Part shown: one piece after another, positions 1 to 64,000 of the stretch
How positions within the stretch are numbered: position 1 is the first letter of the stretch
Layout of the letters: each line of letters begins with the position of its first letter
Virus record (IMG/VR): IMGVR_UViG_3300020045_011333
Span: 64,001 to 128,000 of that record
Length of the DNA stretch: 64,000 nucleotides
Source: a virus
Strand: one strand, 5' to 3'
The notes under the pieces: generated by a model
Seen by the model: the letters and a program-made list of their open reading frames with translations, nothing else
Databases searched by the model: none
What the model was told of the DNA's origin: nothing
Translations under genes and position numbers: made by a program

Positions 1-2
1 AT

Positions 3-1802
3 GGTAGTGGAAATGGCATCATGATTGCTCAGTGCGAAAATGCATTGATCGAATGGTGTCAGGCATACAATAATGGAGCAAATAATAACTTCCCCGGAAG
101 TGGTCCGGTTGGTATTTGGTTCTACGATAATTGGAATTCGGTTATCCAATTTTGTGAGAGCCATCACAACTTAACTCAGTCCGGGGACGGTGGTGGGTTT
201 GACATCGATGGTGGTTGTCAAAATTGCACGATCCAGTATTGCTATTCACATGATAACGGTGGTCCCGGATATATGCTTTATCACTTCACTGATCCGGGCT
301 ATATGTTACCATTTTTTGGAAATGTTTTACGTTATAATATTACTGAAAATGATAACACCTATTCTTCACAAACATTTAAAGGTTCAATAAACATTGGAAC
401 CGCATCCACGACTGAGACAGCACCAAATTGTCACGTCTATGGGAACACAATCTATCAAAGCATAGCTTCTAAAGCCGGTATTTACTTTATTTCCAATCAG
501 AATATGTTCACTAACGGAAGAATATCCAATAATATTATTTATGTAACCGGTGCTTCTTCTAAATTTATTGATAGTTTTTCAACTACTAATCCGGTAATGA
601 CCTTTACAGGCAACCTGTATTATTCTGGCGCACAACCTGTATCAATAAAGTGGGGAGCTACAACTTATGATTCTATAGCCGCATGGAGGGCTGCTCGTAC
701 CACTCAAGAAACTATCGCCGGAATAGATACGTCTGTCAGTGGTGATCCCTTGTTTCAAGGTACTTTACCTATTGGAACAATCGGCGGCTTTAATACCACA
801 CTTCTTGCGCCGTATAGGACTCAAACAACGTCACCAACTATTAATGCCGGTAAAGACTTACTAGCACTCTCCGGTATCAATATGGGAAGCAGCGACTTGT
901 TTGGAAACAGCATTCCACGCGGCTCGGTATATGACATAGGAGTTTTTGATGCAGTTGGAACACCCATAACACCTCCGTCGAATACTACTGCCCCTTCAGT
1001 ATCTGGACTTCTTACTCAAGGCTCAATACTTACAACAACTTTAGGGACATGGACCAATTCCCCAACAACCTATTACTTCCAGTGGAAAAGAAATGGAACC
1101 TCTATCTCAGGTGCTAAGTCGTCAACGTACACTACCGTGCTTGCTGATGTAGGTGCAATGATATCTTGTGACGTAACGGCAGCAAACAAAGGGGGAGCCG
1201 CAACACAATCTAGTAATAGTATCGGTCCAGTAGTGATACCAGCTAGTTTTGTGTTTACTGATAATTTTAATCGAGCTAATGATGCTTCTTCTCTCATTAT
1301 TGGAAACTCAGCGTGGACTACTTCTGGCGGATCAAGTACTTCAGCAAGAGTTACTAGTAACCAACTTCAAGTTCTTACGACTGAAGGAGGGTATTTAACT
1401 CCCGATCTTTTATCAGCAAATCATGCCGTACAAGCTCTCGTAGTAGCTGCTGCTGCCACAACTGGTCCATTTTTAGCAGTTAGAATGGTGGATCAAAATA
1501 ATTTTGTGGGAATTAGATTTAGTACATCAACCGGTGGTGTTCAATTGTGGCAGCGGGTTGAGGGTACTTTAACTCAAATTGGTTCTGCGACAATAGCAAC
1601 CGGAGCGGGCCATACAATTAGAGTGGAAGTGTACGATGATAAGGTTCAAGTACTTAGGAATGGTGTAGTTATTATTGCGCCATATACATTAATTGGCCTA
1701 GGTGCTGGTATAACTAAGGCCGGTATTATCGCCCGCACAACCGCTATAAATCCTTGGATTGATGATTTCCATGCTGAAAATATATTATCTCTTACAGTAT
1801 AA
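3..1802 (+). CDS. 5'-truncated beta-helix tail spike/depolymerase-like protein with Ig-like and C-terminal lectin-like domains
   Basis: Frame is open from the window edge (GSGNGIMIAQ...). Asn/Gly-rich parallel beta-helix repeats are followed by an Ig-like module (APSVSG...GTWTNSPTTYYFQWKRNGTSISGA) and a ConA-like C-terminus. Confidence 0.7.
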   Translation, partial: GSGNGIMIAQCENALIEWCQAYNNGANNNFPGSGPVGIWFYDNWNSVIQFCESHHNLTQSGDGGGFDIDGGCQNCTIQYCYSHDNGGPGYMLYHFTDPGYMLPFFGNVLRYNITENDNTYSSQTFKGSINIGTASTTETAPNCHVYGNTIYQSIASKAGIYFISNQNMFTNGRISNNIIYVTGASSKFIDSFSTTNPVMTFTGNLYYSGAQPVSIKWGATTYDSIAAWRAARTTQETIAGIDTSVSGDPLFQGTLPIGTIGGFNTTLLAPYRTQTTSPTINAGKDLLALSGINMGSSDLFGNSIPRGSVYDIGVFDAVGTPITPPSNTTAPSVSGLLTQGSILTTTLGTWTNSPTTYYFQWKRNGTSISGAKSSTYTTVLADVGAMISCDVTAANKGGAATQSSNSIGPVVIPASFVFTDNFNRANDASSLIIGNSAWTTSGGSSTSARVTSNQLQVLTTEGGYLTPDLLSANHAVQALVVAAAATTGPFLAVRMVDQNNFVGIRFSTSTGGVQLWQRVEGTLTQIGSATIATGAGHTIRVEVYDDKVQVLRNGVVIIAPYTLIGLGAGITKAGIIARTTAINPWIDDFHAENILSLTV

Positions 1803-1830
1803 TATAAATTAAGTTCAATTTAATAAAAAC

Positions 1831-1859
1831 TTGACTTTATCAAAAAATAGTGTTATAGT
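1831..1859 (+). promoter_or_regulatory. sigma70-type promoter
   Basis: TTGACT-17 nt-TATAGT with extended -10 TG, upstream of 1898. Confidence 0.8.
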
Positions 1860-1897
1860 TATTCTATAACACTATTTTTTATTTTATAGGTATTTGA

Positions 1898-3772
1898 ATG
1901 GCCACTACAACAGAACTTCAAGCTAAAATTGATAAACTTTCAGTCAATATGGATAGGCTGAATCTAATCACAAATGGCAATTCTACTACTGAAGTAGCTA
2001 TTGATAGTGGAACTGTACCTAGTATTGCTAAATTCATAGCCGGTATTCAAGCTCAAGTAAATGCTGCCATTTCAGCCGGAAGTGTTTCCAAGGCTGGTGA
2101 CACAATGGGCGGCGACCTATACATTTCAAAAGTTAATCCTACATTAATATTAAGAAAAACATCCACAAGTGGACAAGTGAATAGGATTATAGGACAAACT
2201 AATACTGTAAGTAGATGGCTTGTAGATATTGGGGATGCCACCACTGAATCCGGTACAAATGTAGGCTCTGATTTAAGTATCCATAGATTAGACAATGCAG
2301 GTACTTATGCGGGTACGCCGTTTCAAATTGAGCGTTCCACCGGAATTACTAAAACCAACGAAGGTTTTAAGTGGATCAGGTGTATCCTTCTTCCTCAAGG
2401 AACTAATTTTGATACCGTATTAGAATCAGGTACGTATGATTGTTCTTCACCTCTTAACGGGCCTTATACCTCAACAGGTTGGTTTTATTTAGAAGTAATT
2501 CGTCATTCGGGTGGTACTGATTGGGCTATTCAAAAGGCAACGGCTTTAACTGATGCCTCTGGACATATTAACACATGGATTAGAAGAAGAACTTCAACTA
2601 CATGGAGTGCTTGGAAACCTTTATCTGGATTTGTTACCCCCGAACATTACGGCGCATTAGGTGATGGTAATAATAATGATACAACAGCCGTAACTTATGC
2701 TTTAAGATCAGGGTTCCCGGTAAATCTTCTTGGATTGTATAGAATTAATAATAATATTATTTTTGGTGATAACTATTCTGGAGGGGCAACAGATTACATA
2801 CAAGGGGCTGGAAAACGTCATTTTATTTTAGACGGGCAATATGCTAGACTAGATTGGGTAATAAATACTCCGGTAGGCGCTCAAGGGAGAATGCTAGTAG
2901 CAAAAGATATTGTTTTAGTGGGTAATGCTTCCAACCATGATTGGGGGGCATTAAATCTATCTACCACTGGAGGATCAAGCTCAACTTCCAAAACTTTCGA
3001 TTTAAGGAATATTATTACTGAAGGGTATAATGTAGATACCACCGCTCCACTTCATGGCATAACTTTAGCTAATATGAGAAATGGTATTTTGGATGGCTGT
3101 AAGCATCAAGGTAATCGAGCCAATGCTTCTGGAAGCCGAACTGGTATTGGAGTCTATGCACTAGGTACTGGTGATCCGGGAAGTTTTCATATTAATAACC
3201 AACATGCTTATTTTTGCTCTAAAGGCATAGAAATTCAACAAACCAATGAAAGAATTTCAATTACAGACTGCCGAATGGATTATGTTGATAATGGAATTAG
3301 AGTAGCATTAGATGAAAACCCCATAGATGGGGACAACATGGGTAAACCTACAACAATTATTAACGGAGGATTTATTAGACCTCATAGTGTGGGAGTAACT
3401 TTAGAAAGGGCTTGGAGTTGGAAAGTGACCAATGTAGATTTTCATACCCAAAGCTCAAATAGTTTCTTTGTAGGCATTGCGTCATCCATTTCCTCAACTC
3501 AAAGTCAACAAGGGTGGATCGATGGCTGCTCGTTTAGAGACTTATCTACGGCAGGCGGTGTATCTTCTAATACGACAAGAGGTATTTATTTACAAGGCCA
3601 CACTACAGGCAACGTAACTACTAGAATTGGTATGAACTTTTTTATTCTTTTAACAACTGGTATTTATTTAGATACACAAGTGAGAAGCGTAAGATATTCT
3701 GCCGCCGCAGTTTATGAAGGTGTAGTAACACCTGTGGCTAATTTTGGTGGCGGAACAAACACGTCTTATTAA
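1898..3772 (+). CDS. tail fibre/spike: N-terminal anchor, knob-like repeat, pectate-lyase-like beta-helix (putative polysaccharide depolymerase)
   Basis: Anchor motif DKLSVNMDRL...NG...VPSIAKF; knob-like GTYD...GWFYLEVIRH...QKA...WIRR...WSAWK; VTPEHYGALGDGNNNDTTA beta-helix cap motif. Confidence 0.8.
   Translation: MATTTELQAKIDKLSVNMDRLNLITNGNSTTEVAIDSGTVPSIAKFIAGIQAQVNAAISAGSVSKAGDTMGGDLYISKVNPTLILRKTSTSGQVNRIIGQTNTVSRWLVDIGDATTESGTNVGSDLSIHRLDNAGTYAGTPFQIERSTGITKTNEGFKWIRCILLPQGTNFDTVLESGTYDCSSPLNGPYTSTGWFYLEVIRHSGGTDWAIQKATALTDASGHINTWIRRRTSTTWSAWKPLSGFVTPEHYGALGDGNNNDTTAVTYALRSGFPVNLLGLYRINNNIIFGDNYSGGATDYIQGAGKRHFILDGQYARLDWVINTPVGAQGRMLVAKDIVLVGNASNHDWGALNLSTTGGSSSTSKTFDLRNIITEGYNVDTTAPLHGITLANMRNGILDGCKHQGNRANASGSRTGIGVYALGTGDPGSFHINNQHAYFCSKGIEIQQTNERISITDCRMDYVDNGIRVALDENPIDGDNMGKPTTIINGGFIRPHSVGVTLERAWSWKVTNVDFHTQSSNSFFVGIASSISSTQSQQGWIDGCSFRDLSTAGGVSSNTTRGIYLQGHTTGNVTTRIGMNFFILLTTGIYLDTQVRSVRYSAAAVYEGVVTPVANFGGGTNTSY
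1920..1960 (+). repeat. 41-nt exact repeat, copy 1 (copy 2 at 6355-6395)
   Basis: AAGCTAAAATTGATAAACTTTCAGTCAATATGGATAGGCTG is identical in the 5' ends of both tail spike genes. Confidence 0.95.
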
Positions 3773-3785
3773 TTTAATAAAATCC

Positions 3786-3814
3786 TTGACATTTAAAATT
3801 TCATATGATATAAA
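3786..3814 (+). promoter_or_regulatory. sigma70-type promoter
   Basis: TTGACA-17 nt-TATAAA with TG extension; a 10-bp inverted repeat 3811-3820/3836-3845 overlaps the -10 and the RBS. Confidence 0.75.
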
Positions 3815-3844
3815 GGCCTCATTGATTAACGTCACGAGGCCTTT

Positions 3845-4084
3845 ATGTTTTTAACAGTCTATGTCACAGAGTGGGACGAACCTTCTCGTCGCCACGTATT
3901 AAATTTATTAGATCAACCACATAAAGTGATTGACATTGACAAAAATCCTGATATAGCTGAGACTCAAAAGATTAAGGCTGTACCGACGACGCAGATTTAC
4001 GATAAAGACGGCGTATTATTAGCAACCAAAATTGGTGCCGCAACTAAATCAATTATAGAAGAGTGGATCAGAGAATGTCAATAA
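3845..4084 (+). CDS. thioredoxin-fold protein lacking the CxxC motif
   Basis: VTEWDEPS occupies the WCGPC position; IDIDKNPDIAETQKIKAVPT retains the cis-Pro loop; KIGAATKSIIEEWI matches the Trx C-terminal helix. Confidence 0.75.
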   Translation: MFLTVYVTEWDEPSRRHVLNLLDQPHKVIDIDKNPDIAETQKIKAVPTTQIYDKDGVLLATKIGAATKSIIEEWIRECQ

Positions 4085-4404
4085 TTAGCTTGAAAGAAAG
4101 AAGCAAACTAATCATAGCCTTTCGTATTATAGAATTTGGAAATTTTTTAGAAATTAAAGATTTTTTATCTGAATTCTATAATGGAAGTTTTTGTTTATTA
4201 ATTTATTTAAGAGAGACTTTGAAAAATACAAATGACATTGTAAATAGAGTTAAAGAAGATAAAATATTATTAACTACTGATTCTTCCGAACATGAAATTA
4301 AGTTTGGAAATGTTATTGTAATAGAAGATAACAAAATTAATATTTTTGATACAATCCATGACATGAACGAAAAATATGTTGAAATAAAGAAAAATAACAC
4401 TTGA
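4075..4404 (+). CDS. hypothetical protein
   Basis: ORF (track start 4063); the ATG at 4075 overlaps the upstream stop. Confidence 0.55.
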   Translation: MSIISLKERSKLIIAFRIIEFGNFLEIKDFLSEFYNGSFCLLIYLRETLKNTNDIVNRVKEDKILLTTDSSEHEIKFGNVIVIEDNKINIFDTIHDMNEKYVEIKKNNT

Positions 4405-4429
4405 CATTTCAAAAACAATGTGTTATAGT
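4401..4429 (+). promoter_or_regulatory. sigma70-type promoter for the tRNA cluster
   Basis: TTGACA-17 nt-TATAGT with TG, about 19 nt before tRNA-Met. Confidence 0.85.
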
Positions 4430-4447
4430 TATAGTCCAACTAAATAT

Positions 4448-4524
4448 TGCGGGGTAGAGCAGTCTGGTAGCTCGTCTGCCTCATAAGCAGAAGGTCACAG
4501 GTTCAAATCCTGTCCCCGCAACCA
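4448..4524 (+). tRNA. tRNA-Met(CAT), initiator-like body
   Basis: TGCGGGG/CCCCGCA acceptor, TCTGC-CTCATAA-GCAGA anticodon arm, GGTTCAAATCC T-arm, ACCA end. Confidence 0.95.
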
Positions 4525-4601
4525 TAACTATATAAAGAAATAAAATACAATTATGAATTGTTACCAACCCTTCAGTAATATAACCAATCATTACGATAAG
4601 A

Positions 4602-4739
4602 ATGAATAAAATAACAATTTTATTCATAATAGGGTATATCGTAATGTTAGCAGGATTTTTAAGTTCTGCTATTTTTTTGCCTATAAGTTTATTCATTATA
4701 ATGACAGCCGTTTGGCTCAGTGAGAAAGAGGACGATTAA
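4602..4739 (+). CDS. small membrane protein (45 aa), not in ORF track
   Basis: MNKITILFIIGYIVMLAGFLSSAIFLPISLFIIMTAVWLSEKEDD, long hydrophobic stretch. Confidence 0.5.
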   Translation: MNKITILFIIGYIVMLAGFLSSAIFLPISLFIIMTAVWLSEKEDD

Positions 4740-4741
4740 TC

Positions 4742-4843
4742 ATGGTTGAAACTAAAATTATTAAATCTTCTACAGGCGAGAAGTATGTAGCCGTTTTTAT
4801 TGATGGAAAAGAAATCTTACCGGCACAAGATAAAAAGTCTTGA
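4742..4843 (+). CDS. small hypothetical protein (33 aa)
   Basis: GAGG RBS then MVETKIIKSSTGEKYVAVFIDGKEILPAQDKKS. Confidence 0.45.
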   Translation: MVETKIIKSSTGEKYVAVFIDGKEILPAQDKKS

Positions 4844-4868
4844 CAATTCATAATAACAATGATATAGT
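4840..4868 (+). promoter_or_regulatory. sigma70-type promoter
   Basis: TTGACA-17 nt-TATAGT with TG. Confidence 0.85.
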
Positions 4869-4888
4869 TATGATCTGAAATAAAGTTA

Positions 4889-4962
4889 CGATGGGTAGTT
4901 TAATTTAAGAGAACAGTTCCGTTGAGGAAAAAATGCTGGCGAGTCACCAGCCCCGTTGACCA
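4889..4962 (+). ncRNA. atypical tRNA-like element (possible TTG anticodon, non-canonical T-loop)
   Basis: CGATGGG/CCCGTTG acceptor, GTTT/GAAC D-stem, TTCC/GGAA anticodon stem, GCTGG-CGAGTCA-CCAGC T-arm, ACCA end. Confidence 0.65.
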
Positions 4963-4970
4963 AATAAAAT

Positions 4971-5046
4971 GTCAGTATAGCTCAGTCGGTAGAGCAAACG
5001 CTTGATAAGCGTTAGGCCAGAGGTTCAAGTCCTTTTACTGATACCA
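4971..5046 (+). tRNA. tRNA-Ile(GAT)
   Basis: AACGC-TTGATAA-GCGTT; GGTTCAAGTCC; ACCA. Confidence 0.95.
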
Positions 5047-5087
5047 AAAAGTGGAGGAGAAAATAAAGCATTAAAGAAAGATTTAAA

Positions 5088-5222
5088 ATGCTAAAATTTC
5101 TCAACAAGTGGAATAAACGACGAAATACTGTTAATGAACTAAGTCGAATGTCTGACAGGGAACTGAGTGATATCGGTATTAGTCGTTTAAATATTAAAGA
5201 AGTAGCTAGAGATTTAATTTAG
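5088..5222 (+). CDS. DUF1127 family small protein (44 aa), not in ORF track
   Basis: MLKFLNKWNKRRNTVNELSRMSDRELSDIGISRLNIKEVARDLI contains the L..MSDREL.DIGI.R..I family motif. Confidence 0.85.
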   Translation: MLKFLNKWNKRRNTVNELSRMSDRELSDIGISRLNIKEVARDLI

Positions 5223-5237
5223 ATTTTTTAGTTATAA

Positions 5238-5314
5238 CAGGGTGTAGCTCAACTTGGTGGAGCGCAAGCTTTGGAAGCTTGAGGTTATCTGTTCAATTCA
5301 GATCATCCTGACCA
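5238..5314 (+). tRNA. tRNA-Pro(TGG)
   Basis: CAGGGTG/CATCCTG; CAAGC-TTTGGAA-GCTTG; ACCA. Confidence 0.95.
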
Positions 5315-5341
5315 ATTAACATAACAAAAGGAATACCATAC

Positions 5342-5503
5342 ATGCTAGGCACAATTTTAATTATTGTTCTAATTCTTCTATTGATTGGAGCTATCCCCGG
5401 AAGTCCCGTAAATTATGGTTTTGGTAATGGACTAAATGGTGGTCTTGGTATTGTTCTGGTAATTCTAATTATCCTTGCGTTAACTGGCACAATTCATATT
5501 TAA
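5342..5503 (+). CDS. DUF3309 family small membrane protein (53 aa), not in ORF track
   Basis: MLGTILIIVLILLLIGAIPG...YG.G.G..GGLGIVLVILIILALTG matches the family pattern; AAGGA RBS. Confidence 0.8.
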   Translation: MLGTILIIVLILLLIGAIPGSPVNYGFGNGLNGGLGIVLVILIILALTGTIHI

Positions 5504-5508
5504 ACAAA

Positions 5509-5583
5509 GCACCTAGAGCAAGTAGGACATGCAGGGACTTCTAAACTCCTGAAAAGTCGGCTCGATACCGACTAGGTGCACCA
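5509..5583 (+). tRNA. tRNA with ambiguous anticodon: CTA (amber suppressor) in canonical register, or TCT (Arg) in a shifted register
   Basis: GCACCTA/TAGGTGC acceptor, GGGAC-TTCTAAA-CTCCT arm, GTCGG-CTCGATA-CCGAC T-arm, ACCA. Confidence 0.8.
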
Positions 5584-5727
5584 AATTACTATTCTCATAA
5601 TAGAGGAAATATAAATGGTCGACGAAACGTAGGTATACAAGTTCTCCTCTTATATCAGAGATGGCCCTTCTTAATATCATTTATTAAGATTTAAATCATC
5701 ATCAAAATATAATCGGAGAATACCTAA

Positions 5728-6054
5728 ATGTCTATCGAACTTAAAATTAAATCAAAACATCTTACTGAAGAAGCAAAAATTATTCGTTTCGAGGAAAGAA
5801 AACAAAAAGCTAGAAATAAAGAATTATTTTGGTCCTTAAGAAGCCACAGAACATGGGAAGTAAGGAATGAAAATAGAGCTACGTTTTTAGCCCGTGCTTA
5901 TTTAGCTGGAAAATCTTATAAATCTATTGAACATAAAGTTCATGATATTTGGAAGTTGAAAGCTTACATTTTACCAAGAACTTTAGTAATGGTAAATAAA
6001 TACGGAACTATAAAATTAACTAAAGATGATTTAATTAATTGGATCAGTGAATAA
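5728..6054 (+). CDS. conserved phage hypothetical protein
   Basis: GGAG RBS; basic 108-aa ORF (LKIKSKHLTEEAKIIRFEE...RATFLARAYLAGK). Confidence 0.7.
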   Translation: MSIELKIKSKHLTEEAKIIRFEERKQKARNKELFWSLRSHRTWEVRNENRATFLARAYLAGKSYKSIEHKVHDIWKLKAYILPRTLVMVNKYGTIKLTKDDLINWISE

Positions 6055-6061
6055 ATAAAAT

Positions 6062-6128
6062 TAAGGTTTCCTCTTCCTGATGCTTTGAGGAATTAAATTA
6101 AGTGAGTGTGACACTTAGGCCTTGACCA
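6062..6128 (+). ncRNA. D-armless tRNA-like RNA ending in ACCA
   Basis: TAAGGTT/GGCCTTG acceptor-like stem, TCCTC/GAGGA central hairpin, TAAGTG-AGTGTGA-CACTTA T-like arm, A+CCA, 2 nt before tRNA-Thr. Confidence 0.6.
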
Positions 6129-6130
6129 AT

Positions 6131-6207
6131 GCCGATTTAACTCAGTTCGGTAGAGTAGCTGATTTGTAATCAGTTTGTCAGGGGTTCAAATCCTCTAATC
6201 GGCTCCA
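6131..6207 (+). tRNA. tRNA-Thr(TGT)
   Basis: GCTGA-TTTGTAA-TCAGT; GGTTCAAATCC; TCCA. Confidence 0.95.
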
Positions 6208-6208
6208 T

Positions 6209-6283
6209 GCTCTCTTCGTCTAGTGGCTAGGATAGGACGCTTTCATCGTCCAGAAGACGGATCGAAACCGTCAGAGAGTACCA
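6209..6283 (+). tRNA. tRNA-Glu(TTC)
   Basis: GCTCTCT/AGAGAGT; GGACG-CTTTCAT-CGTCC; ACCA. Confidence 0.92.
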
Positions 6284-6329
6284 TTACTAAAACCATATTA
6301 ATAAATAATAACAAAAAGAATAATATTAA

Positions 6330-8504
6330 ATGGCACTTACCTCCGCTCAAGTTAAAGCTAAAATTGATAAACTTTCAGTCAATATGGATAGGCTGGATCA
6401 GATTGTCAATGGTAGTGATACAGCTACTGTAGTAACAGACAATTCTATTGTCCCTTCTGTAGCTAAATTTTTTAAAACTTTAGAAGATGCTGGTGGTAGT
6501 GGTGCTGGCGGATATTATTTACCTGAGAAATATGGAGCGACGGGTAATGATCCCGTTCACGACGACTATCCGGGTATAAGAGCAGCTATGGATGCAGCAT
6601 TAGCTGCTGGCGGCGGCTCTATTTATTTTTACCCAGAAAAGACTTATTATCTTTCTCAAACTTTAGAAGTTGATCCTTCTAGGCTTACTATTATTGGTAA
6701 CAGTGCAAGGTGGGATTTTAGACTCAAGAATTTTATTGATCCTGCTACTATTGGAGAGTCCGTTAACAATCCTGATTTTAATGGACAAACCGGCTGGTCC
6801 ACAAGCCCATTTAATGGTAATACGATTACTTATGGATCGTCCACTGTTTCAGCACCTAATGTAGCTTCTGAAGGCGCTACTATTGGCACATATTCTGAAT
6901 TTGGACAACAAATGACGATGCAGCCGGGGAAAATGTACCGAGTTACGTTGCAAGTCGATAGTATTGATACGATTACTGTGGGTATTAACACTAGCAGGTC
7001 TGTAGGGGTCAGTTTCAGACAGTATGGGATAGGTAATGGTGGTTCAGATGGCACTTTAAGATGGGCCTCAAACACTAATACAGAATATAGTACTACTAAG
7101 ACTTGGGTTTGGGATGTATTAAATAATTTTACTAATCCGTATCTAACTGTTCAATCTAATAACGGATTTGTGATAACTAGAATTTCTGTTAAAGAATTAC
7201 CTAATAATACAATGGTATTAATGAGAGTACCACCAAGCGGACAACTTAGAGGACATAATTTCCACTCTATTTATAATTTAAAAATTAGAGGTAAATCTGG
7301 TACAAGTCTATATTCGGATGGGATAGTATTTGATACACCAACTAGCGGATTTGCTTCTCGTGTAAATATCTATAATCTTGATCTTTCCGAAAATGTGGGC
7401 CGAGGGTTTATTTTTCAAAACCGTGCCTACCTTATGAATTTTTATAGCTGCCGAGTCGTATGTTCTGTATCGTGCGTAGATACTCTTAGAGGATCTGCTG
7501 ACGCGGGAGAAAACATTAATTTCTTCGGAGGAAATTTAGGAGGAGGATTGGTTGGGATTACGTCCAGAAATATGGATATTAGATGCCATGGCATGTCTAT
7601 TGATTTTTCTCGCCAATGGATTGTTTCTAGGGGTGGTGTTGTTGAACTTATTGGTTGCCACTTAGAAAATTCTGATTTTGAAACTGATCAAACCGCTACG
7701 GATAATCAGTATCGAATTGACGTAGATGGTGGAACTGTTCTGATTGATGGTGGTTATGTACTAAACGGAGGAACCACAGCCAATCTAGTTAATGCTCTCG
7801 CTCCTTTTAGATGCACCAATGGCACTATTAGAATAAGGAATGCCGCTTATTATGGATTAAATGGCTCGCTAGGAAAAATCTCCGTAGGCGATGGTAAAGT
7901 GGAAATGTTTAAATGTCATAACACTTCTGGCCCAACAGCCACAATAATTGCTGACAATTCTAATGAAGTACCACCTATCGAAGGTACTGTTGTCCCGTTC
8001 GATATACCAGTTACATCAGGCACAACGATATTATCAGTAGCTATGAGTACGGAGCAAGCCAGAACTGGTACTTCATCTATTAAAATTCTGAAAAGTGGGC
8101 TTGGACCGGGCGTAGCTGCAACTGCTTATCTACTATTCCCTTGCGGTGCTTATCGTGGTTTTGGTATGGAAGCGTGGTGGAAAGTTCCTATTACTTCGGG
8201 ATTAACTAATCCATTTCCTGTATTTTTACAAACGGGGTGGTGTAGAGCGGTTAGAGGAACTGACGGTGCATTTAAAATTGTTAAAACAACTTTGGTTTCT
8301 GATTTACCATTAACAAATATTGATCCTACTATTGATAATCCTTGGACTAGAGTAGGCTCAATGACAACACGTCTGGATGGTAGCTCGTCTCATGATGGCG
8401 AAGCCCCACCTTGGGCTACCCATGCTTTTATGAATGTGGCTATGGTTCAAGCGCCTAATGGTGCAGCAATCTACTTTGACGATGTTCACTTTAATCAATA
8501 TTAA
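6330..8504 (+). CDS. tail spike/depolymerase: anchor, beta-helix with inserted carbohydrate-binding-like module, C-terminal CBM-like domain
   Basis: N-terminus paralogous to 1898-3772; LPEKYGATGND...IRAAMDAA...GGGSIYF cap motif; beta-helix repeats. Confidence 0.8.
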   Translation: MALTSAQVKAKIDKLSVNMDRLDQIVNGSDTATVVTDNSIVPSVAKFFKTLEDAGGSGAGGYYLPEKYGATGNDPVHDDYPGIRAAMDAALAAGGGSIYFYPEKTYYLSQTLEVDPSRLTIIGNSARWDFRLKNFIDPATIGESVNNPDFNGQTGWSTSPFNGNTITYGSSTVSAPNVASEGATIGTYSEFGQQMTMQPGKMYRVTLQVDSIDTITVGINTSRSVGVSFRQYGIGNGGSDGTLRWASNTNTEYSTTKTWVWDVLNNFTNPYLTVQSNNGFVITRISVKELPNNTMVLMRVPPSGQLRGHNFHSIYNLKIRGKSGTSLYSDGIVFDTPTSGFASRVNIYNLDLSENVGRGFIFQNRAYLMNFYSCRVVCSVSCVDTLRGSADAGENINFFGGNLGGGLVGITSRNMDIRCHGMSIDFSRQWIVSRGGVVELIGCHLENSDFETDQTATDNQYRIDVDGGTVLIDGGYVLNGGTTANLVNALAPFRCTNGTIRIRNAAYYGLNGSLGKISVGDGKVEMFKCHNTSGPTATIIADNSNEVPPIEGTVVPFDIPVTSGTTILSVAMSTEQARTGTSSIKILKSGLGPGVAATAYLLFPCGAYRGFGMEAWWKVPITSGLTNPFPVFLQTGWCRAVRGTDGAFKIVKTTLVSDLPLTNIDPTIDNPWTRVGSMTTRLDGSSSHDGEAPPWATHAFMNVAMVQAPNGAAIYFDDVHFNQY
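6355..6395 (+). repeat. 41-nt exact repeat, copy 2 (copy 1 at 1920-1960)
   Basis: Identical sequence read in both loci. Confidence 0.95.
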
Positions 8505-8510
8505 TAAAAT

Positions 8511-8585
8511 GCGGGTTTAGCTCAGAGGTAGAGCGTCTGATTTCCAATCAGAATGTCGCGAGTTCGATCCTCGCAATCCGCTCCA
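8511..8585 (+). tRNA. tRNA-Gly(TCC)
   Basis: GCGGGTT/AATCCGC; TCTGA-TTTCCAA-TCAGA; TCCA. Confidence 0.95.
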
Positions 8586-8602
8586 AAATTTAAAGGTGTT
8601 AA

Positions 8603-8845
8603 ATGGCGCATTTTATAAATAAACTAGTTGACAACGATGGTACTTTATGGTATCAGTACCATCGTAGAGCTACTGGAAGAATGTATGAGAGTCGCACGGT
8701 GTGGGGCGAAGATATTGGACAAGCTAGAGTCTTTACCACAGAAAGTGCTGCCAAGAGAAGTTCTAATGAAGAACGTTCAGAAGTAGTAGAAGTAGAAATT
8801 AAAATAATTAGTAACAATAGCTCAGTTGGTAGAGCGCCTGATTGA
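8603..8845 (+). CDS. hypothetical protein; 3' end overlaps tRNA-Phe
   Basis: AAGGTG RBS, 80-aa ORF. Confidence 0.6.
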   Translation: MAHFINKLVDNDGTLWYQYHRRATGRMYESRTVWGEDIGQARVFTTESAAKRSSNEERSEVVEVEIKIISNNSSVGRAPD

Positions 8846-8886
8846 AGCTCAGGAAGTCCGTGGTTCGAATCCTCGTTGTTACACCA
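8811..8886 (+). tRNA. tRNA-Phe(GAA)
   Basis: GTAACAA/TTGTTAC; CCTGA-TTGAAGC-TCAGG; ACCA. Confidence 0.92.
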
Positions 8887-8891
8887 AATAA

Positions 8892-8967
8892 GCGGCGGTA
8901 GTTTATACGGTAAAACCTAGGTCTCCAAAACCTAAGAAGCAGGTTCGAGTTCCTGAACGTCGTGCCA
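8892..8967 (+). tRNA. tRNA-Trp(CCA), irregular stems
   Basis: TAGGT-CTCCAAA-ACCTA; G73+CCA; acceptor has a G-A mismatch and the T-loop is 8 nt. Confidence 0.8.
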
Positions 8968-8994
8968 AAAATTATAAAGTAAAAGGAAAAATTA

Positions 8995-9204
8995 ATGCAG
9001 AAGTCAACAGATAAACTAGGCCAACATCCTATGGACCGTCGAGTAAATGGTCGGATGAAAATTCTACGAATTAAGAATGAAGATGGCACTGTAACTAAAA
9101 CTCGTATGGAAGTTCCATATGCTCGTCCTCGTTTTGAGCGTTATGAACCTTTTGTAAATCTAGGTAAGAAGTATCCCTTTGGCTCTAAGAAACAAGGTTT
9201 CTAA
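8995..9204 (+). CDS. hypothetical basic protein
   Basis: AAGGA RBS, 69-aa ORF. Confidence 0.6.
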   Translation: MQKSTDKLGQHPMDRRVNGRMKILRIKNEDGTVTKTRMEVPYARPRFERYEPFVNLGKKYPFGSKKQGF

Positions 9205-9392
9205 TGGTTGAAGTTCTTTTAATTTCTCGTATTATTCTATTAGTGCTATTTCCTTTAATTTTATGGCACTTGCATACTATTAAACTTTGGTCTTTTGATA
9301 AATTATTAGCTGTGCTAGTTTATAGCTTTTTAGGTCTTGACTTTGCTGCTAATGCATATAGAGTAGCATCTTACGTTATAGGAATTTTATAA
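9204..9392 (+). CDS. small membrane protein
   Basis: Two hydrophobic segments; start overlaps the upstream stop. Confidence 0.6.
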   Translation: MVEVLLISRIILLVLFPLILWHLHTIKLWSFDKLLAVLVYSFLGLDFAANAYRVASYVIGIL

Positions 9393-9773
9393 ATGGAATA
9401 TTGGGGCAAACATTTGCTTATTGATGCAAAGGCAGGATCAATTCCAGCTATTTCATCTAAAGAACATATTGCTAAATTCGTAGATGATCTTGTAATTGAG
9501 ATTGATATGATTAAGTACGGACCTCTTTGGATCGAGCGTTTTGCTACACACGATCCGGTTAAGTCCGGCATCTCATTTGTACAAATGATTGAAACAAGTA
9601 ATATTACAGGCCATCTAGTTGACGCTGATGGGGATTTCTATATTGATATTTTTTCATGTAAAGATTATAAAGTAGACGATGTTCTAGATTTGGTGCAAGA
9701 ATATTTTAATCCTAAGAGTGTTTCTTATAAAGTTGTTAATCGTGACGCTAAGTTAGAGCCACTGATTATTTGA
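9393..9773 (+). CDS. pyruvoyl-dependent S-adenosylmethionine decarboxylase (SpeD/SpeH)-like proenzyme
   Basis: GKHLLID...GISFVQMIETSNITGH...YIDIFSCK...YFNP pattern of the class 1 AdoMetDC family. Confidence 0.8.
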   Translation: MEYWGKHLLIDAKAGSIPAISSKEHIAKFVDDLVIEIDMIKYGPLWIERFATHDPVKSGISFVQMIETSNITGHLVDADGDFYIDIFSCKDYKVDDVLDLVQEYFNPKSVSYKVVNRDAKLEPLII

Positions 9774-9777
9774 ATAT

Positions 9778-9869
9778 GGAAGGTGATTGTGCTAGGTAGC
9801 ATACACGGTTTTGAAAACCGTTGGAACGTAGCGATACGTTTGGAGTTCGATACTGCCCGCCTTCTTCCA
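9778..9869 (+). tRNA. tRNA-Ser(TGA), degenerate T-stem and T73
   Basis: GGAAGGT/GCCTTCT; ACGGT-TTTGAAA-ACCGT; long variable arm; CCA. Confidence 0.75.
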
Positions 9870-9901
9870 TTATAATTTTAAAAAGAAAGAGAGATTACCC
9901 G

Positions 9902-10507
9902 ATGAAATCTTATTTACTTATTGACCGTTCCGGCTCCATGGCCAGTCGTTGGGCCGAAACTATTGGCGCTGTTAATGCATATGTCGAAGAACTAGCAAAA
10001 GATAAAGCTGGTAAGAAGGCTGATATTACTGTAGCTGTTTTTGATAGTGCCGCACCATTTGAACTTATTCGTGAAGATGTAAAAGTTTCTGAGTGGAAGC
10101 CTATTGCTCTTAATGAAGTTAGTCCACGCGGATCAACTCCTCTGTTTGACGCAGTGGGAACTTTAGTTCAAAAAGTTAAGGCCGCTTCTCCTAAGAAAGC
10201 TGCTGTGATTATTCTAACAGACGGTATGGAAAATTGTAGCAGAGAAATTAAAAAGGAAACTGCTAAAATTCTGCTTGACGAACTTCGTGCCAAGAATTAT
10301 GATGTTTCCTTCATCGGTGCCGACTTTGATGCATTTAGTCAGAGTAGTGGTTTAGGAAATGGTTATGGTAATACTATCATTATGAATGCTGGTAATTATG
10401 AAAAGGCATTTAGAGGTTTGGCTACTAAGTCTGCGAGTTATGCCGCAACTGGTTTAGTAGCTGAGTTTACGGATCAAGAGCGTAGTGCAGCCGTAGGTAA
10501 GAAGTAA
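9902..10507 (+). CDS. von Willebrand factor A domain protein
   Basis: LLIDRSGSM (MIDAS DxSxS), GSTPLFDAV, ILTDGMEN. The track start at 9821 lies inside tRNA-Ser, so ATG 9902 is used. Confidence 0.85.
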   Translation: MKSYLLIDRSGSMASRWAETIGAVNAYVEELAKDKAGKKADITVAVFDSAAPFELIREDVKVSEWKPIALNEVSPRGSTPLFDAVGTLVQKVKAASPKKAAVIILTDGMENCSREIKKETAKILLDELRAKNYDVSFIGADFDAFSQSSGLGNGYGNTIIMNAGNYEKAFRGLATKSASYAATGLVAEFTDQERSAAVGKK

Positions 10508-10514
10508 AATAGAA

Positions 10515-10589
10515 GACTAGGAGGCAGAAGGGTTATGCGTTGGACTGCAAATCCGATATGTGGGAGTTCGAACCTCTCTCTAGTCTCCA
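10515..10589 (+). tRNA. tRNA-Cys(GCA)
   Basis: GACTAGG/TCTAGTC; TTGGA-CTGCAAA-TCCGA; T73+CCA. Confidence 0.9.
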
Positions 10590-10593
10590 AAAA

Positions 10594-10680
10594 CGAGAAT
10601 GAAGCAGTCGGGTGATTGCAATGGTTTGCTAAACCAATTGGGCCGCAAGGTTTGGGGATCAAGACCTCCGTTCTCGGCCA
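10594..10680 (+). tRNA. tRNA-Ser(GCT)
   Basis: CGAGAAT/GTTCTCG; TGGT-TTGCTAA-ACCA; variable arm; G73+CCA. Confidence 0.88.
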
Positions 10681-10733
10681 TTATAATTTAGTATTTGACA
10701 GGTATTAAATTAAAAATAAATGAAGTGTTAAGT

Positions 10734-10809
10734 TCTCTACAATCCAAGCTTGGTGCATGGACGTGCCTGTTAAGCACTGATTAGCTCAGTTCGATTCTGA
10801 GGTAGAGAG
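10734..10809 (+). tRNA. tRNA-Asn(GTT), no encoded CCA, acceptor stem extended by flanking inverted repeat
   Basis: TCTCTAC/GTAGAGA; GTGC-CTGTTAA-GCAC; CTCAG-TTCGATT-CTGAG. Confidence 0.85.
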
Positions 10810-10825
10810 CTTAACACTTCTAAAT

Positions 10826-10911
10826 GGGTCTGCGGCAAAGCAGGAGAGTTGCGCCAGACTGTAAATCTGGTCCATAATGGTGAGTAGGCTCGATACCTTC
10901 CAGACCCACCA
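10826..10911 (+). tRNA. tRNA-Tyr(GTA)
   Basis: GGGTCTG/CAGACCC; CCAGA-CTGTAAA-TCTGG; variable arm; ACCA. Confidence 0.9.
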
Positions 10912-10928
10912 AATTAAATTTACTTAGG

Positions 10929-11000
10929 TGGCTGGTCGTCTAATGGTAAGACGCTAGATTTTGGTTCTGGATATTGGAGGTTCAAGTCCTCCCCGGCCAT
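10929..11000 (+). tRNA. tRNA-Gln(TTG), no encoded CCA
   Basis: TGGCTGG/CCGGCCA; CTAGA-TTTTGGT-TCTGG; GGAGG-TTCAAGT-CCTCC. Confidence 0.9.
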
Positions 11001-11012
11001 CTAAATAAATTT

Positions 11013-11088
11013 CCGTGATTAGCTTAACTGGTTAAAGCGCGAGTCTGTGGAACTCGTAAACCGAGTTCAAGTCTCGGGTCACGGTCCA
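11013..11088 (+). tRNA. tRNA-His(GTG) without genomic G-1, T73
   Basis: CCGTGAT/GTCACGG; CGAGT-CTGTGGA-ACTCG; TCCA; base -1 is T. Confidence 0.92.
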
Positions 11089-11104
11089 TAATAAAATTTT
11101 ATAA

Positions 11105-11176
11105 GCTCGCTTCGCCAAGTGGTAAGGCATTAGGTTTACATCCTAACATACGGAGGTTCAAATCCTTCAGCGAGTA
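11105..11176 (+). tRNA. tRNA-Val(TAC), no complete CCA
   Basis: GCTCGCT/AGCGAGT; TTAGG-TTTACAT-CCTAA; GGTTCAAATCC. Confidence 0.9.
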
Positions 11177-11177
11177 C

Positions 11178-11260
11178 GCGGGTATGATGAAATGGTAGCC
11201 TTGCGAGTTTTAGAAACTCGTGCCTCGTGCGTGGGGGTTCGAATCCCTCTACCCGCACCA
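11178..11260 (+). tRNA. tRNA-Leu(TAG)
   Basis: GCGGGTA/TACCCGC; CGAGT-TTTAGAA-ACTCG; variable arm; ACCA. Confidence 0.92.
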
Positions 11261-11285
11261 TTCAATACAAACTAGGAATATTAAA

Positions 11286-11462
11286 TTGCCTGAATTAAAT
11301 TACATCTATATCGTTGAAGGTTTTCGTCAATACGGAGATAGTTGGATTGAAGATATTTTTGACAGTGAAGAAAAAGCGTCCAATTATATTAAAAGTAAAA
11401 CGGATAATCTTGGCGAAGATGATGATTTGATCTTGACAATAAAAATATATATGGTAAAGTAG
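11286..11462 (+). CDS. small hypothetical protein (58 aa, TTG start)
   Basis: AGGA RBS before TTG 11286; the track start at 11220 is inside tRNA-Leu. Confidence 0.6.
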   Translation: MPELNYIYIVEGFRQYGDSWIEDIFDSEEKASNYIKSKTDNLGEDDDLILTIKIYMVK

Positions 11463-11477
11463 CCTTACAAAAATAAA

Positions 11478-11513
11478 AATAGCCGGGATTATTAATCCCG
11501 GCTATTACTTTTT
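11478..11513 (+). terminator. intrinsic terminator closing the tRNA region
   Basis: AATAGCCGGGATT-att-AATCCCGGCTATT followed by a T-run. Confidence 0.85.
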
Positions 11514-11529
11514 ATATTAGGAGAAAAAT

Positions 11530-12579
11530 TTGTATTATACAATTTATAAAATTACTAATTTATTAAATGGTAAAATTTATATTGGTCAGCATAAAACAAA
11601 GAATCTATATGATGGGTATTTAGGCTCTGGAAAAACTTTAAATAAAGCTTTAAATAAACATGGTATAAACAATTTTAAAAAAGAATATTTATTTGTTTTT
11701 GATAATTTCGAAGAAATGAATAATAAAGAAAAAGAATTGGTTAATGAAGAATTTATTAAAAGAAAAGATACTTATAATATAACCTTAGGAGGAGCTTATG
11801 GATATTTTGTTATTAATCCAGAAACAAATGAACTTGATAGTATTTTTAATTTAACGGAATTTATTGAAAATAGAAAGTTAAACTGTATTGAAAAATTTGG
11901 TGTATCCGAACCTGCTTGGAGTTTAGAGTGTGCAGAAAAAGCTAAACAAACTTCATTAAAAAGATATGGCAAAGAATATTATTCACAAACAGAAGAATAT
12001 TTAGAACGTAGAAGAACTACCTCCTTAGAGAAGTATGGATTTACCTCTCACATGATGAATTCTGCTGTATTACAGCAAAGAATAAATACTGGACTAGAAA
12101 AATATGGTGTAGAATACTACATGCAAACTGAAGAAGCGAAACAAATAGCATCTAAAAAACAAATTGAGATTATGTCAGACCCTGTAAAGAAAAAAGAAAT
12201 ATTAACTAAAGTTAAAAACACTAATTTAGAAAAATATGGTGTTGACCACATCTTTAAAGCAGAAAAATTTATAGAAAAAAGAAGAGAAACTAAGAAAAAT
12301 AACAGGCAACAAAAAATAAAGGATGACCCTAATTACCATAGGATTTTAATTAGTAATGGCTTAGAATATAAACGAGTGGATTACGATACAGAAATCCCAG
12401 AAGGCTGGTTTAGAGGTAGAACTAAAGAAAATGATGTACCCATAGAAAAGGTTTATGAGCTTAGAGAAGAATATAGTAAAGGAGGAATTAGCCAAGCCAA
12501 TCTAGCCAAAAAACACGGCGTAAATTTGAGTCAAGTAAAATACATTATTTATAAATCAGATAAGTACAAAAATATATAA
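11530..12579 (+). mobile_element. free-standing GIY-YIG homing endonuclease with repeated T.LEKYG modules and C-terminal HTH
   Basis: YTIYKITNLLNGKIYIGQHK...YLGSG...YNITLGG; five LEKYG-like repeats; GISQANLAKKHGV HTH; AGGAG RBS, TTG start. Confidence 0.88.
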
Positions 12580-12606
12580 TTATTTTATGTATTATTAAAA
12601 TAATAC

Positions 12607-12635
12607 TTGACATTTAATTTTTTATATGATATAGT
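12607..12635 (+). promoter_or_regulatory. sigma70-type promoter upstream of portal
   Basis: TTGACA-17 nt-TATAGT with TG. Confidence 0.8.
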
Positions 12636-12666
12636 TCATACATAAATTAAAAATGTAAGAAAATCA

Positions 12667-14283
12667 ATGGCGATTAACGATAAAAATTTACATGTAGTCA
12701 CGGCTGTTGGACAAGAATCAGTACAAAAGCATCCAGAGTATGCGTTTTGGCAAGAATATTGGTCCTTACTTAGAGATTCCATGCTAGGCGAAATAGCTAT
12801 TAAGGATAAGGGTACAGCATACCTCCCGCAAATGCAAGCTCAGAATTCTGAAGAATACTACGCCTTTAAGCAAAGAGCGTACTATTATTCAATGACACAA
12901 AGAACTTCAAATGGTTTAGTTGGAACTATTTTTAGACGTGATCCAAAAGTTAAAGATTTACCTCCACAATTTAAAAAATCCATCAAAAATATCTCTAAAG
13001 ATAATACATCTTTAAACACTTTTATCCGCGACACGGCCAATCAAATTTTTGATGTGGGCCGCGTCGGTGTTTTATTAGATATGGATAAAGATGGTAGTGG
13101 TACTCCTTTTTTCGTAAATTATATTGCAGAAAATATTATCGACTGGTCAGTAATTGAGAGAAATGGTCGTTACATACTTAAAGAAGTTCTACTTAGAGAA
13201 ATTGAAGAAGATAGGGATAGTCAAGCATTTCAACTTAGGACCACCTCTCTTAGGTATAAAGCTGTTTATCGTAAATTAAGTTTAGATGATGATGGAGTGT
13301 ATCGTCAATATATTTACAGAACTAAATTTTTTAATTATTCCTTAGTAACTGATGAAGAACCAGAAGTTGTTGAACCAAAGCGTTTAGGTGTTCCTTTTAA
13401 TTTTATTCCTTTTGTTTTCTTCGGGACATTAAGCAATAATCCACAAGTTGAAAAACCCCCTCTTCTAGACATTGCTCTAATGAACATTAGTCATTATCAG
13501 AGCGTAGCTCAACTAGAGCATGGCCGTTTTAATACCGCCCTTCCTGTTTATTATACCCACGTTAAAAGCGCCAGTGAAAAAGGCGGTGATTATGTTATTG
13601 GCCCTAATGTCGTTTGGGAGGTTGAAACTGAGAGGAGTCCTGGAATCATTGAATACAATGGGCAAGGCCTTATTTTCTTGGAACGTGCGCTAGAAGAAAA
13701 AGAAGCTAATATTTCTGCCATGGGCGGAAGAATGCTCGGAACTAAAACCACTGCTGTGGCAGAGTCAGATAATTTAGTCAAATTAAAAGAGAAAAACGAG
13801 ATATCCCTTCTTCTTAATGTAGTTACTGTTTTAAATGATGGATTTACCCAACTTCTTCTTTGGTGGATGTATTGGCAAAATGAAGATATTGACGAGTTAG
13901 AAACTAAAGTAGAACTTAGTAGAGACTTTCTATTTAAGGAAATTGATGCAAGGGAATTCCGCGCCTTTACCATGATGTATCAAGAAGGAATTATTCCAAT
14001 CGATACTATGTTTGAAATTCTACAAAAGACAGATATCATTGCTGAGGAAATGACTATTGAAGATTTCAAAACAATGTTAGAATCAGCTAATCAGTTTCCT
14101 AACAATCCTGATTTTGAGGCCCGTAAACTTGGCTATCCTAACGCTCAATCTAGAATTGATGCAGAAGAAGGCGAAAAAGAACGCACCAGCGCTGCATCCC
14201 AACTTCAACTGACACAGAGCTTTACGGCTCAACAGAATAAAATTAGCAGTACAACAAATGCCACAAAAACAAAACAAATTTGA
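12667..14283 (+). CDS. portal protein (DUF4055-type)
   Basis: 538 aa; AYLPQM...Y.AFKQRAYY, GRVGVLLD, YIAENIIDW, IPFVFFG...KPPLLDIA.MNISHYQ; first gene of the head module. Confidence 0.85.
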   Translation: MAINDKNLHVVTAVGQESVQKHPEYAFWQEYWSLLRDSMLGEIAIKDKGTAYLPQMQAQNSEEYYAFKQRAYYYSMTQRTSNGLVGTIFRRDPKVKDLPPQFKKSIKNISKDNTSLNTFIRDTANQIFDVGRVGVLLDMDKDGSGTPFFVNYIAENIIDWSVIERNGRYILKEVLLREIEEDRDSQAFQLRTTSLRYKAVYRKLSLDDDGVYRQYIYRTKFFNYSLVTDEEPEVVEPKRLGVPFNFIPFVFFGTLSNNPQVEKPPLLDIALMNISHYQSVAQLEHGRFNTALPVYYTHVKSASEKGGDYVIGPNVVWEVETERSPGIIEYNGQGLIFLERALEEKEANISAMGGRMLGTKTTAVAESDNLVKLKEKNEISLLLNVVTVLNDGFTQLLLWWMYWQNEDIDELETKVELSRDFLFKEIDAREFRAFTMMYQEGIIPIDTMFEILQKTDIIAEEMTIEDFKTMLESANQFPNNPDFEARKLGYPNAQSRIDAEEGEKERTSAASQLQLTQSFTAQQNKISSTTNATKTKQI

Positions 14284-14431
14284 CAATAATGAATTTGAGG
14301 ATGGTCACAATATTGATGACCTACTTAAAGAATTTGAATTAAATCTACCAGACGAGGACGATGCGTTTTTTGGTATTGAATTAGAAAGTTTGGAAGAATA
14401 CTTGGAAAAAAGTAAAATAAAAAAGAAATAA
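14258..14431 (+). CDS. small acidic hypothetical protein (57 aa), not in ORF track
   Basis: MPQKQNKFDNNEFEDGHNIDDLLKEFEL...KIKKK overlapping the portal end. Confidence 0.5.
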   Translation: MPQKQNKFDNNEFEDGHNIDDLLKEFELNLPDEDDAFFGIELESLEEYLEKSKIKKK

Positions 14432-14453
14432 AAATGGATAAAGAAATAAATTC

Positions 14454-14482
14454 TTGACTTTTTTATATTTTTACTATATAAT
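14454..14482 (+). promoter_or_regulatory. sigma70-type promoter
   Basis: TTGACT-17 nt-TATAAT. Confidence 0.85.
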
Positions 14483-14494
14483 GAGAAACATAAA

Positions 14495-14638
14495 ATGAAA
14501 CAAAGTGGTATCGCTGAAATACAGACTGATAAAGATACTGAAGAGTCCTATATCGTGGTGCGAGTTGGACCTTTCAAAGATCGAAGATCAGCACAACGTA
14601 AACTCACTGAGTTAGTTAATAGTCCCGACCAAGCTTAA
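14495..14638 (+). CDS. small protein with SPOR-like motif (47 aa), not in ORF track
   Basis: YIVVRVGPFKDRRSAQRKLTEL resembles the SPOR half-repeat Y.V.VGPF.....A......L. Confidence 0.55.
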   Translation: MKQSGIAEIQTDKDTEESYIVVRVGPFKDRRSAQRKLTELVNSPDQA

Positions 14639-14788
14639 CTTATTAAAGTAGAACTTAGTAAGTTATACAAAAATCTAATTCCAAGGTGGGATTAGTAAGG
14701 AATACAGAGTAGACCTTTTATTTTAAATACTTAAATCTTTATAAAAATAGAATTTTTAAAAGATAATATACATCGGAGATGTAGTACT

Positions 14789-15565
14789 ATGGCAGAGATG
14801 CTTTTTGATACCCTAGATCAGCTTCCAGAGGAACTGAGAGAATTTGGTAAAGCTCGCGATGACGGCAAAGTAGTTGTTAATCTCGTTCCTAAAGTAAGAG
14901 TAGATGAATTCCGTGAAAAGAATATTGCACTTGCAAAGGACAATGAAACATTTACAGCCCGTTTAGCCAAACTTAGCAAACATGTAGGGGAAGATGAAGA
15001 CAAGTTCGTCAACGAACTAACTGAACTTCGCAAGACGAAGCAATTAGTAGAAGATGGCAAGCTTGCTGAATCTGGTAAAGTTGAAGAAGTTCTAGCCGAA
15101 CGTACTAAGAAGATGCGTGAAAATTACGAAGAAGAGCTTCGCAAGCTAGCTGGTGAATCTTCAGAATGGAAGCGAAATTTCAGTGATGTTACTGAGCAGC
15201 TTAAAGGTGTTCAGATTGATAATTATATTAGGGCAGCTATCCATGATGCAAAATCTGGTGCACGTCCTGAAGCTGAAAATCATATTCTTCTAGAAGCTCG
15301 TAAAGTTTTTAAAATAGATGGTGATAAAATCATTCCTAAGAATGGTGATGCTACTATTTTCGGATCAGACGGCGCAAGCCCAATGTCTCCGTTAGAGTGG
15401 ATGAAGTCTTTGCAAAAGAATCTTCCTTACCTCTTTAAAGAATCCAACGGCGGCGGTGCTAACGGTGGTGGTCTTGCTGGATACGGTAATATGACTAAAG
15501 ACGATATTAATAACTTGAGCGCACTTCAAAAGCTTGAGCTTGCTAATAGAAATCTAAAGAAATAA
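14789..15565 (+). CDS. capsid scaffolding protein
   Basis: Coiled-coil, Glu/Lys-rich, Gly-rich linker and short C-terminal helix; located between portal and capsid; GGAG RBS. Confidence 0.8.
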   Translation: MAEMLFDTLDQLPEELREFGKARDDGKVVVNLVPKVRVDEFREKNIALAKDNETFTARLAKLSKHVGEDEDKFVNELTELRKTKQLVEDGKLAESGKVEEVLAERTKKMRENYEEELRKLAGESSEWKRNFSDVTEQLKGVQIDNYIRAAIHDAKSGARPEAENHILLEARKVFKIDGDKIIPKNGDATIFGSDGASPMSPLEWMKSLQKNLPYLFKESNGGGANGGGLAGYGNMTKDDINNLSALQKLELANRNLKK

Positions 15566-15577
15566 AACTTTAAAAGT

Positions 15578-15698
15578 CCTGCTAGGCATGAATATACTCC
15601 TCGGTATGGCTGTGTCGGGGAAAATCTTTAGGGAACTTTCCCCATAAAAATTTCAGCCCAAGAAACTTTAATTAAAAACACTAATGCCTAGCAAGGAG
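15578..15698 (+). promoter_or_regulatory. structured leader of the major capsid gene that occludes the RBS
   Basis: Nested stems TGCTAGGCAT/ATGCCTAGCA, GGCTG/CAGCC, GGGGAAA/TTTCCCC; the outer stem reaches into AAGGAG. Confidence 0.6.
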
Positions 15699-15705
15699 AA
15701 TTCCC

Positions 15706-16638
15706 ATGGCACTGACTCTATTAGAGGCAAATAAACTTAATGACGGCGATATCAAGCGTTCTGCTATTGTAGAAATGTTTGCAATGAATGCCGACCTACT
15801 TCGCGTTATGCCTTTCGAGGACATTCCGGGTGGTAGCTATTCCTACACTGAAGAGCATAAGCTTCCGGGTATTGGTTTCCGTGGCGTAAACGAAGGCTAC
15901 AGCGAGTCTGTCGGCGTTCTAAACCCACGCACTGAAGCCCTCCGCATCGCTGGTGGTGATCTTGACGTAGACAAGTTCCTTATCCAGACACGTGGCGCTA
16001 ATGTTCGCACTCAGCACGAAGCAATGAAAGTTAAGGCTCTTTCACTCGGCATCATGAACAAAATGATCAACGGTGACTCTGAGCTTAACCAAGCTGAAGA
16101 ATTTGACGGTCTTCGCAAGCGTATTACTGGCGCTCAGCTTATTCCTGCCAATGGAACAGCACCTTCTGCCAACTCTCCTCTATCTCTTGAAGCACTAGAA
16201 TCAGCTATCGACGCTGTTGATGGTCCTACCCATCTTCTAATGTCAAAAACAATGAGAAGCAAGCTTTCAACTGCAATGCGTACTAGCATCGGTGGCGATT
16301 TCGCTACTGAAGTAGACACATTCGGTCAGCGCGTTTCTTACTTTAATGGTCTTCCGATCCTTATTGCTGATTTTGACGAAGCTGGTCAAAGCATGATGGG
16401 CTTCAATGAAGCTGGTCCTGCTGGCGGAACAAGCTCCGGTTCTATCTATGTACTTTCAATTGGCCCCGGCAAGATCAGTGGCATTCAGAACGGCTTCATT
16501 GACGTTCGCGATCTTGGTGAACTTGAAAGCAAGCCTGTATTCCGTACTCGTGTAGAATGGTATGTAGGTATGGTCGTTGAACATGGTCGCGCTGCGGCTC
16601 GTGTTTGGGGCATCACTAACGGTGCAGTTACTGTTTAA
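15706..16638 (+). CDS. major capsid protein (HK97 fold)
   Basis: 310 aa; biased high-expression codons; MALTLLEA.KL, LRIAGGDLDVDKF, EFDGLRKRI, VFRTRVEWYVG; AAGGAG RBS. Confidence 0.9.
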   Translation: MALTLLEANKLNDGDIKRSAIVEMFAMNADLLRVMPFEDIPGGSYSYTEEHKLPGIGFRGVNEGYSESVGVLNPRTEALRIAGGDLDVDKFLIQTRGANVRTQHEAMKVKALSLGIMNKMINGDSELNQAEEFDGLRKRITGAQLIPANGTAPSANSPLSLEALESAIDAVDGPTHLLMSKTMRSKLSTAMRTSIGGDFATEVDTFGQRVSYFNGLPILIADFDEAGQSMMGFNEAGPAGGTSSGSIYVLSIGPGKISGIQNGFIDVRDLGELESKPVFRTRVEWYVGMVVEHGRAAARVWGITNGAVTV

Positions 16639-16656
16639 TATCAACTGAAACAAACA

Positions 16657-16687
16657 TTGTCAAGTCAGAATTTATCTGACTTGACAA
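16657..16687. repeat. 13-bp perfect inverted repeat after the capsid gene
   Basis: TTGTCAAGTCAGA-attta-TCTGACTTGACAA. Confidence 0.85.
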
Positions 16688-16720
16688 AATTTAAACAAAA
16701 GACCATTAAGGATTAATAAA

Positions 16721-17164
16721 ATGGCTAATATGAATTCAAAGGTTAAGTTTCAGCTTGATAAAGACCCTTCAGTAACGCTTCGCGCCGCTGCTGCTGCTCC
16801 TATCACTGCTACAACTTCCGAAACTGGACTAAGCCTAAACAACGGCACTGCTTACTGGAACACTGGTATTACTCCGCTTCAAAACGCGGCTGTTAATATT
16901 ATTGTTAAGGCAATTGACCGCACCACGGCTGACGAAACCTACGCCTTCACTGTAGAAGTATCCAACCTAATCGGTGGAACTTACGTTGAAGTAGCTCGTC
17001 TAACCGGCGTTACTACAATTGGTGCTTATACCATCAATCTAGACTTTGACACGATCAAGAAAGCCAACCCAACGGCTGCTTTCATTCGTATCACTGCTAC
17101 GCTTGCTGGTACGACTCCTATCCTCGATTATGACGCTTATCTAGCACCTATCGTTGGAGCTTAA
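16721..17164 (+). CDS. putative capsid decoration/minor head protein
   Basis: Beta-rich 147 aa, capsid-like codon bias, directly after the MCP. Confidence 0.6.
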   Translation: MANMNSKVKFQLDKDPSVTLRAAAAAPITATTSETGLSLNNGTAYWNTGITPLQNAAVNIIVKAIDRTTADETYAFTVEVSNLIGGTYVEVARLTGVTTIGAYTINLDFDTIKKANPTAAFIRITATLAGTTPILDYDAYLAPIVGA

Positions 17165-17181
17165 TCTTAGATTAAGTAAAT

Positions 17182-17208
17182 AATTCCTCCCTTATTAAGG
17201 GAGGAATT
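17182..17208 (+). terminator. stem-loop (terminator or mRNA stabiliser)
   Basis: AATTCCTCCCTT-att-AAGGGAGGAATT. Confidence 0.6.
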
Positions 17209-17232
17209 TAACCCTAACAATGGAGAGAAGAC

Positions 17233-17856
17233 ATGTCTGATCTAATTAAAGTATATTCTCCTTCTGGCGAAGTTTTTGAGAATTCCCCTGCTAATGCTCG
17301 TGACCTTGTTGTCAATGCTGGCTGGACCTATGAAAAACTTAACAAAGCCGAACGCGAAGAGAAGAAAGCTGAAGATGATCTAGCTAAGGCTAAAATCGTT
17401 GGAATGCTTGCCGAACAACACGCTCGCACTGAACCTGAAGTTGTTCTGAAGGCACCTGATGCTTTCTTTGACGATGGTACTCTTTCCACTGGTGTGGAGA
17501 ACAAGGGTAACTTAGTAACCCAATCTATCTATGACGTAGCCGCTACTCAACCAGAAGCTAACGATGAAAAAGCCCTCAACACCAACGATCTAGTTGAAGC
17601 TGAGCAGCAATTTGCTGAAGGTAAAGATGATGGCGTAGAGCGTAGTGCTGACGGCAAAGCCGAAGTCATTGAAGAAATCAAAGACCAAGAAAAGCGTGAG
17701 TACATTGAAGTACAAGGCAAAGATATTGATAACAATGTCGAAATTGCTGACCTAATTGATAGTGAAAAAGATAAAGACGCAATTGTTAAGGCAGAAGATG
17801 ATTCTACCGAAGATGATGAGCCAAAAATCAAGCGCGGGCGCGCTAAGAAATCCTAA
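17233..17856 (+). CDS. acidic hypothetical protein with basic C-terminal tail
   Basis: GGAG RBS; D/E-rich; ends KIKRGRAKKS. Confidence 0.75.
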   Translation: MSDLIKVYSPSGEVFENSPANARDLVVNAGWTYEKLNKAEREEKKAEDDLAKAKIVGMLAEQHARTEPEVVLKAPDAFFDDGTLSTGVENKGNLVTQSIYDVAATQPEANDEKALNTNDLVEAEQQFAEGKDDGVERSADGKAEVIEEIKDQEKREYIEVQGKDIDNNVEIADLIDSEKDKDAIVKAEDDSTEDDEPKIKRGRAKKS

Positions 17857-17905
17857 TAAAAAATAATAAATAAATTTCACCTACCTATAGAGTGGTGAAC
17901 AACTC

Positions 17906-17934
17906 AAAGCCACATCTAAAAATGTGGCTTTTTT
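17906..17934 (+). terminator. intrinsic terminator
   Basis: AAAGCCACAT-ctaaaa-ATGTGGCTTT followed by TTT. Confidence 0.85.
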
Positions 17935-17954
17935 GTTAAGGAGTGCGGCCAACC

Positions 17955-18170
17955 ATGCCTGATAATGATGGTGATATTTTTAAAGAAGAAGAATTAGTCA
18001 CTGTCAAAATGAGGCTAAAAGATTATCGCCGTATGATGGCAATGATTGAACGTGATGAATCAATGTCCGTTGTTGGCAAACATATTAAAACAGTTCTTCT
18101 TTGGGCTTCTGGCGTATTAGCTGCTTGGCTTTTTCTATGGGATTTTGTTAAAGATAGATTAATGGGCTAA
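17955..18170 (+). CDS. small protein with C-terminal transmembrane segment
   Basis: AAGGAG RBS; VLLWASGVLAAWLFLW hydrophobic helix (track start GTG 17943). Confidence 0.6.
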   Translation: MPDNDGDIFKEEELVTVKMRLKDYRRMMAMIERDESMSVVGKHIKTVLLWASGVLAAWLFLWDFVKDRLMG

Positions 18171-18178
18171 TTTAATAG

Positions 18179-18206
18179 TTGACTTTTTAATAGTATGTGT
18201 TATAAT
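18179..18206 (+). promoter_or_regulatory. sigma70-type promoter
   Basis: TTGACT-16 nt-TATAAT with TG. Confidence 0.7.
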
Positions 18207-18299
18207 TCTTCATTATTAATTAGGAATGAAAGTATGGGTTAATAAAAGTTTTTAGGTTTAAACCAATTGTAATGAAATTAATTTAAGGTAAACTTATCT

Positions 18300-19031
18300 G
18301 TGATAACACATCAAAATCCCCCTTCTTTAACTAAGTCTGAAAAGCGCCGTGTAAGAAAAGATGTAAAAGAGACTAGAACAGAACATAAAATTAAAAGACC
18401 TTTAACACCTAAAACTGAAACCCAAAAATACTATTTAGAATGCCTTGATAACAACAGTCAAGTTTTTGCTTATGGCGGCGCAGGGACAGGGAAAACTTAC
18501 ATAGCCTCCCGGTACGCCATCAGAAAACTTGTAGAAAATAAGTATGAAAAACTTATCATTGCAAGACCTACTGTGGCTAACCGCCGACATGAATTAGGTT
18601 TCCTACCCGGAAATCTAGAAGCCAAGCTAAGGCCTTGGTTAGTTCCAATTCTTTCTTCTTTTGCTGATGAAGTTTCACCGTCAGACATAGATCGCCTTAA
18701 AAATTTAGGAAAGATTGAGTTTTTAAGTTTTGAACACATGCGCGGAAGAACATTTAATGATTCTGTCATTATTCTAGATGAAGCACAGAATTGTAGTTAT
18801 TCAGATTTGAAATTGTTCTTAACTAGAATTGGTGAAAATAGTTTGACTATTGTTAATGGCGATATTGATCAAATTGATATTTCAGACAGTGGATTAGAAA
18901 AAGTAATTGATCTAATCTACGATTACGATCTTGATGTGGATGTTGTAGAATTTACAGAAGAAGATGTCGTCCGATCTAAAGAAGCAAAAGTTTGGGTAAC
19001 GGCGTTTAATAGAGAAAAGAATAAGGATTAA
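18300..19031 (+). CDS. phoH: PhoH-family ATPase
   Basis: GGAGTGKT, LGFLPG.L.AKL.PW, MRGRTF, IILDEAQN, LTRIGENS, GDIDQID. Confidence 0.95.
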   Translation: MITHQNPPSLTKSEKRRVRKDVKETRTEHKIKRPLTPKTETQKYYLECLDNNSQVFAYGGAGTGKTYIASRYAIRKLVENKYEKLIIARPTVANRRHELGFLPGNLEAKLRPWLVPILSSFADEVSPSDIDRLKNLGKIEFLSFEHMRGRTFNDSVIILDEAQNCSYSDLKLFLTRIGENSLTIVNGDIDQIDISDSGLEKVIDLIYDYDLDVDVVEFTEEDVVRSKEAKVWVTAFNREKNKD

Positions 19032-19036
19032 TGTAG

Positions 19037-19552
19037 ATGGCGTTTAGTTTTGTTGTCGAAGATGGTACAGGATTACCGAACGCCACCTCTTATGTATCAT
19101 TAGAAGAAGCTAATGATATTCTTATTACTAACATACATAATACAGCATGGGACGCGCTAGATGATACTCAAAAAGAGTATCTTCTAGCTTGGTCCACTAG
19201 CTTATTAGATACTAAAGCAGAGTGGGATGGTTATAAGACTTACTCTACTTCTGCTCTTCGTTGGCCTAGGAAATACGTTATTAATCGTGATAATTTATGT
19301 CTGCCTAGTGACGAAATTCCACTGCAATTAAAACAAGCTACGGCTCAATACGCAAGATACTTAGTAGAACAAGACAGAACCGTCGAGCAAGAAACTGCCG
19401 GAATAACTGAAATTGTTGTTGACGTAATTGAATTGAAGTTTGATTCAAGTTATCGATTAGCCACAATACCTAGTTATATTAATGACTTAGTTTATGGAAT
19501 TGGAAGACTCAAAGGTGGAACGACTACAGTAGCTAAACTTCGTAGGAGTTAA
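19037..19552 (+). CDS. head-tail adaptor (DnaT-like family)
   Basis: FVVEDGTGL.NATSYVS...Q.L.WPR...IP.QLK.ATA.YA. Confidence 0.8.
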   Translation: MAFSFVVEDGTGLPNATSYVSLEEANDILITNIHNTAWDALDDTQKEYLLAWSTSLLDTKAEWDGYKTYSTSALRWPRKYVINRDNLCLPSDEIPLQLKQATAQYARYLVEQDRTVEQETAGITEIVVDVIELKFDSSYRLATIPSYINDLVYGIGRLKGGTTTVAKLRRS

Positions 19553-19554
19553 GT

Positions 19555-19926
19555 ATGGCTTTAAAAGGTTCTTTAAATAATCTTGTATCTTCCGCTATGA
19601 AAATTATAGGTGATATCCCTATTCAAATTACTTATGTCTCCAAAGGCTCTAATCCCGTTTACGATACAGTAAATGATATTGAAATTTCCACTGATTCCCA
19701 AGTTGTTGTCAGAACAGTTAAAGCAAGGTATAAAGCCGAAGAAATAAATGATTCAATTATTGTTTCTAAAGATGCTAAATTTATTATTGCTAACAAGGAT
19801 CTAAACGGAATAATCCCTAAAGAAAATGATTATTTTTTAGATGATCACAGCGAACGTTGGACTGTAAGAATAGTAGGTGGAGTACCCGGCGAAAGTGTCT
19901 GGATACTCCATTGTCGTAAGGCTTAA
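19555..19926 (+). CDS. putative head-closure protein
   Basis: Size, position, and ending WTVRIV...W.LHCRK. Confidence 0.6.
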   Translation: MALKGSLNNLVSSAMKIIGDIPIQITYVSKGSNPVYDTVNDIEISTDSQVVVRTVKARYKAEEINDSIIVSKDAKFIIANKDLNGIIPKENDYFLDDHSERWTVRIVGGVPGESVWILHCRKA

Positions 19927-20416
19927 AACTGTGACCTTTAAATCTAATATACCACAGTTTAAAAAGGATATCAATGACTATTTTCCTAAGTGGAAAAAAG
20001 AATTCGCCAAACGACTAAATAATATTTCTCGCTATAGCCATAAACAATTAATGTCCAAAACCCCGGTTTATGAGGGAACAACTGTTAGAAATTATATTTT
20101 AACAATGAATACACCTTCTAGCACGACTTATAGTCCTATTGGCTCAGGACCCACGGGGCAAACAAACGCAATGCCGTTAGGTTCCGAACCTCGACGCCCT
20201 GCTAACGAAGCGGCTGCGGCAGAGAGTTTAAATAATTTAAAGATTGACGTTAATAATCCTTTTGTCAGAATTTTTATAAGCAACAATTCAGATAGTGTGG
20301 CGGGGCTTGAAGTAGGGGCATTGCCCGGAACGCCCCTTCAATCTCGTAGTCCTAATGGTATGTTTGGCATCACTATGGAACAATTACTAAGTAAATTAAA
20401 CAGTGGAAGTATTTAA
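19877..20416 (+). CDS. putative neck/tail-completion protein (HK97 gp10-like); start uncertain
   Basis: KTPVYEGT.VRNY...IFISNN...LEVG...SPNGM pattern; position. Confidence 0.6.
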   Translation: MEYPAKVSGYSIVVRLKTVTFKSNIPQFKKDINDYFPKWKKEFAKRLNNISRYSHKQLMSKTPVYEGTTVRNYILTMNTPSSTTYSPIGSGPTGQTNAMPLGSEPRRPANEAAAAESLNNLKIDVNNPFVRIFISNNSDSVAGLEVGALPGTPLQSRSPNGMFGITMEQLLSKLNSGSI

Positions 20417-20847
20417 TGTCAGCATTAGATGAAGTACGACAAGCCATTACTACCAAATTATCTACATCAGGATTTCATTCCACGTTTCCTAATGTATCTA
20501 TTGCCATGCCTAACCAACCATTTACCGCTCCAACTGATAAAACTTATGTTAGGCTTTCTATTATTCATGGTGACTCAATCCAAGCTCAACTCTCCACAAC
20601 AAACGAAGTAGATCGCCATGTAGGCATACTTCAGTTTGATGTGGTTGTTCCGCTAGATGTTGGAACAAAAAATCAAAACGATGTAGCAGATTATTTAGGT
20701 AAAATCTTCAGACGATCAAGCCTTGTTACCCCTACAGCCGGTACTTTAATTTTTAAAACCCCCAATAATTTAGTAGTAGGACAAGAACGTGGGGCAGATA
20801 GAATAGTTGTTAGGCTTCCTTTTAGAAGAGACGAGCAGTTAAATTAA
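20416..20847 (+). CDS. tail terminator protein
   Basis: IAMPNQPF.AP...YVRLSI...RHVGILQFDVVVP...G; precedes the tail tube. Confidence 0.7.
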   Translation: MSALDEVRQAITTKLSTSGFHSTFPNVSIAMPNQPFTAPTDKTYVRLSIIHGDSIQAQLSTTNEVDRHVGILQFDVVVPLDVGTKNQNDVADYLGKIFRRSSLVTPTAGTLIFKTPNNLVVGQERGADRIVVRLPFRRDEQLN

Positions 20848-20866
20848 TGTACAAACAATAATTTAC

Positions 20867-20895
20867 TTGACTTTTTTAAATAAATGTAGTATTAT
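20867..20895 (+). promoter_or_regulatory. sigma70-type promoter for the tail tube gene
   Basis: TTGACT-17 nt-TATTAT. Confidence 0.7.
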
Positions 20896-20962
20896 GTGGA
20901 AATAATCAAAAGTTAAATGGGCCACTTAAGAAGCCCTATTATAATAATTTGGAGACATTAAA

Positions 20963-22807
20963 GTGGCTAACTTTGCAGACAGCAATCGTGCTGGCATTAA
21001 ACTTATTCAAGAGAATAACCTTACTTGGGGCGTAACACCTACCACAGGTAAAACACGCAATATTCGTATCACTTCTTCTTCCCTAGTTGCTGAAAAAGAG
21101 ACAGTTGTTTCTGATGAACTTCGTTCTGATCGTATGGTTAGTTCTGTTGTGGAAGTTTCGGCACAAACTACTGGTGATATTAACTACGAATTTAGTGCTG
21201 GTTCCCATGATATTCTCATGCAAGCCTTCCTTTTAGGACTTTGGACTCGTCCTATGGAATTTGATTATTTCAAGGGTAACGTCGCTTGGGGAACTACGAG
21301 CCGAATCGACCTTTCAGGTGGTGATTACAGAGACTACTTTACTGTTGGCCGTAGAATTAAAACTACAGGCTTTACAAATCCATCTAATAACAAATATAAT
21401 GAAATTGCCTCTATGGCATTTACGGGTGGTGTTACACAAATTACAGTGACCACAACTAATGCTGTAGTTGAAGCTGCTTCTGCCTTCACGAAAGTACAAG
21501 ATGCTAACGATGTTATTATTCTTAACAGTACTGCTATTCGTTTCGGAACTACTGGCGCTTCAACAATTGACTCAAATGGTACTAACGCCTTTGCCGCTGC
21601 CATCACTGCCGGTAATCTTGTTGCGGGCCAGAACATCTATGTAGACAATGGATCTGGCCGCGAAACTGGCTCTTACTCCTTTGCTACTAATGCTAGTGAT
21701 AATGATACTTTCACTATAAGTGATGGTATCAATTCTGTTATCTTTGAATTAGATGCAGGTACTGGCGTGATTCCAGGAAATCAAAGCGTAGCTCTGGGAG
21801 GAACCGGTACACTTACTGCTACTAATCTAGCTGCTGCTATTAATACGGCTCGTGTTGACGGGCGTCTTCAAGTTAAAGCTGTTGCCGCCACAACTACTGT
21901 TACTATTACTAATCTTCGTCGCGGCGGTGGATCACTTACTAAAGTTTCCGTAAACGGAACTGTAACAAACTTCACTGGCGGTATTGCAGGTTCTGGCGGC
22001 TTCTTCAAGATCGTTGCGGTAGCTGATGACGTGCTAACTGTATCACCTGCGCCAACAACTGATGCAAATGCTGGCGCTGCTGCTGTAACTATTAAAGGTT
22101 CAATGCTGCGCAATCCTGACGGAACGGGAACTCTACCACATCAGCAAATTGTGGCTCAAAGTTTTACGGCTGAAACTGGATTTGCTGACGTTAATCAGTA
22201 TTTCACTCACAATGGCTTACGTGTTGGTTCGTTCTCTATGGATGTTTCAACCGGCGCTATTGTTACCGGAACTTATGCTTTCGAAGGTAAAGAAACAAAG
22301 AGACTATTAACGGGTACTACTTTCTTAGGAGCAACTCCGTTTACGCCACTTAAAACTACTGCTACTGAAGTCATGAATTCTACAACGAATGTTGGATTAA
22401 TTGAAAAAGATGGTGTAGAACTAAGTTCTGCACTTCAATCAATTGCTCTTGAAGGTGATGCAACGCTTCGTCAACAACCAGCCGTAGGTTCTAAGTTCGC
22501 TCGTGGTATCGGTACTGGTCGTTTTAATCTAACTGGTACTGTTACAGCTTATTTTGAAAATGGCGCTCTTTACGATGACTTCATTACCCATGATACGGCC
22601 TCTCTAGCTTTTCGCTTTACTGATATTGATGGCAATACTTATAAGTATACTCTACCAGCGGTTAAGTTTACTAGTGATGCTATTGCACCTTCAGGCATTG
22701 ACCAAGATGTTGTTGAACCTCTTGAATTCACAGCGTTCCGCGATGGGACAACCGGCACTATGTTCCAGATCGATAGATGGAGCGACATTAAGAACGTCTC
22801 TGCTTAA
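20963..22807 (+). CDS. major tail tube protein with internal insertion
   Basis: TWGVTP...LVAEKETVVSDELRSDR...GDINYE; C-terminal GRFNLTGTVTAYFEN.ALY...YTLPAVKF; GGAG RBS, GTG start. Confidence 0.85.
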   Translation: MANFADSNRAGIKLIQENNLTWGVTPTTGKTRNIRITSSSLVAEKETVVSDELRSDRMVSSVVEVSAQTTGDINYEFSAGSHDILMQAFLLGLWTRPMEFDYFKGNVAWGTTSRIDLSGGDYRDYFTVGRRIKTTGFTNPSNNKYNEIASMAFTGGVTQITVTTTNAVVEAASAFTKVQDANDVIILNSTAIRFGTTGASTIDSNGTNAFAAAITAGNLVAGQNIYVDNGSGRETGSYSFATNASDNDTFTISDGINSVIFELDAGTGVIPGNQSVALGGTGTLTATNLAAAINTARVDGRLQVKAVAATTTVTITNLRRGGGSLTKVSVNGTVTNFTGGIAGSGGFFKIVAVADDVLTVSPAPTTDANAGAAAVTIKGSMLRNPDGTGTLPHQQIVAQSFTAETGFADVNQYFTHNGLRVGSFSMDVSTGAIVTGTYAFEGKETKRLLTGTTFLGATPFTPLKTTATEVMNSTTNVGLIEKDGVELSSALQSIALEGDATLRQQPAVGSKFARGIGTGRFNLTGTVTAYFENGALYDDFITHDTASLAFRFTDIDGNTYKYTLPAVKFTSDAIAPSGIDQDVVEPLEFTAFRDGTTGTMFQIDRWSDIKNVSA

Positions 22808-22838
22808 AAATTTAAAGTCTCAAAGACTTTGATATAAG

Positions 22839-22870
22839 ATGGCGGTGGTGTCGGGCTGCTGCCATTTTTA
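22839..22870 (+). terminator. intrinsic terminator after the tail tube gene
   Basis: ATGGCGGTGGT-gtcgg-GCTGCTGCCAT then TTTTA. Confidence 0.7.
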
Positions 22871-22927
22871 TTTAAACGACTAAATCCCGACATAATAACT
22901 TTAACTTTAACAGGAAATCCCGATAAA

Positions 22928-23326
22928 ATGAAATTCTCTACTTTTGCTACCGACATTGAATCCGAAGAAAATGGTAAGTGGTTTGAACTTGGTGAAGGCG
23001 CTAAAATCAAACTTCGTTCATTCCAAAGCGAGCGTTCACAGAAAGTTCGTGAATCCTTAGAAGCTCCTTACCTAGCACTTAAGCGTTCTGGTAAAGGCAT
23101 TCCTCAGGGCGAACAAGAAACTCTTCTAATTAGGCAGATGGCTCAAGCTATTATTGCTGATTGGGAAGGCTTCACTGATGAGGACGATGAAGTAATCCCG
23201 TTCTCTCAAAAAGCTGCCGAAGAAAAACTTACTACTTATCGCGAATTCCGCAACCTCGTAGCACGTCTCGTAACTGACGATGACGCTTATAAAGCTGAAG
23301 CTAAAGAGGAAGCAGAAAAAAACTAA
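22928..23326 (+). CDS. tail assembly chaperone (gpG-like)
   Basis: EENGKWFE.G.GAKIKLRS...IIADWEGF; located between tube and tape measure. Confidence 0.85.
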   Translation: MKFSTFATDIESEENGKWFELGEGAKIKLRSFQSERSQKVRESLEAPYLALKRSGKGIPQGEQETLLIRQMAQAIIADWEGFTDEDDEVIPFSQKAAEEKLTTYREFRNLVARLVTDDDAYKAEAKEEAEKN

Positions 23327-23718
23327 CTGATCACCTTCAGTATTTTCTAAAGCCTACCAGTCATAAAATCTCTAAGAAAGATTCTGAATGGGTTAAAAAG
23401 CTTAAGGAAGAAAGAGGTGAACAAGTTCTCGACGGCGAAAAAGAAGAAGGGCCTAAACTTTTTGAAGATTTACTGTGGGTTTGGCAAGGCTTCCTTGTCC
23501 TTTCAAATTCACGATCTGTAGGAATGGGAGGCCCACTTCATATTACTTTTTCTGAAATCAATCATTATTGTCAAATTTATAGGATTGATGGGTATAAGAA
23601 AAAGACAGATTTTACTGACTTTGTTAAACTTTTAGATGTTCTCTGGATCGAAGATTATTACGAAAAAGAAAATAAAAGAAGAGACGCAGAGAAACGTAAA
23701 AGTAATAATAAAAAATAA
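23317..23718 (+). CDS. -1 frameshift extension of the tail chaperone (gpGT-like), slippery site A AAA AAC at 23317-23323
   Basis: The -1 frame is open from 23323 to TAA 23718 (LTDHLQYFLKP...WVWQGFLVLSNSRSVGMGGPLHITFSEI...) with no ATG until 23524. Confidence 0.85.
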   Translation, partial: KKLTDHLQYFLKPTSHKISKKDSEWVKKLKEERGEQVLDGEKEEGPKLFEDLLWVWQGFLVLSNSRSVGMGGPLHITFSEINHYCQIYRIDGYKKKTDFTDFVKLLDVLWIEDYYEKENKRRDAEKRKSNNKK

Positions 23719-23729
23719 GAGATATATTA

Positions 23730-26700
23730 ATGGCTGATACATTTTCCTTGCGCTTCGAAATTGACGCCTCCCGCGCCGAAGCGGGAGCTAAGAAATTCGT
23801 ATCAGCCATCGCTTCTGTCAATAAATCTCTTGACGCTATGGATGCAAAGGCTAAAGCTGCTTTTGACAAACTCATGGCTGGTGGCTCTTCTGGAGGCGAT
23901 TTCACTAAGCTTGCTAAAGACCTTGGTAGATTAAATAGTGTAAATATAAATCCTGCTGCCGTCAAGAGTATTAATAGCATTGGAACAGCTTTCAAAAATC
24001 TGAAGGCCCCGAGCCAAGCCTCCATCAAAAACATCACATCATTTGCTAACACCATCCCCGGCCTGCTAAACAGTTTTAATGTTAGCGGGAACTTTGCTGA
24101 TTCTTTAAATAAGATTAGTTCGGCAATGGGAGGATTTAAAGTTCCTAGCCAAGGTAAAGTTGATGCTTTGAAAAGCTTTGGCACGGCGATTCAGCAAATT
24201 GCTCCTTCACTTCGCATCGCAGGAAATTTCGCAGGGATTGCTAAACTAGGAGAGGTCTTAGGAGGCTTTAAAGCCCCATCTGAGAAGGCTGTTAGTAATA
24301 TGAGAGCATTCTTCAATGCTCTGAACAACAGCGCTGCAAAGGCTTCTATAAGCGGAGGTTTGGTTAATGGTATTGTTAACCTAAGTGGTGCTATGGCTGG
24401 CATGAAATCACCTAGCGCTGGAAGTGTTAAAAACTTGAGAGATATGTTTGCTGCACTAGCTACGTTTAAGCCAGTAGGTGGAACAGGTTCTATTAGCCAA
24501 ATTACACAAGCCTTCGCTAATTTCAAAGGCCCAACTGCGGCACAAACAAAAAATCTTCGTGAATTCGTAACTATGCTAGGAACTTTAAAAGTTCCAGCTA
24601 ACGCGGCTCAGATTGCGCATTACCTTGAGTTGATAGGTGCTGCGGCCACTCGTGCCAATGCTTCGATGCATAATTTCCGAAATACTCTTGGCGGTTTAGG
24701 TGGAGCGGGTGGAGGATTTAATAGTTCTGCTGCTAGCATGACTACTAATCTTCGTGGCTTAGAAAACGCTTTTAGCGGAACGTTCCAAGCCGCATCTGTA
24801 TTTCGCACCATGATTGGTTCTATTACTTTAGGTACTTTATCTAAGTCTATTTATGATGCTAACACGGCTTTCCAAGCTTTTAAAAGTACAATGAGTGCTG
24901 CTACTGGTGGAGATATTCAAAAAACTGGCGAAGAGATGCGTTATACTGAAGATATGGCTAATAGGCTTGGTCAACGCATTCAGGACATTCAAGAATCTTA
25001 CGCTAGCTTCTCAATTTCAGCTAACCTAGCGGGTGTATCTCAAGATCAAACTAGAAAAATATTTGAAGCAACTGTAACTGCTATGACAGTACTACATCGT
25101 AGTTCTGATCGTACTAAGCTTGCTTTACTGGCTCTTGAACAGATGATGTCAAAAGGAACTATAAGTTCAGAAGAATTACGTAGACAGTTAGGTGAGCAAC
25201 TCCCAGGAAGTGTTAACTTAATGGCTCGCGCATTGGGTGTAGGTACTGATGAGCTTCAGAATATGCTTAAAGCTGGCTCTGTTCTATCTGCTGATGCTCT
25301 TCCTAAATTTGCGGAAGAAATACAAAGAACTTTCGGTGGTTCTTTAGAAGCTGCTCTGAATAACGCGGTTTCACAGTTTAATCTTCTTTATAACGCAGTT
25401 TATAGTCTTCAAATTGTGATGGGCCAAAGCGGAGCTATGCAAGCTTTAGCAGGAGCTTTTGAAAAAGTTAAGGATGCTATATCAGCACCAGAATTTGTAA
25501 CTTTCTCTTCACAATTTGGCGAACGTACAGCAAAAGTAATTACTGTTTTAGGCGATTCATTTGCTTACTTAGTTAAAAATATCGATACAGTTGTTTTTGC
25601 TTTAAAACTTCTATTAGCTTATAAAATAGGAGGATTTATTCAAGCTTTGTTAGGGGGTTTTGTAAGCTTAAGAGGAGCTTTAGTTGCTGGTGCGGCTGGT
25701 TTAACAGCGTTCAGAGCAGCATTAGCTGGAACCGTACCATTAGCTGTGGCTGCTAGAACTGCTATTGTAGGTTTATCCGCTGGCTCTATAGCTCTAACAG
25801 CTTTGAGTGGACCATTAGGTGCCGTGATATTTGGATTAGGTGTATTAGCAACTGCTTGGTTTACTTCGGGTGAAAAAGCAGAAGAATTTAATACAGTAGT
25901 AGATCAATCTAAAGCTTCTCTGGATAGGTATAAAGATTCTGTTGCAGAATATTCAACAATGCAAATTGTTAATGAACAGCAAAAAGTTAAACAAGCTATG
26001 TTGGATAGTCAACAAGTTGCTGCTAAAGCTGCTGCTGAAGTACAAAAATTGTCTGCTTCAAACGGTAGAGGTGCGGGTGGAGGATCTGAATTTACTGGTG
26101 TATTGAAACAATTTAGAGAAGTAGAAAAAGTTGTAAAAGCAACCGGTGGAAGCTACGCCGACTTTGCTAGACAATTAGCAGAAACACATTTTGCTACAGC
26201 CGAAGCCCAAAATTTTGCTAAGGCTATTATTGGTATGGCGGGCGCTCAAGACCAATCTTCAAGAACAACTGAATACGGAAATCAAAAATTACAAATATTG
26301 GATGGCACATTTAAAAGTATGAATTCTGCTAACGCCGTTACGCAAATGAATAATGTTGCTAGCGCTGCATCCGGCATGGCTGAAGCTGTAGTTTCTGCTG
26401 CAAATAAAGTTGTTGAAGCTAATGCAGCAATGAATCTCTCAAATGCGCAACAAACAATGTCTAAAGAATTTGTTGATATTTATAAACAAAATAAAGAAGC
26501 TTTAGCTAGCATTGATTCTTCGGAAAATAGTATTTCTGATAAATTAATGCTTCGTACAGACCAGAATTTAGCTTATAAAAAATCTTACGATGCAATAACT
26601 GCTTATGCAAATGAATTAGCAGGCATTCATAAAAAAATGGAAGGCCAAAAAGGCGCTCAAGAAATTATTGAAAAAATGGGTGACGCGGCGAGCGCTGCTC

Positions 26701-28010
26701 AACAAAAAATTGCTGATGCAAGAAAAGAATTAGAAAAGTTTAATAAAAATTCTGAGGGAATGGACCCCAATAGAAGAGCAAACGCGCAGGCTCAACTACA
26801 AGAAAAAATTAAAGAAGCCGAAGAAGCCGCTAAACCAAAAGTAACTACAGGCGGCGGCGGCGGCGTAACTAAAAACTATGATTCTGACACTAAAGCTTTA
26901 ATCCTTTATAAAAAAGAAGTAGGTGATTTAGATAAAAGATTGAAAAATCATACTATTACTTTAGATGCTTATAATCTAGAAATGGAAAAAATTAAAACGA
27001 AATATGCCGGGACTTCAGTTGCGGCAGAAGGCCTTGTTGCGAGTTATGAAAAACTTAATGCTGAATTAATGCCAATGTCTACAGCTTCTGATGAATTTGC
27101 TAAAAAATTACAGATTCTAAATGATGCTAAAGAGGCTGGTATTGTAAAAGGTGATCAGTACACAGAAATGTTATTGCGTCTTCGTAAAGCATATTCTGAT
27201 TCTGGATCAGGTGGTTCTGGAAATTCATGGATTGATGGTATCAACAAGGGCTTAACTGATCTTACCAAAACTTCTGATGACTTCGTTAATGATGTTGCTG
27301 GTGCTGTGACTAATGCTTTCAACGGTCTTGAGGATGCGTTAACAGAATGGGTTACGACCGGGAAAATGGACTTTAAAAGCTTAGCTTCTAGTATTCTAAG
27401 TGATGTAGCAAGAATTGTTATCCGTTACACTATTATTCAACCTATCATCCAAGCTCTTTCAAGTATAATGGGAAGTATGGGCCTTGGGGGAAGCATTGGG
27501 GGAAGTGCTGGTGGAATATCAGGGGGAGCTTCATCGGGTGTTAATATATTTAGCGCTAAAGGAAATGCATTTAATTCAGGAAAATTAGTACCTTTTGCTA
27601 AAGGGGGCTTGACAAACGGTGGAAACAGTGGTATAGTAAATGCTCCAACTTTATTTGAAATGTCAGGAAGTAAAACTGGCATGATGGGAGAAGCGGGACC
27701 AGAAGGCATTTTACCTCTTAAAAGAAATTCTAAAGGTGAATTGGGTGTCTCTGCTAGTGGTTCGGTTCAAGCCGCTTCTTCTAATGTTTTAGTTCAACCA
27801 AAAGTTAATGTTAGCGTCATCAATAATGGCGGCAATAGTGAAGCTACGGTTCAATCTAAGCAGAATTCAGACGGTTCACTTGATATCAACGTAATCCTAG
27901 ACCAAATGAAAGCGGCTGTTGCCGGTGACATTTCCAAAGGCGGTACTGGTTTAAACAAAGCTTTTGAAAGCCGTTACGGAGCTAATCCCGCCGTAGGTAA
28001 TAAGAGATAA
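23730..28010 (+). CDS. tape measure protein
   Basis: 1426 aa, helical and Ala/Gly-rich; tape-measure core (ALEQMMSKG.ISSEELRRQLGEQLPG); lambda-type C-terminus (AFNGLEDAL.EWV.TGK.DFKSLA; GEAGPEGILPL). Confidence 0.95.
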   Translation: MADTFSLRFEIDASRAEAGAKKFVSAIASVNKSLDAMDAKAKAAFDKLMAGGSSGGDFTKLAKDLGRLNSVNINPAAVKSINSIGTAFKNLKAPSQASIKNITSFANTIPGLLNSFNVSGNFADSLNKISSAMGGFKVPSQGKVDALKSFGTAIQQIAPSLRIAGNFAGIAKLGEVLGGFKAPSEKAVSNMRAFFNALNNSAAKASISGGLVNGIVNLSGAMAGMKSPSAGSVKNLRDMFAALATFKPVGGTGSISQITQAFANFKGPTAAQTKNLREFVTMLGTLKVPANAAQIAHYLELIGAAATRANASMHNFRNTLGGLGGAGGGFNSSAASMTTNLRGLENAFSGTFQAASVFRTMIGSITLGTLSKSIYDANTAFQAFKSTMSAATGGDIQKTGEEMRYTEDMANRLGQRIQDIQESYASFSISANLAGVSQDQTRKIFEATVTAMTVLHRSSDRTKLALLALEQMMSKGTISSEELRRQLGEQLPGSVNLMARALGVGTDELQNMLKAGSVLSADALPKFAEEIQRTFGGSLEAALNNAVSQFNLLYNAVYSLQIVMGQSGAMQALAGAFEKVKDAISAPEFVTFSSQFGERTAKVITVLGDSFAYLVKNIDTVVFALKLLLAYKIGGFIQALLGGFVSLRGALVAGAAGLTAFRAALAGTVPLAVAARTAIVGLSAGSIALTALSGPLGAVIFGLGVLATAWFTSGEKAEEFNTVVDQSKASLDRYKDSVAEYSTMQIVNEQQKVKQAMLDSQQVAAKAAAEVQKLSASNGRGAGGGSEFTGVLKQFREVEKVVKATGGSYADFARQLAETHFATAEAQNFAKAIIGMAGAQDQSSRTTEYGNQKLQILDGTFKSMNSANAVTQMNNVASAASGMAEAVVSAANKVVEANAAMNLSNAQQTMSKEFVDIYKQNKEALASIDSSENSISDKLMLRTDQNLAYKKSYDAITAYANELAGIHKKMEGQKGAQEIIEKMGDAASAAQQKIADARKELEKFNKNSEGMDPNRRANAQAQLQEKIKEAEEAAKPKVTTGGGGGVTKNYDSDTKALILYKKEVGDLDKRLKNHTITLDAYNLEMEKIKTKYAGTSVAAEGLVASYEKLNAELMPMSTASDEFAKKLQILNDAKEAGIVKGDQYTEMLLRLRKAYSDSGSGGSGNSWIDGINKGLTDLTKTSDDFVNDVAGAVTNAFNGLEDALTEWVTTGKMDFKSLASSILSDVARIVIRYTIIQPIIQALSSIMGSMGLGGSIGGSAGGISGGASSGVNIFSAKGNAFNSGKLVPFAKGGLTNGGNSGIVNAPTLFEMSGSKTGMMGEAGPEGILPLKRNSKGELGVSASGSVQAASSNVLVQPKVNVSVINNGGNSEATVQSKQNSDGSLDINVILDQMKAAVAGDISKGGTGLNKAFESRYGANPAVGNKR

Positions 28011-28013
28011 TAA

Positions 28014-28499
28014 ATGGCAGAAATTTGGCCCGAAGCATTAAATTACGTTCTGGATCGCGGTAGTTTTTCTATCGAGGAACAGGACGTGGCTCGCTCTGAT
28101 TTTGATGATGGACCAGCTTTAGTCAGAACTAGATTTACTAATACTACGACTATGTATAATGGAACAATTACTTTAACTGATTCTGAATTCAATTTGTTTA
28201 GAGGATTCTACAAAAATGCCCTAGCTTCAGGATCAAGATGGTTTTCCATTCCGCTTTGGGAAGGTACTGATTATTCAGTTCATAAAGTTAGATTTAAAGA
28301 ACCTTATCAGATTAGGGACGAAGGTTGGAATCAGTATACCTTAGGAATTAAATTAGAGGTAAGGGATTACGCCACATATTCAATTTTTGCCTCTTATTTA
28401 ATTGGATTATACGGAGTAGATTTTGTTATAAATGAAATGGCTGATCCGCTTCAAATTATTATAAACATTGATTATCCACAAGTAATGATGAATTATTAA
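28014..28499 (+). CDS. distal tail protein
   Basis: Follows the TMP; RSDFDDGPALVRTRF...F.GFY...L..GSRWF. Confidence 0.7.
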   Translation: MAEIWPEALNYVLDRGSFSIEEQDVARSDFDDGPALVRTRFTNTTTMYNGTITLTDSEFNLFRGFYKNALASGSRWFSIPLWEGTDYSVHKVRFKEPYQIRDEGWNQYTLGIKLEVRDYATYSIFASYLIGLYGVDFVINEMADPLQIIINIDYPQVMMNY

Positions 28500-29077
28500 T
28501 GACAACATCTGATGATATTTGGGGTCAAGCGATTCAAGAAGCTTATGCTAGCGCCCCCCTAGAAGAAGTAATATTATATACATTAGAACTACGTCACCCC
28601 TCATTTGTGAATGAAGATGACGTAGTGCAACCTATTAGGTTAGTCCGAGATTATGGGGAACTTTTAGAAGAAGGTGAGCCTGATATTTACGGCTGGAATC
28701 TAACTTTAGAGAACGAAGCTCCGCTAAATGGAGGAGAGCTTGTTAAATTTGTCTCTATGATGTTTGACTTTGAACTTCCGGCCCAACAAGAGGGATCGCT
28801 CCCAAGTATTGAAATTAAAATTGATAATATCACTAGAGAAGTCTCTAAATATTTAGATGATTCAGTGGAATTAAATTCTCCAATTGAATTAACATATAGA
28901 GAATTTTTGATGACCGAACCTAATGAACCACAATTTGTTCTTAATGGAATGACGATTCAATCAGTTAAATCAAACATAACTAGCGTTACAGCTACTGCTA
29001 GTTTTGCCGATTTTGTTAATAGAAATTTTCCATCGAAACTTTATCGCCCCCAAGACTTCAGAGGCTTGATTAAATAA
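28499..29077 (+). CDS. tail tip hub protein (DUF1833/gpL-like)
   Basis: EAYASAP...LYTLELRHP...IRLVRD...F.FELP...I.IDNI. Confidence 0.8.
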   Translation: MTTSDDIWGQAIQEAYASAPLEEVILYTLELRHPSFVNEDDVVQPIRLVRDYGELLEEGEPDIYGWNLTLENEAPLNGGELVKFVSMMFDFELPAQQEGSLPSIEIKIDNITREVSKYLDDSVELNSPIELTYREFLMTEPNEPQFVLNGMTIQSVKSNITSVTATASFADFVNRNFPSKLYRPQDFRGLIK

Positions 29078-29490
29078 TGATTGACATTGTTGAGGTAGTA
29101 GAGAACGTTCTTGGTGTTAGGTATGAGTCTGGGTCAATGGGACCGAAGACTTTTGATTGTTGGGGATTAGTTAGATATATTCAGAGAGAAGGTTTTGGTC
29201 GCGATCTTCAAAGCATTGTTCCTCCTTCGGAAAATGTAAGAGAATTAATTAAATTTATAAGAGCGCATCCTGAACACAAGAACTGGAAAAAGTCGGATGT
29301 CCCGGTGCATGGTGGTTTAGTTGAAATGTCAAATTCAACACATCCGCATCACATCGGCGTTTATTTGGATATTGATGGGGGTGGGATAGTCCATTGCTCC
29401 GTAGCTGGCGTAACTTTTGATCCTGTGATTGCTTTGACGTGTTCCGGTTGGAGAAGTTTAATATACTACGAGTACGTTAAGAATGATTGA
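29077..29490 (+). CDS. NlpC/P60 tail assembly protein (gpK-like)
   Basis: GP..FDCWGLV...HIGVYL...GG.VHC. Confidence 0.85.
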   Translation: MIDIVEVVENVLGVRYESGSMGPKTFDCWGLVRYIQREGFGRDLQSIVPPSENVRELIKFIRAHPEHKNWKKSDVPVHGGLVEMSNSTHPHHIGVYLDIDGGGIVHCSVAGVTFDPVIALTCSGWRSLIYYEYVKND

Positions 29491-32400
29491 ATATAATTCC
29501 CTAATTGGCAATTTTAAAAAAATAGACTACCATTGCGGTGAAACTTATTACGAAGTTGCTGATAGATTAGGTGCGCCTTATAATTCCCAACCAATTGTAT
29601 GTATAAGAAATGGTGAACCGGTCCTAAGAAAAGATTGGGACAAGCCGCTAGGAATGGCTAAAGATCAAATAAGCTTTGTTCAAATTCCTCGCGGCGGGGG
29701 CAGCGGAATGTTGAAAAATATTCTTAGAACTATCGCGTTGATTGCGCTCGCTGTAGCCGTCCCTTATTTAGGGATACCAGCAATGCTAGGCGTTGGAGCA
29801 GGCATTGGAGCTAACTTAATTAATGCCGGTATTATCTTAGCTGGTACATTTCTTATAAATGCTTTCATGACACCTAAAGCACCAGCTTTATCAAATAATA
29901 CTTCTTTGGAAGCTAGTCCCACTTACAGTTTAGGTGCCTCAGGCAATCAAGCGCGTCTATTAAACCCCATCCCAAGGCTTTATGGCACTCATATTTTATA
30001 TCCAGATTTTGCTTCACAACCTTATCAAAGTTATGAGAATAACGAACAATACCTATATCAGTTATTCTGTTTAGGGGTAGGCGAATATGACCTTAAATCT
30101 ATTAGTATTGCCGAAACAGAATTATGGAATAGTACGTCTGGCATAAGTGGATCATTTAACGATGTGGAGTTAGAAATAATTCCTCCCGGTAATAGTGTTA
30201 CTTTGTTTCCTTCTAATGTCATAAGTTCGGCTGAAGTTTCTGGACAAGAACTTCGCAATGAACCTGCCCTTGTGTCTGTAACTATTTCGGGTAATAGAGT
30301 GACTTTCACTGAGAGTCTATTCAAGGTCGAGTACTTGGCTCCCGGCGATAAAATGCTGATTGTATATCCAGACAACACTCCTATTGGTGTGTTTACTATA
30401 ACAGACTTAGATGTTGTAGGAAAAATGTGGATTGAATTTAATACCATATTTCCAACTCAGTCAACTCCTGTAGTAAGAGGTTTTATTCTTGATGGATGGG
30501 TAGGCCCATTCGTAGCCAATCCAAGTAATAGAGCTACGAATCAATTAAAAATTGATGTGGTACTTCCTCGTGGTTTATTTTATGCTAACGACGAAGGAGG
30601 ATATAACAACGACTCTTTGAGTTATATAGTGCAAATTAGGCCTATAAATAATTTAGGTGTGCCACTTAGTGATTACGTTACTGTGTTAACAGAAACAATT
30701 ACTCTAGCCACGCCCACACCTCAAAGATTCACAAAAACTATTGACGTTTCACTAGGACGTTATGAAGTTAGAATGCAAAGAACTGACGGTAAGGAACACG
30801 ATTCTAGATATGGTAATGATCTTAATTGGCAGTCCCTAAGAGCCTTCATCCCCGATGATAATACATATGAAGATGTAACTCTTCTAGCTATGAAAATTAG
30901 AGCCTCAAATCAGCTTAGCAGTCAAAGCTCTACTCAAGTTAATACAGTACAGACCGCTAAAATTCCGGTTTGGAATGGCTCTACTTGGTCAGGCCCTCAA
31001 GCGACTGCAAGTCCTGCTTGGGCGGCTGCGGATGTATTAAGAAATACTGTATATGGCGCTGGTATGGCTGATGAGAGTATTGATCTAGCCAAGCTATTAG
31101 ATTTAGATGCTACTTATACAGCTAGAGGAGACAAGTTTAACGGTGTATTTGATACTACGCAAACTCTTTGGGAAGCTTTAAGCTCTGTATTAGCTTCGGT
31201 AAGAACGCAACCTATATTAGTTGCTGGTGTAGTTACGTTTGTCAGGGATCAGCCTAGATCACTGGCTAGAACTGTTATTACTCCTCAATCTATTCTTAAA
31301 AATTCATTCGAAACAACTCATATTCAAAAAGGCGCTGATAGTGCTGATGATGTTATTGTAGAATTTTTAGATGAAAATACATGGGAAGAGACAGAAGTTC
31401 AGTGTACTCTACCGGGATCAACTTCCTCACAACCAGCTAGAATTAAGATTTTTGGTGTAACCAATATATCTCAAGCTTGGCGCGAAGGTATGTATTATGC
31501 AGCTTCCAATTCATACAGACGAGTTTTAGCTACTGTTTCTACTGAATGTGACGGCAGATTACTTTTAAAAGGTGATCCGGTTATTGTTAGCCATGATATG
31601 CTGCAATGGTCACAAAGTGGGTATGTCATGGACTATCTCTCATTAGAAAAATCTTTGATTGTGGATCGGCCAGTAATTTTTGATGATACTAATCAAAACT
31701 ATATCTCTCTGAGAAGAAAAGATGGGAAAGAATTTGGTCCTATCGAGGTGTCTTCGAACGGGTATGAGAACGAGATAGTTTTAGATTCTGCTTCACTCAA
31801 TGCTGCGGAAATATCTCTGGGACTGACTTTAGCTGAAGTATTATCTATTGATGATGAAGCTAAACGTACAACATTTATCATGTATGATAGTGAAAGGTAC
31901 AAGAAGAAATTTCTTGTCGTAGGCTCCACTATGAGAGACATGAATAAAGTTGACCTTTCTTTAGCTATTGATGATCCAAGAGTTTATAGTGCAGATACTG
32001 GCATTCCTCCTGAAGGTGTTTCTTATCTAGGGCCGGGAGTTATTCCTGATGGGCCAAGTATGGGAGCTGTTTCTGTTTACCAATCACCATCTAGTCTTGC
32101 TGATCCAGTAACTCTTATAGTTTCTTGGGCCGCTGCTACAGGTGCAACAAGATACGTATCACAGTACTCCTATGATAATATTTCATGGGTTCCAGCTTAT
32201 AATGGAATTGATACTAGTTATGTACTAGTTGTCAACTCTGGTGAGGTATATATTAGAACAGCCGCCATTGGCTCAGTATTAGGGCCTTGGTCCTATATTA
32301 ATCCTATGCCACAGAATTTTGGAACGCCTTCCTTACTGCCCGGAACGGTTTCTGATCTTAATGTTGAGGCAAGTGTTACAACTGGTACTCTCGAAATTTC

Positions 32401-33001
32401 TTATAACGTAGCGGCTCGTGCCTCATCATACGAAGTTAGGGTTTATACAGAATCGGTAGTCGGTAGTGGTACATTTGACACATTAGAATTAACTAAGAAT
32501 ACAAGCGGTAACTTTGTGTCATTTGTTTCTTCAGAAGTAATTGCCGCTGGTGGCGCGTGGTCACGTATTCAAGTTAATGTATATTCTATAAATGTCAATG
32601 GCTATAGTACACCCGCTATACAACAAGTTCTTGATATTTCGTTGGATGCAATCACAGGACTAGCACTAACAAATCCATACGGAGGCGTTGAAGCATCGAT
32701 CCAATGGAATATAGTTTCGGGAGCCAATTCTTATAGAGTGAAAATTTATAACAACGTAAGCATTCTGGTTAGAGAAATTTCTGTATCCACCAATTCTTAT
32801 TATTATAGTAATGATCAATTAACGAGTGATGGCGGACCTTGGGGAGCATTTAGTGTGAAAGTAAATGCAGAAGCCTCAGCATTAATTGGACCTCAATCAA
32901 CACTTAATATTGTTAATCCAGCATATCCTACATTATATACACCAACTAGTACTACATTTGGGTTCCCTTCGGAACCTACAAGAGCAACAATGACTGTTTA
33001 A
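29483..33001 (+). CDS. central tail tip/host-specificity protein (gpI+gpJ-like)
   Basis: NQARLLNPIPRLYG...YPDFA; GRYEVRMQR; SPAWAAADVL; FNGVFD; C-terminal FN3-like repeats. Confidence 0.88.
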   Translation: MIEYNSLIGNFKKIDYHCGETYYEVADRLGAPYNSQPIVCIRNGEPVLRKDWDKPLGMAKDQISFVQIPRGGGSGMLKNILRTIALIALAVAVPYLGIPAMLGVGAGIGANLINAGIILAGTFLINAFMTPKAPALSNNTSLEASPTYSLGASGNQARLLNPIPRLYGTHILYPDFASQPYQSYENNEQYLYQLFCLGVGEYDLKSISIAETELWNSTSGISGSFNDVELEIIPPGNSVTLFPSNVISSAEVSGQELRNEPALVSVTISGNRVTFTESLFKVEYLAPGDKMLIVYPDNTPIGVFTITDLDVVGKMWIEFNTIFPTQSTPVVRGFILDGWVGPFVANPSNRATNQLKIDVVLPRGLFYANDEGGYNNDSLSYIVQIRPINNLGVPLSDYVTVLTETITLATPTPQRFTKTIDVSLGRYEVRMQRTDGKEHDSRYGNDLNWQSLRAFIPDDNTYEDVTLLAMKIRASNQLSSQSSTQVNTVQTAKIPVWNGSTWSGPQATASPAWAAADVLRNTVYGAGMADESIDLAKLLDLDATYTARGDKFNGVFDTTQTLWEALSSVLASVRTQPILVAGVVTFVRDQPRSLARTVITPQSILKNSFETTHIQKGADSADDVIVEFLDENTWEETEVQCTLPGSTSSQPARIKIFGVTNISQAWREGMYYAASNSYRRVLATVSTECDGRLLLKGDPVIVSHDMLQWSQSGYVMDYLSLEKSLIVDRPVIFDDTNQNYISLRRKDGKEFGPIEVSSNGYENEIVLDSASLNAAEISLGLTLAEVLSIDDEAKRTTFIMYDSERYKKKFLVVGSTMRDMNKVDLSLAIDDPRVYSADTGIPPEGVSYLGPGVIPDGPSMGAVSVYQSPSSLADPVTLIVSWAAATGATRYVSQYSYDNISWVPAYNGIDTSYVLVVNSGEVYIRTAAIGSVLGPWSYINPMPQNFGTPSLLPGTVSDLNVEASVTTGTLEISYNVAARASSYEVRVYTESVVGSGTFDTLELTKNTSGNFVSFVSSEVIAAGGAWSRIQVNVYSINVNGYSTPAIQQVLDISLDAITGLALTNPYGGVEASIQWNIVSGANSYRVKIYNNVSILVREISVSTNSYYYSNDQLTSDGGPWGAFSVKVNAEASALIGPQSTLNIVNPAYPTLYTPTSTTFGFPSEPTRATMTV

Positions 33002-33024
33002 TACATTAATATAGCGAGCTAAAA

Positions 33025-34191
33025 ATGGTGAATAAATTTTATCAAGGTAAAGTAAACAAGATTTCTGATAGTGATTTTAGAAGAATTGCTAAACAGTATG
33101 ATATCCCAGAAAGCCGCTTAAGAGCGGTAGTGGAAGTTGAAGCTCGTGGTTCAGGCTACTATGGAGCTACAGACTTGCTAACCGCCTTGTATGAACCACA
33201 TGTGGCTTATGCTCATAGTTCTGGCGAAGCCCGTAAAGCTCTTGTTTCTGCTGGTCTTGCCTATCCTAAGTGGAAGCGCGACTATCCAAAAACCAGTTAT
33301 GACAGAATTGATAAGGCTGCTAAAATAGCTGGTGAAGAAGTTGCTGCTTTAGCAACCTCGTGGGGCATGGGCCAGATCATGGGATTTAATCATGATGCTG
33401 TAGGATTTTCTACTGCACTTGAGATGGTTAAAAATTTTGCTGTTTCTGAAGCTAATCAAGTAGAAGGGATGTTGAAATTTATAACATCCAAGAAACTTCT
33501 TACCAAGTTAAAGAATGGTGATTGGAAAGGTTTTGCCTATGGTTATAATGGCGCTGGTTATGCTGAAAATAGTTACGACATTAAGCTAGCCGCCGCTGAC
33601 AAGAAATGGGCTGTAAAACTTAATAATAAAGATGTTCCTAATCAAACTGAACTACCTACTGTTCCTTCTATTACAAAAGGAGCTAAAGGCGAGGTTGTAA
33701 AATCTCTACAGCAAGGGCTTAAAGATTTAGGTTTTGATGTTACTGTTGATGGCGATTTTGGTGGACACACTGAAGAAATTGTTAAGCAATTTCAAGAACA
33801 AAACGGTTTAACTGTAGATGGTCAAGCCGGACCCGCCACGAGATTAAAGATTTCTGAAGCCTTAACGGCAAAATCTAAGGACGTAGCTAAAGCTAAAAAG
33901 ATCCCCGTTGCTTTCGTAACTAAACCAGAAGCTAAAGTTCTATTAGGAGAAACCGCTCAAGAACCTATTCTTGTTGAGCAAGAAGAGCTTGAGAAACCTG
34001 TGGGACGTACACGTCAATTTTGGTATTGGTTATCAACTCTTCCTCTTACAGGGGCGGCATCTTGGTTCCAAGACTGGCGCGTTCTTCTAGGAATTTTTGT
34101 AGCTATTGTTGTGTTAGCTATCTTTGGTATTTTGGCTCAAAATAAACTTATAACTACTTATAAGAATATTAAGAAAGCTTTAGAGGAATGA
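33025..34191 (+). CDS. endolysin: DUF3380 N-acetylmuramidase + peptidoglycan-binding domain + C-terminal TM
   Basis: AVVEVEARG...LYEPH...TSWGMGQIMGFN...FAYGYNG; V.SLQ.GL..LGF...VDGDFG..TE..VK.FQ. Confidence 0.9.
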   Translation: MVNKFYQGKVNKISDSDFRRIAKQYDIPESRLRAVVEVEARGSGYYGATDLLTALYEPHVAYAHSSGEARKALVSAGLAYPKWKRDYPKTSYDRIDKAAKIAGEEVAALATSWGMGQIMGFNHDAVGFSTALEMVKNFAVSEANQVEGMLKFITSKKLLTKLKNGDWKGFAYGYNGAGYAENSYDIKLAAADKKWAVKLNNKDVPNQTELPTVPSITKGAKGEVVKSLQQGLKDLGFDVTVDGDFGGHTEEIVKQFQEQNGLTVDGQAGPATRLKISEALTAKSKDVAKAKKIPVAFVTKPEAKVLLGETAQEPILVEQEELEKPVGRTRQFWYWLSTLPLTGAASWFQDWRVLLGIFVAIVVLAIFGILAQNKLITTYKNIKKALEE

Positions 34192-34192
34192 T

Positions 34193-34534
34193 ATGCTTGA
34201 CAAATTATTAATTTATGCTATGATAGGCATTTTAGTAGCTGGCGGTGCTGTCACTACTGTAATGTATACTAAGATTCAAACACAGAAAACAGCTATTCTC
34301 GAATTAACTATCGAACGTGATAATTTTAAAGCAGCTTATCAAGTTAAAGATTTAGAATTTAATAACTCTAAAGCAAGTCAAAACACTTTAAATGACTTAT
34401 ATATCAAAGAAAAAGAAGCTGCTGGACGAATGGCAGACGAATTAGAGGTAATTAGAAATGTCCCTGAAACCAATAATGGCCCTGTTGCTCCTGTCCTTAG
34501 TAATACCCTTGACAGGCTGCGGGACGATAATTAA
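34193..34534 (+). CDS. i-spanin (Rz-like)
   Basis: N-terminal TM followed by coiled coil; follows the endolysin. Confidence 0.75.
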   Translation: MLDKLLIYAMIGILVAGGAVTTVMYTKIQTQKTAILELTIERDNFKAAYQVKDLEFNNSKASQNTLNDLYIKEKEAAGRMADELEVIRNVPETNNGPVAPVLSNTLDRLRDDN

Positions 34535-34763
34535 ATACGAACCACTTATTTATACAGTCGAAGTTCCTGAAGCATTACGTACTTGTGCTTCTCTACCTCC
34601 TCGACCTAGCGGAACTTATACTCAAAGAGAAGTTTCTTTATTTATAGTAAGACTTGATAATGCTAGAAAAGATTGTAAAATTAAACTTGAAGAGCTAGTG
34701 AAATTAATAGACGTACAAAACCAAAACGCCCTTGAACTTAAAAACGAACGGACAAAGAAATAA
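34458..34763 (+). CDS. o-spanin lipoprotein (Rz1-like)
   Basis: LLLLSLVIPLTGC lipobox; Pro-rich; overlaps the i-spanin 3' end. Confidence 0.8.
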   Translation: MSLKPIMALLLLSLVIPLTGCGTIIKYEPLIYTVEVPEALRTCASLPPRPSGTYTQREVSLFIVRLDNARKDCKIKLEELVKLIDVQNQNALELKNERTKK

Positions 34764-35278
34764 TGTATATCTCCCGACAAAAAGATGAAATTACTATTGA
34801 GATTACGGCTGAAGAATTTAATATTATTGGCCCCACTAATGTAATGAATATTTTAAAGTTAAACGATCCTGCACCTAACCTAGCTTCAGGGACTACTAGA
34901 TCACCGTATTCAGCTAGAGATATCTTAGTAGGTGGTGGAAGTTCTATTACAGGTGATTTTTATAATAAAGATGAAGCTTCCCTAAAAGAGGGTGATTCAT
35001 TTATTCTTAATGGAAAAGAGGCTGTGGTGGGGCATGTTGGTCCCGAAGCTATTTTACCTTCTAAGAAGACGGTAAATGTAATTATAGAAAATAAAGAAAA
35101 TTCAGTTGATATTGATTGCCATCAAACAAGAAATTCCGATGGCTCTTTAGACATAAATATAATTTTAGAACAAATTAAAAAGGCTGTTGCTGACGATATT
35201 TCCAAAGGCGGTACTGGTTTAAATAAAGCTTTTAATAATCGTTATGGCTCTAATCCTCCAAGCCCAATAAAAAGATAA
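34763..35278 (+). CDS. protein whose C-terminal half is paralogous to the tape measure C-terminus
   Basis: GPEAILP...NSDGSLDINIILEQIKKAVADDISKGGTGLNKAFNNRYGSNP vs TMP GPEGILP...NSDGSLDINVILDQMKAAVAGDISKGGTGLNKAFESRYGANP. Confidence 0.85.
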   Translation: MYISRQKDEITIEITAEEFNIIGPTNVMNILKLNDPAPNLASGTTRSPYSARDILVGGGSSITGDFYNKDEASLKEGDSFILNGKEAVVGHVGPEAILPSKKTVNVIIENKENSVDIDCHQTRNSDGSLDINIILEQIKKAVADDISKGGTGLNKAFNNRYGSNPPSPIKR

Positions 35279-35292
35279 TAGGTTAATTTAAT

Positions 35293-37236
35293 ATGGCAAT
35301 TGTAGTACAAGACACGGGACAAGGTTTAATAAGGACTACTGTAGGCACAACTTTGTCTTGGAGTCACACTGTAAGTTCAGGTAGTGATAGAATTTTATGT
35401 GTTTCTATATTAATTAGTACTTCAGTCCCGAATCAAGTTGTTACAACTGTTTTGACATATGGTGGAGTTTATTTAACTAAAGTGGCAGAAATGATTAACA
35501 CAGGTTCCAGAATGGAATTTTGGCAGTTAATTAATCCCACTGTTGGTACAGCCACCCTTAGTTTATCAACGTCGAATAATTTTCTTAATATCTCTTCTCA
35601 TTCTTTTACATTAGTTAATGTGGCGCAACAAATACCTGAATTTGTGTCAAAAGCTACCAATGCTACCGGAACAACATCCACTCAAGGGATTACGACAACT
35701 ACAAATGCAGCGCTGACCATTGGTACTTTTGGTACTAATATTAATGCGACCCACACTGCAACAGAAGCTGGACAAAGTATTATTGCTACGTCAGCTACAA
35801 GTACATCAAAACAACACTCGGTTTCAACGCATTTTGGACCTACTCCGGGAGGCTTAGTTACAGATGGCTGGTCAAATTCTGTTAACTATACCCAAGCTGG
35901 ACAAATGCTTATTGTGTATCATGATGTTGCAAATGCCGGTGATACTTTATCTGGTGATATTCAAAAAAATATGGTGGGACAACGTACCCCCATCATTACG
36001 GGAACTAGTGGACCTGTAACTTGGAGCGCCTTGTTTACTGGACAAACGCCTGCATCAGTGGAAGCCAGAGTTAAAAATTCTTCTGGCACTACTATTGTAG
36101 ATTGGACGCCCACTACTTTAACTATTACTGGCAATTCACTTAAAATGAAGTTAAATTCTATTCCAGTAGGTAATACTTATACCGTAGATATACGGAGTAA
36201 AACATCTGGAGGAAGTGTTATTGCTACTAAAATAGGTTCTAATACTTTTGGTATTGGTAAAATTATTGCGGTTTATGGATCATCTGTTTCCGATTCTGCT
36301 TTTATTGACACTCCATACGATGCTAGCTCCTTACTTGTAAGCGTTTACCGACAAACAGGAACTTCTTGGACCATTGCTTCTGGTACTGGTATTGTAGCAT
36401 TAGGTAACGCAGAAATATTGAGTGAACCGGGTGTCCCCATTGCCTTTTTGAGGTGCGGTGTTGCTGGCATCGAAGCTGTCAATTTAGCGGCAAAGGTAAC
36501 GGCAACAGGATATCCAAATCTTCTTACCGCTATTGCAGCGGTGGGAGGTCTTAGAGAAGCTGATATAATCTCGATAGGTGCGCAAGATGCTCGGCTGAGT
36601 CACGTACCTTCTGTAGCTTCTCACTTAGCTAATTTACGACTTATTCGTTCTAATTTAGTGACTGATACAACGCAAACTAATGTACCATTATTTGTAATGG
36701 CTATGCAACGTGCGCCAGATGCTAGTGCTTTTGATCAAGGGTTTACATACGCCAGAGGTGCTGAGCTTCAATTCGGGGACGATTCTAATGTGACTATTGG
36801 TGCCACTACGATAGATTTAACTGTTGCGCCAGATAATGCAAACATTCTTATTGCCGATAGTAAAATAGCGTGGAAAAGACTTCAACTTAGAATGGCTAAA
36901 GTTCTACGAGGAGCTGTAATAGATTCTCAAGGGCCTAAACCTATTAGTGCTAACTACGATACTATTACAGGATTTTTAAAAATTACTTTTGATAGGAGAA
37001 ATGGTGATAGCTTAGTAGGCAAAACTTCTCAAACTGGAATTACAGGGTTTAGAGTTAGTAATGATAACTTTGCAACACTTTTAACAATAACCGAAGCTTT
37101 TGTTAGTAGTGTTAATACGGTTTCACTGAATATAGGTCCGGGAATATCTGGAACGATAGTATGGGATTATTTGGAAGGAGCTACACCAAATATAACAAAT
37201 TGTGTTGGAAATAATGCGATAGGCCCTACACCATAA
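35293..37236 (+). CDS. putative virion protein: beta-sandwich N-terminus + SGNH/carbohydrate-esterase-like domain
   Basis: GIGKIIAVYGSS, PIAFLRCGVAG and ISIGAQDA align with the SGNH blocks; Thr/Ser-rich Ig-like flanks. Confidence 0.55.
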   Translation: MAIVVQDTGQGLIRTTVGTTLSWSHTVSSGSDRILCVSILISTSVPNQVVTTVLTYGGVYLTKVAEMINTGSRMEFWQLINPTVGTATLSLSTSNNFLNISSHSFTLVNVAQQIPEFVSKATNATGTTSTQGITTTTNAALTIGTFGTNINATHTATEAGQSIIATSATSTSKQHSVSTHFGPTPGGLVTDGWSNSVNYTQAGQMLIVYHDVANAGDTLSGDIQKNMVGQRTPIITGTSGPVTWSALFTGQTPASVEARVKNSSGTTIVDWTPTTLTITGNSLKMKLNSIPVGNTYTVDIRSKTSGGSVIATKIGSNTFGIGKIIAVYGSSVSDSAFIDTPYDASSLLVSVYRQTGTSWTIASGTGIVALGNAEILSEPGVPIAFLRCGVAGIEAVNLAAKVTATGYPNLLTAIAAVGGLREADIISIGAQDARLSHVPSVASHLANLRLIRSNLVTDTTQTNVPLFVMAMQRAPDASAFDQGFTYARGAELQFGDDSNVTIGATTIDLTVAPDNANILIADSKIAWKRLQLRMAKVLRGAVIDSQGPKPISANYDTITGFLKITFDRRNGDSLVGKTSQTGITGFRVSNDNFATLLTITEAFVSSVNTVSLNIGPGISGTIVWDYLEGATPNITNCVGNNAIGPTP

Positions 37237-37270
37237 AGAAAACCCGCCTTTCGGCGGGTTCTTTTTATTT
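37235..37270. terminator. bidirectional intrinsic terminator between convergent arms
   Basis: AAAGAA-AACCCGCC-tttc-GGCGGGTT-CTTTTT; A-run on one side, T-run on the other. Confidence 0.9.
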
Positions 37271-37534
37271 ATTACCTACTAGGTCTGCTACATAGGCCTT
37301 AAAATCGTCATAGCCGCCCACCAGCTTACCATTCTTGAAAATGCGAGGGAAGGTTCGATGCCCCTCCCTCACAAACGCCTGACGTTCCTCATCAGTTACA
37401 ACCTTCTTAATTGAAACTGGAACGCCAAGGATATTGAAAAGCGTGACGGTTTTATCACAATATGAGCAACCATCTTTCCCAATCATGAAGTAGTTATTGC
37501 CGAATTTATCTTCATCGAATAGATCATCTGACAT
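37265..37534 (-). CDS. glutaredoxin
   Basis: KDGCSYC...RTFPRIF.NGKLVGGYDD; likely start MSDD (track start 37561). Confidence 0.9.
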   Translation of the reverse strand: MSDDLFDEDKFGNNYFMIGKDGCSYCDKTVTLFNILGVPVSIKKVVTDEERQAFVREGHRTFPRIFKNGKLVGGYDDFKAYVADLVGNK

Positions 37535-37550
37535 TTCATGTTCCTTTAAG

Positions 37551-39206
37551 TTAAGCTTCACAACTTACGCAAGCTACAAGATTTCGGTTAAGTTCTGCTA
37601 CGGGCGAAGTAGAACGTTGATAATAAAGTGTCTTAAGGCCCATATCATGAGCCGCAAGAGTAAGTGAATTAACATCTTTTACCGGCATGTTAGGATGAAT
37701 CATTAGATTAATTGACTGTGATTGATCTATATATTTTTGACGATCAGCGGCTTGTACAATAATCTCATATTGACTAATCTCTCCGAATGTTTTAAATACA
37801 TTTTTGTCATGCTCTGATAGAAAATCTAGATGTTGAACTGAACCTTCTTTCATTAGAATTGATAACCAAACTTCATCAGTATCTTTATTTAATTGAATTA
37901 AAAGTTTTTTGAGATAAGGATTTTTATAAGTAAAATCACCTTTAGCAAGTGCCTTAACATAATAGTTAGACTGTTCCGGCTCGATTGAAGGAGAAACTTG
38001 CCCGAGAATAAAAGAAGATGAGGTAGTTGGAGCAATGGCTTGTCGAACTGTGTTTCTTTCACCATACCCTTTTAGAACTTCGGGTTCCCCTAAAACAATA
38101 GCCATTTCTTTAGAAGCAATTAAAGTTTGTTCATCAATGAATTTTTGAATTTCAATATTATAAGCTTTAGCTTCAATAGATTCAAAAGCAATATGTCTTG
38201 ATTGAAGAAAAGAATGCCAACCTAAACGACCAATACCAATGGCCCTGTGTCTAACAGCAAAATTATAAGCTGACTTCATATGACGAATGTTTTTTACTTT
38301 TTCAATATATTCTGACATGACAGCATCAAGGAACCATGTCATATCTTGGACAAATATAGGATCGTTTCGCCATTCTAAGAAATGAAGATCATTTAAACTA
38401 AGCAAGCAGCAAACAAAAGATTCATCTTCACTAGAAGGCTCCATAATTTCTGTGCAAAGGTTGCTAGCCCAAATAGTCATGCCTTTATCTTTATAGACTT
38501 TAGGCTTATTATCATTTACGTTATCATGAAAAAAGATATAAGGAATACCAGTTTCGGCTCGATTTTTTAAAATCTTAGCCCAAATTTTACGTTTGTCTTT
38601 GTCTCCTGCCCTCATCTCCGCTAACCATGATGAGGGTACTGTAATTCCATAAAATAGGTCTTGAATAAAACTTCCTTCGCGCCTAAATTCTAACACCTCC
38701 TCAATATCTTTGTGCCAAATAGGCCAATAGAAGGCACCAGAACCTCTACGAACTTTATTTTGAGACACAAGGTTAATAGTGTTTTGAAAAGCTTGTGCAA
38801 AATGAGCCGAACCATCAGTGTTTCCACCACTTTTAATAGGTTCTCCGCGACCTCTAATTTCTCCCATATAGCCAGATACACCAGCGCCATATTTAGTCAT
38901 CATTGCAATTTCAGAAACTTTATCATAAATTTTTGCTGTATCATCTGAAATATACGAGCCATTACAACTAATAGGAAGATTAAAGCCATGACCAAAATTA
39001 GACCAAATAGGAGAGGCTAGAGAGCACCAACCTTTAAGGATGTAATCTTCTATCCTATCCGCTAAACCATCTCGCCCTGTGTACCTCTCAGAAGCTTTAG
39101 CAATAACTCTGATTCGTTCTTCTGCTGTCTGACCCGGAGCTAGATAATCTCTTGATAAAAATGTTCGAGAGTCCTTGTTGAGCCAATATCCTTTAGTTAA
39201 ATTCAT
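37551..39206 (-). CDS. nrdA: ribonucleotide reductase class Ia alpha subunit (no ATP cone)
   Basis: ISCN, SNLCTEI, CCLLSLN, AIAPTTSSS, DQSQSINL, LKTLYY, C-terminal CVSC. Confidence 0.95.
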   Translation of the reverse strand: MNLTKGYWLNKDSRTFLSRDYLAPGQTAEERIRVIAKASERYTGRDGLADRIEDYILKGWCSLASPIWSNFGHGFNLPISCNGSYISDDTAKIYDKVSEIAMMTKYGAGVSGYMGEIRGRGEPIKSGGNTDGSAHFAQAFQNTINLVSQNKVRRGSGAFYWPIWHKDIEEVLEFRREGSFIQDLFYGITVPSSWLAEMRAGDKDKRKIWAKILKNRAETGIPYIFFHDNVNDNKPKVYKDKGMTIWASNLCTEIMEPSSEDESFVCCLLSLNDLHFLEWRNDPIFVQDMTWFLDAVMSEYIEKVKNIRHMKSAYNFAVRHRAIGIGRLGWHSFLQSRHIAFESIEAKAYNIEIQKFIDEQTLIASKEMAIVLGEPEVLKGYGERNTVRQAIAPTTSSSFILGQVSPSIEPEQSNYYVKALAKGDFTYKNPYLKKLLIQLNKDTDEVWLSILMKEGSVQHLDFLSEHDKNVFKTFGEISQYEIIVQAADRQKYIDQSQSINLMIHPNMPVKDVNSLTLAAHDMGLKTLYYQRSTSPVAELNRNLVACVSCEA

Positions 39207-40114
39207 AGGGTTTCTTCTTTTTCTATTAATTGATTTATATTATTTCGTCTTGCATCCCAAGACTTTTTTACGGACAGTCTAATTTTTTCTTTAGTTTCTT
39301 CCGAAACTACACGGCCCTTAAGCCTTTTAATTAATTTTTCTTTTCTCTCTTCAGAAAGTTTAGTACCAAGTAAAGGAGAAGGCCTACCCTTTAAACTTTT
39401 TGAGATTCTTTCTTTTCTTTCATCAGGTATTGTTGTACCTTTAAGAGAGGAATGTTTCCCTTTATTTCCTAAAGAAATTTTTTCTTTGTGTTCGTCACTA
39501 AGAGGCCCAGTTTTTACACCTTTATTAACAGGAGAAACACCAATTCTATGTTTACCTAATTTTTCAATATGACTTTTGGATAATTTTCTCCCCGTGTTAG
39601 TTTTACTTATTTTATCTTTAGTCTCTTGTGATCTTTCTCTACCCTTTAGAGCTAAACTAATTTTTTCTTTTTGTTGTTCGGTTATAGGAGGTCTTACAGC
39701 TTCAGACATTCTTTTTATTTGTTCTAAACTTCTCTTTTTACCCCTATTTGAAGCAGCCATTTTTTCATATCTGTCTTTTTTATAATCTAAGCCCCCATGA
39801 TTTTTTATGGAGTTGCTTTTATTTAAAAATAATGGATTGTTTTTTGCATCAAAATATATTAATACTGATCTTTCCCATTCTAAGCATTCTTCTTTTGTTA
39901 GAAATGTTTTATCAATTTTTATTATATCTGGTTCACCAAATTGTTCTCTGAATTTTTTTACTTCTTTGGAGGATGAAAAGTAAATATTCCATAAGTCGTC
40001 AGGATGAGCGCCATTTTTGTACAATCCTTTATTAATAGCAAATCTAGATCCATAATAGATTTTTGAAAATTTTGTCCAGCCAATAAAATAACAATACGGA
40101 GTGTAAATTGTCAA
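39203..40114 (-). mobile_element. free-standing GIY-YIG-like homing endonuclease with NUMOD3 repeats between nrdB and nrdA
   Basis: YCYFIGW...YYGSR...YFSSSK; repeated KG..(R/L)S.E.K.KIS motifs; 4-nt overlaps with both neighbours. Confidence 0.85.
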
Positions 40115-41085
40115 AATAAATCTTCTTCTGAATAACTTTTATCGTTTTTAGAATAATACACAGGTTTATTAACAAAAAAATCTTGCTGATTGTATCCATA
40201 TTGAGCTTCGCGTGTCCAGAACGTTAGATCAATGAGTTCTTTATTAACTTCGAAGGGAGTATCAAAACCAATAGCTTTTAAGGATTCATTAAGTCGTTCT
40301 TTAATGTATTCTTTTAAAATTTCAGGGCTTAAATTATCATGACGATAATCACCAATAATCCAATCAATCAATTTAGATTCGGCTTTAAAAGCTTCCTGAA
40401 TTTCTTGAGTAATTTTTTCTATTAGTTCTTGATCAAACATTTCAGGATACTCTTGACGAAGAGTATTGATAATAGTAATACCAACTTTACTATGACTGTC
40501 TTCTTCTAGTCTTGTATAAGCTATCTGTTGTTTTGTATCAGGAAGAAGTTGTCTAAATTTATTAAACCAAAGAATAATATAAAATTGACTAAATAGAGAA
40601 ACATTCTCAACAAATAAAGTAAACAGAATAATAGAGTAAATATATTGTTTCCTATTATTGGAGTATACTTTTTTATTATGTTTACGAAGGTACTCAACCC
40701 TACCTTTAACTACAGGTTCTTTTAAATTTTCTTCAAATATGTTACCCATTTGTAGTACATCCAAGAGTTTTTCGTAAGCCAAGTTATGAATCACTTCGGA
40801 ATTTGCCATGGTGTAACCAAGATCAGAAATAGATGGATGAGGTAAATTTTCTCCAAGTTTAGCCCAAAAGGTCTTTATATTAATTTCCACTTGGCCAATA
40901 CAAGATAAAGTTCTAGAGACTATTTGACGCTCTTGATCTGTTAGTTCGGATTTAAATTGTCCGTAATCGGCTTTGAAATCAAATTCGTCTGGTGTCCATT
41001 GGGTATGCCAAAATGCCTTAATAAAATCTTTGGCCCACGGGTAGTTATCAGGTTTACGAGAAAGTTGTTCGTCAAATAGGCCCAT
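40111..41085 (-). CDS. nrdB: ribonucleotide reductase class Ia beta subunit
   Basis: W.P.EFDF, QVE...K.FW, NSEVIH..AY, FVENVSLFSQF, EE..H. Confidence 0.95.
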   Translation of the reverse strand: MGLFDEQLSRKPDNYPWAKDFIKAFWHTQWTPDEFDFKADYGQFKSELTDQERQIVSRTLSCIGQVEINIKTFWAKLGENLPHPSISDLGYTMANSEVIHNLAYEKLLDVLQMGNIFEENLKEPVVKGRVEYLRKHNKKVYSNNRKQYIYSIILFTLFVENVSLFSQFYIILWFNKFRQLLPDTKQQIAYTRLEEDSHSKVGITIINTLRQEYPEMFDQELIEKITQEIQEAFKAESKLIDWIIGDYRHDNLSPEILKEYIKERLNESLKAIGFDTPFEVNKELIDLTFWTREAQYGYNQQDFFVNKPVYYSKNDKSYSEEDLF

Positions 41086-41192
41086 GTAGTGTAATACTCA
41101 TAAATTTAGAGGATAAAAAATCAACAACAAAGCGGCTCACCGTTTTGAAGGATGCGAAAATAAAGTGTCGGGAACGACAATTGAAAGAGATA

Positions 41193-41221
41193 ATATTAGC
41201 ACAAAATTTTTAAAAAGTCAA
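41193..41221 (-). promoter_or_regulatory. sigma70-type promoter for nrdB-HEG-nrdA-grx
   Basis: Minus strand TTGACT-17 nt-TAATAT with TG. Confidence 0.7.
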
Positions 41222-41233
41222 GTTTAATTTAAC

Positions 41234-41530
41234 TTATGCCATAAGAAATAATCCCGCTTCCCTTATAAGTCGCTCACAAGATACAGGTACACCATCTAGT
41301 GTATAACCCACCCCTTTACGCTCTTTCATCCGCTTACCTAAAATGACTTGGCAGCGTTCCATGAGAGGAAGTCCGTCATGATTTCGAGGACGCTTTCGTC
41401 CTGTAGGCTTCTCGACTCTAGGATTTTTAGTGTCTTTCTTTTCCATTTCGTACTTTTTAAAAAGATCAACAATGTCTTGAGGCTTCATATAAAATTTTTG
41501 TTCTTCGTTTTCGCTCATCAGTTTCTCCAT
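41234..41530 (-). CDS. hypothetical protein
   Basis: 98-aa ORF in operon orientation. Confidence 0.6.
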   Translation of the reverse strand: MEKLMSENEEQKFYMKPQDIVDLFKKYEMEKKDTKNPRVEKPTGRKRPRNHDGLPLMERCQVILGKRMKERKGVGYTLDGVPVSCERLIREAGLFLMA

Positions 41531-41535
41531 AAGAC

Positions 41536-41563
41536 TAAAATAAGGCGCATGAAGCGCCTTATT
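41536..41563 (-). terminator. intrinsic terminator
   Basis: AATAAGGCGC-ttcat-GCGCCTTATT then TT on the minus strand. Confidence 0.7.
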
Positions 41564-41589
41564 GTTTTCCTTAAATTTAATATTAGCTT

Positions 41590-42099
41590 TTAGTAATTCT
41601 TTCCACCGTGCTTATAACCACGCTTCCGATTAACATCTAGCTTCTTTTGAATAATTTCCATAAATGGAATCTTATTCCAATTAACATATTGAATGATTTC
41701 ATCTAGGATAATGAAAGAGAAATCATTTAGACGTGTTCCGTACCACTTAGATAGAAGAAGATGAATTTCAGCAGCAAATTCTGAGAAATCTTTGTAATCT
41801 ACATAATAGGCAATTTCAGAATCAATAGCATACTTATTACCATTAGCCCCGTTCCAATCTAGAATACGAATGACTACATCAGCTAGTTCTACGTCTCGAC
41901 CTAGGTATTCTGTAAGCTTATCGTCGTTTAAATCCTTACGATCCGCCTCAAGAGCTTCTGATACTTCGCTATGAACCAGTGCAATATGTTGAGCAAAGCT
42001 GCGATTCTCTACACCCATATCCCAAAAACCATTTGCCTTATTAATTTCAAAAATCTCCGGCTGAAGTTTCATTAGGTCTTCAATTGTTACATTAATCAT
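41590..42099 (-). CDS. MazG-like nucleotide pyrophosphohydrolase
   Basis: IALVHSEVSEALEADRK...ELADVVIRILD...KL..NRKRGYKHGGK. Confidence 0.85.
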   Translation of the reverse strand: MINVTIEDLMKLQPEIFEINKANGFWDMGVENRSFAQHIALVHSEVSEALEADRKDLNDDKLTEYLGRDVELADVVIRILDWNGANGNKYAIDSEIAYYVDYKDFSEFAAEIHLLLSKWYGTRLNDFSFIILDEIIQYVNWNKIPFMEIIQKKLDVNRKRGYKHGGKNY

Positions 42100-42308
42100 T
42101 TTTTATTCTTCTCTTTTTTAATTTTTTCTACCCATTCAGCATCTGCTTTTAATTTATCAAGGGTAGGCTTCTCTTTGTTAATTTTGTAAAAAACTAAAGT
42201 TTCTGTCCCGCGAGGTACAATACTAATAATCTCATACTCTTTTTGATTTACCTCTTTTAGAAAAAGTCCAATATCCATATGACTGTTAAGAGTTTTGTAC
42301 TTGATCAT
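42096..42308 (-). CDS. hypothetical protein (start uncertain)
   Basis: Track ORF 42096-42404 overlaps the next gene; MIKYK start chosen from GGAAG RBS spacing. Confidence 0.5.
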   Translation of the reverse strand: MIKYKTLNSHMDIGLFLKEVNQKEYEIISIVPRGTETLVFYKINKEKPTLDKLKADAEWVEKIKKEKNKK

Positions 42309-42528
42309 TAGATTCATCTTCCAAGTTATTAAGTTCTTCAATAACTTCGCTGATGTATTCATTAATCTTTCCGGTACGAAATAGATAATGAATCGTGTAG
42401 CCATATAGTGTGGCCGAAGTTAGAGGAGATTGTTGATCTTCTTCTGATACATCATAGGTAACTTTGGTGTCTACGCGACCTTCAGCATCGCCCTCAACAT
42501 CAGTAATCGTAATTGTGGAAATTGACAT
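42286..42528 (-). CDS. hypothetical acidic protein
   Basis: 80-aa ORF, tightly packed. Confidence 0.6.
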   Translation of the reverse strand: MSISTITITDVEGDAEGRVDTKVTYDVSEEDQQSPLTSATLYGYTIHYLFRTGKINEYISEVIEELNNLEDESNDQVQNS

Positions 42529-42529
42529 A

Positions 42530-42748
42530 TTATTTTGTTTCGCTTTCTAGGAGTTTTAAATGTTTTCTAATATAACGCATAAAGAGCATAGCTTTATCTT
42601 GAGCTAAAAATGTTGCGCTACCTACGTCATTGATAGGAACAGGAAATAAAAATCCTGTTTCCGTTTCATACCAAAGTTCATTAGCTCTGTAGTATTTAAA
42701 TTTAACGGTTTTACCGCTAGATACCATTTCTTTAATGTCAATAGTCAT
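42530..42748 (-). CDS. conserved phage hypothetical protein
   Basis: VKFKYYRANELWY.TE.GFLFPVP...ATFLA.DKAMLFMRYIRK. Confidence 0.7.
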   Translation of the reverse strand: MTIDIKEMVSSGKTVKFKYYRANELWYETETGFLFPVPINDVGSATFLAQDKAMLFMRYIRKHLKLLESETK

Positions 42749-43605
42749 ACCTTCGGCCTTTCACAACTCACAGCCTCAAAACCATCATCAGCGATATAAA
42801 TTTCGAAATCGTTGAAGATGATTGGTGCTTTAACTTTCAGGATTCGAAGCATAGAAATAGCCAATGCTCTGATTTCTAAATCAGCACCTTCGCCACCACG
42901 AAGCGCACAAACATGTCTCGCGGTCCTCATATTCATGGTCCAAGTCAAACGAGTTTCAGCGGCGTTAGGAAGAACAGCACGTGCTGCTTCTAAGATACGC
43001 TTCTTTCTCATAGTAGCTAGTTTTAAGCCTAGTTCTGAATCTTGTCCCTCAGTTTCCCATTCCATTTGAGAAATTAAAGATTTGTAATTATTTAAAGATT
43101 CAATACAACTATTTTCGAAAGTTTCAAAGATTGTATTATCAGAATTTTCTACATTTGTCAAGCTCTTAATCAGCGGCGGAATAACAAAATTAACTTCTTT
43201 CGCATCAACATAGCGTTGACTCTCTTGAGATGGTGCTGCCCCTGCCCTGTGCCTGATTAGCTCATGCGTAAGACTTCTGCTAACCCCGGAAATTGCGAAT
43301 GATATGTTAGCATGTTCCAGTACGGAACCATGTTCCATTTCGATGATATTTGAGATATAAGCGTCACGTTTTCGTCCTTTTGTGAATGATCTATAGCAAT
43401 GCCTACCTGCGAATTCAGGAAGTGCATCTAGGGAAATATCTTCTTTACCTTCAACAATATCATGCCATAGAATACCTAAAGGTGTGCCTTCATCACTCAT
43501 GGCTTCAACAAGGCCATGTTCATCAGCCCAAGCCGATAGTCCCTCAGAATTAATAACAGTTTCAGCTACAACATGAACTGTAGGTTCATTTATAAATTTT
43601 GTCAT
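42745..43605 (-). CDS. thyX: flavin-dependent thymidylate synthase
   Basis: HGSVLEH, VSRSLTHELIRHR...SQESQRY, ARAVLPN.AET. Confidence 0.95.
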   Translation of the reverse strand: MTKFINEPTVHVVAETVINSEGLSAWADEHGLVEAMSDEGTPLGILWHDIVEGKEDISLDALPEFAGRHCYRSFTKGRKRDAYISNIIEMEHGSVLEHANISFAISGVSRSLTHELIRHRAGAAPSQESQRYVDAKEVNFVIPPLIKSLTNVENSDNTIFETFENSCIESLNNYKSLISQMEWETEGQDSELGLKLATMRKKRILEAARAVLPNAAETRLTWTMNMRTARHVCALRGGEGADLEIRALAISMLRILKVKAPIIFNDFEIYIADDGFEAVSCERPKV

Positions 43606-44189
43606 TTAAGTCTTTTTCCAAATTTTTGTTTTACAATATCAAGTACTTGTTTTTTTGTGTCTTCTATTTCAGCATTAATAATTTCATAATCTGCTTTAAG
43701 ACTTTCCATGTTTTTCTCAGATTCATGTTCGTCTAGATTGACAAAAGAAGGGCGACGAACTCGAATGAGTATTCCACCTTTTACTCTAATAGCTTCAGCC
43801 TCATCAGGGAATCTAACATCGCTAACTGTGATACGATCAAGGTCTTGTATTTTTCTAGTCCAACCATTGATCCAAAATTGTGAACCTATTTTTTCTCTGC
43901 CCCATTCTGTACCTAGAGTTTGCATAGCGTAACGAAATTCTTTGTTGCTGAAATAACGACTTTTGTGGTCTTTATACCAATCATCGGTATACATTTCAGG
44001 ATTAGTTACACCGTTATACTCCAACCAAGCCTTAAGCATCGCCTTCAATCCGCCAGCAAACGGAACATCAACGAACCCGTGTTCTTGTAGCGCACTAGCA
44101 CATACGTTCTTACCAGATCGTTTCCAACCACAAAAGCCCACTATTACTTTATCTTTGTATACTTCCCATTCAGATCGAGCAATTACCAT
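43602..44189 (-). CDS. deoxynucleoside monophosphate kinase
   Basis: GFCGWKRSGKN, FAGGLK, MQTLGTEWGR, VSDVRFPDEA, HESE. Confidence 0.9.
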   Translation of the reverse strand: MVIARSEWEVYKDKVIVGFCGWKRSGKNVCASALQEHGFVDVPFAGGLKAMLKAWLEYNGVTNPEMYTDDWYKDHKSRYFSNKEFRYAMQTLGTEWGREKIGSQFWINGWTRKIQDLDRITVSDVRFPDEAEAIRVKGGILIRVRRPSFVNLDEHESEKNMESLKADYEIINAEIEDTKKQVLDIVKQKFGKRLK

Positions 44190-44190
44190 A

Positions 44191-45531
44191 TCAAATTACT
44201 ACCGTTAGTTTTTCTGCGGCACGAGTGACTGCGGTATAAAGCCACCTATATGAATCATCTCTAAATACGTTTGATTCATCGTGCACTATTACGTGATCCC
44301 ATTGACTTCCCTGTGAAATATGTGCGGTCACAACCCACCCCCAATCAACGTGATGATGTTTTTTCTTAGCCTCAAATACGCTTCTTTTGTCCCCCGTAAA
44401 GCCACCAGATTGTCTAAGATAATGTTCTTCAAACAAAGCTTGAATAGTAGTTAAATTTCTTTTAACTCCATCTTCATCTGTTGCACTAAGCGCAAAAGTT
44501 GTTCCACCATTAATTAATTCGTAATCTCTATCGCAAGTTAGGAATGTACCATTAACTAAATCTAGTGCAACTCTTGAATTTTTTCTGCATAGTAAAGGCT
44601 CACCTTCCATAATACCTACAAGATCATAACCGGCTGCTTTTCTAATTTTTTGAGTTAAACTCCATCGTTTTTTATTAGTACCACAAATTATTTGTGGATT
44701 TAAATCCATGTTTAAAGTTTCGTTATCATTTTTTCTTTTTATAATTTTAACTGTATCTCCCCAATTCCCTACTTCTATATCTCCACCTTTTCTGATAAAA
44801 TCAGCTAAAGCAATGATTGGATTATCGGCTGCCTGCCTATGAATTTCAGTAAGTAATGCATCTGGATTGTTACCACAGAAGCCCCAAGACCCTGCAACAG
44901 GTGGTAATTGCCCCGGATCACCAATAGCAATAACTGGAATACCAAATGACATGATATCAGCAGCCATTTCTTCATTTATCATTGAGGATTCATCAGTTAC
45001 AATTAAACTCATTGTTCTAATAGGACTTTCAGAATTTAATTGCCAAGTAGGCCCATCAGTGCTAATATAAGCTTTATCTAGATCGTGATTTAATTGTTTT
45101 AGCATTTTTTGAGCAGCACCAATATCGTAACGATTACCTTCAAAAAATACATCGGGCGCTTTATATTCAGTAGCTGTATGTAAAGATTTACCTAAATCTT
45201 CAACCTTTTTTTGCAGAACCTCAGCCTTAAGACTTTTTGGTCTATAAATAGAAGAGTGGATAGTTTTGGCCGAAGCATCTAGACCCATGGCTCTGAGTTT
45301 AGATGTTAAAACTTTACTAGCTTTTCCGCTAGGAGCCATAAAGGCCACTTCAGAAGCCGATAAACCACATTGATCAATGATATGGGGAACAACTGTCGTT
45401 TTTCCTGTTCCAGCCGCACCAGCGAACCAAAAATATCCTGGCTCTTCTTCTTTAGCCATCAACTTAAACCAAGTACCAGCTTTCTTAACTTCCTTAAATT
45501 GGGAGTCCGTTAATGTTATCGTCACGCTCAT
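44191..45531 (-). CDS. SF1B (RecD/Dda-like) DNA helicase
   Basis: GAAGTGKT, TIHSSIY, IVTDESSM, IGDPGQLPPV, LTEIHRQA, TAHISQGSQW, YTAVTRA. Confidence 0.92.
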   Translation of the reverse strand: MSVTITLTDSQFKEVKKAGTWFKLMAKEEEPGYFWFAGAAGTGKTTVVPHIIDQCGLSASEVAFMAPSGKASKVLTSKLRAMGLDASAKTIHSSIYRPKSLKAEVLQKKVEDLGKSLHTATEYKAPDVFFEGNRYDIGAAQKMLKQLNHDLDKAYISTDGPTWQLNSESPIRTMSLIVTDESSMINEEMAADIMSFGIPVIAIGDPGQLPPVAGSWGFCGNNPDALLTEIHRQAADNPIIALADFIRKGGDIEVGNWGDTVKIIKRKNDNETLNMDLNPQIICGTNKKRWSLTQKIRKAAGYDLVGIMEGEPLLCRKNSRVALDLVNGTFLTCDRDYELINGGTTFALSATDEDGVKRNLTTIQALFEEHYLRQSGGFTGDKRSVFEAKKKHHHVDWGWVVTAHISQGSQWDHVIVHDESNVFRDDSYRWLYTAVTRAAEKLTVVI

Positions 45532-46586
45532 TCTCCCATAGTTTTAATGAAATTATTAATTAAAATAGTATTAGATTCTTCATTTGTTTTTATAGAAATA
45601 GTTTCTCCTATCCCTATATCGTTAATTCCTATAATATTTCTTTTCATTCCCAATGAAATTTTTTGATCATATTTATTTGCTTTTCTAAATAACATGAAAG
45701 GATTAAAGTTAGTCTGTACCGTTAATACATAAGAATTATTACCAGAACTAGTTAATCTTTTGTTTATGCGTTTAACAGCCTTTCCACCTAAAGATTCTAT
45801 GACAAATTTTAAATCATCTACTAAAAATTCACTAATATTTGTGAACGAGGCATGACCATTACTACATGAACCATCAGAATCCATTAAGCCCCTAATCAAA
45901 TCTATTCTATCTTCTTCTGAAGAATATTTGTAAATATTAGGAATTCTTTTATCTTTTCCAGCGACATCCATAGCAATATTTTTTATTTCAGCGTAAAACG
46001 GATTTAATTTCCAATGGTATTCTGTAAAAAATTCTTGCTCATTGATAAATTTAAATCTTTTACAGCCTTTTCCTTGATTTACTGAAAGCCTAATACCTTC
46101 AAATAACCTACATTCTATATTAGATTGAATTTCGTCAGCATCTTTATTTTCAATTGCTAAATTTGCTTCTCTACTATTTAATCCTCCGTCTCCCAATAAC
46201 AGCCCAATTATATAAGGGTCAATTTTTAAAATTTTAGAATTGTAAAAATTAACTGATGAGGATAACGGAATAGAAAAATTGCTTCTAAAGCCTTTACTGC
46301 GACCTTTACTAAGTTTTAGTACATCTTGTTTGATTAAATCTAAAGTGGAGTAAAATTTAGTATATTTATTTTCTCTTTTTCTAGCTTCGAATTTATGATC
46401 GCCAGAAGCTATAATTATAGATTTATCAAGTAAATTTATTTGGTAAATTTTTTCTTTATTTTTGATTAAACAGATGATACTAACCGTTTTACCATTAGAG
46501 TTGTATATTAAATCACCAATTTCAATTTCAATAATAGATCGAGGCCCTGAAGGTGTTTGAATAATAGTTTCAGTGCTTAATGCCAT
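45528..46586 (-). CDS. free-standing intein-derived LAGLIDADG endonuclease with degenerate Hint (splicing) domain
   Basis: MALSTETIIQTPSG..SI.EI.IGD (block A), IASGDH (block B), IIGLLLGDG and LIRGLMDSDG (LAGLIDADG), LINNFIKTMGE* (block G without HN). Confidence 0.8.
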   Translation of the reverse strand: MALSTETIIQTPSGPRSIIEIEIGDLIYNSNGKTVSIICLIKNKEKIYQINLLDKSIIIASGDHKFEARKRENKYTKFYSTLDLIKQDVLKLSKGRSKGFRSNFSIPLSSSVNFYNSKILKIDPYIIGLLLGDGGLNSREANLAIENKDADEIQSNIECRLFEGIRLSVNQGKGCKRFKFINEQEFFTEYHWKLNPFYAEIKNIAMDVAGKDKRIPNIYKYSSEEDRIDLIRGLMDSDGSCSNGHASFTNISEFLVDDLKFVIESLGGKAVKRINKRLTSSGNNSYVLTVQTNFNPFMLFRKANKYDQKISLGMKRNIIGINDIGIGETISIKTNEESNTILINNFIKTMGE

Positions 46587-46609
46587 AATAAATCCTTATA
46601 AACTCAAAG

Positions 46610-46638
46610 GCTATATCACAAGCCTTTGAGTTTGTCAA
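46610..46638 (-). promoter_or_regulatory. sigma70-type promoter overlapped by a 13-bp inverted repeat (46600-46633)
   Basis: Minus strand TTGACA-17 nt-TATAGC with TG; AAACTCAAAGGCT/AGCCTTTGAGTTT. Confidence 0.7.
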
Positions 46639-46658
46639 CTAATAAATTTTAAGATTTA

Positions 46659-47459
46659 TTATGCGAAGCGACGGCGACGGCGACCTTCGGTAGGAGCTTC
46701 TTCAGCCACTGCCTCTTCTTGTGCAGTCTTGTTAGACTTTACAGTTTCCTTGACTTCCTTAACCGCAGTTTCGTCTTCATCAGACTCATCATTATCGTAG
46801 TTATCTGGATTTTCAGCACCACCGAATTTTTCAGCTAATTCTTCTTCGCTAATCCAGTCAATAATTTTAAATGATGGAGCATAAGCACGGTCTTTTTTAC
46901 TCTTCGAATTTTTTGGGGTAAATTCCATGTTTTCGAACTTAACAATAGGATGAAGGTCTTCTCCATTATCACCAATATTTTGTCCCTTCATCATAGCTTT
47001 TCCGTAAGCCGCAAGAAGATTACCAAAAGCACGGAGACCACTTTTAGAACTATTTTTAAAAAGAAGTTGTTCACCTTCCTTAAGTTCGACTACTTCAAAG
47101 CTAATTTGCTCCTGCCAACCATCGTCATCGGAAGAATAAGGTCCGTGGTCTTCAAGTTGATTTTTAGGAGTAGGATTTCCGTCTAGTACTCTTACCATAT
47201 CTTCACCAACAACAGTTGAATCAGACCAGCAAATATGGCCACGTTTAGCGGAATTCATATTTACAGTACCTTCCCAACCATCATCTAGTTCTTCCTTACC
47301 AGCGCCATAAGTATACTCACCATTTTTGCCGCTAAAGCTTAAAAATGTTAGTCCTTCATTTCCGCCGCCAAGTGCTGACGCGGCCTGCATAAACGGATTG
47401 CCATTAGAGACAGTAGTTGATACAGAATTGTTATTACGTGTTGCAATTTCATTTGCCAT
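46659..47459 (-). CDS. putative single-stranded DNA-binding/annealing protein
   Basis: Beta-rich core, acidic C-terminal tail, position in the replication module. Confidence 0.55.
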   Translation of the reverse strand: MANEIATRNNNSVSTTVSNGNPFMQAASALGGGNEGLTFLSFSGKNGEYTYGAGKEELDDGWEGTVNMNSAKRGHICWSDSTVVGEDMVRVLDGNPTPKNQLEDHGPYSSDDDGWQEQISFEVVELKEGEQLLFKNSSKSGLRAFGNLLAAYGKAMMKGQNIGDNGEDLHPIVKFENMEFTPKNSKSKKDRAYAPSFKIIDWISEEELAEKFGGAENPDNYDNDESDEDETAVKEVKETVKSNKTAQEEAVAEEAPTEGRRRRRFA

Positions 47460-47554
47460 TTTATAGTTTACTCTTTCAAAGTTTCTTGTTCGTTTGTTTA
47501 AGTTTTTGTCTCTACAATTTATTATTTATTAAAGCCCTAGAGACGATTAGACTT

Positions 47555-47971
47555 TTAATTCTTTACTCTTTGATCTTTAGCATCAATAGTATATGGCAAA
47601 GATTCAAACCTAGGGTTTTTGTTTGCCAGTTCAAGTTTTTGTAAGGGCGTTAGATTCTTAATTTGTCGCTTGGAAAACCCTAAATCACTCTTAGTATTTT
47701 CAACTATAATGTTAATACCAAAACCAGTAGGTATTACAGAAATAACTTTATCTGTGGCTTCTAAATCATATAAAATGTCTAGGATTTCCTCTGGCTTAGT
47801 AATTTCAAAAATGTGAAATCTCTCTTCTTTATCAGCTAATTCTGATGTTAAAGTTTTAACAGATTCACTATATAGATATGTTAAACCTTCACCAAATTCA
47901 TGAGAATAGTCCTTATCTAAAGTTTCTTTTAATAATTGTAATGTACTCAATATTAATTTTCTATCCATCAC
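47555..47971 (-). CDS. hypothetical protein containing a copy of the scaffold C-terminal motif
   Basis: NLTPLQKLELANKN vs scaffold NLSALQKLELANRN. Confidence 0.7.
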   Translation of the reverse strand: MMDRKLILSTLQLLKETLDKDYSHEFGEGLTYLYSESVKTLTSELADKEERFHIFEITKPEEILDILYDLEATDKVISVIPTGFGINIIVENTKSDLGFSKRQIKNLTPLQKLELANKNPRFESLPYTIDAKDQRVKN

Positions 47972-49065
47972 TTCATCTTCTTTGTTGTTACGCGAAGCAC
48001 TTCAAAACCTTCGCCTTGTTTCTCATATTTAGAAAGATCGATACCATCATCTTCCATTGCTTCACGATCCAGTCCAGTTCTACCTTTTTGAGTCGTATAC
48101 GTAACATTCCATTCGCCATTGGTATCTTTAAGATTCTTTGTCCCTAATTTCTTTAGGAATTCTTTCATCTCAAGACGGACACGTTCAACTTCCATTTCAG
48201 CTAGTTTGGCTCGTTCTTTGAAGTCTTGTTCCTGAGTGACTAGTTTAGCCATTAAAGCGCGGTCTTTATCAAGAGCAACTTTATCAAAAGATTCTGTAGG
48301 AACAGCAGCTAAATTAATTCCGTTACAACGCTTTTGATATGGACAAAATTTACATCCACCTGTAATCTTACCTTCAGCGGCTAGGTCTTCTGGCTTAGTT
48401 GCAGCAAATACTTTACGCGATCTAACTTTAGCAGCGGCATAGGTCTTTTCGTCAAATCTGACGACAAACGGTGTGATATTATCCAAAAATGACGCATCAA
48501 TATAAAGAATGACAGCGTATCGTGGCTGAAAATCAGTTTGTTCTCTGATAAGTCCCATCTGAACATTTACCTGTCCACGGTGGATAGCTTTTTCTTCAGT
48601 TAGACTTACGCGAGGATCAATTGACTTTACTTCAACCGTGATGCAATCTGATTCAATATCTTCAATACCATAAAGCTTTAAGGCATCAGAAGGAAGACCG
48701 GCAATGAGACCATCAGGTGTGGCACTAAGCTTATTAACTTCATCTAGGAATGTGGTTTGATCACTTTGACCAGCACCAATAAGATCAACACCTTCAGGAA
48801 GCCCTACATCTAGTGCAGGTACGACATAGAAATCTTCGATTAGATTTCCACGTTCCATCGCTCCCCAAGATTGATCGAAATCAGCATCTTGCTCAAACTT
48901 ATTCTTTTTGAAATAAGCTTTTCTAAGACAATCAAAAACTTCCGACGCACCCATAGAAAGATTACGGTCATACATCCAAGTCTTTTGCTTACCAGCGGAA
49001 GACATATAATTATTAAAGATTTTATCGAAGTCCAGAATTTTGGAATTATCATTTACGCTGACCAT
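47968..49065 (-). CDS. Cas4-like PD-(D/E)xK exonuclease
   Basis: ASEVFDCLRK, ATPDGL, VEVKS, Q...Q motif, CKFCPYQKRC Fe-S cysteines. Confidence 0.85.
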   Translation of the reverse strand: MVSVNDNSKILDFDKIFNNYMSSAGKQKTWMYDRNLSMGASEVFDCLRKAYFKKNKFEQDADFDQSWGAMERGNLIEDFYVVPALDVGLPEGVDLIGAGQSDQTTFLDEVNKLSATPDGLIAGLPSDALKLYGIEDIESDCITVEVKSIDPRVSLTEEKAIHRGQVNVQMGLIREQTDFQPRYAVILYIDASFLDNITPFVVRFDEKTYAAAKVRSRKVFAATKPEDLAAEGKITGGCKFCPYQKRCNGINLAAVPTESFDKVALDKDRALMAKLVTQEQDFKERAKLAEMEVERVRLEMKEFLKKLGTKNLKDTNGEWNVTYTTQKGRTGLDREAMEDDGIDLSKYEKQGEGFEVLRVTTKKMK

Positions 49066-49652
49066 TTTAATTCCTTTGGTTCGAAATTATCTACTAGACA
49101 TTGATAAACTCTAGCGCATGCTCTAACATCAACCATGGCATCGTGCGCCCCATCAATATTTTCTTTAAAGAAGTATGTCATGCATTCTTGAAGCGAAGGC
49201 CACTTATAACCTTTTCCGTGGTGCTTAGGTTTTGGAATTCTAAGAATACTTGTTGTAGCTTCCTTGGTACAACGAAGTTCTGTACCACTAAAAATATTAC
49301 CATCCATCTTAGCATTGAAAGCTGCATGAGCCATGACAAGAGCATCGAATGACATATTGTGAGCCACAGCCACATCAGCAATATCAAGAAAATCACAAAA
49401 GATTTCTAATGCGTTCTCGTTAGAGACACCAAACTCTTGTGCCATTTCCATTGAAATTCCGTGAGTTTCTTGAGCCTTTGGCTGGATCGGAGCTAAAGGA
49501 ATTACCATAGTCTTTAATGTAGCTATTTCATTATGATTGCTATCGAAGAGAATGGCACCTAATTGAACCAGCTTACAATGTCGGGAATCGTAAGCCGGTG
49601 CGCCCCACTGAACTAAACCAGTGGTTTCTGTATCAAATACTAAATATTTCAT
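49053..49652 (-). CDS. DEDDh 3'-5' exonuclease (DnaQ-like)
   Basis: FDTETTGL, VAHNMSFD, AHDAMVDV. Confidence 0.92.
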   Translation of the reverse strand: MKYLVFDTETTGLVQWGAPAYDSRHCKLVQLGAILFDSNHNEIATLKTMVIPLAPIQPKAQETHGISMEMAQEFGVSNENALEIFCDFLDIADVAVAHNMSFDALVMAHAAFNAKMDGNIFSGTELRCTKEATTSILRIPKPKHHGKGYKWPSLQECMTYFFKENIDGAHDAMVDVRACARVYQCLVDNFEPKELKWSA

Positions 49653-49654
49653 TA

Positions 49655-49927
49655 TTACTTTCCTTCGCCACGCATATTGCGAAGGATGATTTTGGCTTGT
49701 TCTTCAGTGAGAACGCCATCTTCTTCATCTTGAAGTACTTGCTGCATATCCTCATTATCTAAGTCTTCAGCTCTTAGTTTTTCGAGCGTAGCTAAGAATG
49801 TGGGCATGAATTCTGCATAAAATAACCAAAGGCCATTTTTAACACCAAGAGCGGTGGAGACTGCATTAAGGAATACGAACGTACCGCAGCCAAAAAGAAA
49901 GGCCACAAAATATAAAATAATTTCCAT
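49655..49927 (-). CDS. hypothetical membrane protein
   Basis: N-terminal hydrophobic segment. Confidence 0.55.
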   Translation of the reverse strand: MEIILYFVAFLFGCGTFVFLNAVSTALGVKNGLWLFYAEFMPTFLATLEKLRAEDLDNEDMQQVLQDEEDGVLTEEQAKIILRNMRGEGK

Positions 49928-49958
49928 TTACTACTTTTCTTTTCTAATTTATGAGGGA

Positions 49959-49987
49959 ACTATATCATAGGAAGTTTAAAATGTCAA
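49959..49987 (-). promoter_or_regulatory. sigma70-type promoter
   Basis: Minus strand TTGACA-17 nt-TATAGT with TG. Confidence 0.8.
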
Positions 49988-50014
49988 GGATTAATTTTAA
50001 GTTTTTGAAAGTTT

Positions 50015-52078
50015 TTAGTGAGTCGAACCCCAATTCAAACCAATCTTATATTCAGCCGCAACAGGTAATTTAAATTTAAAATAATCACCCGCTTCACCTG
50101 CCGCCACGGCTGAAATTTCACCAGCTTCTTTAGCAATTGCCTCTAGAACTGAAACCTGAATCTCATCATGCACAAAGGCCATCATGGCAAAATCACCATC
50201 CCAAGAATGGACGTAACCCTTTGATTCCATTATTTCTTCAAATAACAGAACCCATTTCTTAGCAATCATAGCACCAGCGTTTTGAAGCAAAGTATTAAGT
50301 GCTGCGTGTTGCGCTCTGATATAGAGACGGCGACCATCAATACCTTCAATGAAACCACGACGAGCTTCATTTTTAAGAAGTTTCATTAGTTTTTTAAGAG
50401 CAGGAATGTTTCTTAAGAATTTTTCTGTTAGTTCTTTTCCAATACGAATTTGAGTCGCTTGGTTTGAAAAAGGTGCAACTATAGATCCTATTTTTTCTGG
50501 TCCTGCACCATAAAGTAGAGCGTATATGAATGTCTTCGCTTGGTCACGACTTTCCAAACCAGCAGCGTTCATATTGACGGTATGGATATCACCTTCAAGC
50601 AATTCACGGCCATATTCGCCATCGTCAAACTGAGCCATGTAGTGAGCTAAGCAGCGAAGTTCGATACCAGACAAGTCAGAACCCATCATGACGAATGGCG
50701 ACGTAGTATAGAACAATGAGCGGCACTCATAGCCCCATCCACCTTCACGGCCCATCTTGATATTCTTATTCTTGTCTTTTGAGATAGCAGGAACTTGTCC
50801 AAGATTTGGCTTAGCGTGAGTACAACGACCTGTTACAGCACCACAAGGATTAACATAATGATGGATTTTATTTTCAGGCGTAACTAGTTTTAGCCAACCA
50901 TTATCACCATCTGCTAATTGACCTAATGTCTTGTTGACACTAAAATAATCGGCTAGAGTTGTAGCAATTGGGAATTGTTCTGAAGCATTTTTTAAAATAA
51001 TATCATCGATTTTGATATTACCTTTTTCAGTGAAGTCTTGAGGTTCCCAACCTTGTTCCATAAGTCTTGCCGCGACTTGCTGGCGAGAACCGGGATTAAA
51101 TTCTTTAAAGAAAATAGGCGTGAAGGGACAACCAGCCGTTCTATCACCACGGGCAGGGTCTTTATATTTTAGTGTACGTTTAGGAATAGTCATAGCTTCG
51201 ACTGGTTTATCTTGTGCATGATTAGCCAGAATTTCATAAACCATGTCTTCTAGTTCAGGATTGTTTATCGTGTCCCAATCTATTTCATTATAAGATTCTC
51301 TAAGTTTACCATAAGTTGTTTTACCTACAGCTTCCATTCGTGAAGGAAAATTTTCTTCACATTCTGTGGTAATTTTTTCTTTGCCATCGCGAAGTTCTTT
51401 TTCTAGAACTAGTGCAGCTTCAACATTAAAAGGAAAACCATTGGCTTCCTGCCTAACGCAATAATCAGCAAATTCATGTTCGAAGATAATAGGGAATTCT
51501 GGGTATGCCTGTTCCATAAGCATCTCCCAAAGAACAACGGTTACTTCAACGTCATTAGCGCAATATTCGTCCAGTTCTTCAGTGTAATTTCCCCACACAT
51601 AATCAAGAATTTCATCTTCATCTGTAATGCCTAGAAGTTTAGCTTCTTTTTCTTTTTTATCTGCATAATCTCCCTTGTATTTACCAACACGATAGCCCCA
51701 ACTATCGAGACTATGCTTGCCGATGAATTTAGCAGGGATTACACCACGCTCATGGAGGCGGAAATCCAGTTCTTTTTGGTGAGAAAACATGACACGAGTC
51801 ATGACAAGACTATCGCGAATCTTACCCTTAAGTTCAAATTGAGGATAAAGTTTTGATAATGCAGGAATATCGAATCCTAGCCCGTTGTGAGCCACGACCA
51901 TATCAGCGTCTTCTAAAAGAGCTAATCCTTCTTCGATATTGTGTTGTAGAAATTTAAACTTGCGCCCCGTTTCGAATTCTGTGATATGCATGACGTGAAC
52001 CTTCGTGATTCGGTTCAAAAGTCCGTCAGATTCTATATCGAAAATAGCTGTTTTTAATTTAATTTTTTTCTTTGACAT
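50015..52078 (-). CDS. T7-type family A DNA polymerase with 3'-5' exonuclease and thumb insertion
   Basis: FDIESDG, HNGLGFDIP, DLSGIELR, RDQAKTFIYALLYGAG (Tyr at the 762-equivalent position), VHDEIQ. Confidence 0.95.
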   Translation of the reverse strand: MSKKKIKLKTAIFDIESDGLLNRITKVHVMHITEFETGRKFKFLQHNIEEGLALLEDADMVVAHNGLGFDIPALSKLYPQFELKGKIRDSLVMTRVMFSHQKELDFRLHERGVIPAKFIGKHSLDSWGYRVGKYKGDYADKKEKEAKLLGITDEDEILDYVWGNYTEELDEYCANDVEVTVVLWEMLMEQAYPEFPIIFEHEFADYCVRQEANGFPFNVEAALVLEKELRDGKEKITTECEENFPSRMEAVGKTTYGKLRESYNEIDWDTINNPELEDMVYEILANHAQDKPVEAMTIPKRTLKYKDPARGDRTAGCPFTPIFFKEFNPGSRQQVAARLMEQGWEPQDFTEKGNIKIDDIILKNASEQFPIATTLADYFSVNKTLGQLADGDNGWLKLVTPENKIHHYVNPCGAVTGRCTHAKPNLGQVPAISKDKNKNIKMGREGGWGYECRSLFYTTSPFVMMGSDLSGIELRCLAHYMAQFDDGEYGRELLEGDIHTVNMNAAGLESRDQAKTFIYALLYGAGPEKIGSIVAPFSNQATQIRIGKELTEKFLRNIPALKKLMKLLKNEARRGFIEGIDGRRLYIRAQHAALNTLLQNAGAMIAKKWVLLFEEIMESKGYVHSWDGDFAMMAFVHDEIQVSVLEAIAKEAGEISAVAAGEAGDYFKFKLPVAAEYKIGLNWGSTH

Positions 52079-52358
52079 TATTTTTAGGGGACCAGTCTTC
52101 TATAGTATGTCTATCTTTACAGCCATTATGACCATTTATAATTTTATTAATTACTTTTTTAGAGAAATCTTCGAAGATACATTCTCGTATGATATGATTA
52201 TCATAATCTTTTACGTTTATCCCCATTTCTTCTAATTCTTCTTCATCAAAGGAATTGAACAGGCCCCAAAACATATCTCTTAAAGAATAATGTTTGACAA
52301 CATCGCTATTAATGATGTAATAGAGTTGCCAAAGATTTATATCAGTTGGCCCTGACAT
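52059..52358 (-). CDS. hypothetical protein
   Basis: 99-aa ORF in operon. Confidence 0.55.
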   Translation of the reverse strand: MSGPTDINLWQLYYIINSDVVKHYSLRDMFWGLFNSFDEEELEEMGINVKDYDNHIIRECIFEDFSKKVINKIINGHNGCKDRHTIEDWSPKNNVKEKN

Positions 52359-53008
52359 TAAGATTCTCTAATTTCTAGAAATCCAGTTGTATCATCTAGT
52401 GCGAGCGGGATAATCCATTTAAGATTCGGAACAATATCAGGAAGATTATTTAAATCGAACCATTCAACGATTTCACCATCACCTTCAGTATTTTCAATAG
52501 TTATATCTTGATCTCTATCTAAATAAGTTTTATAACAATAAAGCTCATAATCATTGCCATCATCTGATGTGCCACGTTGAACTGCGAATTTTAGCCATTG
52601 ATGAGCTTTTGTACTAAGACCAGTTTCTTCTTTGAATTCACGAGCCATAGCAAATTCAGGATAAGTGTCGTAAGATTCTATTTTACCTCCTACACCATTC
52701 CACCGACCAATAACGTATGATGGACCTTTAGTTTTTAGAATGAGAGCTACTTTATTCCCTGAAAATGTAAAATTTACACCTTTATCTCGCCAAAACGCTA
52801 GTCCTAGCACATATTTCTTAGCAGCGGTTTGATAATCCCATATCGGATATTTTTGAGGTAAGTTTTGACAGTCTTTTAATGTTAAATTGAAGATTCTCCC
52901 ATCACTCAGCTTATAACTACCACCTTCTCCACCTTTTCCAGTGGCCCAACCTTCCACAACACCAAATTCATTATTAGCTTGAACAAATTCTTTAGATTTC
53001 TTTGTCAC
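52358..53008 (-). CDS. Nudix hydrolase with short N-terminal extra module
   Basis: WNGVGGKIE...AMAREFKEETGL Nudix box. Confidence 0.85.
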   Translation of the reverse strand: MTKKSKEFVQANNEFGVVEGWATGKGGEGGSYKLSDGRIFNLTLKDCQNLPQKYPIWDYQTAAKKYVLGLAFWRDKGVNFTFSGNKVALILKTKGPSYVIGRWNGVGGKIESYDTYPEFAMAREFKEETGLSTKAHQWLKFAVQRGTSDDGNDYELYCYKTYLDRDQDITIENTEGDGEIVEWFDLNNLPDIVPNLKWIIPLALDDTTGFLEIRES

Positions 53009-53178
53009 TTTTTTAACTTTCTAATTCTTTTAGCATCAGCCAATGCAATAGGATGAGCCACACCTGTATTACTTAAATGAAAATATTCAATTTCTAACGC
53101 GGCTGCTTCAATCGCCGCGTTCCAGATTTCTATTTCTTTTCTACGATCATCGTCAGATTGAAAAAAGCTACTCAGCAT
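53005..53178 (-). CDS. small hypothetical protein (57 aa), not in ORF track
   Basis: MLSSFFQSDDDRRKEIEIWNAAIEAAALEIE...KLKK; the TGA overlaps the GTG start of the Nudix gene. Confidence 0.6.
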   Translation of the reverse strand: MLSSFFQSDDDRRKEIEIWNAAIEAAALEIEYFHLSNTGVAHPIALADAKRIRKLKK

Positions 53179-53306
53179 AAGGAATGTATCCTGAAATAAT
53201 AACTAAAGAAGTATCCACGCCCGTTTTCTTTAAATTTTTAGCTATATAAGGCGGAACTATTAATTTAAATTCTAAAGCTTTCAGCCAACCTTCAATATTT
53301 TCTTTT

Positions 53307-54896
53307 TCACTCGGCATAAAATTTACCACTCGGTGACATGGTTAGCATGACTCGCTTGCCGTTTAGGTATGTGCCGATACTGGTAGGGGACCAAGCCGAT
53401 AGGCCTTTGTTGTATCCCATATCGAGTTCACCTAGTACGCCTGCGACCCAAATCCCGTCATACACAGCGCAATGATGGGAGTGAGCAATGTTAGCCCTAG
53501 TACCCATTCTAGAGAAAGCTTTACTACTAGCCCTAGCACCATGCGCTCCTAAGTGACCATGCATCCCGCCTTCGATTTCAGTGTTATAAATTTTATAACC
53601 TTTATCTTCAGGAACAAAGACAACACTATCAGCAAGATCAATATTATAACGCTTGATGGACTCCCAAAATACATTATAATGTTTATTCTTTTCACTAATA
53701 GCTTTATATTTACCTAACTGTGTTTCAAGAAAGAAAATAGCATTGACAGGATCAGTTTTGTAATCGCCATATTTAAGCCACTTTAATAGAGCCGTATCAT
53801 GATTAGATTCAACCACAATGCTCTTGCACCAATCTCGTCTAGTTTGATAAAGAAAATTAGCTGCGTCCTTCATTGTATCGGATATAGATTCAGTGCCGTT
53901 CACAAACATTTCAAATCTGAAATGAGGATCATTTATGTTGTGGTGATTTCTATTTTTAAAATCAATTGTGTCATGGAAAAATTGTTCATAAGGGCGTAAG
54001 TGATCTAATAGACTATCATTAGTAATAGTTTTTTTAGTTTCAAGATCAAAGCCAAAAGACGCTAAGGCACTAATTTTATTAAGTTTTTCGTAATGAATAT
54101 CGCCGTGAGTCAGAGCGGCAATTCTATGACCGGTTGTTACACCAGAACTTGTTACGTGACGATCTAGATCGTAAAAATTGCCTGTATCATCTTCACCTAA
54201 AAGGTGGCGGCAAAAGAATTCACCATTGGCACAGATTTCCACTAGTACTGCACCATAGCTATGGTGAAATTCTGCGATTAGACCAGCGCGTTTCGGTACG
54301 TAGTTTGGCTTAGAAATAGTTCCAGTAGTCATGACAACTTTAGCTGGATCACCCTTCATCATAGGTACGCTTTCGATACGGACTTTTGCATGTGGAATAA
54401 TTCCCCACTTAGATTCAGTGTAGGTCTTGAGGCCTAGCAAAGGATCTGAAGCTGTGGGAAGGATGTTCATTTCTCCACAAAAAACTACATTGTTTCCTAA
54501 GATAACTCTATCATTTGTGAGATAAGGCCCAACTTCTAATGGAAATGTAACTTTATGCTTACTGTGATCTTCAAATAAGGATTTGTTATAGGTATAGCCA
54601 GATACCATAAGTTCAGCTTCTAGGTAATCGGCATAGACTTTTAAAGTTTCAAAAAATGGATGAATTTTAGTTGAGTCTTGACAACTAGTTAAGATGTAAC
54701 GTTTGACAACTCCCTTTTTCTTAGGAGCTTTAATAATAACTGGCTTGACTACTTTACGCTCTGTTAGTACAATCGATTTTGCTCTTTTGGCCCAATCAGA
54801 AAAAGTAGACTTAGGAATGTTAAGAGCTTTAGCAGCTTTCCTAGCGGAACCATATTTTTTAATAGATTCTAAAATTTGCTTATCAGTTAATTGCAT
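53307..54896 (-). CDS. HTH + metallophosphoesterase-fold nuclease, T5 A1-like
   Basis: N-terminal HTH; GDIH, HDTIDF..NHH, VESNHD, HGHLG, AHSH; ELDMGYNKG.SAWS. Confidence 0.7.
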   Translation of the reverse strand: MQLTDKQILESIKKYGSARKAAKALNIPKSTFSDWAKRAKSIVLTERKVVKPVIIKAPKKKGVVKRYILTSCQDSTKIHPFFETLKVYADYLEAELMVSGYTYNKSLFEDHSKHKVTFPLEVGPYLTNDRVILGNNVVFCGEMNILPTASDPLLGLKTYTESKWGIIPHAKVRIESVPMMKGDPAKVVMTTGTISKPNYVPKRAGLIAEFHHSYGAVLVEICANGEFFCRHLLGEDDTGNFYDLDRHVTSSGVTTGHRIAALTHGDIHYEKLNKISALASFGFDLETKKTITNDSLLDHLRPYEQFFHDTIDFKNRNHHNINDPHFRFEMFVNGTESISDTMKDAANFLYQTRRDWCKSIVVESNHDTALLKWLKYGDYKTDPVNAIFFLETQLGKYKAISEKNKHYNVFWESIKRYNIDLADSVVFVPEDKGYKIYNTEIEGGMHGHLGAHGARASSKAFSRMGTRANIAHSHHCAVYDGIWVAGVLGELDMGYNKGLSAWSPTSIGTYLNGKRVMLTMSPSGKFYAE

Positions 54897-54929
54897 ATTT
54901 GTAATTTTTCTTCTGTTATTGAGTTAGGT

Positions 54930-54958
54930 ACTCTATCACATAATTTTTAAAAAGTCAA
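54930..54958 (-). promoter_or_regulatory. sigma70-type promoter
   Basis: Minus strand TTGACT-17 nt-TAGAGT with TG. Confidence 0.65.
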
Positions 54959-55671
54959 GCAAAAATATCGCCGGTATTTATCTGCTTCATCATCTCTGCA
55001 CCATCTGAAGTCACAATAACTCCTCTTGTCGTAACAGGATCAGGAACCTTAAAAAAGAATGTTCCTAACATGTTCTCTGCGCCAAAGGTTTTCCAAACAT
55101 CAACACCAGCTTCTGAAAGCTTAGTTTTTATCTGTTGAACGGAGACGCCTTGCAGTTCTTTCTGACTCCACATAGATTGTGCCACTTGCTGATAAGCATT
55201 CGAGGCAGCATCAATAAACCTAAATCTTAAACTATCTATAGCCGCTTTAACATCCCCACCATATACCCTAGCATCAAATCCAGTGTAACTAGTGCCTGAA
55301 GTGTACTTAAAAGTCTCCGCAAATGTTAAGCTACAATAACTTGACATTAAGGTAGCTAATTTAACAACTCGACCAGAATGTGGATGTTCTATTAATCCTT
55401 TATTGTTACGATCCATACGAGGGGACCAAATTAGAGTAATTTCATCTGATTGCTGATAAGCTACTGTAGGCCTAAATTTTACCATTAAGCCGATAGTAGT
55501 TTCTACCATTGCTTCTTTCAAATGGGTATCAAAAGGCTTGATGCAGCCTTTTGTAAATTTAGAAAAGCCGTGACCATCTAATCTAGCTATAACGTATTTA
55601 TCAGATGGAATATATGTTTCAACTGAATCTTCCAATTCTTTCAGGTAATCAAACTCTTCCAAATTTTTCAT
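54955..55671 (-). CDS. tRNA(His) guanylyltransferase Thg1-like protein (3'-5' polymerase)
   Basis: IARLDGHGFSKFT...PFD, AYQQSDEITL, FDARV, RF.DA..NA. Confidence 0.88.
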   Translation of the reverse strand: MKNLEEFDYLKELEDSVETYIPSDKYVIARLDGHGFSKFTKGCIKPFDTHLKEAMVETTIGLMVKFRPTVAYQQSDEITLIWSPRMDRNNKGLIEHPHSGRVVKLATLMSSYCSLTFAETFKYTSGTSYTGFDARVYGGDVKAAIDSLRFRFIDAASNAYQQVAQSMWSQKELQGVSVQQIKTKLSEAGVDVWKTFGAENMLGTFFFKVPDPVTTRGVIVTSDGAEMMKQINTGDIFA

Positions 55672-56938
55672 TTATTTCTCCAATTACCTTTTCAATACCA
55701 TCATCGAAGTGCTGTAAGATAATATCTTGTAACACAGCGCCGGGTATAGGCTGATATTCTGATAAAAATCCTTTAGCATTTTCTTTTTCAAAGAAGAATT
55801 TCACCATACGGATAATTTCAGAAGTTTCAAGAGGCATAATTTCAATCACATCATCAAAACGTCCTTTACGAAACAGTGCAGGATCAAGTTTGGTGAGATG
55901 GTTAGTGGTTGCAACAAGAATGAAGTTCTCAGGGCTATTGATACCATCTATGGCATTTAGAAGCTCAGCCAGAGAGCTAATGCTGAATTTAGGTGTCTCA
56001 GCAGGTTTGTGTGGCTCATCATCCTCTAAGGGGTCTTCACGCTTTGCTGTGATAGTATCTATATCAATATCTTCCATGATACCTAGATAAGCAGTACTAT
56101 TGTCAGAAGTTGCATAATTATCTGGATAATCGTTTATATCATTCAAAGCCATAGTTAATCCAGCTAAACGAGATGGACTAACCATTACAACGTCTCTATC
56201 AGTAAATCCTGCAATATATTTTGCTAGAGTAGTTTTACCTGTTCCGGGAACACCATGCAATAGAATTGCGTACTTATAAGGAATACCTCTAGATTCGTAC
56301 CATTGACGATTTTCAAGAAAAAACTTAATACGCTTTTCTATATGACTAAGAATTTCAGGATCGATGAAAACACTTTCACGGTCACGCTTAGGAATATCTT
56401 TTAAATGCTTCATCCATTCTTTACTGAGATTATAGACTTTAGTTTTATTTCTATTTTTATTCTTCTTTTCGGTAAAAAATTCATCAAAAAGCTTAATCAC
56501 TTTGGCTTTCTTTTTGAAAAACATCGTAAGTGTTAAATTTTGTTTAAATTCTCTTGAATCACTTTTTTCTTTTTCACGACTGATCTTAACCAAATGACCA
56601 CGAAAATACGACCAAGACGAGCCTAGACCCACAGACATAGCTTCTTTATCAAGAACATTTCTACGGCTTAAGAAGTTGATCGTATTTCGATTCAGTTCTG
56701 TTACGATATCAACGAAATTTTCATTGTCACTGAATACTTCAACAGAAATCGTGGAACGATTGTAAAGGGCGTTCCAGATTTTACCGGGTATATTCTTAAG
56801 AGCGTATAGCGCACCAGATAGAGCTACTGTACCCATACCAGCGATAAGCATTTGATTGTTAACCTGACTCTGAAGCCAAGTATGGAATTGTGAGTTAGCT
56901 AAATCGGTTACTGTAGCTATGTCCATTTTTTTACTCAC
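55649..56938 (-). CDS. BCS1-like AAA+ ATPase with N-terminal membrane anchor
   Basis: WYESRGIPYK..ILLHGVPGTGKT, MEDID, LLNAIDG, TTNH..KLDPAL.RKGRFD. Confidence 0.82.
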   Translation of the reverse strand: MSKKMDIATVTDLANSQFHTWLQSQVNNQMLIAGMGTVALSGALYALKNIPGKIWNALYNRSTISVEVFSDNENFVDIVTELNRNTINFLSRRNVLDKEAMSVGLGSSWSYFRGHLVKISREKEKSDSREFKQNLTLTMFFKKKAKVIKLFDEFFTEKKNKNRNKTKVYNLSKEWMKHLKDIPKRDRESVFIDPEILSHIEKRIKFFLENRQWYESRGIPYKYAILLHGVPGTGKTTLAKYIAGFTDRDVVMVSPSRLAGLTMALNDINDYPDNYATSDNSTAYLGIMEDIDIDTITAKREDPLEDDEPHKPAETPKFSISSLAELLNAIDGINSPENFILVATTNHLTKLDPALFRKGRFDDVIEIMPLETSEIIRMVKFFFEKENAKGFLSEYQPIPGAVLQDIILQHFDDGIEKVIGEINEKFGRV

Positions 56939-57465
56939 TCTTCAGTTGCAATTAACTTCCTAAATTCTTTAAGAAATTCTTCTCTGGCATGTCTAGGTTC
57001 CCAAGGATGGAAACGATCATCTACTTGCTTAATAATGGAAACATCAATAATATTTTGCCAATGTTTAATGAACATTGTACCTTCAAAATCGAGAAGGAGT
57101 TTATCAGCTATTTTTAATTGTTCATGAGCTTCTTTAGAAGGAAGTGCGCCTAAAAATTTATTGTAGATTTTGTTTTGCATCCGAGTTTCCATTTTCTGGA
57201 AATCAGGAAGTTCAGCCTTAAAAGGTGTTGGCATATCAGAACCATAGGCTTCACTCGCATCATGAATAAGACCTAACATTTTGTGTTTCTTCATAAAACG
57301 GCTCACATAAACGCTATGCTGAGCCACGGAATAAAATGAACTAGTGTGACCAGCCCAACGACAATTATTAGACAAGGCGTGAGCAATATCAACAATGTCG
57401 AAATCATCTTCACTATATGATTTTACATAAAAATCAATACCTGTAAACGTCGTAATATAACTCAA
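56935..57465 (-). CDS. HD-domain phosphohydrolase (YfbR/YfdR-like)
   Basis: IAHALS..CRWAGH...YSVAQHS...LIHDASEAY..DMPTPFK. Confidence 0.88.
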   Translation of the reverse strand: MSYITTFTGIDFYVKSYSEDDFDIVDIAHALSNNCRWAGHTSSFYSVAQHSVYVSRFMKKHKMLGLIHDASEAYGSDMPTPFKAELPDFQKMETRMQNKIYNKFLGALPSKEAHEQLKIADKLLLDFEGTMFIKHWQNIIDVSIIKQVDDRFHPWEPRHAREEFLKEFRKLIATEE

Positions 57466-57483
57466 TGTATTAAACTTTCATTA

Positions 57484-57825
57484 TTACATAAAACTGTGAA
57501 AAATATAACCTACAAGTAGAGCAAAAGTGGGTAAGGCATACATAAACATTATACGCTTTTCCAATGTATCTGCTTTAGATTGTAAAGATTCAGTCTCAGA
57601 ATTATCTGTTTTATATACAGCCGTAAGTAAATTCTTTAAAACTATAATGCCCATGCCATGGGCCATACCAATAGGAAGAACTCCTAGTGGAACTAGGAAC
57701 CAAAACCATAAATAACTTAGCACAAAGGCATTATAAAACATAATAATTGGGAATGAAATTAAAGCTAGGATAGCCAAAATGCCAATTTTAGTTTTTAATT
57801 TCTTTTCAACTTCTGTTTCAATCAT
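57484..57825 (-). CDS. membrane protein
   Basis: Three hydrophobic segments. Confidence 0.65.
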   Translation of the reverse strand: MIETEVEKKLKTKIGILAILALISFPIIMFYNAFVLSYLWFWFLVPLGVLPIGMAHGMGIIVLKNLLTAVYKTDNSETESLQSKADTLEKRIMFMYALPTFALLVGYIFHSFM

Positions 57826-57827
57826 TA

Positions 57828-58208
57828 TTATCTAACCTTTTTAGATTTATTAATTATTTTTGTTCTAGCTTTAATTGGTTTTCTACAGAAAGATTCTCTA
57901 TATCTTGATAAATACTTATTTACATCAAGGCCAAGCTCGTATTGTTGATACATGATTTCTGGATGATCATTTAGATATTCTCTATAATCCTTATAACTTT
58001 TATCGTAGGCATCAAATAACATAAAATCTATTGGGCCATTACATGCCGTATATTTAAATCTATTATCTTTTTTGATTAGCCATTTGAATGTCTCGGAATA
58101 CTTGTCAATTAAAAATTCTAGGTGTTCATCTGAAATATCTATGAATATATGGCTAGGAGGAGTTTTTCTTGAAGAAAATTTTTTATAAAACCTTTTAATT
58201 GATTTCAT
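57828..58208 (-). CDS. hypothetical protein
   Basis: 126-aa ORF overlapping the tdk stop. Confidence 0.55.
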   Translation of the reverse strand: MKSIKRFYKKFSSRKTPPSHIFIDISDEHLEFLIDKYSETFKWLIKKDNRFKYTACNGPIDFMLFDAYDKSYKDYREYLNDHPEIMYQQYELGLDVNKYLSRYRESFCRKPIKARTKIINKSKKVR

Positions 58209-58765
58209 AATTTAAATGCTTCTTTCCAATGTTTACGGCAAACTGATTCATATTCACTATCCCCTATTTCAACTACGTCAGTAGTAATAATAGGTCTACC
58301 GTTTCGCCGCCTTAAGATTTGTGTTGCTTTACTCCCACAATGGCAAACAGTTTTTAGTTCTTTTATTTGATCAGCAAGAGCTAATAGTGTTTCTATTGCG
58401 GGACTAAATAGTTGTCCATTAGAATTATTTTTCAACCCATAACAAAGCACGGGGATATTATAGCTATCAACAATTGAAGCCAATTCAATGATGTGATCTG
58501 GTGTGAAAAATTGAATTTCATCCACAAAGATAACTGAAGGTTTTTCTGAGGTGACATATAGACTGAAACCTTGATCAGTTAGTGCAATAGCTTGTTTCGA
58601 AATCCCCACTCTTGAATTAATGTACCCTATTCCTCCACGAGAGTCAAGCCCCGAAGTAAAATAAAATACTTTCCAACCCTTGCTTTCATAGTTATGAGCG
58701 GCTTGAAGCAGAGCCGTACTTTTACCTGCATTCATCACGCTGTAGAAAAAATGAAGCTTAGCCAT
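58205..58765 (-). CDS. tdk: thymidine kinase
   Basis: YSVMNAGKST, FVDEIQF, VLCYGL, CHCG.KA, Y.SVCRKHW. Confidence 0.93.
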   Translation of the reverse strand: MAKLHFFYSVMNAGKSTALLQAAHNYESKGWKVFYFTSGLDSRGGIGYINSRVGISKQAIALTDQGFSLYVTSEKPSVIFVDEIQFFTPDHIIELASIVDSYNIPVLCYGLKNNSNGQLFSPAIETLLALADQIKELKTVCHCGSKATQILRRRNGRPIITTDVVEIGDSEYESVCRKHWKEAFKL

Positions 58766-59093
58766 TATATTCCTTCTATTTCAACCACTATGAAAGGGTA
58801 TTTATAAAATCTATAGCTACCGCCCATAAGGATATGTTTTTTATACATAGGCCAACAGCTTTGAAAGAAATGTATTTTTAATTTATAAGTCGGTCTATTA
58901 ATTTTTAAAATCATTTATATAATCTTTTAAATCAATTTTTCGTCGTCAATAAAAATATACCTAGTGTGTTCTAAGTTAAATTTGGTTGCTTCATTCTCGA
59001 AGAATTTCTGATAATTCTCTAGTCTTACTATTAGGAATTTTAATATTCTTTAATAAACTTTTTAACAGACTGGCTTGTTTTCTCATTTCGTCC

Positions 59094-60116
59094 TCATCCA
59101 TAGTTATCTCTCATGAAAATTGCACTATGTTCATCAATAATTTGATTTAAATGCATTTCATATATAACTTCATCCATCCAAGCCTCATCGACTTTTTCAG
59201 GTAAATCAGATACTAACATCAATTGTTCTAATTTGTCAAGGTTATTTTCTAACATATTAGCAATTTCACGATACGGATGCTCGCCTCGTTTAATGGTTAA
59301 TAGTTCTTGAGCATTATACCTAGGGAAAATAATATCGCCCGTTTGTAATAATTCCATGGCTTGCTCTGATACTCTAATGGCATGATAGAGGGCTTTCCAA
59401 TCCACACCTTCGTTTTTCTCAGCCGCAAGCGCTCTAGAGCCAAATTCATCAAAGGCTCGTTTATAGATGGCGTAAGCTTCTTTTAAAGCAATGTTGTAAC
59501 CTACTTTACGATTAACTACTTCCAAATATTTCACTAATTCAGCGGAACCTTTAGCTACGGGTAGTTCAATAATTTCAGCATGTTCATTGATTAAGCAAAA
59601 ACATTCAAAGTAATGTTCAAAGTCAGGAACATCTTTGATTTTGGCTGTTGCTCCGTAAGCGCTGATCCATGAACCGAAAAGCTCTGTGGCGTTACGAGCC
59701 GCTGCTACTCGTGATCCTCGAATCCCATATTTGTTGGATTGTTGCCGACAGTAACCTACGAAGCCTTTGATATCACGAGCAATTAATTTATTTTTGTTAG
59801 GAAGAATTGTATCTTTCCATTCATTAGACATAAATTCTGCTTGTTCTTCTCTGACATGCAATAGTTCTTGCGCCACCATATCTCCACGGCGGAGCATATC
59901 AAAAAATTTAAGAATAGAGAAACTTTCATCATCCACATCATCTACAGTATTTTTAACTTTATCACTGCCAGTTGATTTGGAGATTACTTTTTGAGTGTTT
60001 TGCATAATAAGGCTTTTGGCGTCAGGTACGTGCACACCTTTATAATCAGTATCACTAGTTGGTGTTGTTGTTCCGTAAAGCGCAGACCCAAACTTCAGAC
60101 GAATTAATGAGTGCAT
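59094..60116 (-). CDS. Pol-beta-superfamily nucleotidyltransferase (PF10127/RlaP-like)
   Basis: FGSALYGTTTPTSDTDYKG (GS...DxD), WKALYHAIR, ELLTIKRG. Confidence 0.8.
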   Translation of the reverse strand: MHSLIRLKFGSALYGTTTPTSDTDYKGVHVPDAKSLIMQNTQKVISKSTGSDKVKNTVDDVDDESFSILKFFDMLRRGDMVAQELLHVREEQAEFMSNEWKDTILPNKNKLIARDIKGFVGYCRQQSNKYGIRGSRVAAARNATELFGSWISAYGATAKIKDVPDFEHYFECFCLINEHAEIIELPVAKGSAELVKYLEVVNRKVGYNIALKEAYAIYKRAFDEFGSRALAAEKNEGVDWKALYHAIRVSEQAMELLQTGDIIFPRYNAQELLTIKRGEHPYREIANMLENNLDKLEQLMLVSDLPEKVDEAWMDEVIYEMHLNQIIDEHSAIFMRDNYG

Positions 60117-60118
60117 AA

Positions 60119-60307
60119 TTATTCCCTAATAATATCCATTCGATTAAATGAATCTGTTTCAACCCAACTTGTCACCTTTTTACCATCCAATTCATGAGTG
60201 ATAGTAATATATAATGAATCTTTTGTGGGCGTTGAAAAATCTATTACATTAACATATGTATAATGATCATAGTCTTTAATTAAAGTGATTTTCATGTTTT
60301 GTTCCAT
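60119..60307 (-). CDS. hypothetical protein
   Basis: 62-aa ORF. Confidence 0.5.
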   Translation of the reverse strand: MEQNMKITLIKDYDHYTYVNVIDFSTPTKDSLYITITHELDGKKVTSWVETDSFNRMDIIRE

Positions 60308-60319
60308 TTACAGAATAAA

Positions 60320-60343
60320 ATAAGGGCGAAACATCGCCCTTAT
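60320..60343 (-). terminator. intrinsic terminator
   Basis: ATAAGGGCGA-tgtt-TCGCCCTTAT then TTT on the minus strand. Confidence 0.8.
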
Positions 60344-60363
60344 AAAGTTGATTAAAGAGGATA

Positions 60364-61290
60364 TTACTGAAGGCCCTTAGCGCTTCGAACTAGCTTCTTG
60401 ACATCAGGAATAGTTAGGCCAACTTCACCAAAATCTTCTGGATGCTGTTCGGCCCAAGCATTAGAAAGAACAATTGCAGCAGTCACAGCGACAGTTGGGA
60501 CTGACTTATATCCATAAACAGCACCAGATGGCATAAGCTTTCCATAAGCATTACTAGGAATTTCTACATCGTCGTTCCAGACTGAAAGAGAATTACCCTT
60601 ATTATCCTTATAAACTACGTCATTGAAATCTTTATCTTCTACTTGCACAACAACTAGGTTGTCGGCAAACTTCTCTGCATTCTTCATAAACTGATTGCCG
60701 GGAGAACCAGTATAAGCCATGCAAGCCCCTTGACCGCCATTAAGCTTAACTAGAGCAGATGCGCCGCCCTCATTATCAAGTGGAACTTCCTTGTAGTCAC
60801 CGCCGCCATTATCGATATCTGCACGAATAAGACCGCGAAGAGTAACATCAGAACCACTGCCACGGCCTCCGGTGTAAACCTTAGTTGATTTAGTTAGACC
60901 TGAAAATTCCTTTACACCGCTATTACGATTGCATAGAAGAACAAACATTTCACTATAGAGATTTGGTTCTAGGGTTTGAATATTTAGACCACTAGCATTC
61001 TCTTTTGAGAATAGATATAGAGCATCACTCTGAGCCAGAGCGCCATCGCACTCACCGGAAGAGACCTTCTGAAGGTTTTCCCAAGAACCCGCAGTGGGAA
61101 CAACTTCTACATTAACCTGTCCCTTAAGCTGCTTCTGAAGCTGGAGGGCAGTAAATTCGTAATTACCTCCCTTCACTCCGGCGCAAAACTTTAGCGTAGG
61201 AACATTAGACTGAGCCATTGCAGGAACCACAGCCCCACCAAAACCAGCAAGTGCTACAACCGTAGCCATTACAAAATTCATCTTCTTCAT
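60364..61290 (-). CDS. exported TAXI-family (TRAP) solute-binding-like protein
   Basis: Signal peptide; GGNY, T.GS.ENL..V..GECD.ALAQSD, LY.E..VLL, G..GSG; AGGAG RBS. Confidence 0.75.
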   Translation of the reverse strand: MKKMNFVMATVVALAGFGGAVVPAMAQSNVPTLKFCAGVKGGNYEFTALQLQKQLKGQVNVEVVPTAGSWENLQKVSSGECDGALAQSDALYLFSKENASGLNIQTLEPNLYSEMFVLLCNRNSGVKEFSGLTKSTKVYTGGRGSGSDVTLRGLIRADIDNGGGDYKEVPLDNEGGASALVKLNGGQGACMAYTGSPGNQFMKNAEKFADNLVVVQVEDKDFNDVVYKDNKGNSLSVWNDDVEIPSNAYGKLMPSGAVYGYKSVPTVAVTAAIVLSNAWAEQHPEDFGEVGLTIPDVKKLVRSAKGLQ

Positions 61291-61365
61291 ATTATTTCTC
61301 CTTTAAAGACTCTCCAAAATTGGAGAGTTGATTATTTAATTTGGAACATCACCAACATAGTCAGT

Positions 61366-61692
61366 TTATGAAACCATGTCAACATCTTTTTTGAACAAAG
61401 GAATCATTTCTTGCCTAGAAAGAAACTTGTAATCTCTAACAATATATTTTTCAATAATTACAATAGCCTGTTTACCCAAAACTTCTACAACCAAATCAAA
61501 TTCAGATTTTACAGCATTACTACTTCTGTCATAGCTTTTAACGTCATGAGATAGTAATGTTTTCCCAATTTTTAGTGGAGTAGCATCATATACATATAGA
61601 TAAAGAACTGTTTTAGCTAGGTCGCGAGGAACACCTAATTCAAAAGCTAATTCCCTATAAAGATTTCCGCTATCTTCAACTTTTAATGCCAT
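61366..61692 (-). CDS. hypothetical protein (weak resemblance to a Pol A O-helix segment)
   Basis: LYRELAFELGVPRDLAKTVLYLYVY. Confidence 0.5.
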   Translation of the reverse strand: MALKVEDSGNLYRELAFELGVPRDLAKTVLYLYVYDATPLKIGKTLLSHDVKSYDRSSNAVKSEFDLVVEVLGKQAIVIIEKYIVRDYKFLSRQEMIPLFKKDVDMVS

Positions 61693-61693
61693 A

Positions 61694-61906
61694 TCAGTTA
61701 TACTCCATTAATTCATGTTGATCCAATAAATCTTGAAATTCTTCTATAATTTCCATAGCTCTACGAACTTTAGCTGCATCACTTGGGACCAAGTAATCTT
61801 CAGGCTCAATGTAGCCGCCAAACAGATCGTAGAAAAAATCTTGTGTAGATCCTATAATTGCATCTTCTTTAATTTTCATTTTTATTAATCTCACTGGTTC
61901 ATCCAT
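61694..61906 (-). CDS. hypothetical acidic protein
   Basis: 70-aa ORF. Confidence 0.6.
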   Translation of the reverse strand: MDEPVRLIKMKIKEDAIIGSTQDFFYDLFGGYIEPEDYLVPSDAAKVRRAMEIIEEFQDLLDQHELMEYN

Positions 61907-61940
61907 CTTTAACTACCTTTATAACTATTGTATTTTCTAA

Positions 61941-63680
61941 TCATGATGGTTTCCTATCTAGGGCTTCTTTAATCATTTTCAGCTTTTCTAAAACAATTTC
62001 CATCAAACGTTCTTCCAGTGAACCGGAAACAATGAGATAATGAATCAAGGCGTGAGCCTTTTGGCCAATCCTGTGAATTCTATCTTCACCTTGCTCAAGC
62101 AAAGCAGGGACGAAGCACAATTCGCCCATGACAAGATTCCATGCCTCAGTAAGGGTGATTCCGACACCTGCGGCATTTATATTTCCGATGAACAACCTAC
62201 AGTTATCATCATTTTGAAACCGTTCAACAGATTCATTTTTCTCTTTATTAGACATTCCACCAATAAATTTGACAGAAATATCTTCGAACGCGGCTGCTAC
62301 TTTATGAGCCACGGCGCGATGGACGCAAAGAAAAACTACTTTCTCACCGCTGTCAAGTAAATTTCTAACGTATTCAATCATCATTGAAAGTTTGGCTAAA
62401 CCAATTTCTTCCCTAGCTTGAGACATAGCTTCAAAATGAGAAGCTTCGTAATCATCATAATCATCTTCTTCACTGAAATTTTTAGTTCTTTCGTGAATAT
62501 TATCAATGAGTTTTCGTAATTCTTTATCTGTAATTTCTTGATAATCTTCTTCAGTCTTTTCACCGCTCATAATCATGAGGGCTTTAAGATTATCAGCAAA
62601 GATTTGCTTTTCTTTCTTGACTAACTTTGAAAGTCCATCATTCGGTAGTGTAACTATCTGCCTCCGTTTAGGAGGAAGCTCTTTCAAAACATCATCCTTT
62701 AGGCGACGAATCATGAAAGTTGTTCTGAGAAGTTCTTGAAACTCTGTTAGATTATCTGTTCCACTTGTATCCCAACCCCAAGGAGTTTCAAATGCGGCGC
62801 AGAATTTCTTTACGAATTTAATATAGTTACCAAAAACATTCTCGTGACCAAACGAAGAAATCATCACCCACATATCTAGAGGCTTGTTTAAGATAGGTGT
62901 ACCAGTCAAGAAAATTCTTTTAAGTGCCGGGATAGGAGCTAAACGATCACTTTTCTTTTTGCCTTGATAACCCAAGACTTGCTTAGTTTTTCCTGCTTTT
63001 TCATTTTTCAGAACGTGAGCTTCATCACAGACTAGAATATCCCAAGTCTTGGAATGAATTTTATCTCTGAATTTTTCTAGCATATCATAGTTTATGATAA
63101 CTACATTATCATCTTCGGGCCAAATATATTCAGTAGTTGATTTTTTAGTCCCTTCACTATCTATAATAATTTTTGGTTTGGTGTGAGCTATCCCAATAGT
63201 TAGACCAAGTTCTGGCCTGATCCATTTGATTGCTTCTTTTTCCCAATTAAGTTTTAGAGAAGCAGGAACTATAAGCAATACATTTTTAACTTTAGATGCA
63301 TTATTAATTACACCTAGTGCTTGGATAGTTTTGCCAAGACCCGGTTGATCCGCAATCAATGTATCATCACGCTCTAGTGCAAACGCAATACCGGCACGTT
63401 GAAACGGAAGATAGGATAGACCTTCAGGAACTAATAAAACATCATCATAATCTGTCGCATAACTTGCTTCAATTAATTGTTGCTTAATTATCTTAAGATT
63501 ATCCAACCTTTCACGGGCCGAATCAACACAATTCTCATAGAATTTCCGAGCCACATCATCATCTGATGTAACCCATTTACCTTCTATAAATTTAAAGCCT
63601 TGACGCTTTAGAACAAGACGTTCTTCAAAAGTACAACGGGCTACGTATAACCCGTTGATACGATTAATTTTTATTGTCAT
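61941..63680 (-). CDS. SNF2-family helicase (HARP/SMARCAL1-like)
   Basis: LPFQRAG, ADQPGLGKT, DEAH, LTGTPILN, RRLK.DVL.ELPPK, GVGITL, QGEDRIHRIGQ. Confidence 0.92.
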   Translation of the reverse strand: MTIKINRINGLYVARCTFEERLVLKRQGFKFIEGKWVTSDDDVARKFYENCVDSARERLDNLKIIKQQLIEASYATDYDDVLLVPEGLSYLPFQRAGIAFALERDDTLIADQPGLGKTIQALGVINNASKVKNVLLIVPASLKLNWEKEAIKWIRPELGLTIGIAHTKPKIIIDSEGTKKSTTEYIWPEDDNVVIINYDMLEKFRDKIHSKTWDILVCDEAHVLKNEKAGKTKQVLGYQGKKKSDRLAPIPALKRIFLTGTPILNKPLDMWVMISSFGHENVFGNYIKFVKKFCAAFETPWGWDTSGTDNLTEFQELLRTTFMIRRLKDDVLKELPPKRRQIVTLPNDGLSKLVKKEKQIFADNLKALMIMSGEKTEEDYQEITDKELRKLIDNIHERTKNFSEEDDYDDYEASHFEAMSQAREEIGLAKLSMMIEYVRNLLDSGEKVVFLCVHRAVAHKVAAAFEDISVKFIGGMSNKEKNESVERFQNDDNCRLFIGNINAAGVGITLTEAWNLVMGELCFVPALLEQGEDRIHRIGQKAHALIHYLIVSGSLEERLMEIVLEKLKMIKEALDRKPS

Positions 63681-63686
63681 GTAATA

Positions 63687-63998
63687 TTATTCATCATCTT
63701 TGCGGGTATAAAGATTTGCAATTAGCTTATCCATTGCTGTAATAGCTTCAATCAAATCTTCCTTGATATAGGTTTGCTTACGCTCTGCGATCTTATATAG
63801 CGTATCTCGGGCAGCATGACATTCAAGGAGGCTTAGGATTCTAGGTGAGCGGCCCACCTCTTTTTCTTTTGTAGGACCGATCAGAGAAAGAATGATGGTA
63901 TCACCCTTCCTCATCATGATCTGCTCTCCGGGGTAAAGCTCAGACATTTGCATAGCAAAAATCTTGGCTGCAAGTTCCGAGTTTTCACTGCCAAGGAA
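63687..63998 (-). CDS. 3' part of a hypothetical gene entering from beyond the window
   Basis: Frame of track ORF 63687-63953 stays open to the window edge (FLGSENSELAAKIFAMQMS...). Confidence 0.55.
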   Translation of the reverse strand, partial: FLGSENSELAAKIFAMQMSELYPGEQIMMRKGDTIILSLIGPTKEKEVGRSPRILSLLECHAARDTLYKIAERKQTYIKEDLIEAITAMDKLIANLYTRKDDE

Positions 63999-64000
63999 TT

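Follow-up and report, generated by a model that had tools for sequence, protein, structure and literature searches.

The pairing of T7 DNA polymerase with thioredoxin is the textbook example of how a virus can borrow an enzyme from its host for a structural role. Might a phage encode such a partner itself, in a form that has given up the redox chemistry? This question is raised by a short thioredoxin gene in an uncultured phage of about 185 kb. The window considered here is a stretch of 64,000 nucleotides with a GC content of 37%; it covers bases 64001-128000 of an IMG/VR virus record of 184,940 bp, which is complete and has direct terminal repeats. The original prediction held that the gene encodes a redox-dead thioredoxin, that it has its own promoter, and that its product may be a dedicated partner of the T7-type polymerase encoded in the same window, thereby freeing replication from the thioredoxin of the host.

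The cysteine-free thioredoxin and its family

The gene (3845..4084, + strand) encodes a protein of 79 residues beginning with MFLTVYVTEWDEPS, and a GAGG ribosome-binding site (3836-3839) stands 5 nt upstream of its ATG. Residues 10-14 read WDEPS, the cis-Pro loop AVPT occupies residues 45-48, and the sole cysteine, at position 78, lies outside the active site. In the complete 184,940-bp genome it is the only PF00085-like sequence. Its metagenomic relatives comprise ten further protein clusters (two of them fragments) with 57-74% identity, some of which sit on contigs of 165-188 kb. The pattern W-D-x-(P/F)-S is present in all nine homologues that span the active site (65-74% identity), and CxxC in none of them. 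Comparison of the window gene with three relatives gives a dN/dS of 0.11-0.24, with dS not saturated, which indicates purifying selection on the gene and identifies it as neither a chance ORF nor a relic. Thus, the ORF is a real and well-conserved gene.

Profile searches recover the thioredoxin family below threshold throughout: the match to the Pfam Thioredoxin profile PF00085 (E 2e-4) scores 21.7 bits with the gathering cut-off at 23.5, that to PHROG 22, 'thioredoxin domain', has an E-value of 1.8e-3, and the NCBIfam thioredoxin matches are likewise sub-threshold. A precomputed match to PF00085 is listed for several close homologues. An AlphaFold2 model based on a 55-sequence alignment (pLDDT 97.3) has the topology b-a-b-a-b-b-a of the thioredoxin fold. 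Its top Foldseek matches are the structures of classical thioredoxins and TrxA (probability 1.00), and it superimposes on the E. coli thioredoxin of the T7 polymerase complex (1t8e_B) with a TM score of 0.89 and an rmsd of 1.5 A. In the alignment WDEPS falls column for column on WCGPC, and W10, P47 and G64 are invariant among the 55 sequences; P13 is also kept in the window protein. By sequence, the protein therefore has the cis-Pro loop of TrxA-type thioredoxins and lacks their WCGPC/CxxC dithiol. The model, the structural matches and the alignment thus agree with the predicted 79-residue thioredoxin fold in which WDEPS replaces WCGPC and the VPT of the cis-Pro loop is intact. We assign the modelled protein to the thioredoxin fold with high confidence, and its sequence predicts that it is unable to carry out thiol-disulfide chemistry.

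The 79-residue form is that of the phage 'short' thioredoxins, without the strand and helix with which cellular thioredoxins begin, and its nearest clusters in the ESM Atlas and BFVD are short-form phage thioredoxins. With members of this group, such as that of cyanophage Syn5 and viral clusters of 80-88 residues, it shares size and topology; however, they keep a CXPC site and are redox-active, whereas the window protein lacks any active-site thiol. These short forms are reported to be without about 20 N-terminal residues, and the Syn5 thioredoxin is thought to feed ribonucleotide reductase (RNR) (bioRxiv 10.1101/2025.10.05.680603). Could the window protein then retain a residual or unconventional redox activity, or be a decaying relic of such a phage thioredoxin? 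One cysteine is indeed left, and the nearest fold neighbours are active short-form enzymes, but Cys78 is unconserved (of nine full-length homologues, six are entirely free of cysteine) and the active site has no thiol, while the dN/dS values and the identities of 65-74% over many contigs speak against decay. We consider this explanation extremely improbable.

Other assignments were tried and rejected. A KaiB match reached 18.4 bits, with a cut-off of 27, over a stretch of only 22 residues, and its NCBIfam counterpart was far below the cut-off; an AlphaC match was spurious. A glutaredoxin or NrdH was dismissed on the basis of the missing CxxC and of the strand-strand-helix end of the protein (ATKIGAATK...W), which is thioredoxin-like.

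A tblastn search of 50,697 phage records with the 79-residue protein matched only Bajun, while a pattern scan of IMG/VR recovered three close relatives together with unrelated CxxC short forms; a scan with the nearest outgroup protein (P0046) gave no match. Beyond its own family, the best BLAST matches are the Bajun thioredoxin, with WSGPA, and a short thioredoxin with WCGPS that is encoded on a T7-like podophage contig, in an early region that also contains integrase and T7-like RNA polymerase genes. Many 'cysteine-less' matches in the representative search were discarded as gene fragments or chimeras of a SAR11-type thioredoxin. Many of the top profile matches (P0021, P0055, P0064, P0065, P0070 and others) are of this kind and comprise the C-terminal half of the SAR11-type protein. 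This half (...ATKVGATTKSNIVSWIKENI) is similar to that of the window protein (...ATKIGAATKSIIEEWIRECQ), a likeness that may stem from AT-richness common to both or from the origin of the gene.

T7-type polymerases and the loss of the dithiol

The proposed partner is a family A DNA polymerase of the T7 gp5 type with 687 residues (50015..52078, - strand), which was detected with the Pfam DNA_pol_A profile and by a phmmer search of the PDB, where the match to T7 gp5 covers residues 12-687 (E 1e-122). Aligned with T7 and six relatives in MAFFT, the enzyme shows a thumb insertion of 86 residues at about residues 241-326 (51101..51358, - strand), in the columns of the T7 thioredoxin-binding domain (258-333; 76 residues in T7), a placement made by alignment only, as the sequence in the middle of the insertion is dissimilar to that of T7 and its C-terminal strand alike. 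In an anchor-based comparison this strand, AGCPFTPI (residues 315-322, nt 51113-51136), matches AGAPYTPV of T7, and in G030, a phage from the same family as that of the window, the strand is identical to that of T7. The T7 strand presumably lies against the active site of thioredoxin. The genome thus encodes a gp5-type polymerase with a thumb insertion, for which about 71-76 residues would be expected of a T7-type system, and the earlier identification of a T7-type polymerase is borne out both by the end-to-end alignment with gp5 and by an insertion of the size of the thioredoxin-binding domain. An insertion of at least 50 residues is found in only about 29% of T7-like polymerases (PMC10201439). 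The nearest relatives of the window polymerase (41-47% identity) belong to large siphophages of Alphaproteobacteria, namely Citromicrobium phage RXM, Erythrobacter phages L02 and XM05, Sphingobium phage Lacusarx and the phiCbK group, and also to Microcystis phage Mwe-JY26; all those aligned have an insertion of 78-93 residues. The extended loop of the phiCbK polymerase had been proposed by the authors of that genome to bind 'another protein' (PMC3556154).

As had also been noted, RNR reduction appears to be provided for elsewhere in the window. A six-frame motif scan and translation identified a glutaredoxin with an intact CSYC site directly downstream of nrdA (37265..37561, - strand), and nrdA and nrdB themselves were identified by Pfam, with nrdB upstream, beyond a NUMOD3 homing endonuclease gene. 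On this basis, the glutaredoxin is predicted to serve as a separate redox partner for the phage RNR. Within this region (37551-41085, - strand) the homing endonuclease gene lies at 39203-40114, between nrdB and nrdA, and NrdA has only 551 residues, with its barrel-domain match split into three stretches; it may be shortened or rearranged.

If loss of the dithiol is connected with the polymerase, the two should go together in other phages. Apart from the window phage (WDEPS), seven phages that encode a thioredoxin together with a T7-type polymerase were found: Bajun has WSGPA, L02 FCGPS, XM05 FCGPT, Lacusarx WCAPS, and RcXuper, DSS3P8 and RpAliso have WAGPC. The polymerases of these seven are full-length T7-type enzymes with 37-47% identity to that of the window. 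In contrast, WCGPC or WCNPC is kept in the control phages BRock, Motura, BcepSaruman, JWAlpha and RD-1410W1-01, the family A polymerases of which are not T7-type and have at most weak local similarity to T7 gp5, and WCGPC in a sixth control, FLC9, in which no family A polymerase was found. The dithiol is thus broken in 8/8 phages with a thioredoxin and a T7-type polymerase and intact (WCxPC) in 6/6 controls, although this small sample of related phages overstates independence, with about five lineages on each side. Contigs carrying the CxxC short-form relatives are 11-54% complete and were thus left out of polymerase scoring. With this qualification, the comparison yields the co-occurrence of CxxC-less thioredoxin and T7-type polymerase that had been put forward as a check on the prediction. 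In contrast, phiCbK, BL57, RXM and Mwe-JY26 have the same type of polymerase and insertion despite having no thioredoxin gene, and a phage thioredoxin is therefore dispensable there. T7-like podophages too are mostly without the gene, as 27 IMG/VR T7-like contigs of at least 28 kb contained a single thioredoxin, which is NrdH-like with CQPC. Fusions of thioredoxin and polymerase were sought as Rosetta-stone evidence and none was found, the long matches being multi-thioredoxin (PDI-like) proteins.

Like the window protein, the thioredoxins of Bajun (host Brevundimonas), L02 and XM05 (Erythrobacter), Lacusarx (Sphingobium) and DSS3P8, RcXuper and RpAliso (Rhodobacteraceae) are phage-encoded, have a damaged CxxC and occur with an insertion-bearing polymerase. 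However, they are full-length proteins of 103-121 residues rather than 79, most keep one cysteine, and they belong to separate lineages; their alignment is too divergent for a pattern scan. A thioredoxin tree, though poorly resolved overall, separates three groups with broken dithiols: the window family (support 100/99), which is placed among short-form CxxC phage thioredoxins, a clade of Bajun, XM05, L02 and Lacusarx (99/79), and the DSS3P8 group (100/99). Among them the first cysteine, the second or both have been lost. These separate groups, their short-form and full-length origins and their differing cysteine states suggest that the dithiol was lost independently at least three times. The L02-type clade includes 19 further metagenomic clusters, some on contigs of 130-165 kb with phage genes, and all have [FW]C[GA]P[ST], with the first cysteine kept in 19/19. 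This retention suggests some thiol function in that clade.

The polymerases themselves differ at the position of T7 Thr327, which is Cys (AFCPV or PFCPI) in phiCbK, BL57 and Mwe-JY26, which have no thioredoxin gene, and Thr or Val in the phages with their own broken-dithiol thioredoxin. An engineered T327C variant of T7 gp5 reportedly forms a disulfide with Cys32 of thioredoxin. Given this and the cysteine at the same position, the polymerases of phiCbK, BL57 and Mwe-JY26 might capture host thioredoxin covalently. As regards annotation, the Bajun WSGPA thioredoxin (4935-5270) is labelled an 'exonuclease', apparently wrongly, and the L02 FCGPS protein (3001-3318) has no resolving cysteine, yet is taken to be the hydrogen donor of RNR in the paper describing that phage (PMC9127768).

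W-D-x-P-S thioredoxins are also encountered where no T7-type polymerase would be expected. One is a chromosomal 'thioredoxin family protein' of 98 residues, highly conserved in Flavobacteriaceae (Aequorivita, Olleya, Algibacter and others), in which 53 cysteine-free clusters show the motif W[DNS][ED][PAT]S, with one being exactly WDEPS, and some others have WDEAC. Its gene (6001-6297) adjoins metallophosphoesterase and polysaccharide deacetylase genes in a housekeeping-type neighbourhood. It resembles the window protein in its motif (37% identity over 59 residues), but is chromosomal and has a different C-terminal half. None of the window protein's 45 best BLAST matches belongs to this family, and the shared WDxPS therefore looks convergent. 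The second is a 106-residue WDAPS thioredoxin (7751-8071) of a P2-like prophage in Pseudomonas sp. MF7453 (GCA_016405455.1), a protein that the tree places as sister to the Bajun/L02/Lacusarx clade. Its gene adjoins portal and terminase genes, near those for a pentapeptide-repeat protein and a Pol-beta nucleotidyltransferase. P2-like phages often carry accessory genes at such a site, which is regarded as a hotspot. We speculate that the gene has an accessory or exclusion function, for example as a decoy for the polymerases of incoming phages.

These cases are relevant to another view of the window protein, in which its thioredoxin fold serves a partner other than the polymerase, independently of redox chemistry. 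It could be a holdase or chaperone, or could link up an unrelated phage or host protein as an adaptor, and it may do the same job as the cellular WD(E/D)(P/A)S family. Both the Flavobacteriaceae family and the prophage protein occur where no T7-type polymerase is to be expected, the thioredoxin gene of the window lies outside the replication module, and E. coli thioredoxin has a redox-independent chaperone activity (PMC6449771). This view fails, however, to explain why the dithiol is broken in all eight phages with a T7-type polymerase and in none of the six controls, and the motif shared with the Flavobacteriaceae family, which is outside the 45 best matches, looks convergent. We regard it as somewhat unlikely. 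Still less likely, in our estimation, is a decoy that occupies thioredoxin reductase, or a thioredoxin-activated defence or toxin protein, without turnover. The retained surface and absent chemistry are what a competitive binder would have, the sister WDAPS protein adjoins the portal gene of the Pseudomonas prophage, and host TrxA is bound by some toxins and nucleases, according to the title of PDB entry 8s2n and to bioRxiv 10.1101/2025.01.20.633832. Yet there is no thiol common to the phage lineages, so that trapping by mixed disulfides is not the shared mechanism, and the association with T7-type polymerases would go unexplained.

Transcription signals and gene neighbourhood

The thioredoxin gene lies 46 kb from the polymerase gene, on the opposite strand. 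Directly upstream of it is the gene for a tail-fibre-like protein of 624 residues; downstream follow a 109-residue ORF, tRNA genes, of which the window has 14, and, after small conserved genes, the portal gene. Those relatives that have long contigs keep the order of fibre genes, thioredoxin, small genes and portal. The 109-residue ORF (4075..4404, + strand), which has only sub-threshold Pfam matches and no homologue in the relatives, starts with an ATG overlapping the end of the thioredoxin gene (ATGTCAATAA) and is possibly co-translated with it.

The position of the thioredoxin gene directly after tail-fibre-like genes and before the portal block, in the window and in all long-contig relatives, would suit a helper in tail-fibre or virion assembly, comparable to the redox-independent need for thioredoxin in the assembly of filamentous phages, where a redox-inactive thioredoxin supports assembly of f1 (PMC6449771). 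But in Bajun, L02, XM05, RcXuper, DSS3P8 and a 163-kb metagenomic relative the thioredoxin gene is found among helicase, nucleotidyltransferase, kinase and AAA genes and not among structural genes, and in the window a terminator-like hairpin stands between the fibre gene and the thioredoxin. We therefore hold a role in assembly to be very unlikely.

This hairpin coincides with the signals for expression of the thioredoxin gene itself. At 3786..3814 (+ strand) the sequence contains a candidate promoter of the sigma-70 type, TTGACA-N17-TATAAA, in which a TG lies two bases ahead of the -10 element. The consensus promoter scan omitted it (TTGACA at 3786, N17, TGaTATAAA) because the last base of the -10 element is A. 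RNA folding reveals a strong hairpin at 3807..3849 (+ strand), with a folding energy of -27 kcal/mol and a z-score of -5.5, that no shuffled sequence equals, and the -10 element, the ribosome-binding site and the ATG all lie inside it. Its GC core (GGCCTC/GAGGCC) followed by a T-rich tract makes it terminator-like, and it probably terminates transcription of the tail-fibre-like gene upstream. Transcripts starting at the candidate promoter would lack the 5' arm of the hairpin and have the start site exposed; in read-through transcripts the hairpin would hide it. In the relatives the upstream ORF abuts the thioredoxin gene and there is no such intergenic promoter, which is therefore not a conserved feature. 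Thus, the proposal that the gene has its own promoter is only partly supported: the TTGACA-N17-TATAAA elements are present, but they overlap a terminator-like hairpin and are absent in the relatives.

Similar arrangements of promoter and hairpin precede other genes of the window, the fibre-like gene included, so the thioredoxin promoter says little on the timing of expression. At 1831-1880 and 11433-11506, near-consensus promoters overlap or are followed by a long hairpin or terminator ahead of ORFs at 1898 and 11530; the pattern suggests recurrent terminator-promoter cassettes between the genes of the window. On the - strand, a perfect sigma-70 consensus (TTGACA-N18-TATAAT, 12/12) at 4052-4081 is antisense to the 3' end of the thioredoxin gene, and could direct RNA across this gene toward the hairpin at 3807-3849.

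A putative polymerase subunit

What, then, is the cysteine-free thioredoxin for? We propose that it is a candidate for a phage-made structural subunit of the T7-type polymerase, a reading that is plausible and partly supported, and to which we give a little less than an even chance. It is suggested by the active-site face that is kept without the chemistry, by the separate reductant for RNR, and by the recurrence of the broken dithiol in independent lineages with T7-type polymerases. [quoted passage not shown]

The mechanism that we envisage follows the T7 complex. The surface around the former active site, with its Trp and Pro, the cis-Pro loop and the last-strand Gly, would be kept for docking on the thumb insertion, in the way that T7 gp5 is bound by E. 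coli thioredoxin, and the docked protein would clamp the polymerase on the primer-template, with higher processivity as the outcome. Replication would then not rely on the amount or the redox state of host thioredoxin. The reduced form of thioredoxin is reportedly the one that binds gp5, and the Asp and Ser that replace Cys32 and Cys35 may mimic the thiolate and thiol of this form. A possible benefit is that such a protein would not be diverted to host substrates or reductase; another would be avoidance of the growth defect that is caused by expression of an active phage thioredoxin (bioRxiv 10.1101/2025.10.05.680603).

The T7 system and its proposed counterpart have much in common. The thioredoxin fold is shared (TM 0.85-0.89 to the thioredoxin chain of the complex in PDB 1T7P/1T8E), the polymerases belong to the same subfamily, and the insertion is at the same thumb position and has a matching strand. 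However, T7 gp5 uses a host protein, whereas that of the window is phage-encoded, has WDEPS and is without the N-terminal strand and helix; Gly74 in the cis-Pro loop of E. coli thioredoxin is Ala in the window protein, the binding of which is only proposed.

Our confidence in the polymerase role stays slightly below the halfway mark on account of the remote location of the gene next to fibre genes, the dispensability of a phage thioredoxin in four relatives of the polymerase, and the occurrence of WDxPS elsewhere. It is further lowered by the first cysteine kept in the L02-type clade, by the small sample of related phages, and by the result that AlphaFold3 predicts no confident binding of the short-form Syn5 thioredoxin to its own polymerase (bioRxiv 10.1101/2025.10.05.680603). 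More tentatively still, we suggest that large siphophages of Alphaproteobacteria with T7-type polymerases have, at least three times, converted a thioredoxin that they had captured into a redox-dead subunit dedicated to the polymerase, with Asp...Ser as a permanent mimic of the reduced state.

In a recent survey the CXPC site was described as conserved among phage thioredoxins (bioRxiv 10.1101/2025.10.05.680603), and in the literature searched we found no description of a broken-dithiol group among them. The pattern includes cultivated phages, namely Bajun, Lacusarx, L02, XM05, DSS3P8, RcXuper and RpAliso. If the polymerase role is true, the T7 host factor would have its first natural phage-encoded counterpart in the window protein, and a dead thioredoxin of this kind would show how a phage internalizes a dependency on its host. 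Such a role would also exemplify convergent loss of enzyme chemistry in favour of a binding surface, would explain 'thioredoxin' genes wrongly annotated as RNR reductants, and would provide new pairs of polymerase and processivity factor for biotechnology. Even if it is wrong, that the dithiol was repeatedly lost under purifying selection would indicate that phages put thioredoxin to a non-redox use not described before.

Follow-up and report, generated by a model that had tools for sequence, protein, structure and literature searches.

The DNA analysed here is a window of 64,000 nucleotides, positions 64001-128000 of a 184,940-bp IMG/VR virus record which carries direct terminal repeats, is estimated to be complete and has a G+C content of 36.5%; coordinates below are those of the window unless another locus is named. 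In the late operon, read on the + strand, a tail tube gene (20963-22807; 614 aa) is followed by the gene for a tape measure protein of 1426 aa with the Pfam domains TMP_3 and Tape_meas_lam_C (23730-28010), and then by a block of lambda-type tail-tip genes (28014-33001), the presumed seat of the tape-measure end. This block codes for a 161-aa protein of no recognised family in the position of gpM, a DUF1833 L-like protein of 192 aa, an NlpC/P60 K-like protein of 137 aa and a J-like protein of 1172 aa. A lysis cassette (33025-34763) comes next, formed by a muramidase gene (388 aa, with the peptidoglycan-binding domain PG_binding_1 and a hydrophobic C-terminal segment), an i-spanin gene directly next to it (113 aa) and an overlapping o-spanin gene (34458-34763; 101 aa); Pfam and PHROG searches and examination of the reading frames revealed no recognisable holin in the cassette. 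The related phages described below have the same lysis arrangement, with an enzyme of 358 aa. Behind the cassette lie an open frame of 171 codons, hereafter ORF171, and an unannotated ORF of 647 aa, after which a bidirectional terminator hairpin (37241-37260) closes the operon, with convergent nucleotide-metabolism genes beyond it.

ORF171 (34763-35278, + strand) is an intact frame encoded about 6.7 kb downstream of the tape measure, behind the lysis cassette and not among the tail-tip genes. Its first codon and the o-spanin stop overlap (TAATG), which suggests translational coupling of the two genes, and the same junction is found in relatives. The predicted product is acidic, with a pI of 5.2, and its highest mean Kyte-Doolittle value over 19 residues is 0.8; sequence analysis detected no membrane segment, signal peptide or lipobox. 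Searches against Pfam and PHROG (E thresholds of 0.1 and 0.01, respectively) gave no match, whether to tape-measure domains, to lysis families or to any other entry. A previous reading of the same DNA, made from the letters only and referred to below as the sequence-only reading, had taken ORF171 for a stand-alone, soluble protein carrying the tape-measure end, and the intact frame, the acidic pI and the absence of a hydrophobic segment all agree with that description.

The same reading had also called ORF171 a duplicate of the tape-measure C-terminus. This description holds for residues 80-171 (35000-35275, + strand), but not for the first ~34 residues, which form the signature of a separate small-protein family. 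With BLASTP, residues 80-171 align to residues 1309-1426 of the tape measure (27654-28007, + strand), the source or the partner of the ORF171 copy, with 51 identities in 118 positions, one gap of 25 residues and an E value of 3e-24; matches of this part of ORF171 in phmmer searches are likewise tape-measure C-termini. The similarity is concentrated in a GPE..ILP motif (ORF171 residues 89-99; 35027-35059), which was rightly reported as retained, and in the last 48 residues, 36 of which are identical, in line with the near match of about 50 residues noted earlier. Within these residues a core of 42 codons (35132-35257) reaches 34 identities. Around GPE..ILP, hhalign aligned 19 columns of ORF171 and the tape measure (E 1.7e-4).

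At the nucleotide level, the reported identity of positions 35198-35223 with 27930-27955 proved exact to the base. This run of 26 nt is the sole match of at least 16 nt between ORF171 and the rest of the 184,940-bp genome, and a whole-genome search with ORF171 recovered, besides ORF171, the tape-measure end alone. Taken together, the BLASTP match, the exact run and the genome-wide search confirm the likeness of the two genes far beyond chance. The N-terminal half of ORF171 differs, as had been noted, and neither BLASTP nor hhalign found a counterpart for it in the tape measure. A candidate homology of residues 36-83 to a glycine-rich region of the tape measure was not supported by hhalign. The C-terminal hallmarks of a tape measure (the GPE..ILP motif, a strand and a terminal helix with RYG) are all present in ORF171. 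In length (171 aa) and in gene position behind the lysis cassette it departs from a tape measure proper, a long helical ruler with several hundred residues up to some thousands, whose gene stands between those of the chaperone and the tip.

Exhaustive searches revealed homologues of ORF171, 78-119 aa in length, in at least four other lineages of related phages with genomes of ~130-185 kb. A phmmer search against 1.84 billion representatives gave 22 matches. Three of the matching proteins, P0007 (119 aa), P0019 (83 aa) and P0020 (78 aa), also have the N-terminus of ORF171, and a fourth family member, P0023 (88 aa), was added by a profile search. Every match outside the family is a tape-measure C-terminus, mostly from long tape measures and in some cases from 3' ends cut by contig starts. 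P0005 and P0013, which at first sight are stand-alone short proteins, are really such truncated 3' ends. P0016 (241 aa) was also rejected as a family member, being a fusion of portal and tape measure: its N-terminus resembles, by eye only, that of lambda-family portal proteins and the remainder matches the tape-measure C-terminal region. It probably arose either by deletion in a decaying prophage or as a chimera during assembly. The loci of the homologues comprise contigs of 128.9 kb and 180.8 kb, several shorter contigs and the IMG/VR loci L030-L034.

All family members share an N-terminal module of ~34 aa and a tape-measure-type end of ~35 residues, which runs as far as the RYG signature, and the two are joined by a middle part of ~10 to ~95 residues; the strand before the helix is kept in ORF171 and P0007, and the GPE..ILP motif, among the small proteins, in ORF171 only. 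The 42-codon core, which encodes the C-terminal helix pair and the RYG signature, is common to all family members and all tape measures. The N-terminal module of ORF171 (residues 1-34; 34763-34864) is conserved in five lineages, and a profile of this module alone retrieves nothing but family members. An alignment by MAFFT hinted that the module might be a diverged GPE region, an idea rejected by hhalign: with a probability of 0.1%, the module is unrelated to the tape measure. The linker of ORF171 (residues 35-79; 34865-34999) is unique to this phage, predicted to be disordered and absent from all homologues. The sequence-only reading had noticed neither the conserved family signature in the N-terminal part nor the restriction of the long tape-measure-like stretch to this phage.

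AlphaFold2 models of ORF171 and P0023 follow the same pattern, a predicted beta-hairpin with two short helices, a flexible linker and two further helices. Their mean pLDDT values are 60 and 61, respectively, and confidence is low outside the two modules; in ORF171 the N-terminal module scores 82-88, the C-terminal helices (131-147 and 151-161) ~75 and residues 42-71 below 50. All members of the family are mildly acidic and without a membrane segment. In a fold search of the ORF171 model against 48,161 PDB representatives no structure reached Z 3, and a search of the ESM Atlas returned only unnamed viral clusters and tape-measure look-alikes. The full-length form of ORF171 gave no match by tblastn against INPHARED, by a word-seeded near-length search of a set of 5.8 billion proteins or by a pattern scan of IMG/VR. 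Likewise, megablast of the region 33000-37300 against phages gave no match, the endolysin as a query found only distant phages without this synteny, a metagenome scan with the family alignment yielded no confirmed locus, and a full-text literature search retrieved no description of a free-standing tape-measure-end protein of this kind. ORF171 is neither a tape measure nor a gpI, but a paralogue of the tape-measure tip helix that is encoded on its own and joined to a private module.

Homologues occupy the same position in at least four other lineages and are under purifying selection, so the absence or decay in relatives that had been named earlier as an argument against a function is contradicted. 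Comparison of ORF171 with the resident tape measure across the core of 42 codons shows differences at 18 of 28.3 synonymous and 11 of 97.7 non-synonymous sites (pS 0.635, pN 0.113). Free drift of ORF171 would be expected to bring about half of the synonymous divergence to its non-synonymous sites, which is not observed, and this argues against it. Among orthologues of the small gene, pS ranges from 0.4 to 0.8 and pN from 0.18 to 0.33 in both modules. Such saturation at synonymous sites combined with low pN points to a family which is old and under constraint; the orthologues of the tape measure are equally saturated (pS 0.6-0.8). Divergence is much stronger (pN 0.55) in the strand region (ORF171 residues 103-123), which lies after the GPE motif and before the helix; this fits the loss of the region in the shorter homologues.

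These values bear on the possibility that ORF171 is a functionless remnant, left by a recombination event that dragged the 3' end of the tape measure gene behind the lysis genes. The divergence of residues 103-123, the unique linker, predicted to be disordered, and the failure to find a homologue of the full-length form are what such a remnant might show. The frame is intact, however, the helix core keeps a pN of 0.11 at near-saturated pS, and the homologues in at least four other lineages have pN/pS well below 1. We therefore consider a remnant highly improbable, the selection and conservation seen in the sequences having already largely refuted it.

The history of the C-terminal part was addressed with a maximum-likelihood tree built on ~42 C-terminal residues from five small proteins and as many tape measures. 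In this tree of only 42 columns, ORF171 groups with the tape measure of its own phage (ultrafast bootstrap 95, SH-aLRT 92) and the other four small proteins stand apart; on the same 42 columns, a common clade of the five small proteins is rejected by the AU test (p 0.0095). Identity counts agree, since the helix block of ORF171 has 21-24 of 31 positions identical to tape measures and 14-19 of 31 identical to the other small proteins. Tree, AU test and counts, with the shortness of the 42-column alignment in mind, thus indicate that ORF171 is a chimera. Judged from these comparisons, its N-terminal module is orthologous to that of the family and its 3' part comes, by replacement or renewed copying, from the tape-measure lineage of the same phage, an event which brought a longer tape-measure stretch into ORF171 than its relatives have. 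A later exchange is probable as well: inside the 26-nt run the tape-measure orthologues differ at several synonymous positions and the two copies in this genome are identical, which points to a short gene-conversion patch. The 22 codons immediately before this run (35132-35197 against 27864-27929) differ at 13 of 14.3 synonymous sites, with 18 of 22 residues the same. Synonymous divergence beside an identical patch might reflect selection against recombination between the copies, conceivable because a deletion joining the two would cost the phage its tip and lysis genes, or it might be due to chance.

The gene order around the small gene is also maintained. Relatives have a tape measure of 1422-1427 aa, a gene of 160-161 aa, the DUF1833, NlpC/P60 and J-like genes, an endolysin, two spanins and the small gene, with convergent glutaredoxin and ribonucleotide reductase genes beyond. 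In all five lineages the small gene starts at, or adjoins, the o-spanin stop codon; the loci that show this are the window, L024, L025, L027, L034 and one further contig. It is the final gene of the late operon in the relatives, and the window phage alone has the 647-aa gene added downstream. In L024 the same terminator hairpin (10368-10389) lies directly 3' of the small gene. This hairpin is G+C-rich and nearly the same in the window phage and L024 although the coding sequence is saturated at synonymous sites, and in both phages it closes the convergent late and nucleotide-metabolism operons.

An invariant site right after the o-spanin gene, with overlapping stop and start codons in all five lineages and next to a cassette without a visible holin, could be taken to mean that the small protein regulates lysis by the membrane-tailed muramidase and the spanins. 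The product's lack of a membrane segment, signal peptide or lipobox counts against this; moreover, a function in lysis leaves both the conserved tape-measure helix and its tracking of the resident tape measure unexplained, and the place at the end of the operon may reflect nothing but co-transcription. We regard a lysis-linked function as very unlikely, and turn to the tail tip, the place where the tape-measure end acts.

Tape-measure C-terminal helices embedded in the tail tip occur in T5 (pb2C), T1, 80alpha and chi as well as in the two phages considered below. The sequence-only reading started from the premise that the tape-measure C-terminus sits in the tip, which agrees with the solved tails of lambda and Sf11. 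In lambda, residues 818-849 at the extreme C-terminus are the only ordered part of gpH (PMC10721106, PMC12617516), and residues 818-842/849 form a three-helix coiled coil in the hub lumen, standing on a tripod made of gpI residues 135-223 (PMC10721106). Each lambda tail contains six tape measures, of which the tip seats only three ends, and what the cleaved end does is an open question (PMC12617516). Of Sf11 gp18, only residues 749-780 are ordered, and they lie embedded in the tip (PMC12724387). Among solved structures, the Sf11 hub protein gp14 is the closest to the J-like protein of the window phage, with an E value of 3e-20. Close cultured relatives of this phage are absent; identity of its J-like protein to proteins from Achromobacter and Janthinobacterium siphophages does not exceed 35%.

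The ~35 C-terminal residues common to the small-protein family correspond to the stretch that is ordered inside the hub in the solved tails. Pairwise similarity between the ORF171-type helix and the lambda gpH end is not significant, and the equivalence rests on position and family membership. ORF171 differs from the tip-embedded helix of gpH or gp18 in being a separate 171-aa product, with an N-terminal module of its own, without a Pfam tape-measure domain and encoded behind the lysis genes. The comparison with lambda gpI is of another kind. PF06805 (Lambda_tail_I) has no match in the complete 184,940-bp genome at E values up to 1, the K-like and J-like genes overlap with no gpI gene between them, and the K-like protein (137 aa) has an NlpC/P60 domain only. 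Like gpI, the small protein is a separate small product which would be expected to meet the tape-measure end in the hub lumen, and the two may be functional analogues. Unlike gpI, the small proteins lack a hydrophobic segment and are encoded at another position; hhalign gives the pair a probability of 0.06%, and the C-terminal part of ORF171 is derived from the tape measure whereas gpI is not.

We tentatively propose, at a little less than even likelihood, that the small protein is a component of the virion tail tip which acts through its tape-measure-derived helix. Action at the tip is the most economical reading of a family that keeps exactly the tip element and has had this element refreshed from the resident tape measure in one lineage. 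ORF171 would be a late, soluble, two-module protein, the helix module of which would act at the tail tip, either by pairing with the C-termini of the tape measure or by occupying the same seat in the J/L/M-type hub. It could in this way serve as a lumen component, a plug or an adaptor, with the N-terminal module giving a second contact. As the clade has no recognisable gpI, the small protein may supply part of the role that gpI plays in lambda as partner of the tape-measure end and plug. The sequences show the homology, the existence of the family, the fixed gene position, purifying selection and the re-copying from the resident tape measure, whereas the binding site, the presence in the virion and any plug role of ORF171 are inferred. 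The gene position behind the lysis cassette, the lack of significant pairwise similarity between the helix and gpH and the absence of similarity to gpI and of its hydrophobic segment count against a tip component, as do the low confidence of the models outside the two modules and the small size of the 42-column tree.

A more specific version supposes that three copies of the small protein pair their helices with tape-measure C-termini as a mixed plug bundle in these gpI-less tails, gene conversion keeping the helices matched. We hold this arrangement to be unlikely; if true, it would represent a new way to build a tail plug and an enforced co-evolution of a virion protein and its own fragment.

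Homology, conservation and the match to the resident tape measure would be the same for a factor that acts only during assembly and is not part of the virion. Such a factor would transiently fill the seat in the hub, or would cap tape-measure C-termini while these are free in the cytoplasm, and, as a placeholder, chaperone or stoichiometry control, would govern the timing and the number of tape measures engaging the tip, leaving before the tube polymerises. The chaperones described for tape measures, of the G/GT type, speak against it insofar as they are encoded just upstream of the tape measure gene and bind its body, not its end. The small proteins are nevertheless soluble and acidic, and a flexible linker of ~10 to 95 residues suits a binder more than a tightly packed structural part. 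Spare ends also exist in lambda, where six tape measures are made and three are seated (PMC12617516). On balance an assembly-only factor appears somewhat unlikely, and the tip component proposed above is the reading we retain.

A mimic of the docking helix could in principle also compete for hubs, and ORF171 might then be a weapon, a free tape-measure end that blocks the hubs of related co-infecting phages or satellites and poisons their tails. Its gene, however, lies at the end of the late operon of structural and lysis genes, in coupling with that of the spanin, so the protein would be made together with the tails of its own phage. Moreover, the tape measure that ORF171 resembles most is that of its own phage rather than a foreign one, and conversion keeps the two matched, so its own phage would be struck first; PADLOC returned nothing relevant for ORF171. 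An interference function therefore seems improbable to us.

Current work on siphophages asks how the tail tip seats, holds and releases the end of the tape measure. A separately encoded tape-measure end, conserved in a clade and matched to the resident tape measure, offers a handle on this seating problem. The family marks the minimal element under selection, about 35 residues, and its small proteins are ready-made competitors or partners for binding experiments. From them one may also learn what stands in for gpI where a tail has none. In addition, a great many small late phage genes are unannotated, and the family gives a name to one group of them.

Two neighbouring genes deserve mention in their own right. 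The product of the tail tube gene is unusually long, and since Phage_tube_2 covers only its residues 302-591, its large N-terminal extension belongs to no assigned family. The 647-aa ORF (35293-37236, + strand) was seen in this phage alone, where its insertion separates the small gene from the conserved terminator of the operon. It has no match in Pfam or PHROG, and a search with the 647-aa product recovered nothing. In the ESM Atlas model, residues ~213-647 resemble the SASA / sialate O-acetylesterase fold (TM 0.57 by query, 0.76 by target), and from this modelled fold the protein may be a tail-borne polysaccharide esterase. The gain of this ORF coincides with the long form of the small protein.
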